From a bacterium (GTDB lineage: Bacteria > Bacteroidota > Bacteroidia > Bacteroidales > Bacteroidaceae), in NCBI GenBank assembly GCA_963657415.1, contig CAVKNF010000002.1, forward strand, positions 1 to 42,445: a stretch of 42,445 nt of DNA, written 5' to 3'. The position numbers were made by a program, and so were the translations under genes. Below, piece by piece: positions 1 to 42,445 of this stretch (within the stretch, counting starts at the first letter, position 1; each line of letters starts with the position of its first letter). The notes under the pieces are model-generated. The model had not been told where the DNA came from, made no database searches, and saw nothing but the letters and a program-made list of their open reading frames with translations.

Positions 1-134
1 ACTTCACTCTCCGATACAAATTCAACTCCTCACGCAACAAATACAAAGGAACGGGAGCTGGAACAGAGGAAATAAACCGCCTGTGACGGGTGTCCCGGCA
101 CTGGCAGTTCAAGTTCCGCTTCCTCTGACAGGAA

Positions 135-716
135 CTATTTTGTCTGGGAGACAATCCGCACGGTTGTAGTGCCATGCACCCGTGTCACCGCCACCTCGCT
201 ATACCTGACATCACGTGTCCATATCAGCGTTCCGTTGTATGTCACACTCTGTTTGCGGGGATACCAACGCTCGTCTATCAGAATATAGCTGTAAACTGTG
301 GTTATCTTGTCCGTCTCGCCCCCGATATGGATATATGTATCACATGAGGAAGTTCCGTCACCCCACAATTTAGGCTCATACAGGCAGGCATTACCATTGT
401 CATCCCTGACAATCATATCTCTTCCTCCGCCATACTGAATGATTTTTTCCTTGACTGAAGAAGAGTCTTTTTGCAGTTTCTGAATGGAATCCGCGGAAAT
501 CTCCGTCCTTGCCATCACAGGCCATGTACTTCCGTCATCGAATTCCACCATGTTTTTCCCCTCGGCATCATAATAACGTATGCCTATCTCGCCCGTTATG
601 GTGAAAACACCCGTAGGGGCGGTAGAGTACTCATCCTCCGTATAGTCCCCGCAGGAAGATGCCAGCAACACGCTGCCCAACAGGAAAAACGCGCTTATCC
701 ATTTCAATCGCCTCAT
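135..716 (-). CDS. Hypothetical lipoprotein
   Basis: 193-aa ORF; basic N-terminus, hydrophobic stretch and lipobox-like LASS-C followed by acidic residues; TACTTTTG box on minus strand at 782-789. Confidence 0.7.
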   Translation of the reverse strand: MRRLKWISAFFLLGSVLLASSCGDYTEDEYSTAPTGVFTITGEIGIRYYDAEGKNMVEFDDGSTWPVMARTEISADSIQKLQKDSSSVKEKIIQYGGGRDMIVRDDNGNACLYEPKLWGDGTSSCDTYIHIGGETDKITTVYSYILIDERWYPRKQSVTYNGTLIWTRDVRYSEVAVTRVHGTTTVRIVSQTK

Positions 717-781
717 ATTCTATAAAAATTATGGGATTTTCATTCCGAAAACCCAGCTTGTCATCATTTTGTATTGTGCTA

Positions 782-809
782 CAAAAGTAATGATTTTATC
801 GTAATTTTG
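782..809. promoter_or_regulatory. Divergent Bacteroidota sigma-A -7 boxes
   Basis: TACTTTTG (minus, 782-789) and TAATTTTG (plus, 802-809) match TAnnTTTG between divergent genes. Confidence 0.65.
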
Positions 810-834
810 TATTCCATACTACCGAAACACATTC

Positions 835-2091
835 ATGAAAAGTCCCTTTTCCCTCCACCGAATCCTCCCCGTCCTTCTCCTGCTGCCGCTCCTGACAGGA
901 TGCAAAGACACCACCAGAACCAGCGAAACCGCACTAAGACACGCACAGACTGACCTCCCCATCGACGATAGCCTGTGCCAGAGAGTTGCCAGATACATAC
1001 TGAGAAAAAACTGGGACGAGAGACTGGCGTTGTATATCTACGACATTACAGCGGAGAAAGCCGTATATGAATACCGCAAAGACTCCCTCATGCCTCCCGC
1101 ATCCTGCATGAAACTACTCACGGGAATCACTGCCATCAAATTGCTCGGCCCGCACTTCCCTTTCCATACCCGCCTATACACCCATGGAAATATCGGGAAC
1201 GGCACACTGCACGGCGACATTGTCATCTCAGGAGGGCTTGACCCCATGCTCACAACCACCGAGTTGTCCGCACTCCTCCAGAACCTCCGCACTTGCAACA
1301 TCCGCTCCGTCACAGGAAAAATCATTCTGGATCTGGATGTAGAGGACATGCCCTCTGACGAGGAACATTGGATTCCGGGAGACCTGAAGAGAAACAAATA
1401 TGGTCTTTTCTTCCAAGGAAAGAAGCGGATAGAGCAGGAGATTAAATCCATACTGCATACCCAGGGTATAGATTTCGCAGAGAAAAATATCACATGGGCG
1501 GAAATCCCGAAAGGCTCGCACTGTATCGGAGCTGTCAAGACACCCATTAAAGACCTGCTGATGAGCATGTGGAAAAACAGTGCCAACGAAAGGACAGAAA
1601 GTCTGCTTTACGCCTTGGGGAAATACAGCGGACACCGTGACTCTCTCCGGCATTACGGAATGGCATATCTGCAACGTTTCATCCACGAGGAACTGGGAAG
1701 AGACAGCACCTCGTACCGTCTCCACGACGGATGCGGCATGTGCGTGCACAACGCCCTCTCCCCCGCCCTCCTTGTAGATCTGCTCCGTTACGCCTGCCAG
1801 AACAGGGATACATACCACATCCTGCTGCGCACCCTCCCCAAAAGCGGAGCGGACGGAACGCTCATCTACAGGATGCAGAATCCGCATACCCACAAACGAA
1901 TCCTTGCCAAGACAGGAACGCTCACCAGAGAAAACGGTGTCAGCACCCTTTCCGGCTATTTCATGGACAGGCAGGGGCATCTTCTCTGCTTCTCCATCAT
2001 GAACAAACACATTCCCGTGGCAGACGCACAACTGTTCCAAGACAAACTTTGTGCGGAATTTCTGGAGAAAAAGGAGAGCCGGATGCAGTAA
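835..2091 (+). CDS. dacB: D-alanyl-D-alanine carboxypeptidase/endopeptidase (peptidase S13, PBP4), lipoprotein
   Basis: SxxK (ASCMK), SxN (SAN), KTGT, DGCG and DGTL motifs; GGLDP; lipobox LTG-C. Confidence 0.9.
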   Translation: MKSPFSLHRILPVLLLLPLLTGCKDTTRTSETALRHAQTDLPIDDSLCQRVARYILRKNWDERLALYIYDITAEKAVYEYRKDSLMPPASCMKLLTGITAIKLLGPHFPFHTRLYTHGNIGNGTLHGDIVISGGLDPMLTTTELSALLQNLRTCNIRSVTGKIILDLDVEDMPSDEEHWIPGDLKRNKYGLFFQGKKRIEQEIKSILHTQGIDFAEKNITWAEIPKGSHCIGAVKTPIKDLLMSMWKNSANERTESLLYALGKYSGHRDSLRHYGMAYLQRFIHEELGRDSTSYRLHDGCGMCVHNALSPALLVDLLRYACQNRDTYHILLRTLPKSGADGTLIYRMQNPHTHKRILAKTGTLTRENGVSTLSGYFMDRQGHLLCFSIMNKHIPVADAQLFQDKLCAEFLEKKESRMQ

Positions 2092-2129
2092 AGAAACACC
2101 AGGTCTCCGCCCCTGCCCCCGCAGAAAAC

Positions 2130-2168
2130 GAAGAGTTCCGATTTCTTTTTGAGAAATCGGAACTCTTC
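2130..2168. terminator. Hairpin between convergent dacB and tRNA-His, probable terminator
   Basis: Perfect 17-bp inverted repeat gaagagttccgatttct (2130-2146) / agaaatcggaactcttc (2152-2168), 5-nt loop. Confidence 0.75.
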
Positions 2169-2172
2169 TCAG

Positions 2173-2247
2173 GGTGCCCGGTGGGACTCGAACCCACGAC
2201 ATTCAGAACCACAATCTGACGCTCTAACCAACTGAACTACGGGCACC
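2173..2247 (-). tRNA. tRNA-His (GTG)
   Basis: Minus strand reads G-GTGCCCG...TCAGA-TTGTGGT-TCTGA...GTGGG-TTCGAGT-CCCAC-CGGGCAC-C; cloverleaf, G-1 and C73 present; CCA not encoded. Confidence 0.97.
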
Positions 2248-2288
2248 ATGAAAAGTGTTACCTTTGGTGGCTTTCTTGAAACCGAGTG

Positions 2289-2320
2289 CAAAGGTACACC
2301 TTTTATTTCTAACTACCAAA
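2289..2320 (-). promoter_or_regulatory. tRNA-His promoter
   Basis: TACCTTTG (-7, 2289-2296) and TTTG (-33, 2317-2320) on minus strand. Confidence 0.7.
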
Positions 2321-2343
2321 CTTTGGTGATAGTTTTTGCAAAT

Positions 2344-2757
2344 TTATTTTGCAGGTGCTGCAGGAGCAGGTGTCTCTGCATTTGCATCAGCAGCAGGAGC
2401 AGCGGCATTTGCCTTTGCGTTAGCAGCAGCGCCTGACTGAGGATTTGCGTCAGCACCAAACTTAGGTGTTGTCACAGGGTTGGTCTTCTCTGTCTGAGGA
2501 GTAGCACCCTCGAATACGCTCTGGTCAGAAGAAGCCTTAGGAGCAACATAAGCGCAAGCGATGCTTATGATAACCAATGCTGCGGCGAGTGACCATGTGG
2601 CCTTCTCCACGATGTCAGTAGTCTTGCGTACGCCAAGAACCTGGTTTCCGCTTGAGAAGTTGGAAGCCAGACCGCCTCCCTTGCTTTCCTGGATTAATAC
2701 GATGCCAATGATGAGGATGGCAACTATCACCATGATAATAACTAAAAGTGTGTACAT
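2344..2757 (-). CDS. secG: Preprotein translocase subunit SecG
   Basis: Two TM helices flanking VLIQESKGGGLAS; VEKATW; Ala/Pro-rich tail; typical linkage to a tRNA. Confidence 0.93.
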   Translation of the reverse strand: MYTLLVIIMVIVAILIIGIVLIQESKGGGLASNFSSGNQVLGVRKTTDIVEKATWSLAAALVIISIACAYVAPKASSDQSVFEGATPQTEKTNPVTTPKFGADANPQSGAAANAKANAAAPAADANAETPAPAAPAK

Positions 2758-2787
2758 CTTATTATTATATTATTTGTTTACACGTGT

Positions 2788-3546
2788 TTATTTTCTGCCG
2801 TGATTATGCGATTTTGCCTTGATTATTTTCTCAAGGAAACGCATTTGGTCTGCAAAGTAAGTATTTTTTTTCGAATTATTCAAATTTAACTGACTAATAA
2901 TTTCCAATGCCTTGGAATAATTGCCTTGTTTGATGTAAATCTTGGCAAGATTCTCCGTATAGTAGCCTTCTCCGAGTTCATCGCGGTCATTCTCAAGTTG
3001 CACCTCGTTATGAGGGGCATCTGTGGATTCTTCGGGTAATTCGTTGAGCGTTATCTTGCCTCCGCTCTTGCCGAGGAAGTTGTCGATGATGCTCGTGGTG
3101 GCAGTCTCTGTGGCCGATGTATCCTCCTCGTCATCGTCCTCTGCTGCGGCGAGCATATATGACACATAGTCCACTGTAGCATCGGCAGCAGTGGGCTTTC
3201 GGTGTTTCTTCTTCGGTTCTGGTTCCTCTTCGGGGATGGTTTCTAGAAAAGAGTCTATGAGCGAGTCTGTACGGTTGGTGCCCGTCACGGTGACTTTTTT
3301 CTCTGGTTTTGTCAGCGAGTAGTGGCGTGCTTCCACTAGCTGAAATAGTTTTGTGCGGTCGGTGATATAGAAGGCAGCACGTCGCAGTTCTTCGTCGAAT
3401 GAAGGGTCATGGAGCAGATACATGTTGTGCAGCATCAGCAGGCGAGCCGACTGATGATAGGGGTAGAGAGCCACGTAGCTGCGCAGGTCGTAGAGCGTGT
3501 CCCTGTTGAGTTGTTCTGGATGTTGTATGTATCTGTTGAGTTCCAT
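2788..3546 (-). CDS. Conserved Bacteroidota TPR-containing protein
   Basis: N-terminal YPYHQ..RLL motif; C-terminal TENLAKIYIKQGNYSKA...YFADQ; sits between lptE and secG. Confidence 0.8.
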   Translation of the reverse strand: MELNRYIQHPEQLNRDTLYDLRSYVALYPYHQSARLLMLHNMYLLHDPSFDEELRRAAFYITDRTKLFQLVEARHYSLTKPEKKVTVTGTNRTDSLIDSFLETIPEEEPEPKKKHRKPTAADATVDYVSYMLAAAEDDDEEDTSATETATTSIIDNFLGKSGGKITLNELPEESTDAPHNEVQLENDRDELGEGYYTENLAKIYIKQGNYSKALEIISQLNLNNSKKNTYFADQMRFLEKIIKAKSHNHGRK

Positions 3547-3549
3547 TTC

Positions 3550-4086
3550 TTACCAATTGGCCACTGTGGCATTGAATATCTGGTCGCATAGTTCTTCCAC
3601 CATCTGTGTGACGAGTTCTTCCTGTACGGATGCGAGGCTCTGTGTTGTCTCGTAGGTGGCGCTGGCAGTAAACTGGCGTTCGAAGTTCTCGCTCTTGTTG
3701 TAGGCGTTCTCAAATCTTACGTTCACCGTCATCGATAGTTCGGTCTGTGCAGAATAGCCTTCTGATGACACCGACTTGTTGCGCTGTGTATACTGCGTTA
3801 TCTCGCCCTCTATCTTCAAGTCGCCGTTGCGCTTCACCTGTATGAGTTTCGTGTGCGAGGCAAACTGGTCTTTCAACTGGTTGTTGAAGAGCGGTGCCAT
3901 AGGTCCCCACACATATGAGGCGCGGATGGGGAAGTCCGCTATCTGTATGGTCTTTGTCTTGCTGTAGTCGATGCTTGCGCCATTAAACTTGTAACCCTCG
4001 AATGCGCATCCCGTGCACAGTAATGTTACTGCGCAGATTGCCGACAGGCAAAGAATGGATTTCTTTAGGTTCCTGATGATGCTCAT
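3550..4086 (-). CDS. lptE: LptE-family LPS assembly lipoprotein
   Basis: Lipobox CTG-C, GASIDY, GDLKIEGEI, C-terminal IFNATVANW. Confidence 0.8.
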   Translation of the reverse strand: MSIIRNLKKSILCLSAICAVTLLCTGCAFEGYKFNGASIDYSKTKTIQIADFPIRASYVWGPMAPLFNNQLKDQFASHTKLIQVKRNGDLKIEGEITQYTQRNKSVSSEGYSAQTELSMTVNVRFENAYNKSENFERQFTASATYETTQSLASVQEELVTQMVEELCDQIFNATVANW

Positions 4087-4118
4087 GTGTGGATGTCAGT
4101 ATATCTTTGGATTATGCG

Positions 4119-5342
4119 TTATTTGATGTCAAACTCCTTGAGCCTGCGATACAGTGTGCGGTCGGAGATGCCCAGTTCCTCGGCAGCCTTCTTGCGGTTA
4201 CCGTCGTTTTTCTCCAGAACCTTCAACAACGCCTGGTGGTTGAGTTCCTTTAGATTCATACTCTGCATCTCCTGCACCTCCACAGCATCGAGAAAGTCCG
4301 GTTTCTCTTGCTTGTGGTGCTGGTCGTTGCTCTTGGGCAGATTATATAGTCTCTCGTCGGTAGGAGTGTTGAATCCCTGTGCGCCGGCGAGTGACCGTTG
4401 TTCGTTTATCTGTGTGCGCAGCGACTTCACTTCCGCCTTCAGAGTGTCGACATTCGACTTCATGTCTATCAATATCTGATAGAGCATCTCGCGCTCGTTG
4501 GCATAGGAGTGGTCACCTTGCGAACCGATAGTAGCCAGTTGCATGCTCTCTGTGTCTACCGGTATGAACTGCTTCAGAGCCTCTGCATCAATGTTTCTTA
4601 CTGATGAGAGTACTGAAATCTGTTCGGTGATATTCTTGAGTTGTCGCACATTTCCAGGCCACTTGTAACTTGTCAGTATGCGCTTTGCGTCATCGGTGAG
4701 TTGAATCTTCGGCATGCGATAGCGCTCTGCCATCTGCAAGGCAAAGAGACGAAACAACAATGCTATGTCGTCACCACGCTGACGCAATGGCGGCACCTGA
4801 ATGGGAATGGTATTCAGACGATAGTACAAGTCCTCGCGGAAACGCCCTTCGCTGATGGCTTTCTGCATGTTGACATTCGTGGCTGCCACTATTCTGACGT
4901 CAGTCTTCATTATCTTCTGACCGCCCACACGGATGTATTCGCCAGTCTCCAGCACACGGAGCAGTCGCGCCTGCGTTGCCATAGGCAGTTCTCCCACCTC
5001 GTCGAGGAATATTGTGCCTTTATTGGCTACGCCGAAGTAACCTTCGCTTTCACCTATAGCACCCGTAAACGACCCCTTCTCGTGTCCGAACAGTTCGCTG
5101 TCAATAGTGCCCTCAGGAATGCTTCCGCAGTTGATGGCAAAGTATTTCTCCTTTCTGCGAGGAGAATTGTCATGGATGATGCGCGGGAAAATCTCCTTGC
5201 CCACACCACTTTCGCCGACGACAAGAACCGACAGGTCGGTAGGTGCGACCTGCAGCGCCACGTCGAGTGCGCGGTTGAGAGCATCGCAGTTGCCCACGAT
5301 GTTATAGCGCCGCTTAATGTCCTGCAGTTTGCTGTTGTCCAT
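4119..5342 (-). CDS. Sigma-54-dependent enhancer-binding protein (AAA+ and Fis HTH, no sensor domain)
   Basis: GESGVGKE Walker A, ELFGHEKGSFTGA, FLDEVGE Walker B, FREDLYYRL, WPGNVRQL, C-terminal LGISDRTLYRRL; start moved to MDNSK at 5342. Confidence 0.92.
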   Translation of the reverse strand: MDNSKLQDIKRRYNIVGNCDALNRALDVALQVAPTDLSVLVVGESGVGKEIFPRIIHDNSPRRKEKYFAINCGSIPEGTIDSELFGHEKGSFTGAIGESEGYFGVANKGTIFLDEVGELPMATQARLLRVLETGEYIRVGGQKIMKTDVRIVAATNVNMQKAISEGRFREDLYYRLNTIPIQVPPLRQRGDDIALLFRLFALQMAERYRMPKIQLTDDAKRILTSYKWPGNVRQLKNITEQISVLSSVRNIDAEALKQFIPVDTESMQLATIGSQGDHSYANEREMLYQILIDMKSNVDTLKAEVKSLRTQINEQRSLAGAQGFNTPTDERLYNLPKSNDQHHKQEKPDFLDAVEVQEMQSMNLKELNHQALLKVLEKNDGNRKKAAEELGISDRTLYRRLKEFDIK

Positions 5343-6375
5343 TGTCTTCCTTTCTCTTTGGTATTGCGAAGCGCATCTTCTCGCCACTGTCAGGACGCTC
5401 GCGATAGAGTTTCTGTAGCGGATTGGCTGTCGGTTCGTCAAACTCCTTGCGGAAACGGCAAGTGTCGATGGCCTGATATATGGCATTGCGCATCAATGAC
5501 TCGTCGGCAAGACCCTTGCCGGCAATGTCGCCATGCGGGTCGCTATTGATGATGACACACACCTCAGGCATGCCTGACAACAATACAGTGCTGCCCTCTT
5601 CTGGTGTAAGACTGCTGATGGACAGTATGCCTGCAAAGGCACAACTGTCATTGCTGTCGGTGAAATCTTTGGCACAATAAGGACCGAAAGCCTGTATTCC
5701 TTCATTGGTCAGGGCTGACAGCGCCGTAGTGATGATGTCCTTCCTGTCATCGATGGTGTCGGTGAGTACGGCTATGCGCGGATTGGATATGCGGAAGTCA
5801 CGTCTGAGTGACTTGTGCAGTGTGCGTATCCTGTCGGCTATGGCATTGCTGTCGGCGGCTTCCTTGCTGTCCGCATCCATAAACATCGTCTTTGATGACC
5901 TGCCTGTGTAGACCTCAAACGCAGAGTTCTCGGAGGCAAGTGCTGTGGATATGTATTTCGTGTCGCCCACAAAACTGACGTTCTCTGCATTGAATGCCTC
6001 GCGCTTCATGGGTGAGCATACCAGTGCATCAAACTTCTTGGCGTGGATATCATTGACGGATTTCTCGAGTGCCTCTATCGCCGAGGCTACCGATGTTTCG
6101 GTGGAAGCACCAAACTCCACGCGCGAGTTGCCTTCAGAACATTTCACCACGTTTATCTTACCGTCCTCGGCATCCTCTGCCTTGTCGATGAAATTAAACT
6201 GACACTGCAGTCCGAGAGTCTTCGCGTGGAATATGGCGGCCTTACGCGAACCATATATAATAGGTATACAGATATCCATCATCTCCGGTTCGGCGAAAGT
6301 CTTCATTATCATCTCGTAGCCCGTGCCGTTGATGTCGCCCTGAGTTATCGCTATTTTAATCTTGTCGTTATCCAT
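5314..6375 (-). CDS. pdxA: PdxA-family protein with eroded active site
   Basis: ITQGDINGTG, PIIYGS, RDF..PRIAVL, GPY and DIAGKG scaffold motifs kept; catalytic His motifs missing. Confidence 0.8.
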   Translation of the reverse strand: MDNDKIKIAITQGDINGTGYEMIMKTFAEPEMMDICIPIIYGSRKAAIFHAKTLGLQCQFNFIDKAEDAEDGKINVVKCSEGNSRVEFGASTETSVASAIEALEKSVNDIHAKKFDALVCSPMKREAFNAENVSFVGDTKYISTALASENSAFEVYTGRSSKTMFMDADSKEAADSNAIADRIRTLHKSLRRDFRISNPRIAVLTDTIDDRKDIITTALSALTNEGIQAFGPYCAKDFTDSNDSCAFAGILSISSLTPEEGSTVLLSGMPEVCVIINSDPHGDIAGKGLADESLMRNAIYQAIDTCRFRKEFDEPTANPLQKLYRERPDSGEKMRFAIPKRKEDNGQQQTAGH

Positions 6376-7432
6376 TGTTCTGTGTTCTAAACATCAGTTT
6401 CTCCTTCGCTGCCGTTGTGAGCAGTCCGCAAGCGGCATATATGTCCTGTCCGCGTGAAGCCCTGATGGTGGTGTTAATGCCATGATTGTTGAGATAGTCG
6501 CGCAGTGACTCCATGGTCTTGTCGTCTGCTCCCTTGAGGTCCACTCCCGGTATCTGGTGGAAGCGTATGAGGTTGACTCTGCAGTCGAGGTCTTTGAGCA
6601 GTCGCACTATTTCGCGTGCATGCGTCATAGTGTCGTTGGTGCCGCCGAAGACGATGTATTCAAATGTCAGGCGGCGCTGGTGAGAGAAGTCATACTGCTT
6701 CATCAGGTTCACGATGTCGGTGATAGACATCTGCCTCTCTGCCGGCATCATCATGGCGCGCTGTTCGGGTATCGGCGAGTGCATGCTGATAGCTACATGG
6801 CAGTCGCTCTCGTCGAGAAAGCGCTGTATCTTGCCCTTCAGACCCACGCTACTCACAGTGATGCGCTTCGGACTCCAAGCCAAACCATAGTCAGCCTTGA
6901 GAATCTCCGTCGCCTTGAGCACGTTGTCAAGGTTGTCCATCGGTTCGCCCTGTCCCATAAACACCATGTTGGTGATGCTCTCTATCTCTGGCAGAGCGTA
7001 GAGTTGATTGAGAATGTCGGTGACAGTGAGACTACCCTCAAACCCCTGCTTGCCAGTCTGGCAGAACAGGCAGTTCATCTTGCATCCCACCTGACACGAC
7101 ACGCAGAGCGTGGCGCGGTCATGGTCGGGGATATACACAGTCTCCACTTGCTTTCCGCTTTCGGTAGGGAAGAGGTATTTCACCGTACCGTCCTTTGACC
7201 GCTGGGCGTCAGCATGAGGCATGATGCCCACGGTGTAACTCTCCGAGAGTTTCTGCCTGTTGGCAAGCGAGATGTTTGTCATCTCGTCAATGCTTGCCAC
7301 ATGTTTCTTGTATATCCACGTGGCCATCTGCCCGCCGGTGAAGGCAGGCATGCCAAGCGATACAGCCAAAGCAGTCAGTTCGGCCTTGGTCAATCCTAAA
7401 AGTGGTTTCTTCTCTGTCACGTCACACATCAT
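6368..7432 (-). CDS. rlmN: 23S rRNA (adenine2503-C2)-methyltransferase
   Basis: DGTVKYLF, TLCVS.QVGC, CxxxCxxC (CKMNCLFC), MGQGEP, FEY, VNLI, RGQDIYAACG. Confidence 0.96.
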   Translation of the reverse strand: MMCDVTEKKPLLGLTKAELTALAVSLGMPAFTGGQMATWIYKKHVASIDEMTNISLANRQKLSESYTVGIMPHADAQRSKDGTVKYLFPTESGKQVETVYIPDHDRATLCVSCQVGCKMNCLFCQTGKQGFEGSLTVTDILNQLYALPEIESITNMVFMGQGEPMDNLDNVLKATEILKADYGLAWSPKRITVSSVGLKGKIQRFLDESDCHVAISMHSPIPEQRAMMMPAERQMSITDIVNLMKQYDFSHQRRLTFEYIVFGGTNDTMTHAREIVRLLKDLDCRVNLIRFHQIPGVDLKGADDKTMESLRDYLNNHGINTTIRASRGQDIYAACGLLTTAAKEKLMFRTQNNG

Positions 7433-7475
7433 TCTTTCGCTAAAGGCGTGTTATGGAAATTCTCCGCCTAAAGCG

Positions 7476-7534
7476 CAAAGTTACGAAAAATCCCACAATA
7501 ATCATGTCTTTATATACGTTTTTTAGTATCTTTG
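7476..7534. promoter_or_regulatory. Divergent promoters for the rlmN operon and GT2 operon
   Basis: TAACTTTG on minus (7476-7483); TATCTTTG on plus (7527-7534). Confidence 0.65.
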
Positions 7535-7538
7535 CAGT

Positions 7539-8876
7539 ATGGATACAATGGAATTGAGCGACTTGGAAATATTCACTTCCTATGGCTCTTTGATTGATGC
7601 CGCATGTGCAGATAGCCTTGCCGGCAAGTGGGTAATGCTGGTTACAAAACCGGATGTCGCATTTGGATATAACGCCGAGCGAAGAATGGTGCAGGTGGCA
7701 GAGAATACTGGCGCGGCACTGCTCTATAGTGACTACTGGAAGATTGAGGCGGGCGAACGGCATTCACATCCGGTCATAGACTGGCAACTGGGAAGCATCC
7801 GCGATGACTTCGATTATGGCAGTGTCACGCTTATGGACAGCCGACTGGTAAAGGAATTCTCCCAGATCGAAGAATCCGGGAAGTATGAGTATGCCGGCAT
7901 CTATGCCTTGCGGCTTTTCCTCGGCAGGAAGGGGCTGGTGTTTCATCTCAACGAATATCTCTACACCGAGAATGAAACCGACCTGAGAAAGAGTGGCGAG
8001 AAGCAGTTTGATTATGTCGACTCCAAGAATCGTGCCGTGCAGGTGGAATATGAAGCCGCAGCAACGCACCATCTTGCTGAAATAGGCGCGCTTGTAGACA
8101 TTGCCAAGCGCAAGACTCCCGACTTCTCTATGGGCAACTTTGATGTGGAGGCATCGGTAATAATTCCAGTCAGAAACCGTGTGCGCACTATCGCGGACGC
8201 TGTGAAGAGTGCCCTCTCGCAAGAGTGCAGTTTTGATTTCAATGTGATAGTCGTCGACAATCATTCCACTGACGGTACGTCTGATATACTGCAACAGTTA
8301 GGTCGTGAGAATGATAGACTGAAGGTGATAACGCCCGAGAGAGAAGATCTTGGCATAGGAGGTTGCTGGAACGAGGCAGTGAACTCTGTCCACTGTGGCA
8401 AGTTTGCTGTGCAACTCGACAGCGACGACATATATTCTTCCCCCGCAACACTGCAGACCGTGGTGGATGCCTTTTACAAAGAAAAGGCGGCCATGATAGT
8501 GGGTTCTTACCGCATATGCAACTTCGATCTCGAGACTCTGCCGCCAGGACTAATAAAGCATGATGAATGGACCGATAGCAATGGTGCCAACAATGCCTTG
8601 CGCATCAACGGACTTGGAGCGCCGAGAGCATTCTTTACGCCCGTGTTTCGTGAACTGCAGATGCCCAACACGAGTTATGGCGAAGATTATGCCATGGGCT
8701 TGGCAGTGTCAAGGCAATACAAGATAGGACGCATTTATGACGAACTCTATCTCTGCCGACGCTGGGAGGGCAACTCTGACGCGGCATTGTCGGTAGAAAA
8801 GGTAAACAGCAATAATCTCTATAAGGATAGAATCAGGACAATAGAGATTATGGCAAGAAAGAAGATGATGAACTGA
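7539..8876 (+). CDS. Glycosyltransferase family 2 (degenerate N-terminal GT-A-like domain plus intact C-terminal GT2)
   Basis: SVIIPVRN, VVDNHSTDGT, QLDSDD (DxD), GEDY; N-terminal LYSDY...GSIRDDFDYG. Confidence 0.9.
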   Translation: MDTMELSDLEIFTSYGSLIDAACADSLAGKWVMLVTKPDVAFGYNAERRMVQVAENTGAALLYSDYWKIEAGERHSHPVIDWQLGSIRDDFDYGSVTLMDSRLVKEFSQIEESGKYEYAGIYALRLFLGRKGLVFHLNEYLYTENETDLRKSGEKQFDYVDSKNRAVQVEYEAAATHHLAEIGALVDIAKRKTPDFSMGNFDVEASVIIPVRNRVRTIADAVKSALSQECSFDFNVIVVDNHSTDGTSDILQQLGRENDRLKVITPEREDLGIGGCWNEAVNSVHCGKFAVQLDSDDIYSSPATLQTVVDAFYKEKAAMIVGSYRICNFDLETLPPGLIKHDEWTDSNGANNALRINGLGAPRAFFTPVFRELQMPNTSYGEDYAMGLAVSRQYKIGRIYDELYLCRRWEGNSDAALSVEKVNSNNLYKDRIRTIEIMARKKMMN

Positions 8877-10825
8877 TGGAAAAGGAATTCTTGCAGTCGT
8901 TTTTTGACACGCAACTGGCCGAATGGCCTGAGTGTGCAAAGAGATATGACGACCTCTCGAAGGCTCGGCATAAGACCGTAGATATTGACGGTCGTGAATA
9001 TCAACTCGTGTTTAATCCTGCCCGCATGGCTTCGGCAAAGGCCAATGTGGACTCTGGCAAGATAGAGCGTCCCTGCTTCCTGTGCCGCAGCAACCGCATG
9101 GAGGTGCAGAAGGACATCCTGTTGACACCCGATTGTAGCGACAACAAATATCAACTCTCGGTTAATCCGTTCCCCATTCTCACCAACCATTTCACCATCA
9201 TCAGCGACATTCACTGCCGTCAGGAGATGACTCAGGAGCGTTTGTGTGACATGGCTTACATGGCTAAGGAGATGCCCGGCTATCTTGTCTTCTTCAATGG
9301 AGCGTTGGCAGGAGCGTCTGCCCCCGACCATTTCCATTTCCAGGCAGTGCCACAACATCTCGTGCCATTGACATCATGGAGCAACACCGTGAAACTCGAT
9401 CTCGGCGTGCAGGTGGGCAATGCCGATGAGGTGAAGATAGACTTCCGCAGGTCGGACAATATGAATATACTCTGCTGGAACACTCCCGAGGGATTGTGCT
9501 GGTGGATAGTGGGACGTCACAAGCACCGTCCTTCGCAATATTTCGAGGAGGGCGATGCTCAGGTCATCATCTCCCCGGCATCGCTGGAGTTTGCCGGTGT
9601 GGTGCCTCTGCCGCGTGAGGAGGATTATGAGAAGATGGATGCCGCTCTGCTTGGCGACATCATCTCGCAGTGTCGCGATGCCGAACCGTTGGTGGATGTC
9701 GGCATAGGCAAGGCTGACATGAATAAGACCGACAATGCCGACGGCACTTTCACTCTCGACAATGTGCGCATAGGTATCGGTTTTCATTGGGACCAGCACC
9801 GACGCTTCACCTATGAGGGTCAACTTGTAAACCGACTTAATGTAGAGAATAACGAAATGTGGGCTGTCGACAGACTCCCCGTGGAGCGCTATCTCTTGAG
9901 TGTCATCTCATCAGAGATGTCTGCCACAAGCAGTCTGGAGTTGCTCAAGGCTCATGCCGTAGTTTCCCGCAGTTGGCTCATGAGGCAGATAAGGATGAAG
10001 AGTCCCCTATATATAAATAATGTATATAAGGAATCGCCCGCCAATGACAATGCATGTGATGAGGACGAGGTCATACGTTGGTATGATTCCCATTCCCACT
10101 TGTCTTTCGACGTGTGTGCTGACGACCACTGTCAGAGATACCAGGGCATATCCAAAAAGATGAACCCCGTGGTGGCTCAGGCCATCGAGGAGACTCGAGG
10201 TGAGGTGCTCACATATGACGGCGAGGTTTGCGACGCACGCTTCTCAAAGTGCTGTGGCGGAGTGACAGAGGAATACAAATACTGTTGGGAAAACATCGAA
10301 GTGCCTTATCTGCAAGCCGTTCCCGACACAAGACCTGACGGCAGCGTATTCTGCGATACTCATGACAAGGAAGTGCTGCAACAGGTACTCAACGACTATG
10401 ACCAGACCACAGCCGACTTCTATGAGTGGGATGTGGAGTATACGCAAAGCCAGTTGAGCGAACTCTTGGAGCGCAAACTCCATCTCGGCATAGGCACCGT
10501 GGAGTCTATGGAGCCCCTTGAGCGTGGCAAGAGCGGACGTATCAGCAGACTCCGAATAGTAGGTTCCGAGCGTACTGTCGTCATCGGCAAGGAACTGGAG
10601 ATAAGGAAAGGTCTCAGCGAGACCCATCTCTACTCGTCGGCATTTAGCGTCATAGTGGCTTATGATGACAATGGCGACAAACTCTTCCGTCTGCATGGAC
10701 GTGGTTGGGGACATGGAGTGGGGATGTGCCAGATAGGTGCCGCCGTGATGGGAGCCGAAGGCTATGACTACAAGACAATACTTTCACATTACTACAAAAA
10801 CGCACAGATAAAGAAGATATGGTAA
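8876..10825 (+). CDS. DUF4922 (HIT/GalT-like phosphorylase) fused to SpoIID/LytB lytic transglycosylase domain
   Basis: N-half FNPAR..S, RPCFLC, VNPFPI, FFNG..AGASAPDHFHFQ; C-half VERYLLSVISSEM, LKAHAV.SR, CADDHCQRYQG, GRGWGHGVGMCQIGA, ILSHYY. Confidence 0.88.
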   Translation: MEKEFLQSFFDTQLAEWPECAKRYDDLSKARHKTVDIDGREYQLVFNPARMASAKANVDSGKIERPCFLCRSNRMEVQKDILLTPDCSDNKYQLSVNPFPILTNHFTIISDIHCRQEMTQERLCDMAYMAKEMPGYLVFFNGALAGASAPDHFHFQAVPQHLVPLTSWSNTVKLDLGVQVGNADEVKIDFRRSDNMNILCWNTPEGLCWWIVGRHKHRPSQYFEEGDAQVIISPASLEFAGVVPLPREEDYEKMDAALLGDIISQCRDAEPLVDVGIGKADMNKTDNADGTFTLDNVRIGIGFHWDQHRRFTYEGQLVNRLNVENNEMWAVDRLPVERYLLSVISSEMSATSSLELLKAHAVVSRSWLMRQIRMKSPLYINNVYKESPANDNACDEDEVIRWYDSHSHLSFDVCADDHCQRYQGISKKMNPVVAQAIEETRGEVLTYDGEVCDARFSKCCGGVTEEYKYCWENIEVPYLQAVPDTRPDGSVFCDTHDKEVLQQVLNDYDQTTADFYEWDVEYTQSQLSELLERKLHLGIGTVESMEPLERGKSGRISRLRIVGSERTVVIGKELEIRKGLSETHLYSSAFSVIVAYDDNGDKLFRLHGRGWGHGVGMCQIGAAVMGAEGYDYKTILSHYYKNAQIKKIW

Positions 10826-12120
10826 AAAGAATGCTTTCCAATCCCTGGGCATGGGTTCCTTCGCTCTATTTCGCCGAAGGCATGCCCTATGTGGCCGTGA
10901 TGACCATCTCGCTCGTTCTCTATAAGCAGTTGGGACTTTCCAACACAGACATCACCCTCTACACCTCGTGGCTCTATCTGCCATGGGTGATAAAACCCCT
11001 GTGGAGTCCTTTCGTTGACATCATACGCACCAAGCGTTGGTGGGTGGTGATGATGGAGTTGCTCCTCGGAGCCGCATTGGGCGGTGTGGCATTCACCATC
11101 CCTACATCCTTCTGGTTGCAGGGCACGCTTTTCTTCTTCTGGGTGATGGCCTTTGCCAGTGCCACCCACGACATAGCCGCCGACGGCTTCTATATGCTCG
11201 GACTTTCAGATCATGACCAGGCATGGTTTGTCGGCATCAGAAGCACCTTCTATCGCTTTGCCACAATCTTCGGTCAGGGAGTGCTTGTCATGATAGCAGG
11301 CAATCTGCAGGTCATATTCCGCAACTCCATAACTTACTCCTGGAGTCTTGTCTTCTATGGCATAGCAGGACTCTTCATCGCCCTTTGGGTATGGCATGGC
11401 ACGATATTGCCACGTCCAAAGTCAGACGCACCTCGTCGCGGCATCAATGCACGCAGCATATGGATGGAATTTCTGCGCACTCTCTACACCTTCTTTAGCA
11501 AGAAGCAGGTGGTGGTGGCTCTATTGTTCATCCTCTTCTATCGCATGCCTGAGGGATTGCTGTCAAAGGTCAGTGCACTCTTCCTTATCGATGCTGCCCA
11601 CAAGGGCGGACTCGGCTTGTCGCCCCAGGAATATGGTTTCGTACAGGGCACGGTAGGTGTCATAGGACTGACTCTCGGAGGTATACTCGGCGGTATGGCG
11701 GTGAGCAAGGACGGACTGAAGAAATGGCTCTGGCCTATGGTCATGGCTATAACGCTGCCCGACTTGGTATATGTATACCTCTCGTTTGCATTGCCGTCAA
11801 GTCTTGCCATAATCAATGTGTGCGTGTTTGTAGAGCAGTTTGGCTATGGTTTCGGCTTCACCGCTTATATGCTCTACCTTATTTATTATAGCCAGGGCGA
11901 ATACAAGACATCCCACTATGCGCTTTGCACGGCATTTATGGCCTTGTCGATGATGATTCCAGGACTCTTCGCAGGAGCCTTGCAGGAGGCTGTGGGCTAC
12001 CGCATGTTCTTCATCATCGTGTGCTGCTTCTGCATAGTCACCTATCTCGTCAGTCTCATCGTGAAGGTAGACCCTAACTACGGAAAAAAGGTAAATGAAG
12101 AACAAGTCACGCAAGAGTGA
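10819..12120 (+). CDS. ampG: AmpG-family MFS muropeptide permease
   Basis: YFAEGMP, LPWVIKPLWSPFVD, SATHDIAADG; about 12 TM segments. Confidence 0.85.
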   Translation: MVKRMLSNPWAWVPSLYFAEGMPYVAVMTISLVLYKQLGLSNTDITLYTSWLYLPWVIKPLWSPFVDIIRTKRWWVVMMELLLGAALGGVAFTIPTSFWLQGTLFFFWVMAFASATHDIAADGFYMLGLSDHDQAWFVGIRSTFYRFATIFGQGVLVMIAGNLQVIFRNSITYSWSLVFYGIAGLFIALWVWHGTILPRPKSDAPRRGINARSIWMEFLRTLYTFFSKKQVVVALLFILFYRMPEGLLSKVSALFLIDAAHKGGLGLSPQEYGFVQGTVGVIGLTLGGILGGMAVSKDGLKKWLWPMVMAITLPDLVYVYLSFALPSSLAIINVCVFVEQFGYGFGFTAYMLYLIYYSQGEYKTSHYALCTAFMALSMMIPGLFAGALQEAVGYRMFFIIVCCFCIVTYLVSLIVKVDPNYGKKVNEEQVTQE

Positions 12121-12140
12121 CTCTTTCAAGTGAGGATTTC

Positions 12141-12884
12141 TTATACGCACATAGTGGCGTATAAGAAATCCAACACCTCTTTTGCAGGTTTCTTTAATTT
12201 GATAATAGGGTCTATAAAATACAATGTGCCGTCTTCCTTACAAAGTACATTGTCTCCTAAATTCGTAACGTCTGTTATGGCGTAGTATTCATTGCCATAA
12301 AAGTATTTGTCCTCCTTTGATAGTTTGAGAATCTTGAGTAGATAATCGTCTATCATCTTTTGTGACGGAACTCGAAACATAGAAGGGATGTTTGCTTGCT
12401 GCAACACTATCCTTATGCCTTTTGCATCTTCTGAGAATCCGATAAAGTGATATCTTGTTGACGGAAACAATATATTGTGTATGAGATGCTCGTAAATAAT
12501 GTCTTCGGGCTTAGTATTTTTCATCGGGGCTTTAGCAAACGGTGATTTCATCTTCGTATAAGTCTTTGCGTCCGTGCTCAAAAACACAATGCTTTCGCCC
12601 GTTGGAGTCATACGTCTATTGCCGAACCGATACCATTCTGATTCGGAAATATAAAGGTGGTTGTCTTTTGCAATCTTTATCAACCGATTACATTCCTCTT
12701 CCTCTGCATCTCTCGCGCTTTTCCCGTTATCTCCATGTCGTTCAGAGGGTAGCCCAACCTCAAACACTCGTATATCGCTTCTGTCGCTATCTGCCTGTAT
12801 TTTTTGCTCACGCTCATAACATACTGGAGAGCGGTCTGACCGCTTACCAAATATATGGTCGACAATCTTTCTTCCATAATTCAT
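12141..12884 (-). CDS. Polyvalent-protein-type Ser/Thr kinase domain protein (Kinase-PolyVal-like)
   Basis: GESIVF, K in YTKMK, HNILFP.T.Y...GF, IVLQQ, catalytic-loop-like ITD.....NVL, YFIDP; AT-rich; TAAATTTG box at 12907-12914; true start uncertain. Confidence 0.75.
   Translation of the reverse strand: MNYGRKIVDHIFGKRSDRSPVCYEREQKIQADSDRSDIRVFEVGLPSERHGDNGKSARDAEEEECNRLIKIAKDNHLYISESEWYRFGNRRMTPTGESIVFLSTDAKTYTKMKSPFAKAPMKNTKPEDIIYEHLIHNILFPSTRYHFIGFSEDAKGIRIVLQQANIPSMFRVPSQKMIDDYLLKILKLSKEDKYFYGNEYYAITDVTNLGDNVLCKEDGTLYFIDPIIKLKKPAKEVLDFLYATMCV
12680..12877 (-). CDS. Small nested protein (65 aa) in the +1 frame of the kinase 5' end
   Basis: AATT-ATG start context (A at -3) about 30 nt from the -7 box; amphipathic helical sequence YRQIATEAIYECLRLGYP. 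Confidence 0.55.
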   Translation of the reverse strand: MEERLSTIYLVSGQTALQYVMSVSKKYRQIATEAIYECLRLGYPLNDMEITGKAREMQRKRNVIG

Positions 12885-13090
12885 GTTTCCTATGCTGTAA
12901 TGACCGCAAATTTAGTCATTTTATATGAATAACCAACCAATTCTACCCCATTGTTTCCTATATTTTGCAATATTGTATGCTTGGCATGTGACTGAAAAAT
13001 ATTTTTGCCGTTTCGTGTTTATATATTACCTTTGTATAATAGTAGGTGGGTTAAATAAGAACCCACCAGTAAGAAAAAACAATGATGGTT

Positions 13091-13501
13091 ATGAAGAAAA
13101 TACTTGTTGCGTTTGCTGTGGCGATGCTTGCATGCTCATGCTCCACAAGCCAGTCGTCACTCAACAGTCTGAGAAGTGTGGTCAACGATGCCCGTCAAAA
13201 CGGTCAGGACTACACGGTGAAGGAATGGAAGAAGTCTTCGCAGAAATATTACAAGGCTGACAAGAAGGTGCTCGGATATGCACTAAAGAAATCGTATACT
13301 GCAAGCGAACTTAAGGAGATAGGTACGCTCAATGCCGACTATGTGGCCGCTTGCTCATCGTCGGCAGCCGCAGCCTCTGTCAACACAGCCTTGACGGTGA
13401 AGGGCATCTACAGTGGAGTCATGGACCGCTTTAAGTCATCAAAGGATACCTACAAAGACGCCTTGAAGCAGATAGAGAGCATCTTCGGCATCGGACAGTG
13501 A
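13091..13501 (+). CDS. Hypothetical helical lipoprotein
   Basis: MKKILVAFAVAMLACS-C lipoprotein signal; TACCTTTG at 13027-13034; 5' hairpin ggtgggtt/aacccacc at 13045-13067. Confidence 0.75.
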   Translation: MKKILVAFAVAMLACSCSTSQSSLNSLRSVVNDARQNGQDYTVKEWKKSSQKYYKADKKVLGYALKKSYTASELKEIGTLNADYVAACSSSAAAASVNTALTVKGIYSGVMDRFKSSKDTYKDALKQIESIFGIGQ

Positions 13502-13522
13502 TGCCGAAGATGCTTGCTTCCT

Positions 13523-16048
13523 CTATATGGAGAATATGGCAGAAGCCAAGATCTCACGCGGACGGTATTCTGTAATAGAATAAGAATATCCAAGTGTTGA
13601 GAAACTCTTGTATTCGCGTTTGTTCTCTCCCCATAGATTCTTGCATGTCAGCATAAGTTCCACGACTTTCGTCTTATAGGAGAGTTGTGCCTCGGAATAT
13701 ATGTTGAAACTCACAGAACCGTCTTTACTGTGACTACAGTCGTTACTCATCTTTAATTGCCAATTGCCAGGTTGGAAATAAATGTTGAGCCTGTGCCGAA
13801 AACTTCTGTATGTTTGGTCTTTCATCCCTTTCATCACCGATTGCTGTGTGCTTTGGGCGTAAGATGTGTTTTCTTCAAAATAGAACCATTTGGCAGGACG
13901 CATGCTTGCCGAGAATGTCAGTTCCAGCGTGCGGCTTCCGCTTCTTACCTTTGCCGCATTCCTCATTATGTCATAATGGGAGATGCTATATGAAGAGTAA
14001 ATGCTGAGTTTCGTTCGCATAGGGCGAAGGAAACAGTCCACATGCCCGGAAAAGGAATTGCTCATGGATTTGCTGTCTTTGCCTACATTCTCGCGGATAT
14101 AGACTCCATTCTCAACACGACTTTCATACAGGTGATTGAAACGTCTTTGGCTAAAAAAGTAGCCACAGCCATATGACAGTCCGTAACCTGGCAATGTGTA
14201 GTTGTAAGACATGGAAACGTGGTCGCTGGGACTATGCTCAAATTGCCCTGTTCCGGAAGAAGCAGTATTGTAGGATGTGTATATCCTCAATGGATTGAGA
14301 CTATAGAATCCGCTTTGACTGAAACTATGCGAAAGGTTCATCAGAAACAGACTGTATGTGGACAACTTCCAGTTGACATTGGCAGAGGGAGTATATTGCA
14401 ACCTGTTGTCTTTGTCAAGTTCATAGGATGCATATATCCATGCAAATTCATTGTTCAGCGATATTCTAAAATTCTTATAGCGATATTTTGTACTTATTCT
14501 TAGTGCCACATCGTTCTTCCGATAACGCATCCATTGCAAAGTGTCATTGTAACTTACAAATTCACGCTTGAAATCCAAATTGTGTGACAATGACAAGTCC
14601 AGATTGAAATGCTTTCCGATGGAATTCCCGTAAGTCACCCTATTGCTCATCGTAAAAGAATTGATATTCACTTCTTCATATTGACCATTATAAAGAAGCA
14701 ATGTTCCTGGCAAATACGTGTAACTAATGCTAGAACTTGCATTCATTGTCTTGTCCTGTTTCCCGGAAGAGTTGATAGAGAAAGAATTGCTGATTCCTCG
14801 TTTATGAGGCTTTACGTCCTCGCGCAGAATTCTATTGTTCAGAGTTGTGGCGGAATTGGAATGATTGTATGTCAACACTCCATCCAAATTCTCATGGAGA
14901 AAGAATTTTGCAGAGTTGAGTGTATAATCGACATTTGCCCGCCATTCATTTTTATATGCAGCGGCCTCCCTTTTCTGTGTGACAATAGAATTGTTTGCAT
15001 CATCCAGATAACTATACTCGCTATAACTGTCAGATGTCGATTTGTCTTGGATAGTGGAAACTATGGCTCTCAGGTCTCTATCGTCATCCAATGACTTATA
15101 TGCATTTATTGCCACCAGGTGACTATTGTTAAAACCTTGCCGTCCTTCTCCTGCAACCCCGATGTTTTGAAGCAGACCGCTGTCGGACATATCGCTGGCC
15201 ATGCCTCCCAATTCGCTTGATATATTCTCTCCTATATTGTTGTGTTTGTAAATGGCCAGAAACTGAATATTCTTGTTAAGATACATCTCCACAAGTCGGG
15301 CCTTGCGCATCCATACCATAGGCTTTTGCAGAGACATTCCACTGCCTAGTTCTGCAGTTCCCGTCCAAACATTCTTTGCATTCTCGTTCATCACGATATT
15401 GATGGCTGCAGACTCGCTGAAAGTTTTTCCCCGTAAAGATTTTATAGGTTGGTGATTGCGCAACAGTTGTATGCTGTCCACCTTGTTGGCAGACAGGTTC
15501 TTGCTCAAGAGGGCATAGTCTCCGCCCATAGTGTTCTTGCCGTCAACATAAAATCTATTGATGGGAATGTTCTGATATGAAATCGTTCCGTTTATGTCGA
15601 CACTGATTCCTGGGATTCTTGAGATAACGTCCTCTATAGTCCTATCTTGTTTCTGCCTCAGACCCAATACTGAGTATATCAGCGTGTCACCCTGTATGCG
15701 GAATTGTTTTGGAGTAACGGTGACCTCCTTTATTTTCTGCACCTTTTCCTCCATGACGACTTTCATTCCCTGTTTGAAAGATTCCGTGGATATGTTCTTC
15801 TTGGCAAATCCCATACATGTGAAGGATACGCTTGCGATGTCCTTGCCTAGTGGCGTTTTTACAGAAAAGCGTCCCTGCTTGTCGGTCTTTGTAAAAGTCG
15901 CTATTTTCCCCTTACTGTCAAGCAACATCACGGAAACGGATGCCAATACCTTTCCTTCGCTGTTGGCAACTGTTCCCGTGAAAGTGTCTTGTGCTTTCAG
16001 ATATATGCTTGTGAAAAGCATTAAAACGATAAGTGCTAATCTGCTCAT
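13523..16048 (-). CDS. Outer-membrane beta-barrel with carboxypeptidase-regulatory-like domain and plug (GLPGLI-associated, TBDT-like)
   Basis: Signal peptide; GTVAN..G...ASVSV, TD..GRF, GF..K, IKEVTV, GDTLIY, IEDVI.RIPGI.VD..G.I, FYVDGK, NHQPIK, AAINI; alternating beta-strands to the C-terminus. Confidence 0.8.
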   Translation of the reverse strand: MSRLALIVLMLFTSIYLKAQDTFTGTVANSEGKVLASVSVMLLDSKGKIATFTKTDKQGRFSVKTPLGKDIASVSFTCMGFAKKNISTESFKQGMKVVMEEKVQKIKEVTVTPKQFRIQGDTLIYSVLGLRQKQDRTIEDVISRIPGISVDINGTISYQNIPINRFYVDGKNTMGGDYALLSKNLSANKVDSIQLLRNHQPIKSLRGKTFSESAAINIVMNENAKNVWTGTAELGSGMSLQKPMVWMRKARLVEMYLNKNIQFLAIYKHNNIGENISSELGGMASDMSDSGLLQNIGVAGEGRQGFNNSHLVAINAYKSLDDDRDLRAIVSTIQDKSTSDSYSEYSYLDDANNSIVTQKREAAAYKNEWRANVDYTLNSAKFFLHENLDGVLTYNHSNSATTLNNRILREDVKPHKRGISNSFSINSSGKQDKTMNASSSISYTYLPGTLLLYNGQYEEVNINSFTMSNRVTYGNSIGKHFNLDLSLSHNLDFKREFVSYNDTLQWMRYRKNDVALRISTKYRYKNFRISLNNEFAWIYASYELDKDNRLQYTPSANVNWKLSTYSLFLMNLSHSFSQSGFYSLNPLRIYTSYNTASSGTGQFEHSPSDHVSMSYNYTLPGYGLSYGCGYFFSQRRFNHLYESRVENGVYIRENVGKDSKSMSNSFSGHVDCFLRPMRTKLSIYSSYSISHYDIMRNAAKVRSGSRTLELTFSASMRPAKWFYFEENTSYAQSTQQSVMKGMKDQTYRSFRHRLNIYFQPGNWQLKMSNDCSHSKDGSVSFNIYSEAQLSYKTKVVELMLTCKNLWGENKREYKSFSTLGYSYSITEYRPREILASAIFSI

Positions 16049-16848
16049 TCTGACTTTACGTCGAAATATTCAATCGGATATGGTGTCCAGGGGTCAATGT
16101 GAAACTTCGTTTTGACACCATTATTATCATAAGACTCGTAATCTTGTCCCAATTCTATGGCATATTGAGTAGGGTCTTCTGCCTGACGCACGATTTCTCT
16201 GTAGACCTCTTCGGGCGAACTCTTCTTGTAACCAGAAGTGCTTATCCCTATTGACTTGTCACCGCCATTCTTGATTTCAATAGCCTCAAACGAATACTGC
16301 AGTTTGTCGTCAATGGCTTTCAGTATGAGTCCTGGCAGACCGCCAAGTTTCCACGGTCCGTATGCATAAGGCAACTCGACTGTAAACCATACAGTCCAAG
16401 TCCTGCCTCGGAATGTAGTGCAGGCCTTCTGACACTCGTATCCGCAGACTATAGTGTCACCATCGAGCATGTTCCATTCAAAAACTGGCAGAGGCTCAGT
16501 GTAATAAAAGCGATTTGTTGACACTTTGTCTTTGCAAGTCATCTGTCCTTCAGGATATCCCTGCACAATGTCAAAATCGTGGCAACCATTGATTTCCCGT
16601 TCCTTTGGCTGATGTATCCATCCAGGTACATACTTCGGCAATATAGTCTGGCACATGGAGCATTTTTCTCCTATGCACAAAAGTTTGTTTTTCTCATATG
16701 ACGGGTGTGACCAGTCACTGCGAGATAACATTAAAGTCTGGTATTCTACTGTGAGAATACTTTTATCCAATGACTTTTGACCAAAAATATGGCAAAAGCA
16801 GCTAGAATATAAAGCGCAAACTGTTAGCGCGAATAATCTTAGTTCCAT
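16045..16848 (-). CDS. GLPGLI family protein
   Basis: W.....T.VCGYECQKA..FRGRTWTVWFT.ELP...GPWKLGGLPGLILKA.D; signal peptide. Confidence 0.93.
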   Translation of the reverse strand: MELRLFALTVCALYSSCFCHIFGQKSLDKSILTVEYQTLMLSRSDWSHPSYEKNKLLCIGEKCSMCQTILPKYVPGWIHQPKEREINGCHDFDIVQGYPEGQMTCKDKVSTNRFYYTEPLPVFEWNMLDGDTIVCGYECQKACTTFRGRTWTVWFTVELPYAYGPWKLGGLPGLILKAIDDKLQYSFEAIEIKNGGDKSIGISTSGYKKSSPEEVYREIVRQAEDPTQYAIELGQDYESYDNNGVKTKFHIDPWTPYPIEYFDVKSE

Positions 16849-17231
16849 TTTTTAACAAGAAGTTCTACTAGTATATAAGCAACTTTGTTTCTTCCGAAAT
16901 AATCTTGCAGATAACCCCTGAAAATAGGGTCTCCTGTCAGTCGTTCGCATGAGGATTGATATTCCACTTCGTAATTGTCAACCTTAAAATACTTTATTTC
17001 TAATCCGTAATCAATTGTAATACCTTCATAATGATAGATGGACTTTACTCCGTTTTTGTACTTTACGGTCACTGCCGCTTCCCCAGTGTAACTGTGCCCC
17101 TTGACAACATCAATATTAGAAAGAATTGCCACTTCGTTTTTAGCATCCGAGATGCTATCTCCTGCTTGAACACTGCACGTGTATGCAAAAAATGCAATTA
17201 ACATCATTAACCTCAACAAATTCTTTTTCAT
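16839..17231 (-). CDS. Hypothetical secreted protein (~130 aa)
   Basis: MKKNLLRLMMLIAFFAYTCSVQA signal peptide; overlaps the GLPGLI start; TACATTTG at 17347-17354. Confidence 0.7.
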   Translation of the reverse strand: MKKNLLRLMMLIAFFAYTCSVQAGDSISDAKNEVAILSNIDVVKGHSYTGEAAVTVKYKNGVKSIYHYEGITIDYGLEIKYFKVDNYEVEYQSSCERLTGDPIFRGYLQDYFGRNKVAYILVELLVKKWN

Positions 17232-17468
17232 AAATCTAAAAACGCGTGCACCACAATGTTCATAATCTGCAATGGTATTGCACAAATTGATATATCTATT
17301 CTACCTCTGTGGTGCTTCAGAAATGACAGATATATCTATGACGTTGCAAATGTATAAAAATATTTTCACTTATTAGTAAAAATGTATAAAATAATTCGAT
17401 ACTGTGTGATATTGTGGAAGTATCGGCAAAAATAGTGTCGGTAATGATGTATTGAGGTCGTGAAGGCA

Positions 17469-17915
17469 TTACACCTTCACCTTTATAATGAGTTTGCGCA
17501 CCTTGCCACTGCCGATGACAGGGGCGTGTGGGTCTTCGGGCCACACTATCATGAACTGACCAGGATGGAGAGTGACATACACCTGGGCACGGTCGGCATA
17601 GAAGGCGCAGTCGGCTGATGCGTCGTAAGCCTGCTTCACGTCAGTGCAGTCTTCCACGGGTTTCCAACCGATGGTCTCCTCGCCCTCCAAGAGCACATGG
17701 ATGTCGATGTAGTCACGGTGTATCTCAAGCACCTGACTGTCAGCGCTGACGAGGTCAGGGTTGGAATTGTTGATGAAGAGGTCGTCGCCCTCTATCTCTA
17801 TGCGTCCGCATGGGGTGTTGAGCAAGTCGTGCGACTTGATGTAGTCAAACGCTTTCTTAAACAATGGATGGAGCGACTCTATGCGCTCTGTATGTTGAAG
17901 ATTTGAAACTATCAT
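17469..17915 (-). CDS. YhcH/YjgK/YiaL (DUF386) family protein
   Basis: LEIHRDYIDIH, GEETIG, D..FY, F.I..PED.HAP, VRKLIIKV. Confidence 0.9.
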   Translation of the reverse strand: MIVSNLQHTERIESLHPLFKKAFDYIKSHDLLNTPCGRIEIEGDDLFINNSNPDLVSADSQVLEIHRDYIDIHVLLEGEETIGWKPVEDCTDVKQAYDASADCAFYADRAQVYVTLHPGQFMIVWPEDPHAPVIGSGKVRKLIIKVKV

Positions 17916-18130
17916 TAGGCAAGCACTCCTTTCTCTCTCATATAATCGGTAAGGTCTTCCATTAGGTATTCCTTTCCAAATGTATGAAGTACGTCATAAC
18001 TTGACACCAAATAATCCATGAGAATGCCAGAAGTCTTGAGACGTTGATATACATCACGAGCACTCAAATTTAATCGGCGAGAAAGGTTGCCGATGCAATA
18101 TGTTATGAAATCAATATTGTCCGTATTCAT
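17915..18130 (-). CDS. DUF3791 domain protein
   Basis: F..YCI..L...L.....VY..L...GIL..YL...YDVLHT.G.EY..EDL; TAATG overlap with the next gene; TAACTTTG at 18179-18186. Confidence 0.85.
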   Translation of the reverse strand: MNTDNIDFITYCIGNLSRRLNLSARDVYQRLKTSGILMDYLVSSYDVLHTFGKEYLMEDLTDYMREKGVLA

Positions 18131-18330
18131 ATCATTGTCTATTTTCGCTCAATCATGAGGGCGGCACTGTTCATATGGCAAAGTTAAACAACTCGGATGA
18201 AAACTCCAAATGTTTGTAAACCTTTATATTTCTTGTCAAAGGTCGAAAAGGCGTTGCTCGCTGTGAATTGCCCGATGAACTGCTGCCATGAGTAGGGAAA
18301 GGTGCTGTAAAAAGTTCGCTATGGCGATGT

Positions 18331-18418
18331 TTTGGCATTTGTCGCAAATGTTTATGGCATATGTCGCACAAGTCTTTGGCATTTGTCAAAAATGTTTGTG
18401 ACATATGCCGCACAATCC
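18331..18418. repeat. Tandem array, 4 x 22 bp
   Basis: tttggcatttgtcgcaaatgtt / tatggcatatgtcgcacaagtc / tttggcatttgtcaaaaatgtt / tgtgacatatgccgcacaatcc. Confidence 0.9.
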
Positions 18419-18458
18419 GCGCAAGGAGGTTCTTGCAAAAAGTTAGTTTGGTTCTTGC

Positions 18459-18524
18459 AGCGGTCAAGTTGACTGTTTGTAGCGATTTAGCAGACTATTA
18501 TTAGCGATTTAGTTGACTTTAGAA
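18459..18524. repeat. Second tandem array, 3 x 22 bp, different sequence
   Basis: agcggtcaagttgactgtttgt / agcgatttagcagactattatt / agcgatttagttgactttagaa. Confidence 0.75.
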
Positions 18525-18543
18525 ACTATATATAGGAGGTGTG

Positions 18544-18684
18544 GCGCCCTGAAGGGGCAGCTAAACATAGCCCAGGGCAACACCCTGGGTTGTGACGCGT
18601 ATAACTATTTTGCGCCCTGTAAGGGTAGCTAAATATAAATCAAAAAACTAATTGACTTTTATTTAGTTGCCCTTACAGGGCGCA
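18544..18684. repeat. REP/REPIN-like palindrome cluster (GCCCTG.AAGGG family)
   Basis: gcgccctgaaggggcagctaaa at 18544, gcgccctgtaagggtagctaaat at 18612, inverted copy at 18661-18684; internal hairpin cccagggcaacaccctggg at 18571-18589. Confidence 0.8.
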
Positions 18685-18694
18685 TTGCATTTCA

Positions 18695-18720
18695 TAGTAG
18701 GTGCTGCGTCCTCGCTGCAC
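18695..18720 (+). repeat. GTAG-type REP element
   Basis: tagtaggtgctgcgtcctcgctgcac; exact reverse complement at 40723-40748. Confidence 0.8.
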
Positions 18721-18729
18721 TCAAAAATC

Positions 18730-20313
18730 TTAGAAACCAGCCCAGAGCAGGCGCCAGTATTTCTTGTAGAGGTCATCCCACTTCATCACTGTGGCGGCGA
18801 AGAAGTCGGCGGTGTAGCCATTGAGGAAAGTCTCGGCGGCTTTAGCGTCGGTGGCATTGAGACTCTGCCATGTGCTGTCCACGAAAGGCAGTTCGCGCTT
18901 GCCCTTGTCGAGGAAATACTGCTGTGCAGGCAACATCGACTCGCGCGTCTTGCCCCATCTCACACTGGCTATGCGGTTGGCTCCGCGATAGTGGGTGAGG
19001 GCTGCGTCGTCGCGCAGACTGTGCTGACCGCAGATGCCGAGCATCGTGGGCAGAGAGGTGTTGCCAGAGAAGATGGGGAAGCGTGGACTCTGACCGGGAT
19101 TGTCGAGGCATACCCATGCCACGCCGCCGATATTGTCGGGCAACCATGATCGGCACTGGATGATGGTGGAGTAGGCGCACCATGACACTGCGACGGTGCG
19201 TATGTTTTCCATCGTGCTGTCGTTGAGTGCAGCGGCATGGAGTTTTATCTCGTCGGGGCGCATCCATGGATTGGCTATCATGGCTCCGCTCATATTCTTG
19301 TGCTCCTTGCCCGCCTTGGCAGAGAGCGAGTCCATGCGGCTGGCAAGTGACAGCGATGTGCCCTCATAAGTGGAACCGAGCAGGTGGGCGATGTCCTCCA
19401 CGCTAAGTTTCTTTTCCGGTTTGAATGTCACGGGCAGTTCGTCCATCTTGTCGTTATAGCCGGCATTGGGCGCCAACTGCTGCATGATGAAGAGTTCACG
19501 TACGGAGTAGTTTTTCGGTTCGTTGAAGTAGTTGCCGCCGGAGTAAGCCTTCCAGAAGGAGAACTCACCCTTGCCGTCCCACAGTCCGAGTTCCTTAGCC
19601 ACTGACTTCACGTTGGATGAAGCCATGAAGCGGTCCTTGTCGCCAAAGTCTATCTTGCCGATGCGCGAGATGTTGGCCGATACTGCCACCTCGTCGTCGC
19701 CTATGCGCTGGGCAGCCCACACGGCACCTGGCTTCTTCGGACCAGCACCCTGAATCTCAAATATCCATGTCTCCTTAGGGTCGGCGATGGTGAGACATTC
19801 GCCCGAGTCGCCATATCCATACTTCTTTGTGAGTTCGTCGATGGTGCGTATAGCCTCGCGGGCAGTCTTGCAGCGCTGCAATACCACGCGGCAGAGTTCC
19901 TCTATCATGAACATGCCGTCCTTGTTGCACAGTGTGTCCTTGCCGCCATAGGTGGTCTCGCCGATGGCAAGTTGGTGCTCATTGAGGCAAGGGTAGGCGG
20001 TGTTGAGGAAGCGGTAGGTGTGCTTTGCCTGCGGGATGGTGCCCTTCTCCTTGACGCCCGTCATGCTGCCCGGAGTCTCGGTGTGCATGAGTCCGTCATA
20101 GATGCTCATGATGGTGTCGTTGGGATAGTCTTTGGCGGGTTCGATATTCATCCATGTGCGATACCACGAGTCGCAGGTGTGGGAGGTCATTACCGAACCG
20201 TCGACCGAAGCCAGTCGGCCCACGGTGATGGATGTGCAGGCGTCTTTGTCCTGCGCCTGACCCTGGGCGATGGCGAGGATTACCAGGGCGAGGGTGATGA
20301 GTGTCTTTCTCAT
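18730..20313 (-). CDS. Dipeptidase, peptidase family C69
   Basis: Signal peptide then ACTSITVG..AS.DGS (N-terminal Cys nucleophile), LNEHQLAIGETT, TAREAI, YGY..SGE, W.AQR, N.SRI. Confidence 0.92.
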   Translation of the reverse strand: MRKTLITLALVILAIAQGQAQDKDACTSITVGRLASVDGSVMTSHTCDSWYRTWMNIEPAKDYPNDTIMSIYDGLMHTETPGSMTGVKEKGTIPQAKHTYRFLNTAYPCLNEHQLAIGETTYGGKDTLCNKDGMFMIEELCRVVLQRCKTAREAIRTIDELTKKYGYGDSGECLTIADPKETWIFEIQGAGPKKPGAVWAAQRIGDDEVAVSANISRIGKIDFGDKDRFMASSNVKSVAKELGLWDGKGEFSFWKAYSGGNYFNEPKNYSVRELFIMQQLAPNAGYNDKMDELPVTFKPEKKLSVEDIAHLLGSTYEGTSLSLASRMDSLSAKAGKEHKNMSGAMIANPWMRPDEIKLHAAALNDSTMENIRTVAVSWCAYSTIIQCRSWLPDNIGGVAWVCLDNPGQSPRFPIFSGNTSLPTMLGICGQHSLRDDAALTHYRGANRIASVRWGKTRESMLPAQQYFLDKGKRELPFVDSTWQSLNATDAKAAETFLNGYTADFFAATVMKWDDLYKKYWRLLWAGF

Positions 20314-20351
20314 ATTTTGTGTGATGAAGTTGTCGGGTTAGAAAGTTGTTG

Positions 20352-21236
20352 TCAGTCGTTATATCTCTTCAATATATCGCCATAAGCCTCTATGCGGCGG
20401 TCGCGGAGGAATGGCCACCAGCGGCGCACATCCTCGCTGTGGTCGAGGTCTACGCTTATGACGACGCTCTCCTCTTTGTCTTCGGCGCATCGGTGGAGCA
20501 TCTCGCCCTGCGGTCCAGCCACGAAACTGCTGCCCCAGAACTGTATGCCGTCGGTCATGCCGCTCGGATCGGGTTCAAAACCTACACGGTTGACAGCCAC
20601 CACGGGCAGACCATTGGCTACAGCATGACCGCGCTGCACGGTGGTCCAAGCCTCGCGCTGGCGCTGCTGTTCGTCGGCGGTGTCATTGGAAGCATAGCCG
20701 ATGGCGGTGGGGTAGATGAGAATCTCTGCACCCGAGAGTGTCATGAGTCGCGCTCCCTCGGGATACCACTGGTCCCAACAGACCTGCACGCCCAGGCGAC
20801 CTACGCTGGTGTCGATAGGGCGGAAGCCCATGTCGCCGGGGGTGAAATAAAACTTCTCGTAGTAGGCAGGGTCGTCGGGGATGTGCATCTTGCGGAATTT
20901 GCCCGCTATGGTGCCGTCTTTCTCCATCACCACGGCGGTGTTGTGATAGAGTCCCGGCGCACGCTTTTCGAAGAGTGATGTCACGATGACCACGCCATAT
21001 TGCTTGGCGAGAGAGCCGAAGAAATCGGTCGAGGGACCGGGGATGGGCTCTGCCAGGTCGAAGTTGTCTACGCTCTCCACTTGGCAGAAGTAGAGCGAAT
21101 TGTGCAGTTCCTGCAGTACTATGAGTTTTGCGCCTTGTTCGGCAAGATGCTTTATGCCGTCGGCGAGACGCTGCTTGTTGGATGCCGTGTCGGCGGTGTT
21201 GTGCTGTTGCAGTATGCCTATTTTGAGTTCTCTCAT
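20352..21236 (-). CDS. aguB: N-carbamoylputrescine amidase (carbon-nitrogen hydrolase)
   Basis: E-K-C triad LQELH / RKMHIPDDP.YYEKFYF / VCWDQWYPEGAR; WPFLRDRR; next to agmatine deiminase. Confidence 0.9.
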   Translation of the reverse strand: MRELKIGILQQHNTADTASNKQRLADGIKHLAEQGAKLIVLQELHNSLYFCQVESVDNFDLAEPIPGPSTDFFGSLAKQYGVVIVTSLFEKRAPGLYHNTAVVMEKDGTIAGKFRKMHIPDDPAYYEKFYFTPGDMGFRPIDTSVGRLGVQVCWDQWYPEGARLMTLSGAEILIYPTAIGYASNDTADEQQRQREAWTTVQRGHAVANGLPVVAVNRVGFEPDPSGMTDGIQFWGSSFVAGPQGEMLHRCAEDKEESVVISVDLDHSEDVRRWWPFLRDRRIEAYGDILKRYND

Positions 21237-21304
21237 GATGTTGTGTCCTTATATAATAAAATAATGTATAGTATATATAATATAATAATGTGTAATTTGT
21301 CGCC

Positions 21305-22360
21305 TTAGAGCGGATATTGCATCGTCAGACAGTGTATGCTGCCGTGCTGACGGATTATGATCTGTGAGTCTATGGGGATGATTTCTCGTCCGGGGAAGGC
21401 TTCGCCTATGATGCGGCAAGCCTCATGGTCGAGGTCGGGCTGAGCGTATGTCGGCACGAGCACGGCACCATTGATGACCAGGAAGTTGGCGTATGTGGCA
21501 GGCAGTCGCTCACCATCATAATGGCACGGACGCGTCATAGGCAATGGCCTGAGGCGATAGGATTTGCCCTCGCTTGTGCGCAGCGCCTGCAACTCTGCCT
21601 CGAGGGCCAGGAAGTCTTCGTGCTGTTCGTCGGTGGCGTCGGTGGTCTTAATATATAATAATGTGTCATTGGGACATATCCTCACGATGGTGTCGATGTG
21701 TCCGTCGGTGTCGTCGCCGATGAGATTGCCGTGGTTGAGCCATATGACGCGGTCGGCATGTAGGCGAAGTTTGAGTTCTCGCTCTATGTCATCCTTGGTC
21801 ATGGGTTGGTTGCGGTGAGGAGCAAGCAGACACTGCGAGGTGGTGAAGATGGTGCCATGGCCGTCGCTCTCTATGCTTCCGCCCTCAAGTACAAAGTCGT
21901 CGCAGTCAACGAGTTGCCCCGTGAGAATACCCTCTTCGTGCAGATGACGGGTGATGAGGTTATCAAGCGCAGCGCCAAACTTCTCGCCCCAACCGTTGAA
22001 GCGGAAGTCGAGTATCTGTGTGGCATGCTCTGCCGTAGTGGAATCATCGTTGCTGCTGTCGATGAGCGATATGCCGCCGTGGTCGCGTGCCCATGTGTCG
22101 TTGGTGGGGCACTCCACGATGGTCACCCTGCTCATCTGCTCTGCGGAGAGTTTTTCGGCAAGAGTCGCCCTCGTGAGGTCAGGTTCTTGCGAAGCGATGA
22201 CGAGCGGTTCGAAACGTGTGATGGCGTGTGCCATCTCGGTCATTGTGGCGGTAATCTCGGAGAGATAGGGAGCCCAGTCAGTGGACTTGTGTGGCCATGT
22301 CAACTGGACAAAGCGTTGTGTATGCCATTCTGATGGCAAAAAGAAACGTCCTTCAGTCAT
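21305..22360 (-). CDS. aguA: Agmatine deiminase
   Basis: P.EW, WP...DW, DTWARD, FNGWG, LEGGSI..DG.G, DTDGHID, ATYANF, GSIHCLT. Confidence 0.93.
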   Translation of the reverse strand: MTEGRFFLPSEWHTQRFVQLTWPHKSTDWAPYLSEITATMTEMAHAITRFEPLVIASQEPDLTRATLAEKLSAEQMSRVTIVECPTNDTWARDHGGISLIDSSNDDSTTAEHATQILDFRFNGWGEKFGAALDNLITRHLHEEGILTGQLVDCDDFVLEGGSIESDGHGTIFTTSQCLLAPHRNQPMTKDDIERELKLRLHADRVIWLNHGNLIGDDTDGHIDTIVRICPNDTLLYIKTTDATDEQHEDFLALEAELQALRTSEGKSYRLRPLPMTRPCHYDGERLPATYANFLVINGAVLVPTYAQPDLDHEACRIIGEAFPGREIIPIDSQIIIRQHGSIHCLTMQYPL

Positions 22361-22379
22361 ATGAAAATCAAAGTGTCTG

Positions 22380-22427
22380 CAAATTTACCTTTTTTTTTCG
22401 GCGTGTGGAAATTTTATGTTACTTTTG
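22380..22427. promoter_or_regulatory. Divergent -7 boxes for aguA and the ABC-like pair
   Basis: TAAATTTG on minus (22380-22387); TACTTTTG on plus (22420-22427). Confidence 0.6.
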
Positions 22428-22465
22428 CAATGAAGATAAGTATATCTCATTGTGACAAAAACACT

Positions 22466-22912
22466 ATGATAGAACTGAAGAATGTTTCCACGCACGACGA
22501 GTCAGGACAACAGGTGCTTGACGATTATTCGCTGATAGTGAAAAACGGCGAATTGAGACTGTTGGAGCGCGTTGAGGGCGAGGAAGTGATAAAAGTCATC
22601 CTCGGTTTCAAGCCCGCGTCTGACGGATTTGTGTGCTTTGACGGCATGCCCATGACCGAGAGGTCGGCATTCTTCTTGCGCAAGATGATAGCCTATGTGC
22701 CTATGCCCGAAGGTTTTGAGAATGTGACCGACTATGCCAAGAAACAACTCCAGATGGTCAACGATGCCGTGGAGAGCGACTCCGACATAGTGCTCTGTAT
22801 AGACCCTACGTCGCATCAGGACGAGGAGGCTTCCAGGGCTGTGATGGCTGCTTTGCGTGAGAAGGCAGGCAAGGGGAGCGTCGTCATAGTGGCAACAGAC
22901 AAACAAGATTAA
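22466..22912 (+). CDS. Miniaturised, degenerate ABC ATP-binding-like protein (FetA/YbbL-like)
   Basis: MIELKNVS...VLDDYSL.VKNGE, ILGF....G.V.FDG, R.MIAYVP, IVLCIDPTSHQD, VVIVATD; 148 aa; no Walker A or LSGGQ. Confidence 0.7.
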   Translation: MIELKNVSTHDESGQQVLDDYSLIVKNGELRLLERVEGEEVIKVILGFKPASDGFVCFDGMPMTERSAFFLRKMIAYVPMPEGFENVTDYAKKQLQMVNDAVESDSDIVLCIDPTSHQDEEASRAVMAALREKAGKGSVVIVATDKQD

Positions 22913-22928
22913 TGGGAGAGAGAAGACA

Positions 22929-23456
22929 ATGAAAGTGAGAATATCAAAATCGATGACCCTGCCGATGGTTTATGGCGTGGTGGCAGCATGGATTGTGGCA
23001 GGCGGACTGGCGTGCTTTGTCTTTATGCGTTACACTGAGCAGACGGCAGTCACCATACCCGTGGCTATCACGGGAATACTCCTTTTGGCAGTGCTTCCCG
23101 CCTTGCGGCGCGGCGCGTGGGTATATACCAATGCGAGGAAATATCACACTGCCGAATATCTCTATGAACTCGGCAATGGAGCGGCGATAAGTGTGGCTGT
23201 CGACGGCTATGAGAAGAAGGTGAAGAAGGCCGTGGCGGCATGGGTGAAGAGAAAACTCATAAGCGTGTCGTTTGGCGTTATGCCCGTGACATTCTTCGTA
23301 TTCCTACTGGCAGGATGCGGCTGGCTCTACTCCCTGCTGTCAGTGCTTGTGATGGCATTGATGGTGGTCGTGGGCGTATGGCTTGGCGTGGAGGTGATGC
23401 TCTTCTCCGCACGTAAGTTGTGCTATGACAAGTACGGAAATATTAAGAATAATTAA
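22929..23456 (+). CDS. Truncated FetB/YbbM (UPF0014)-like membrane protein
   Basis: About 4 TM segments; YELGNGA and C-terminal SARK..YDKYG resemble Bacteroidales UPF0014 permeases; follows the ABC-like gene. Confidence 0.55.
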   Translation: MKVRISKSMTLPMVYGVVAAWIVAGGLACFVFMRYTEQTAVTIPVAITGILLLAVLPALRRGAWVYTNARKYHTAEYLYELGNGAAISVAVDGYEKKVKKAVAAWVKRKLISVSFGVMPVTFFVFLLAGCGWLYSLLSVLVMALMVVVGVWLGVEVMLFSARKLCYDKYGNIKNN

Positions 23457-23539
23457 AAAACTCGCGCGCTATACAATATTATATACAGAAAAGAGTAACT
23501 TTGCAGTTGCAGTAATGTGCACATAAACATCATTATAGC

Positions 23540-24322
23540 GTGAAAATAAAAACAGTGCTTGATGCCCTTGAAAGTTTCGCGCCTCTGCCGCTACAGGAAA
23601 GCTATGATAATGCAGGCCTGCAGATTGGATTGACAGAAGCGGAAGTATCAGGGGTATTATTGTGTCTTGACGTCACGGAGGAAGTGGTGGACGAGGCCAT
23701 ACGACGCGGTTGCAATATGATCGTGTCGCATCATCCGTTGATATTCCGCAAACTGGCTCATGTCACAGGTAGCACCTATGTGGAGCGATGCGTGGCAAAA
23801 GCCATAAAGAATGATGTGGCTATAGCGTCGATGCACACCAATCTGGACTCGGCTCAAGGTGGTGTAAACCACAAGATCGCGGAGAAGATGGGACTGCAGG
23901 ACGTCAAGGGGATAGGCGAGGAGAAATGCGTCAATGGCGTGATGGGAGCATCTGGAGTCATCGGCAGTTTTGCCAAGCCAATGTCTTCGACTGACTTTAT
24001 TGCGATGCTCAAGCGCGAATTTCATGTGGCGTGTGTGCAGGCAAATGCCCTATTAGGCCGCCCTATAACGAAGGTGGCGATATGCGGAGGTGCAGGTTCG
24101 TTCCTTCTCGACGACGCCCTGAAAGCCGGGGCTGATGCCTTCGTGACTGGCGAGATGCACTATCATGAGTTCTTCGGACATGAAGGAGAGGTGCAGATAG
24201 CCGTCATAGGGCATTACCAGAGCGAGCAATTTACTTCGGAGGTGCTTCGCTCCATCATCCAACCGCTTGGCGTAGAGTGCTATATGTCGGAGGTGAACAC
24301 CAATCCGATATTGTATATCTGA
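23540..24322 (+). CDS. Nif3-like dinuclear metal centre protein
   Basis: APL.LQESYDNAGLQIG, SHHPLIF, HTNLD, CGGAG, TGE..YH, GHYQSE; GTG start; TAACTTTG at 23496-23503. Confidence 0.93.
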   Translation: MKIKTVLDALESFAPLPLQESYDNAGLQIGLTEAEVSGVLLCLDVTEEVVDEAIRRGCNMIVSHHPLIFRKLAHVTGSTYVERCVAKAIKNDVAIASMHTNLDSAQGGVNHKIAEKMGLQDVKGIGEEKCVNGVMGASGVIGSFAKPMSSTDFIAMLKREFHVACVQANALLGRPITKVAICGGAGSFLLDDALKAGADAFVTGEMHYHEFFGHEGEVQIAVIGHYQSEQFTSEVLRSIIQPLGVECYMSEVNTNPILYI

Positions 24323-24399
24323 CGCGGATGCAGACGGCATACGACCGTCGGGAATGAAGGAATTAAAGTAAAAACAAATATAATAACAAACATAGAATT

Positions 24400-25242
24400 A
24401 TGGCTAAGAAACAAACAGAGATGACTGTTGAGGAGAAGCTCAAGACCCTTTTCCAGTTGCAGACAGCCCTTTCGGCTATTGACGAGAAGCGCGCCATGCG
24501 CGGTGAACTGCCACTCGAGGTGAAAGACCTGGAGGATGAGATAGAGGGTTTCAATACCCGCAAGGAGAAGATCCAGAGCGAAATCAAGGATTACGAATAT
24601 GCCGTGGAGCAGAAGCAGGAGGACATCAAGCAGGCTGAAGACAGCCTTGATCGCTACAAGAAGCAGCTTGATGACGTGCGCAACAACCGCGAATATGACA
24701 CCTTGACCAAGGAAATAGAATTCCAGTCGCTGGAGATCGAACTCTGCAACAAGAAGATAAAGGAAGCCAAGATAAAGGTGGAGGAGAAGAAGCAGGAACT
24801 CGAGAAGGCTACATCGACTATCGAGGAGCGCACTCAGGACTTGATACACAAGCGTTCGGAACTGGACGAAATCATGCAGGAGACACGCGACGCTGAGGAG
24901 AGCCTCAAGGAGAAGGCTCACGAACTCGAGACAAAGATTGAGCCTCGTCTGCTCACCGCTTTCAAGCGCATCCGCAAGAGCGCACGCAACGGACTGGGCA
25001 TCGTATACGTGCAGCGTGATGCCTGCGGCGGTTGCTTCGCGAAGATTCCACCACAGCGCCAGATAGACGTGATGATGCACAAGAAGATCATCGTGTGCGA
25101 ATATTGCGGTCGTATCCTCGTGGATCCTGAACTCGCAGGTGTAAAAGTGGAGCCAAAGGTGGAGGAAAAGCCTAAGCGCCAGCGTGCCGTAACTCGCAAG
25201 ACTGCCAAGGCTGATGTTTCCGACGTGCCGGAAGAAGCATAA
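24400..25242 (+). CDS. C4-type zinc-ribbon coiled-coil protein
   Basis: Long coiled coil with NNREYD.L.KEIE; ACGGC...IPPQ...CEYCGRIL; typical Nif3 neighbour. Confidence 0.92.
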   Translation: MAKKQTEMTVEEKLKTLFQLQTALSAIDEKRAMRGELPLEVKDLEDEIEGFNTRKEKIQSEIKDYEYAVEQKQEDIKQAEDSLDRYKKQLDDVRNNREYDTLTKEIEFQSLEIELCNKKIKEAKIKVEEKKQELEKATSTIEERTQDLIHKRSELDEIMQETRDAEESLKEKAHELETKIEPRLLTAFKRIRKSARNGLGIVYVQRDACGGCFAKIPPQRQIDVMMHKKIIVCEYCGRILVDPELAGVKVEPKVEEKPKRQRAVTRKTAKADVSDVPEEA

Positions 25243-25295
25243 CATTGAGAGTTCGTCTGCCATAGCCAGATGGTGTGGCGGCATGTAAACATAAC

Positions 25296-25346
25296 ACGGA
25301 GGATATTCTTACCATGGTCAGGGTAGGGATGTCCTCCGTTTGCTTT
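25296..25346 (+). terminator. Intrinsic terminator after the zinc-ribbon gene
   Basis: 18-bp stem acggaggatattcttacc / ggtagggatgtcctccgt with 3 U-G wobbles on the plus strand, then ttgcttt. Confidence 0.75.
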
Positions 25347-25364
25347 ATAATACGACAATAGAAT

Positions 25365-27047
25365 ATGAGAAAACGTAAGGCGATATATGCTATAATGTTG
25401 ACATCCAGTATGATATGGAGTGAGAATGCCTATGCGCAATTCAGCGTTAATGGCAAGGGCGTGGTCTACGACAAACTTTCCAACACCTATATGGTGAGCA
25501 TCCCGAAGGAATCGTTTGGGGGAAATTATGATGCCGTCGTGGCTTTGGATGCAGACTCTGCGTGGACACAACTGCAGATAGAAGGGCAGGCGGTAGATGA
25601 CGGCTACATATTCAATAATGTAGAGGGAAACAAGGAATACTCGGTAAAGGCTTTGAGGGGAAATGAGCCCGTAGAGGCTAAGTTGACGTTTACTTTCCTG
25701 CCCATACTTCAACTGACGGGTTCGTTTGGCTACGACTATGCTCAAGGCAGTCTGTCGCTATATTCACCTGATGATGTGACACCTGTCACCTCGCTCTTGA
25801 AAGCGAAGTGGAGAGGAGGATCTACTAATGGAAGTGACCGTCACAAGAGAAACTACAAAATAAAACTGCTGAAAGAAAATGGGAAAAGCCGTGACTTGTC
25901 TTTGCTGGGAATGAGGGACGACAACAACTGGATATTGGATGCAGGGCAAATAGACCTTTTCAGACTTCGCAACCGCATTGCCACCGAACTGTGGAATGAC
26001 TTTGCCACCAAACCGTATTATTCTGCGGAAGAGCCCAAGGCTAAGTCGGGCGTTGGCGGAAGAGTGGTCGAAGTCATACTCAACAATGAATATCGTGGCA
26101 TATACTCCCTGACGGAGGCTATGGACAGAAAAGAACTGAAACTCAAGAAGTATGACGAGAAGAAGCAGGAGTTTCACGGTCAGTTGTGGAAGGCAAGTTC
26201 ATATGATGGCACAAGGTTTTGGGAAGTTGCCAATGATTACGACAATACAAGCGAGACCTGGCATGGATTTGAGACCAAATATCCAGATATAGAAGATGTT
26301 AACCCGACGGATTACAGCACGCTATACGATGCTTCGGATTTTGTCCTTAATAGTGACGACGAGACATTTAGAAACAAAGTGGCTGAATATTTTGACATCC
26401 CTGTGCTGATAGACTATCATATACTGCTGGAAGTGCTAAAAACCATAGACAACTGCGGAAAGAATATGTATTGGGCAGTCTATGACAAGGCTGAAGACAA
26501 AAAAATGACATTGGCTGTTTGGGATTTGGATGCCAGCGTAGGACAAGACTGGCAATGCGGAAATCCGTTGCATCCAGACTATGTGTTGCCAAATACAAGT
26601 ATGGGCGTGACTTCCTCATTTAACCTGTTTAGAAGATTGAGCACACTTGATGCTGATAATTACAATAGACGGTTGGAAGAGAGGTATAAAGACTTGAGTA
26701 AGACGTATTTGGGTGAAGACCAACTGATTGACAGATATCAAAGATATTACGATGTGCTGAATGCCAGCGGAGCAGCCCTTAGAGAAGAAAGACGCTGGAG
26801 CGGTGATTCGGACATAGGTGGCTATGAACTGAATTTCAATAAAGAACTATCATATATCAAGGACTGGATACACCAACATATTGCATTTATGAATTCTCCA
26901 AGTTCGCCTATATTGACAAGTGTCCGCAATGTAAGTCAATATGATGATAGGAAACAAGAGGAATATATCTATAATATATTGGGACAAAAGGTCGATGACA
27001 GTTATCGTGGACTCGTAATAAAGAACGGTCGTAAGATAATAAAGTAG
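25365..27047 (+). CDS. CotH kinase family protein, secreted, Prevotella-type T9SS-like C-terminus
   Basis: KWRGGS, KRNYKIKL, LLGMR.D..WIL.A, VEVILN.EYRGIY, DNCGKNMY, WDLD; tail IYNILGQKV....RGLVIKNGRKII. Confidence 0.88.
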   Translation: MRKRKAIYAIMLTSSMIWSENAYAQFSVNGKGVVYDKLSNTYMVSIPKESFGGNYDAVVALDADSAWTQLQIEGQAVDDGYIFNNVEGNKEYSVKALRGNEPVEAKLTFTFLPILQLTGSFGYDYAQGSLSLYSPDDVTPVTSLLKAKWRGGSTNGSDRHKRNYKIKLLKENGKSRDLSLLGMRDDNNWILDAGQIDLFRLRNRIATELWNDFATKPYYSAEEPKAKSGVGGRVVEVILNNEYRGIYSLTEAMDRKELKLKKYDEKKQEFHGQLWKASSYDGTRFWEVANDYDNTSETWHGFETKYPDIEDVNPTDYSTLYDASDFVLNSDDETFRNKVAEYFDIPVLIDYHILLEVLKTIDNCGKNMYWAVYDKAEDKKMTLAVWDLDASVGQDWQCGNPLHPDYVLPNTSMGVTSSFNLFRRLSTLDADNYNRRLEERYKDLSKTYLGEDQLIDRYQRYYDVLNASGAALREERRWSGDSDIGGYELNFNKELSYIKDWIHQHIAFMNSPSSPILTSVRNVSQYDDRKQEEYIYNILGQKVDDSYRGLVIKNGRKIIK

Positions 27048-27077
27048 AGACAGATAACTGGCACGCCATATAATAAA

Positions 27078-27122
27078 AGTAGGCAAAGATACAAGTCAGA
27101 GATGTTTGTATCTTTGCCTACT
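27078..27122. terminator. Hairpin between convergent cotH and pafA
   Basis: Perfect 17-bp inverted repeat agtaggcaaagatacaa / ttgtatctttgcctact. Confidence 0.7.
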
Positions 27123-27173
27123 GTCGTTTTTAGGCGGGTTATATTGCTTCCCTGCCTCTATGGCGCTACGCTT

Positions 27174-28784
27174 TTAGAATATCGGCTGACCTACGCAACC
27201 GTTAGGTGCTTGCATGTGAAGCATGGCGGCTATGGTAGGAGCGATGTCGGTCATGAAAGTCTGACGGGTAGTGGCGCCGTGCTCTATGCCCCATCCCATG
27301 AATACGAGAGGAATGTGGGTGTCATAAGGATTCCACATGCCGTGGTTGGTGCCGCGTGATCCGTGGGCATAGAAACCAGGCTTGGTGATAGCGGTCACAT
27401 CTCCACTACGTTCGCGGTTGTAGCCGTTGATGATGCGGAATTTCACATCTTCGGGTATGCTCTCCGTGGCAGTCTTCTCCATGTCGCAAGCGTAGAGCAC
27501 ATCCTTGTCTTCCTTGAGTCTATTGACTACTATCTCCTTTATTTTAGCAAAGTCGAGGTTTTGTGACTTTATCATACTGCGATTGAAGAACACCTGATAG
27601 TTCATCACAGTCAGGATGGTGCCTGCAGCCTCGGGATATTCCTTTGCCAAAGCCTCTTCCAGATACTTCTTTGCAGCCTTTCCGCTCCAAGTTCCAGCAG
27701 GGATGCGGTTGTCCTGCAGGTAAGTGGAATTGTTCATGGCTCCGTGGTCGGCGCTGAGGAAGAGCAGATAGTTGCCCTTGCCAATCTTGTTGTCGAGATA
27801 TGTGAAGAAGTCTGCCAGAGACTTGTCGAGACGCAGATAGGTGTCTTCGGTCTCGATGGCGTGTGTGCCCACCTGATGGCCGATGTAGTCGGGACTTGAG
27901 CAACTCACGGTCAGAAGGTCGGTGATGTCGTCGTCGCCGAGATTTTCTCCTTCCAAGGCAGCCTTTGCCATGTCAAATGTCAGTTCGTTGCCCATAGGAG
28001 TGTTTCTTATGATACCGTAGCCATATTTCTTGAACAGACCAGGAAGGTCGAGCGGAAGGGTAGGTTTCACACCTTCCCTTATGCCGTCCTCATAGGCATT
28101 GTCGTCGGCTGTACTCTGCAAATAAGTGTCCTTTGGATACAGAGTATTCCATGCCTGTGAGAGATACTTAGCTGAAAGTTTCCTCTTGTTGAAGTCCTCC
28201 ACCCACTTTGGCAGTTTGTCCATATAATATGTGCTGGTGATGAATTTTCCCGATTCATCATCAAACCAGTATGCACCATTAGGATTGTGTCCTGCAGGAA
28301 GGATGGACGAACGGTCTTTGAGTGCTACTCCAACAACCTTCGAACGACCATTGGTGGCTATCTTCATCTCGTCGCCGATAGTCGTCACGAGCAGGTTGTT
28401 TGGCGACATCAATCCAGCCTTGCTGTCGCTTCCTACGGGTTTCACAGTGTTGTCGTCCGTGCAGTATACCTTCTGACCGTCTTTCACGAAATTGTTTCCT
28501 GCTATGCCGTGGATAGAAGGCACGCTACCCGTATAGATGCAAGTGTGGCCGATGGCGGTCACGGCAGGTACGTAGGGCAGACGGGTGTTCTCGCATGAAT
28601 AGCCTTCTCTGAGCAGGCGTTTGAATCCGCCTTCGCAGTAGCGGTCTTCATAGCGGTAGAGATAGTCCCATCGCATCTGGTCGATAACTACTCCGACAAC
28701 AAGTTTCGGACGTTCCGTTTGTGCGTTGATTGATACGCACCCTAATGTGCATGCCATAATGGCAAGGGTTAGAATTTTTCTCAT
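27174..28784 (-). CDS. pafA: Alkaline phosphatase, PafA type
   Basis: RPKLVVG..IDQMRWDY, Thr nucleophile in VTAIGH, HGI.GN, KDRS, DYIGH, SADHG, HG...YDTHIP. Confidence 0.9.
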   Translation of the reverse strand: MRKILTLAIMACTLGCVSINAQTERPKLVVGVVIDQMRWDYLYRYEDRYCEGGFKRLLREGYSCENTRLPYVPAVTAIGHTCIYTGSVPSIHGIAGNNFVKDGQKVYCTDDNTVKPVGSDSKAGLMSPNNLLVTTIGDEMKIATNGRSKVVGVALKDRSSILPAGHNPNGAYWFDDESGKFITSTYYMDKLPKWVEDFNKRKLSAKYLSQAWNTLYPKDTYLQSTADDNAYEDGIREGVKPTLPLDLPGLFKKYGYGIIRNTPMGNELTFDMAKAALEGENLGDDDITDLLTVSCSSPDYIGHQVGTHAIETEDTYLRLDKSLADFFTYLDNKIGKGNYLLFLSADHGAMNNSTYLQDNRIPAGTWSGKAAKKYLEEALAKEYPEAAGTILTVMNYQVFFNRSMIKSQNLDFAKIKEIVVNRLKEDKDVLYACDMEKTATESIPEDVKFRIINGYNRERSGDVTAITKPGFYAHGSRGTNHGMWNPYDTHIPLVFMGWGIEHGATTRQTFMTDIAPTIAAMLHMQAPNGCVGQPIF

Positions 28785-28788
28785 ATCT

Positions 28789-29238
28789 TTATATGTTAGA
28801 ATAATCGGGTATATTACTTAAAAAGGTGTATTTGTTTTCCTCCCTACTTACCACACAACAATAGTGCTCCAGACCATTGCTAACGATGAGGTAACTCACC
28901 CCAAGAAGCAGGTTGTAGGTGCTTATCTGCTGAAACACCTTCTCGGTGATTGCTATGTGAGGCGCCTTATATTCTATTATCATGCGCGCTTTCATGTCGC
29001 TACCATAGAGCACGGTGTCAGCCCTGAGAGTCTTGTTGCCCATCTGCAGTTTCACCTCATTGGCGAGGAGCGAGGCAGGATAGCCTTTGTGGTTGATGAG
29101 GAAGTTGACGAAATGCTGGCGAACCCATTCCTCGGGCGTGAGCGCAACATATTTCCGGCGAAGCCGGTCGAAAATATATGGTTTTGCGGCATCGCCTTTC
29201 ACGCGGACATCATAGGTGGGGAGGTTAAGGTTGAGCAT
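28789..29238 (-). CDS. Stand-alone HsdR N-terminal-like (HSDR_N_2) PD-(D/E)xK domain protein
   Basis: IFD..R.KYV.LTPEEWVRQ, RAD, IEYKAP, Q...YN, SNG; divergent from holA. Confidence 0.88.
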   Translation of the reverse strand: MLNLNLPTYDVRVKGDAAKPYIFDRLRRKYVALTPEEWVRQHFVNFLINHKGYPASLLANEVKLQMGNKTLRADTVLYGSDMKARMIIEYKAPHIAITEKVFQQISTYNLLLGVSYLIVSNGLEHYCCVVSREENKYTFLSNIPDYSNI

Positions 29239-29282
29239 ATAAAATAAAGAGTGTTTTATTTTTTTCTTCGGTCAACTTTCTG

Positions 29283-29315
29283 TAACTTTGTCTTGATAAT
29301 ACCAGTGCAAAGGTA
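29283..29315. promoter_or_regulatory. Face-to-face -7 boxes for holA and the HSDR_N gene
   Basis: TAACTTTG plus (29283-29290) and TACCTTTG minus (29308-29315). Confidence 0.55.
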
Positions 29316-29360
29316 ATAAAAAGATTCTATGCCAAGGCACTGGTGCAAAACTAAATCGAC

Positions 29361-30389
29361 ATGGCAACAGCAAAAGACCCGTCTTCCTTTGAGGGCATCA
29401 TGAGCAACATCAAAGCCCGGAAGTTCTCACCTATATATATATTGATGGGGGAGGAGTCTTATTTCATCGACAAGATTTGTGACGCCATAGCCATGTCGGT
29501 GCTTCCCGAAGACGAAAGGGAATTCAATCAGTTTGTAGTATTCGGTTCGGATGTCACCTCTGCACAAGTGGCAGACCTGGCGCGTGAACTTCCCATGATG
29601 TCGCAATATAAGGTGATAATCGTGAAGGAAGCACAAAACATCAAGAGTACTGAAGAACTGGAAAAGTATCTCGACCATCCGTCTCCGCAGACGGTTTTGG
29701 TGTATTGCTACAAGAACGGCACGATAGACAAACGCAAGAAGATAATATCTAAGGCGAAGTCTGCGGGCGTAGTCTTCGAGAGCGTGAAGTTGAAGGATGC
29801 GGCACTGCCGTCATTCATCTCTTCCTACATGCAGTCTCATGGCGTGACGATAGACCAGCGCATCATCTCGGTTATCGCGGAGTCGATAGGGAGTAACCTG
29901 ACAAGACTCTCTTCGGAACTCGACAAACTGATTCTTTCCTTGCCGGACAACGACAAGAGAGTCACTCCCGAATTGGTGGAGAAGGTAATCGGAGTGAGCA
30001 AGGAGTATAATCCCTTTGAACTTAAAAACGCACTCCTTTCGCGCAACATTTCCAAGGCTTACGGCATCATCAATTATTTTGACAAAAATCCAAAGTCGGG
30101 TGGGGCGTTCGTCTTGGTGCCTTCCTTGTTTAGTTTCTTCCAAAATCTGATGCTCGTGTGGTACGCTCCCAACAGGAATGATGCCAAAGCCATCGCCCAA
30201 TACATGGGCTTCAAAACGGAGTGGCAGGTGCGTGACTACATCTCAGGCATGAGAGTGTTCTCTGCCATGAAGACGATGCAGATAATCTCCAAACTGTGCG
30301 AAATAGATGAAAAGAACAAGGGTTTGAACTCCTCAAACACTCCTTCTGGCGACCTAATGAAGGAGTTGATCTTCTTTATTCTGCACTAA
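29361..30389 (+). CDS. holA: DNA polymerase III subunit delta
   Basis: PIYILMGEESYFID, FNQ...G, PMM....V.IVKEAQ, ELDKL, GVSKEYN.FEL, KELIFFILH. Confidence 0.95.
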   Translation: MATAKDPSSFEGIMSNIKARKFSPIYILMGEESYFIDKICDAIAMSVLPEDEREFNQFVVFGSDVTSAQVADLARELPMMSQYKVIIVKEAQNIKSTEELEKYLDHPSPQTVLVYCYKNGTIDKRKKIISKAKSAGVVFESVKLKDAALPSFISSYMQSHGVTIDQRIISVIAESIGSNLTRLSSELDKLILSLPDNDKRVTPELVEKVIGVSKEYNPFELKNALLSRNISKAYGIINYFDKNPKSGGAFVLVPSLFSFFQNLMLVWYAPNRNDAKAIAQYMGFKTEWQVRDYISGMRVFSAMKTMQIISKLCEIDEKNKGLNSSNTPSGDLMKELIFFILH

Positions 30390-31193
30390 AAACGCTAATT
30401 TAAGCCTACTTTTTCGCTAGTTTGTCGGTTCTCGAAAACGCTCATTTTCGCCCTTCGAGTCCGATAAACACTTGCTTTCCCGTAAATCCTAATCCACTTT
30501 TTAGCCCCCTTTTTTCGTCCAACAAACCGCTTGCTCACAAAAGCGTCTGAAATGAAGATTAGCCTCTTTTGGGGTTACAGGTAATTTGGAGTTCACAATC
30601 ATTAACTTTATGTGTGTATAGAAAGATGAAAGGCATTTATAAATATAATGTTTAGACATGTAAATGTAAACACTTGCAAAGTATAAACCATGCGTATACA
30701 TACAACTCTAAATCTATATTTATAAATTGATAAATCTACATAAATAAACCAATACTTATATTTATGCATACGCGATTTGGTATATATAACAAATAGAAAC
30801 CCAATAAGTTAAACCGAGTATTTACTAACATAAACACCATTTTGCATCATCATGCGCCCGTTGTTATGCATTACAACCGATATATACGGGATTATGCAAC
30901 AAATAACCCTTTATAAACCTTATATTTAAGACGTTTATCTCAAATAACTTCATATTTACAATTTAGATAATTGAATTTACAAATACAAAAACATAAACAA
31001 TATAATACTCCTTCTCTTATCTAAGTCTACAAATCAAAATACATAAATCTACATTATAAAACGATAAATCTTGGTTTACATATTTGTATGCTTCAATTAT
31101 TTGTTTTACCTTTGCAAATGCTTAAGAAAAGCCCGTTTTATCACCTGCTTCATACTTATGACCTATGAAAGCGGGTCTTCAAAACCTATAAAA
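30390..31193. other. ~800-bp AT-rich non-coding region with repeated TYTACA motifs
   Basis: No credible ORF; TTTACA/TCTACA at 30735, 30955, 30976, 31026, 31048, 31075, inverted at 30659 and 30665; promoter TTTG (31083) / TACCTTTG (31107-31114). Confidence 0.6.
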
Positions 31194-31679
31194 ATGAAAG
31201 ATAGAATACGTCAGTTAATGGAAACGCAGCATCTCAGTCAGCAGCAATTTGCCGACATGCTCAACATCTCCCCTGCCTCATTGAGCAGCATCTTTAATGA
31301 TCGCACCAAGCCAACCCTCAATCATGTGGATGCCATACAGCGCAGTTTCCCCGATGTCAATCTCAGATGGTTGCTATATGGTGAAGGAGAAATGTTTGAT
31401 TCCAAGCATGAAAACTCCTCTGCTATAACATCCAACGACTCGTCTGCATCATCCAGACCATCGGCTCCAGGAGGCGAGATGGTGATAGATTTCGGTCCTG
31501 TCACTCCTACTCCACAGCAGCAGAGGACATCCTCTCCTGTGTCGCAACAAAGTCTTAAAGGCGACAGCATGCACGACTCTACGGGTTGGAAAAATACTGA
31601 CATACGACAACGCAAGATAGCAGAGATTCGCATCTTCTATGACGACCAGACATGGGAGACTTTCATACCTAAGAAGTAG
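31194..31679 (+). CDS. XRE-family HTH protein with linker and conserved C-terminal motif
   Basis: MKDRIRQLM....LSQQQFA..L.IS.ASLSSIFN.RTKP, WLLYGEGEM; tail RKIAEIRIFYDDQTWETF; start reset to 31194. Confidence 0.88.
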   Translation: MKDRIRQLMETQHLSQQQFADMLNISPASLSSIFNDRTKPTLNHVDAIQRSFPDVNLRWLLYGEGEMFDSKHENSSAITSNDSSASSRPSAPGGEMVIDFGPVTPTPQQQRTSSPVSQQSLKGDSMHDSTGWKNTDIRQRKIAEIRIFYDDQTWETFIPKK

Positions 31680-31710
31680 AGAATAGATACCTTAGAAATA
31701 GAGACAATGT

Positions 31711-31742
31711 GATGATGCCGGAGACAAACCTCCGGCATTGTC
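31711..31742 (+). terminator. Hairpin after the XRE gene
   Basis: atgccggag / ctccggcat stem, extendable with G-U pairs; weak U-tract. Confidence 0.5.
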
Positions 31743-31809
31743 GTATACGTTTCTCGATTATTTTGTCTACTTTTGCATACTGTAATGTTACACCTTATTT
31801 ATATTATAC

Positions 31810-32583
31810 ATGAAGAAGTATTGTGCTGATTTGAGGGTAAGGTCCATTGACCGGCCCACACCCCATCATGTAGTCCTCCGACTGGCTTCTCCCGTGCCTG
31901 TCGACGGCATATTGCCCGGACAGTTTGTGGAAGTGCGGGTGGACGACACCCCTTCCACCATGCTGCGTCGCCCCATATCTATCAACAATGTCATTCCTGA
32001 GACGAATGAGATATGGCTCTTGGTGCATGTCGTAGGCGACGGCACGGCATGGATGTCGCGCCTTAAGGAAGGCGACACTGTCAACTGCGTCCTGCCCCTC
32101 GGCAACGGTTTCACCCTGCCAAATGAAGGCGAACGCCTGCTCCTCGTAGGCGGAGGCGTGGGAACGGCGCCGTTGCTCTATCTAGGCAAACGCTGTGCCG
32201 AGGCAGGTGCCACTCCCATTTTCCTCCTGGGAGCAAAGACAAAGGAAGACCTGCTGCAACTTGACGAGTTTGAGAAGATAGGCCAGGTGTGCATAACCAC
32301 CGAAGACGGCAGCTATGGCGAACGGGGCTTTGTGACCAACCATTCGCTTCTGCAAAGCGAAACCTTCACTCGCATACAGGTGTGCGGTCCTAAGCCCATG
32401 ATGATGGCTGTGGCAAAGTATGCCTCGTCGTGCGACACGGAGTGCGAGGTGTCGCTAGAGAACATGATGGCTTGCGGTCTGGGAGCCTGTCTCTGTTGCG
32501 TGGAAAAGACCGTTAAGGGCAATACTTGTGTGTGTAAGGAAGGACCCGTATTCAATATAAAAGACTTGTTATGGCAGATTTAA
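31810..32583 (+). CDS. pyrK: Dihydroorotate dehydrogenase electron transfer subunit
   Basis: PGQFV, LRRPISI, PLGNGF, GGGVG.AP, TEDGS.G, CGP.PMM, MACG.GAC..C...C.EGPVF; TACTTTTG at 31768-31775. Confidence 0.95.
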
Positions 32584-33479
32584 GAGTAAAGATAAAGGGA
32601 CTCGATCTGAAGAATCCCGTGATGACAGCTTCGGGCACATTCGGCTATGGTGTGGAATATGCCGACTTCGTTCCGTTGGAAGAGATAGGTGCGATAATTG
32701 TCAAGGGCACGACTCTCCATCCGCGTGAGGGAAATGACTATCCGCGTATGGCAGAGACAGCACAGGGCATGCTCAACTGTGTGGGGCTGCAGAATAAGGG
32801 CGTAGACTACTTCTGCGAGCATATCTATCCCGAGTTGCAGGATGTAGACGCCAATTTCATCGTAAATGTGAGCGGTTCGTCGCCCGACGACTATGCTGAG
32901 TGCGCAGCCCGTGTCAACGCCTTGGACAAGATTCCTGCCATAGAGTTGAATATCTCCTGTCCTAACGTCAAGCAGGGTGGCATGGCATTTGGAGTCACGG
33001 CAGCGGGTGCTGCAAGCGTGGTGAAGGCCGTGCGCCGCAGTTATGGCAAGACTCTCATAGTGAAACTCTCGCCCAATGTCACCGACATAGCAGAGATAGC
33101 CAAGGCTGTGGAGGCTGAGGGAGCCGACAGCGTGTCGCTCATCAACACCCTCATGGGTACTTCCATCGATATCGAGCGTCGCCGCTTCAATCTGAGCATA
33201 GGCACAGGCGGAATGTCGGGTCCTGCCGTAAAGCCTGTGGCCCTGTGCATGGTGCATAAGGTGGCAAAGGCTGTCAATATTCCTGTCGTAGGTCTTGGCG
33301 GCATCATGACTGCCGAGGATGCCATAGAATTCTTCATGGCGGGTGCTTCTGCCATAGAGATAGGCACGGCCAACTTCATTGACCCACAAGCCTCTATAAA
33401 AGTGCGTGACGGCATCAATAGTTGGCTCGACAATCACGGATGCAAGTCATTGAGCGAGATTGTCGGTTGCCTGTGCTGA
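32571..33479 (+). CDS. pyrD: Dihydroorotate dehydrogenase class 1B, catalytic subunit
   Basis: [43 protein letters not shown]. Confidence 0.96.
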
Positions 33480-33501
33480 CAAATTAGTAAAGATGTGTTA
33501 T

Positions 33502-33539
33502 AAAAAAGAATTTAGGGTTACCACAACGGTAACCCTAAA
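33502..33539 (-). terminator. Intrinsic terminator of the sRNA (may also stop aroC/pyrD read-through)
   Basis: 12-bp stem tttagggttacc / ggtaaccctaaa, then TTCTTTTTT on the minus strand. Confidence 0.8.
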
Positions 33540-33606
33540 CCAACACAAAAACTAAACTAGACTTAACTAGACAATCATGGCGGTTTCTCAACCTCATGAT
33601 TGTCGA
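33502..33606 (-). ncRNA. Putative trans-acting small RNA (~105 nt)
   Basis: TAATTTTG at 33610-33617; 5' stem GACAATCATG/CATGATTGTC capped by GGTT-GAGA-AACC; single-stranded U/G-rich middle; terminator stem then U-tract. Confidence 0.75.
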
Positions 33607-33678
33607 TTACAAAATTACGCTTTTATTTTTATTTTGCAAGGAAAAGGCAAAAAATAATTAAAAAAAAGACGTTTTCTA

Positions 33679-34749
33679 TTAAAAAACGTCCATTTTTATA
33701 AGTATATTATCCAATATGACCATTGCCGCCATGGCTTCCACGATGGGAACTGCTCGTGGCACTACGCATGGGTCATGCCGTCCGTGCACCTTCAGTGTAG
33801 TCTTTTTTCCGTCCTTGTCGACTGTGTCCTGTTCGGTCAGGATGGTGGCCACGGGTTTGAAAGCAACGCGGAAATAGATGTCCTGACCATTGCTTATGCC
33901 GCCCTGTATGCCTCCGCTATGGTTGGTGAGTGTAGTTATTTTTCCTTCTTCTGATGTGAAGATGTCATTCTGCGTGCTGCCGTGTCCGCTCACGCATGCG
34001 AATCCGTCGCCATATTCAAATCCCTTGGCAGCGTTAATGCTCAGCATGGCGTAGCCCAGGCTGGCGTGCAACTTGTCAAATTCGGGTTCGCCCAGTCCTA
34101 CGGGGCATCCTTTTATCACGCAGGTGACGATGCCTCCCACGGTGTCGCCCTTCTCCTTCATCGAGAGCACATACTCCTCCATCATCCGCGCCTTCTTCTG
34201 GTCGGGGCAGCGCACAGGGTTGTCTTCTGTGGTCGTGAGGTCAAGTTGGCGGTAGTCCTCATCCACGGTGATGTCGCCTATCTGCGATGTGTAAGCCTGT
34301 ATGTCTATGCCCTTCTGCTTGAGAGCGAGTTTCGCCAAAGCGCCACCCACGCATCGGCTGATGGTGATGCGTGCCGAAGAGCGTCCGCCGCCCCTATGGT
34401 CGCGTATGCCATATTTGCTCGTGTAGGTGAAGTCGGCATGCGACGGACGAAACACGTTGCGTATGTTCTCATAGTCAGACGAATGCTGGTTGGTATTCCT
34501 CACGATAAATCCTATGGGGCATCCCGTAGACTTGCCCTCAAACACGCCGCTAAGTATCTCCACCTTGTCGGCCTCCTTGCGACCTGTCGTGATGCGGCTT
34601 TGTCCGGGTCGGCGACGGTTGAGTTCCGACTGTATGAAGTCCATGTCGATGTCGATGCCTGCTGGCATGCCGTCGACGACTCCGCCTATGGCCTCGCCGT
34701 GGCTCTCGCCGAAGGTGGTGAGGGTGAATTTTCGTCCGAAAGTGTTCAT
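33679..34749 (-). CDS. aroC: Chorismate synthase
   Basis: [49 protein letters not shown]. Confidence 0.97.
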
Positions 34750-34800
34750 CTTTGTTTGTCCTTTCGCGTTAATAGGTGGGTTATATAATAATTAGCCTTG

Positions 34801-35436
34801 TTACGAAGCGCAGTGTCCGCAACCGCCTCCGCAGCAGTTGCCCTCGCAGTTGTCGCCTTCATCGTCGCAGTTGCCGCAACCTCCCTGACAACCGCCGTCG
34901 CCACAACTTCCGCCGTGGCATCCTCCGCCGCATCCTCCGCAGTGGTGGGGCATGGTGAGCGCCATGACTTCCTCGTCGGTGGCTGGGTGCGACTCGATCA
35001 CTTGTCCTCTGATCAGCAGGTCTTTGCCCGCTAGAGGGTGATTGCAGTCCAGTCGCACGTGGTTTTCGCACACCTCGAGCACTGTGGCTCCCGTCACTTC
35101 GCCCGCTTCATTCTGCAGGGGAATGATGGTGCCAGGATACACCATATCGCTCGGAAACTTGCCGTTGATGTAGAGATATTCCTTCGGCATTTCTATCACG
35201 GCCTCGGGGTCATGCTCTCCGAATGCTGTTTCGCGGGTGAGTCCCAGTTCGAAGTCGTCGCCTTTGGCCAGCGTCGCCAGTTTGTCCTCCAACTGTGTCA
35301 GCGGGATCATGTTTATGCCCGTGATCACAGTCATCGGCTTGTCTTCCGTCGTAGCCTCTATCAGGATGTTTTTTCCGCCCGTGATGTCATACATTTCATA
35401 TGACGCGACGATATATTTCCTTGGATTTTGTTCCAT
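34801..35436 (-). CDS. slyD: SlyD-like FKBP peptidyl-prolyl isomerase with Cys/Gly/His-rich tail
   Basis: AFGE.D, insert-in-flap region, LDCNHPLAGKDL; start reset to MEQNP at 35436; TATCTTTG at 35467-35474. Confidence 0.85.
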   Translation of the reverse strand: MEQNPRKYIVASYEMYDITGGKNILIEATTEDKPMTVITGINMIPLTQLEDKLATLAKGDDFELGLTRETAFGEHDPEAVIEMPKEYLYINGKFPSDMVYPGTIIPLQNEAGEVTGATVLEVCENHVRLDCNHPLAGKDLLIRGQVIESHPATDEEVMALTMPHHCGGCGGGCHGGSCGDGGCQGGCGNCDDEGDNCEGNCCGGGCGHCAS

Positions 35437-35539
35437 CTTTTTATTCGTGTGAAAAATACAATAGCGCAAAGATACGGATTTAATCTGTAATACTTGCCAA
35501 TGCAGATGTTTTTTGTTTATTTTGTAGGTCAAAAATGTT

Positions 35540-37786
35540 ATGTATATGGATATAAGTGACGGTAAAAAAATAACTTGGTACGATTTGAGTCATGATAAAT
35601 ATGTGTTACGTCAGTCTTTCCGGCTCATCTTTTTGGCTGTTTTTCTCGCTCTCATGTCGCTCTTTCCCCATGCGTCATTAGCCCAGCGCGCGGCATTAGT
35701 CAAGATGTCGCCCACGGCGAGGATGCTCTCCATGCGCGGCAGTCAGTCGTTGGCCAAGGGCGGCAAGCCCGAGGAGTCGCCTCGCGTGATGGCTCTCGTG
35801 AAAGTGAGGGGCGATGTCTCTCGGATGCTTTCTTCCTATGGGTGCACGGTATGGGCCACATTTGACGACATTCTCGCGGTGAGCATCCCTGCAAGCAATC
35901 TCCTTCCCTTGGCATCCCATCCGCAGGTCGCGCGCATAGAGGCCAAACCGTCAGACCGCTTGCAGAATGATGTCATCATGCGCCAGACGGATGTCGCGCC
36001 AGCGCATGAGGGTCTTAATCTGCCGCAGGCGTTCACTGGTCGTGGGGTGGTCATGGGTATACAGGACATAGGTTTTGACCTTACGCATCCCAATTTCTAT
36101 TCTTCCGACATGCAGACATATCGCATAAAGGCGTTTTGGGACATGCTCTCCACCGACACCCTCGGCAGCCGCATGCCCGTGGGACGCGACTACACCGACG
36201 AGACTTCCATACTTGCCTATGCCCACAGTCGCGACTCCGAGATAACGGGCCACGGCACCCACACCCTCGGCACGGCGGCAGGCACGGGTTATGGCACCCG
36301 GTATAGGGGTATGGCATACGATAGTGACATATGTCTGGTATGCAATGCCATAAGCGACAATCAGCAACTCATAGCCGAGAGCGACGAGGAGAAATATGAC
36401 GGTGTGAGCAGTCTGCTCGGATTCAAATACATCTTCGACTATGCCGACTCCGTGGGCAAACCCTGCGTCATATCTTTCAGCGAGGGCAGCCATGAAGACC
36501 TCTATGGCGACAACATGCTCTATAACGAGGTGCTCGGACGCATGGTGGGTCCGGGCCGCATCATAGTGGCTTCGGCGGGCAACAACAATCAGAATGCCAC
36601 CTACATCCGCAAACCGCAGGGTGAGGATAGGGCAGGGGCTTTTTTGGAAATATGGGGCCATCAGTTTTATCTTATGGCGCAGGCCGACCGCGACTTCACC
36701 GCCCGCATGGTGATACACGGTTCGCAGCCTGACACCATCAGCGTCTCCTCCTCATGGCTATGCCAGCAGCCCGACTCGCTGGCGGAGCAGACCGTCACCG
36801 TAGACGGGTGCGACTATAAGGTCACATCGGGTGCCTATCCCTCATGCTATGACCCCAATCGCCTCGTGGTGGAATATCTTATCGAAGGTCCTGACCATAT
36901 GGGCATGACTTCCGTGTGTCCCTTCAGCATAGAGTTCTTAGGCTGTGATGCTGATGTGGAGGCTTACAGCATGAAGGGCAATCTCGTGACGCGCTCCGTT
37001 GACCCGACGCTGTGCCAAGGCGAATGTTCTCACGACATCCACTTTCCCGCCTCTTCGCCCTATGTCATAGCCGTGGGCGCGACGGCTTATACCACGGGTT
37101 ATACCAATGCCGACGGCGACGCGATGCACTATGACTACGGTCACGGAGGAGTGAAGGCCTCGTTTTCGTCCGTAGGTCCTACCGTCGACGGGCGCATCAA
37201 ACCCGATGTCATGGCGCCTGGCACCAATGTGGTGTCCTCGGGCAACAGTTATTTCTTCGAACTCAATCCCGACTCCCGAGAGCAGAGCGACATAGTGGAG
37301 CGTTTCCAATATGACGGCCGCACCTATTGCTGGAAGGCTGACACGGGTACCTCCATGTCGGCCCCAGCCGTGGGAGGAGCCATAGCCCTGTGGCTTGAGG
37401 CGCGTCACGACCTCACGCGCGAAGATGTTATGGATATCTTTGCCCACACGTGTACCCATCCCGACGAGTCGCTGGCATATCCCAACAACCTCTATGGCTA
37501 CGGTCAGATAGATGTCTATCGAGGACTGCTCCACCTATTCGGCATCGACGGCATAGATGACATACGTGCATGCCAGAAGCGTGATGTGAAATTCCTTATG
37601 GCGGGTGGCAATTCCTTGCGCTTGGATTTCCCCAGTCCGCTCACGTCTGATGCTCAGGTGAGAGTATATGCCTCCACGGGTCAGTTGCTTCATGTCGAGT
37701 CAGTTTCTGCAGGTAGCCAGTCGTCCGTTGTCACCCTGCCCGAGGCGGTGAAGGGCATTGTGGCAGTTGAAATATTGAAAGATTAG
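35540..37786 (+). CDS. Subtilisin-like S8 serine peptidase with partial T9SS C-terminal domain
   Basis: D (GIQDIG), H (HGTHTLG), oxyanion N (SAGN), S (GTSMSAP), KPDVMAPG, YGYG; start uncertain (possibly GTG near 35603). Confidence 0.9.
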   Translation: MYMDISDGKKITWYDLSHDKYVLRQSFRLIFLAVFLALMSLFPHASLAQRAALVKMSPTARMLSMRGSQSLAKGGKPEESPRVMALVKVRGDVSRMLSSYGCTVWATFDDILAVSIPASNLLPLASHPQVARIEAKPSDRLQNDVIMRQTDVAPAHEGLNLPQAFTGRGVVMGIQDIGFDLTHPNFYSSDMQTYRIKAFWDMLSTDTLGSRMPVGRDYTDETSILAYAHSRDSEITGHGTHTLGTAAGTGYGTRYRGMAYDSDICLVCNAISDNQQLIAESDEEKYDGVSSLLGFKYIFDYADSVGKPCVISFSEGSHEDLYGDNMLYNEVLGRMVGPGRIIVASAGNNNQNATYIRKPQGEDRAGAFLEIWGHQFYLMAQADRDFTARMVIHGSQPDTISVSSSWLCQQPDSLAEQTVTVDGCDYKVTSGAYPSCYDPNRLVVEYLIEGPDHMGMTSVCPFSIEFLGCDADVEAYSMKGNLVTRSVDPTLCQGECSHDIHFPASSPYVIAVGATAYTTGYTNADGDAMHYDYGHGGVKASFSSVGPTVDGRIKPDVMAPGTNVVSSGNSYFFELNPDSREQSDIVERFQYDGRTYCWKADTGTSMSAPAVGGAIALWLEARHDLTREDVMDIFAHTCTHPDESLAYPNNLYGYGQIDVYRGLLHLFGIDGIDDIRACQKRDVKFLMAGGNSLRLDFPSPLTSDAQVRVYASTGQLLHVESVSAGSQSSVVTLPEAVKGIVAVEILKD

Positions 37787-37852
37787 GACGCAGCACCTAC
37801 TATGATGTCCGTTGGCTACTTGTGTGGGTACGGTGGGGACGTCGTACCTCCT
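37785..37852 (-). repeat. GTAG/GGAG-type REP remnants (half copy plus degenerate full copy)
   Basis: aggacgcagcacctacta (37785-37802) identical to 40731-40748; ggtacggtggggacgtcgtacctcct (37827-37852). Confidence 0.75.
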
Positions 37853-37868
37853 AAGGAATAGTATTCTT

Positions 37869-37901
37869 CTCCCCTCCCTCGGGAGGGGGCAGGGGGAGGG
37901 G
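37869..37901 (-). repeat. CCCTCCC...GGGAGGG palindromic repeat
   Basis: Reverse complement ccctccccctgccccctcccgagggaggggag resembles 40547-40577. Confidence 0.7.
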
Positions 37902-38004
37902 TCTCAACTTTCAACCTTCCACATTAAAAAAATATGCATACATTATATTTAATAGTATCTTTTTTGTAACTTTGGACTCACCTTAACCATAATATCAGTA
38001 GTCT

Positions 38005-38454
38005 ATGGCAGATTATTTCATGACCAACCTCTGGCTCGCATGGCTGATAATAAGCATTGTCTGCGTGATAGTGGAGATGACAAGTTTCGACTTCTTCGTC
38101 ACCTGCTTCGCCATCGGAGCCCTCGGCGCCATGGTGGGCGCCATAGTGGGACTGCCCTTCTGGATGCAGATCATCGTGTGGGCTGTCGTGTCGGTGCTCA
38201 GCATCATGTTCATACGTCCCGCACTGACCAACATCATCCATGCTGGCGGCGACAAGCGGCTAAGCAATGCCGACGCACTCATAGGCAAGGAGGGCAAAGT
38301 CACGGAGACCATCATAGCCGACGGATTCGGATATGTGAAAATCGACGGCGACGAGTGGCGCTCAGTCTCTGCCGACGGTCAGGAGATAGCCAAAGGCGAA
38401 CGCGTGAAGGTCATCTCGCGCGACAGCATCATCCTGACAGTAACCAAACTATAA
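38005..38454 (+). CDS. NfeD-family membrane protein (short form)
   Basis: WLII....IVEM, 3 TM segments, LIGKEG.V, G.VKIDG.EW OB-fold; TAACTTTG at 37967-37974. Confidence 0.9.
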   Translation: MADYFMTNLWLAWLIISIVCVIVEMTSFDFFVTCFAIGALGAMVGAIVGLPFWMQIIVWAVVSVLSIMFIRPALTNIIHAGGDKRLSNADALIGKEGKVTETIIADGFGYVKIDGDEWRSVSADGQEIAKGERVKVISRDSIILTVTKL

Positions 38455-38496
38455 TCACGAAAACTCTAACCCTCTAAACTCTATACACACATTATT

Positions 38497-39450
38497 ATGA
38501 ACTTCCTGACAGTTTTCCTCATCGTGGTGGTCGTCCTGGTGCTCGTGTTCATCAAGAAGACCGTGGTCATCATCCCTCAGTCGGAGACGCGCATCATAGA
38601 GCGACTCGGCAAGTATCACGCCACTCTGCAGCCCGGCATCAACATCATCATACCCTTCATTGACAATGCCAAGACCATCATCACCATGGTGCGCGGACGA
38701 TATATCTACTCCAACAGCATCGACCTGCGCGAACAGGTGTATGACTTCGACAAGCAGAATGTCATCACCAAGGACAACATACAGATGCAGATCAACGCAC
38801 TGCTCTATTTCCAGATCGTAGACCCTTTCAAGTCGGTCTATGAGATAAACAATCTGCCCAACGCCATAGAGAAACTCACGCAGACAACTCTGCGTAACAT
38901 CATAGGCGAACTCGAACTCGACCAGACGCTCACCTCGCGCGACACCATCAACACCAAACTGCGTGCCGTGCTCGATGACGCCACCAACAAGTGGGGCATC
39001 AAGGTCAACCGCGTCGAACTGCAGGACATCACTCCTCCCGAGAGCGTGCTCACTGCCATGGAGAAGCAGATGCAGGCTGAGCGCAACAAGCGCGCCACCA
39101 TCCTCACTTCCGAGGGCGACAAGCAGGCCGTCATCCTCAAGTCGGAAGCCGACAAGACTGCCGCCATCAACCGTGCCGAGGCTGCCAAGCAGCAGGCCAT
39201 ACTCCAGGCTGAGGGCGAGGCTACGGCACGCATACGCAAAGCCGAGGCTGAGGCCGTGGCAATATCCAAGATAACAGAAGCCGTGGGCAAGAGCACCAAT
39301 CCTGCCAACTACCTGCTGGCGCAGAAATACATCAAGATGCTCGAGCAGGTAGCCTCGGGCGACAAGACCAAGACCGTGTACCTGCCTTATGAGGCCACTA
39401 ACCTCATGGGGTCGATAGGCGGCATAAAAGACCTCTTCAAGTCAGAATGA
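38497..39450 (+). CDS. SPFH/Band 7 (stomatin/QmcA-like) protein
   Basis: IERLGKY...L.PG...IIPFID, DLREQ, VITKDN, TTLRNIIG.LELD, WGIKV.RVE, QM.AER, AEAEA coiled coil. Confidence 0.94.
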   Translation: MNFLTVFLIVVVVLVLVFIKKTVVIIPQSETRIIERLGKYHATLQPGINIIIPFIDNAKTIITMVRGRYIYSNSIDLREQVYDFDKQNVITKDNIQMQINALLYFQIVDPFKSVYEINNLPNAIEKLTQTTLRNIIGELELDQTLTSRDTINTKLRAVLDDATNKWGIKVNRVELQDITPPESVLTAMEKQMQAERNKRATILTSEGDKQAVILKSEADKTAAINRAEAAKQQAILQAEGEATARIRKAEAEAVAISKITEAVGKSTNPANYLLAQKYIKMLEQVASGDKTKTVYLPYEATNLMGSIGGIKDLFKSE

Positions 39451-40517
39451 AAATCGCAATCATGACTGGGGCACGCCCAAACTTCATCAAGGTGGCACCC
39501 CTCATCAAGGCTATAGCCAAAGCAAAGGCCGCTGGCACAGACGTGGACTACGCTCTGCTCTATGCCGGCAGCAACAGTGATAAATCTCTCGAGGGTTCGC
39601 TCTTCGACGACCTGCAGATGCCGCGCCCCGACGTCTGCTTCGGAGTCGACAGCACCGACACCATAGAGATAACAAGCCGCGTCATGGAGGAGATGGAGCA
39701 CTATCTCACTAATAATCCATGCGACGTGGTAATAGTAGTCGACGACCTCGCATCCACCATGGCAGCAGCCATAGTGGCAAAGAAACACGGCATACGACTG
39801 GCACACCTCGTGGCAGGCACACGCAGTTTTGACATCAACATGCCAAAGGAAATCAACCGTCTGGTCATCGACGGACTCTCCGACTATCTCTTCACCGCAG
39901 GGGTGAGCATAGGCACCACAGCCACGCCGGCAAAGATATATAATGTGGGCAACATCCTCATCGACACTCTGCGACAGAATATGTCCCGCTTCCGTCGTCC
40001 GCATATCCTTGATGACCATCAGATAGACGACTCTGCCTACATCGTGCTCACCATCAACCGCAAAGCGCTCATCTCTTCTGGCGCCAAACTGCAGTCTATG
40101 GTGCAGACCATCGCTTCGCATGCCGCAGGTCTGCCCGTCATAGCGCCTCTGCGCAAGGCAGCTCGTGAGGAGGTGGAGAAATCCTGTGCCGGTAACATCA
40201 TCCTCGCTGACCCGATGCCCTATCTGGAGTTCGGCTATCTCACATCGCATGCCCGACTCATCATCACCGACAGCGGCAACATAGCAGAGGAGGCCACCTT
40301 CAACGGCATACCATGCATTACGCTCAACAACTACACCGAGCACATCGAGACCGTGAAGCAAGGCACCAACATCCTCGTCAACGAAGACGTCAACCTCTTG
40401 GCGCAGACTCTCGACTCCATCCTGCAGGGCAACGTCAAGTCGTCATCCATCCCCGACTGTTGGGACGGACGCACCTCCGAGCGCATACTGCAGACACTGC
40501 TAAATGTTGAAATGTGA
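39447..40517 (+). CDS. UDP-N-acetylglucosamine 2-epimerase-like protein with non-canonical active site
   Basis: GARPNFIKVAP, AG.RSFD..MP.EINR, VGN..ID, ITDSG...EE, PCITL; ATGA overlap with the SPFH gene. Confidence 0.85.
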   Translation: MKIAIMTGARPNFIKVAPLIKAIAKAKAAGTDVDYALLYAGSNSDKSLEGSLFDDLQMPRPDVCFGVDSTDTIEITSRVMEEMEHYLTNNPCDVVIVVDDLASTMAAAIVAKKHGIRLAHLVAGTRSFDINMPKEINRLVIDGLSDYLFTAGVSIGTTATPAKIYNVGNILIDTLRQNMSRFRRPHILDDHQIDDSAYIVLTINRKALISSGAKLQSMVQTIASHAAGLPVIAPLRKAAREEVEKSCAGNIILADPMPYLEFGYLTSHARLIITDSGNIAEEATFNGIPCITLNNYTEHIETVKQGTNILVNEDVNLLAQTLDSILQGNVKSSSIPDCWDGRTSERILQTLLNVEM

Positions 40518-40518
40518 A

Positions 40519-40577
40519 ACCCCTCCCTAACCCTCCCCAGGGAATAACCCCTCCCTGACCCCTCCTCAGGGAGGGGA
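40519..40577 (+). repeat. Two tandem CCCTCCC-family palindromic repeats
   Basis: acccctccctaaccctccccaggga and acccctccctgacccctcctcagggagggga. Confidence 0.7.
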
Positions 40578-40593
40578 TAAAAGATGGTATTCA

Positions 40594-40847
40594 TTAGGAG
40601 GTACGGCGCCCTCGCCGTACCCATTCGCTAACAAGAGATATTATTTGAGAAATTGTTTCTTGCTACTGGTACAGCGAGGGCGCTGTACCTCCTAAAGTTA
40701 CCATTTTTCTCGTCAGCGATGGGTGCAGCGAGGACGCAGCACCTACTACGAAATGCAAACTATAGTAGGCGAAGCGTCCCCGCTTTGCCCCTCAAACAAG
40801 CAAAGGCAAAGAAGGAGGTACGGCGCCCTCGCCGTACCAGTAGCAAG
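40594..40847. repeat. BIME-like cluster of five GTAG/GGAG REP hairpins
   Basis: Copies at 40597(+), 40668(-), 40722(-), 40765(+), 40814(+); 35-bp inverted repeat 40659-40693 / 40813-40847. Confidence 0.85.
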
Positions 40848-40984
40848 CATATAATAATTAAATAATGTTATACGCGCGTGAAATGCCGTCGCGGGATTTG
40901 GCAGAACAACATTTTGTTGTTAATTTTGCATATACAAAGGGTATATCCCGAAAACAAGAGAACAATAAGTTAACTTTTAAATAA

Positions 40985-42307
<1,323 letters not shown>

Positions 42308-42327
42308 TCACGCAAATTTAGTGTACA

Positions 42328-42405
42328 TACATTATATATATTAAGTATACATTATATATATAATAAGTATACGTACATTATATATATTAGCGTACGTACA
42401 TTATA
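42328..42405. repeat. Four direct TACATTATA(TATA) repeats in the eno 3' region
   Basis: Copies start at 42328, 42348, 42374 and 42397. Confidence 0.8.
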
Positions 42406-42410
42406 ACAAT

Positions 42411-42445
42411 AAAGGAGGATGCCTCGCAAGAGGCGTCCTCCTTTT
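42411..42445 (+). terminator. Intrinsic terminator of eno
   Basis: ggaggatgcctc-GCAA-gaggcgtcctcc followed by tttt (window end). Confidence 0.88.

Follow-up and report, generated by a model that had tools for sequence, protein, structure and literature searches.

Long same-strand gene overlaps under selection are thought to be rare in cellular genomes. In phage lambda, the spanin genes are embedded: Rz1 lies wholly inside Rz in the +1 frame, and the two products form a complex in lysis. Genes within genes have also been described for the Rpn proteins, in which the toxin gene contains that of the antitoxin, start and promoter both being internal, and the antitoxin blocks the toxin directly (Zhong et al., 10.1101/2023.05.02.539157). 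In the HipBST system, HipS is the partner that neutralises HipT, binding close to its nucleotide loop (PMC10653801). The Kinase-PolyVal family, as described by Iyer et al. (2017; PMC5512222), occurs in polyvalent proteins of Bacteroidetes phages and prophages and as stand-alone genes; its traits include a Glu before strand 2, a Gln in the last N-lobe strand, His and Asp residues separated by an insert, and the lack of a C-terminal subdomain. The accessible text of that paper names no partner, immunity gene, overlapping frame, target or activity, and a literature search over sources other than subscription papers and the 2017 paper's external files found no report of a nested arrangement in the family.

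The window considered here (the whole stretch of bacterial DNA that was analysed, 42,445 nt) carries a stand-alone kinase gene of this family with a second, shorter open reading frame nested near its 5' end. A first-pass annotation had proposed the two as an overlapping toxin-antitoxin pair.

The locus and its two predicted products

On the minus strand, the TAAATTTG box (12914-12907) is followed by ATG codons at 12884 (kinase) and 12877 (small gene), each with A at -3 (Table 1). This single box before twin starts, and the 247-aa and 65-aa open reading frames in frames 0 and +1, are as the first-pass annotation gave them; the TGA of the small ORF falls at kinase residue 68. The consensus of the -7 box, and the G at -5, follow PMC6847099. 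A transcript would probably start near 12902, and across the family a TAnnTTTG box is found 25-38 nt upstream of the small ATG in 28 of 34 representatives; no strong inverted repeat was found in the promoter region of the module. Antitoxins of type II systems commonly, though not universally, bind their own promoters. The hairpin at the other end spans the last codons and stop of the kinase, is strong on both strands (z = -7.2 and -6.6, with none of 200 shuffles equally stable), and is possibly a two-way terminator.

The gene had also been called AT-rich. This holds against the upstream flank (GC of 0.38-0.41 for the module against ~0.51), but not against the downstream one (0.39-0.46). An AT-richer stretch adjoining the module, at 13523-16848 of the window, carries a TonB-receptor-like gene and then a Porph_ging (GLPGLI-type) gene, and possibly belongs to the same acquired region. 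Elsewhere in the window, a small DUF3791 gene adjoins a YhcH/DUF386 gene (17915-18130), and the bin with the lowest GC content (0.29) is at 30501-31000.

Table 1. Features of the nested kinase locus (positions in the window).
Feature	Positions	Strand	Basis
-7 promoter box TAAATTTG, Bacteroidota type, common to both genes	12907-12914	-	Sequence
Twin start codons, 7 nt apart; kinase ATG first, small-gene ATG second	12875-12884	-	Sequence
Kinase gene, stand-alone Kinase-PolyVal, 247 aa	12141-12884	-	PF18762; model pLDDT 84
Small nested gene, 65-aa helical protein, proposed antitoxin	12680-12877	-	200 homologs; model pLDDT 88
Helix of the kinase N-extension (residues 28-47); the same DNA encodes small-protein residues 26-45	12744-12803	-	Model; fusions
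Small-protein residues 41-59, main predicted contact surface	12701-12757	-	Interface list; invariance
Kinase domain PF18762 with predicted binding site	12192-12701	-	Profile match; complex model
Perfect 15-bp hairpin over kinase stop codon, between converging ampG-like gene and kinase	12134-12171		Sequence

The larger product is a member of Kinase-PolyVal. PF18762 matches residues 62-231 (E 1e-26; 94.3 bits against a cut-off of 27) over model positions 2-159 of 160, and was the only Pfam family found at E 0.1 or better. This match, and the occurrence of the same domain in giant phage genes, bear out the earlier placement in a kinase family of polyvalent proteins; the accompanying likeness to HipA holds as an analogy only, no HipA family having been matched. 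Eight residues (E97, K111, H133, H136, Q163, D205, N212, and D225) are invariant in 33 of 33 kinases, and all but K111 are, by our own mapping to the published features, hallmarks of the family. After D225 the model has only one short strand and one helix, which points to loss of the C-terminal subdomain. The first ~60 residues had been thought unstructured, as proves right for residues 13-18 and 50-54, the only ones with pLDDT below 50, and wrong for residues 21-40 (pLDDT 79-90, with a helix at 28-36). Fold searches with the kinase gave generic kinase-fold rows only (best Z 5.3, rmsd 4.3, 131 residues aligned); neither HipA-like nor HipB/HipS-like folds were among the rows listed.

The small protein was likewise predicted to be a folded helical protein, and its model is a compact helical domain. 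All 200 candidates from the homolog search are homologs, the closest named relatives being Prevotella and Segatella records, and residues Y43 P44 L45 N46, E49 I50, and A54 R55 are invariant. It matched no Pfam, NCBIfam, or PADLOC family; fold searches gave nothing above Z 4.5 and no Foldseek match at E 0.001. In the ESM Atlas it returned rows from tiny mixed clusters only, with eukaryote clusters of 22-34% HTH share as a lead and no more, and the nested protein of one other locus (L193) returned no rows. A metallophosphoesterase that clustered with it shares no sequence with it and was set aside as a clustering artefact. Related domains occur as two tandem copies without a kinase (P0144, P0138) and as a single, dual-framed copy upstream of a cut-short kinase start (L171); like L171, the distant homologs L169 and L170 are dual-frame, and the kinases of all three are broken. 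A scan of viral contigs found no copy of the small protein.

PF18762 is present in 71 of 201 genomes of the (gut) genus, and the small gene in 7 of 401 family genomes. The 284 flanking ORFs fall into 191 clusters, none present at more than 6 of 80 loci, and no kinase was found within 1.5 kb of 19 ampG-like loci of relatives; other genes follow ampG in these, and an empty site could not be defined. Judged by its surroundings and distribution, the module is solitary, mobile in placement, and patchy in its spread. A defence-island context was considered and finds no support in a scan of 70 flanking ORFs, most of which are genes for housekeeping, transport, or sugar functions, a few being restriction or mobile genes. 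Four loci titled Actinomycetes, Clostridia, and Oscillospiraceae (L024, L025, L030, L076) are near-identical copies of the Segatella module; misbinned contigs are a more likely explanation for these than transfer. Four RNA-labelled runs on one relative (L018) are assembled contigs, perhaps with DNA; as they carry no strand, start, or level information, they speak neither for nor against expression.

The expectation that standard gene callers would report only one of the two genes was correct, except that some clip both. RefSeq holds the long kinase (WP_218417760.1, WP_262288350.1) and GenBank the small protein (MBU9909035.1, MST83367.1), while gene calls on this contig clip the kinase to 180 aa and the small protein to 56 aa. 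The overlap is thus an annotation blind spot, with one of the two products per locus in the databases. No exact match to the nested proteins of three other subfamily loci was found in a 15-billion-protein collection.

Selection on the two frames

Small-protein loci were fetched for 80 of 82 genome loci and for the best 80 of 309 metagenome loci. The claim that one stretch of DNA encodes two proteins is well supported by these homologues. Genome loci with an intact kinase domain number 51, and 47 keep the full overlap open together with the upstream kinase ATG; the other four have one stop (L078, L079) or another layout (L081, L082). An intact domain is found at 33 of the best 80 of 309 metagenome loci, 30 with the overlap open and three with a common stop. 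Five loci therefore retain the domain despite a stop in the overlap (L078, L079, L118, L139, L144).

Codon conservation is frame-specific. A T that would create a kinase-frame stop is found at 3 of 523 small-gene third positions, against 462 of 1301 for other such positions in the overlap; these are counts over 51 distinct domain-intact overlaps, stops allowed, in which the sequences are related and the counts are not independent events, with 25 different codon sites involved. Upstream of an internal GTG, the count is 1 of 261. Under synonymous recoding with the small-protein residues fixed, the kinase frame is open with P = 0.018 (host codon use) or 0.006 (kinase-domain codon use); the corresponding frame is open in 6.7% of 7627 host 65-codon segments. 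The converse calculation says little by itself: with the kinase residues fixed, P = 0.35-0.39 for an open +1 frame, and the small gene therefore rests on its conservation (200 of 200 homologs). Among 34 representatives less than 95% identical, pairwise amino-acid distance in the largest distance class is lowest in the small protein (0.31), followed by the kinase domain (0.40) and the kinase extension (0.50), so that the small protein is better conserved than the domain; at fourfold sites, too, the small frame differs less (0.55 vs 0.71). Taken together, these results leave little doubt that the dual coding is real.

The kinase ATG is at -7, -10, or -13 from the small ATG in 2, 27, and 5 of the 34 representatives, respectively, and at -4, -7, or -10 in other subfamilies. 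L081 and L082 serve as a control: their kinase ATG is about 40 nt before the small-gene stop, and the frame upstream of it has four stops and one stop. Together with five loci having an internal kinase ATG (L180, L182, L184, L186, L195), they overlap only in part, and full nesting is therefore dispensable. An in-frame GTG or ATG at +110 is found throughout the family and is a possible second kinase start.

The pattern of loss is one-sided, as would suit a toxin and its antitoxin. Among 160 small-gene loci, both genes are intact in 77, the kinase alone is broken in 71, both are broken in eight, and the small gene alone in none, with four set aside; this asymmetry is partly built in, because the small gene survives when the domain is deleted, an indel in the overlap disrupts both genes, and it was by the small protein that the loci were found. 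Point nonsense in the overlap is a fairer test, because opportunity is equal (31 vs 29 per sequence). In 153 in-register loci the small frame has no stops, contrary to the worry that homologues might often have them, and the kinase frame has four stop alleles in 17 loci, probably representing five events (one seems to have arisen twice). Four or five nonsense events against none lend modest support to an antitoxin role. In sets selected by kinase, no intact kinase was seen without the small ORF.

In Bacteroidetes, which have no Shine-Dalgarno signals, starts carry A at -3 and additional AUGs close to them are avoided (PMC6847099), so the conserved second ATG runs against the genome-wide trend. 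By a crude start-context score derived from 545 host genes, the small ATG ranks above the kinase ATG in 30 of 34 representatives, a weak hint of antitoxin excess. In six loci (L013, L111, L118, L141, L147, L164), one base is missing between the twin ATGs, so that the kinase ATG is read in frame with the small gene; the small protein becomes slightly longer and the kinase loses its start.

Predicted binding, and the nesting across the kinase family

A model of the complex, built for the window's subfamily only, suggests that the small protein binds the kinase, as the first-pass annotation had supposed. It scores 0.86 (runs 0.85-0.87), with 0.00 for the best of three controls; 0.86 is reached by 116 of 157 solved complexes and by 2 of 215 mismatched pairs, counts that hold roughly for the alignments used here. 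Runs agree in at least 98% of contacts, and partner pLDDT is at least 89. The predicted contacts are at kinase residues 89-93, 100-109, 165-177, and 208-217, centred on F170 (12377-12375), and on the small-protein side at invariant residues 43-55; the kinase positions lie outside the shared DNA, so the contacts cannot originate in trivial covariation of overlapping codons. Read from the sequence, the predicted site would be the hinge and mouth of the nucleotide cleft, near E97, K111, Q163, and N212. A sequence search found no solved relative.

Natural fusions also suggest a pair. In P0170 and P0263 (76% identical), a single chain runs from a small-protein homolog (probability 94%) through the kinase extension to the domain. 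The extension, with its helix of pLDDT up to 90, is kept in both and therefore matters as protein. Among 33 kinases, 29 have F and the other 4 have Y at position 170; F170 is not kept in the fusions, which argues against F170 as a universal anchor. From the model and the fusions, physical pairing of the two proteins is likely.

Nesting was also looked for in loci chosen by kinase family alone: 43 distinct loci, of which 40 were scored, leaving out L002 (at a contig edge), L208 (the second half of L213's gene), and L211 (this window). All 40 have a +1 stop-free run of at least 40 codons over the stretch ahead of the domain; the +2 frame has one in 5 of 40, and control +1 runs inside the domain give 8-11 of 40. 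L178 and L203 pass only via a frameshift-displaced kinase extension, the small ORF being +1 to that extension; L202 has no small ATG, and its kinase also has a stop. A fresh set of 70 loci, 30 returned by search and 40 hand-picked down the lists, was scored by a fixed rule after two contig-end loci were dropped. A nested ORF precedes the domain in the +1 frame in 64 of 68 of these Bacteroidota loci and in the +2 frame in 8 of 68, with the kinase frame open across the small ORF in 63 of 68; one of the passes (L260) is a frameshifted copy. On inspection the small ORF is intact in all four failures, two of which have a broken kinase and two an insertion in the extension. L250 and L253 have an in-frame insertion of ~25 codons in the extension, such that the kinase is open and the nested gene ends early but intact.

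Viral contigs yielded 32 loci (25 distinct) with the domain in a frame open through the whole 1.5-kb flank. In these giant phage ORFs a +1 nested gene is present in 32 of 32 and a +2 one in none, and the same rule is satisfied at 14 of 125 upstream control sites; the +1 frame of giant ORFs is often open regardless (at least 45 codons at 16 of 39 control sites). Of the 32 loci, 27 have a TAnnTTTG box inside the giant gene's coding sequence, 10-50 nt ahead of the nested ATG; among control windows the figure is 1 of 125, a contrast overstated perhaps threefold because the ATG was picked knowing the box and the control windows were narrower. In the first set, with hand-picked starts, the box is found in 25 of 37 against 7 of 333, and for long ORFs in 5 of 7 against 2 of 159. 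Two stand-alone subfamilies (L183, L185, L187, L247-L257; and L175, L219, L229-L243) start ~90 nt further upstream and keep a protein motif like the box-carrying motif of the giant ORFs, without the exact box there.

The 107 bacterial domains fall into nine clusters at 45% identity, with nested ORFs in each. Nested proteins of the other clusters look helical and have recurring motifs; a profile comparison between the window's small family and these proteins found no similarity (probability 0.3%), and a Pfam search with 28 of them gave single weak rows only. A tree of 25 of the 107 domains, with a midpoint root only, does not resolve the direction between giant and stand-alone forms. The window-type kinase itself is represented in viral contigs by two broken fragments only, and was not found in GenBank phages or plasmids. 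The window's own genome has a second Kinase-PolyVal domain (G000:C145:2-454, L002), cut by the contig start. By its occurrence across the sampled sequences, nesting appears to be a trait of the whole kinase family, giant polyvalent phage genes included, which the first-pass annotation, in describing a single locus, had understated.

Interpretation and comparison with known systems

If the two frames form a conflict module, it would consist of two proteins encoded by one stretch of DNA. Nested behind one box, the kinase and the small protein would be co-transcribed, the -7 promoter giving one short-leader mRNA on which ribosomes starting at the first ATG would make the kinase, and those starting 7 nt later the small protein. 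The small helical protein may then bind the kinase domain on the hinge and nucleotide-cleft side and hold it off, like a type II antitoxin; with the partner in short supply, the kinase would presumably harm the cell. Giant polyvalent phage proteins contain this cassette too, with promoter box, +1 small gene, and kinase domain, and a lysogen could use the internal promoter to produce the antidote while the giant protein is not made. Selection on both frames, conserved starts and box, family-wide nesting, fusions, and one-sided loss all argue for this at the sequence level, and the structural model speaks for binding and its site; the transcription start, translation of both products, inhibition, toxicity, antitoxin excess, and biological role are what we infer from them. 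We consider an out-of-frame antitoxin or immunity partner the best of the available readings, with a probability of about 0.63.

Alternatively, both proteins could be made and bind, with the small one activating the kinase, which lacks most of its C-lobe, or serving it as chaperone or substrate adaptor. The complex model predicts binding and not its sign, the fusions are compatible with any obligate partner, and the missing C-terminal subdomain (PMC5512222) could be replaced by the partner. An activator is nevertheless rather unlikely: 71 loci with no working kinase still have the small gene intact, and it is nowhere the only gene broken, stops arise in the kinase frame only, and the small gene's own promoter box in giant phage genes is to be expected if it is needed while the giant protein is unmade. 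A somewhat smaller chance attaches to an inhibitor of a kinase that is no growth toxin and re-tunes host proteins for a phage or mobile element, the stand-alone copies being fading remnants. The kinase is broken at about half of the small-gene loci (79 of 156 scored), its neighbours are mostly housekeeping genes with few defence genes among them, and PADLOC gave no match, all of which would suit remnants; against this, the catalytic residues do not vary in 33 of 33 kinases, intact copies strongly avoid stops, and PF18762 is present in 71 of 201 genomes of the genus.

The remaining alternatives are much less probable. An ordinary two-gene operon, in which the kinase starts late, at GTG 12767 or TTG 12683 (a TTGA overlap), and the long open frame is a by-product, would agree with the annotation of this contig, where the kinase begins at TTG 12683 (P0187, 180 aa), with the GTG or ATG at +110 throughout the family, and with L081 and L082, which do use a late start. 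It is very improbable, in that stops are avoided upstream of +110 (1 of 261), the upstream kinase ATG is always at a 3n+1 spacing, the +110 codon is a consequence of the Glu-Cys codons that are invariant in the small protein, many relatives have no TTG, and the extension survives as protein in the fusions. It is harder still to see the small ORF as a translational control element only, a decoy start or leader peptide lowering kinase output. Given the avoidance of extra AUGs near starts in Bacteroidetes (PMC6847099), a second ATG should indeed divert ribosomes, but the conservation of the small frame at protein level exceeds that of the kinase domain, its fold is confident, its predicted interface falls on invariant residues, and tandem-repeat and fused homologs exist. 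Nor is there much to commend a programmed -1 frameshift as the source of a small-protein-kinase fusion, held to be the true product. Single-record proteins P0264, P0267, and P0274 do join the small frame to the domain, but they resemble the indel alleles of L060 and L083; there is no conserved slippery heptamer (six scattered sites in 34 sequences, none near the end), and the kinase frame has its own conserved ATG.

Returning to the antitoxin reading, a broader and more tentative proposal, which we would put at somewhat less than even odds, is that polyvalent phage proteins have their missing immunity genes in these +1 nested ORFs, with one small inhibitor encoded in the linker directly ahead of each toxic domain and its promoter hidden in coding sequence. 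Such a portable cassette could become a free-standing toxin-antitoxin module once an in-frame ATG arises just before the inhibitor start, with the two ATGs setting the ratio of toxin to antidote without Shine-Dalgarno pairing. How lysogens withstand the effectors of polyvalent proteins would then have an explanation open to test. An uncharacterised kinase family also gains a specific candidate inhibitor and a predicted binding site. The twin starts are a natural two-frame reporter of start-codon choice in bacteria without Shine-Dalgarno pairing, and a long overlap proves close to constant in a protein family that is present in 71 of 201 genomes of a gut genus as well as in giant phage proteins.

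Compared with the published Kinase-PolyVal description (PMC5512222), the kinase here has the same domain, with its conserved Glu, Gln, His, and Asp and its short C-lobe. The layout is that seen in type II toxin-antitoxin modules, with the small partner 5' and one box before both ATGs in 28 of 34. Like HipBA and HipBST as described (PMC10653801), it pairs a kinase with a small protein encoded just upstream; unlike them, it has a kinase of another family, is nested where the Hip genes are not, and has no third gene for a DNA-binding HipB. By analogy, it is best read as a module that may act like a type II kinase toxin-antitoxin pair such as HipST, without being a member of the Hip family. The nearest architectures are the Rpn intragenic antitoxin and the +1 embedding of Rz1 in Rz. 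As in the available account of Rpn (Zhong et al., 10.1101/2023.05.02.539157), the proposed antitoxin is encoded inside the proposed toxin gene, a nesting that is observed for roles that are presumed; RpnS, however, is the in-frame C-terminal tail of its own toxin, a PD-(D/E)XK nuclease, whereas here an unrelated +1-frame partner lies at the 5' end and the candidate toxin is a kinase. The window's locus likewise differs from the lambda pair: Rz and Rz1 cooperate in lysis, while these two genes, which share a leader with two starts or have a promoter within a giant ORF, are proposed to encode an enzyme and its inhibitor.
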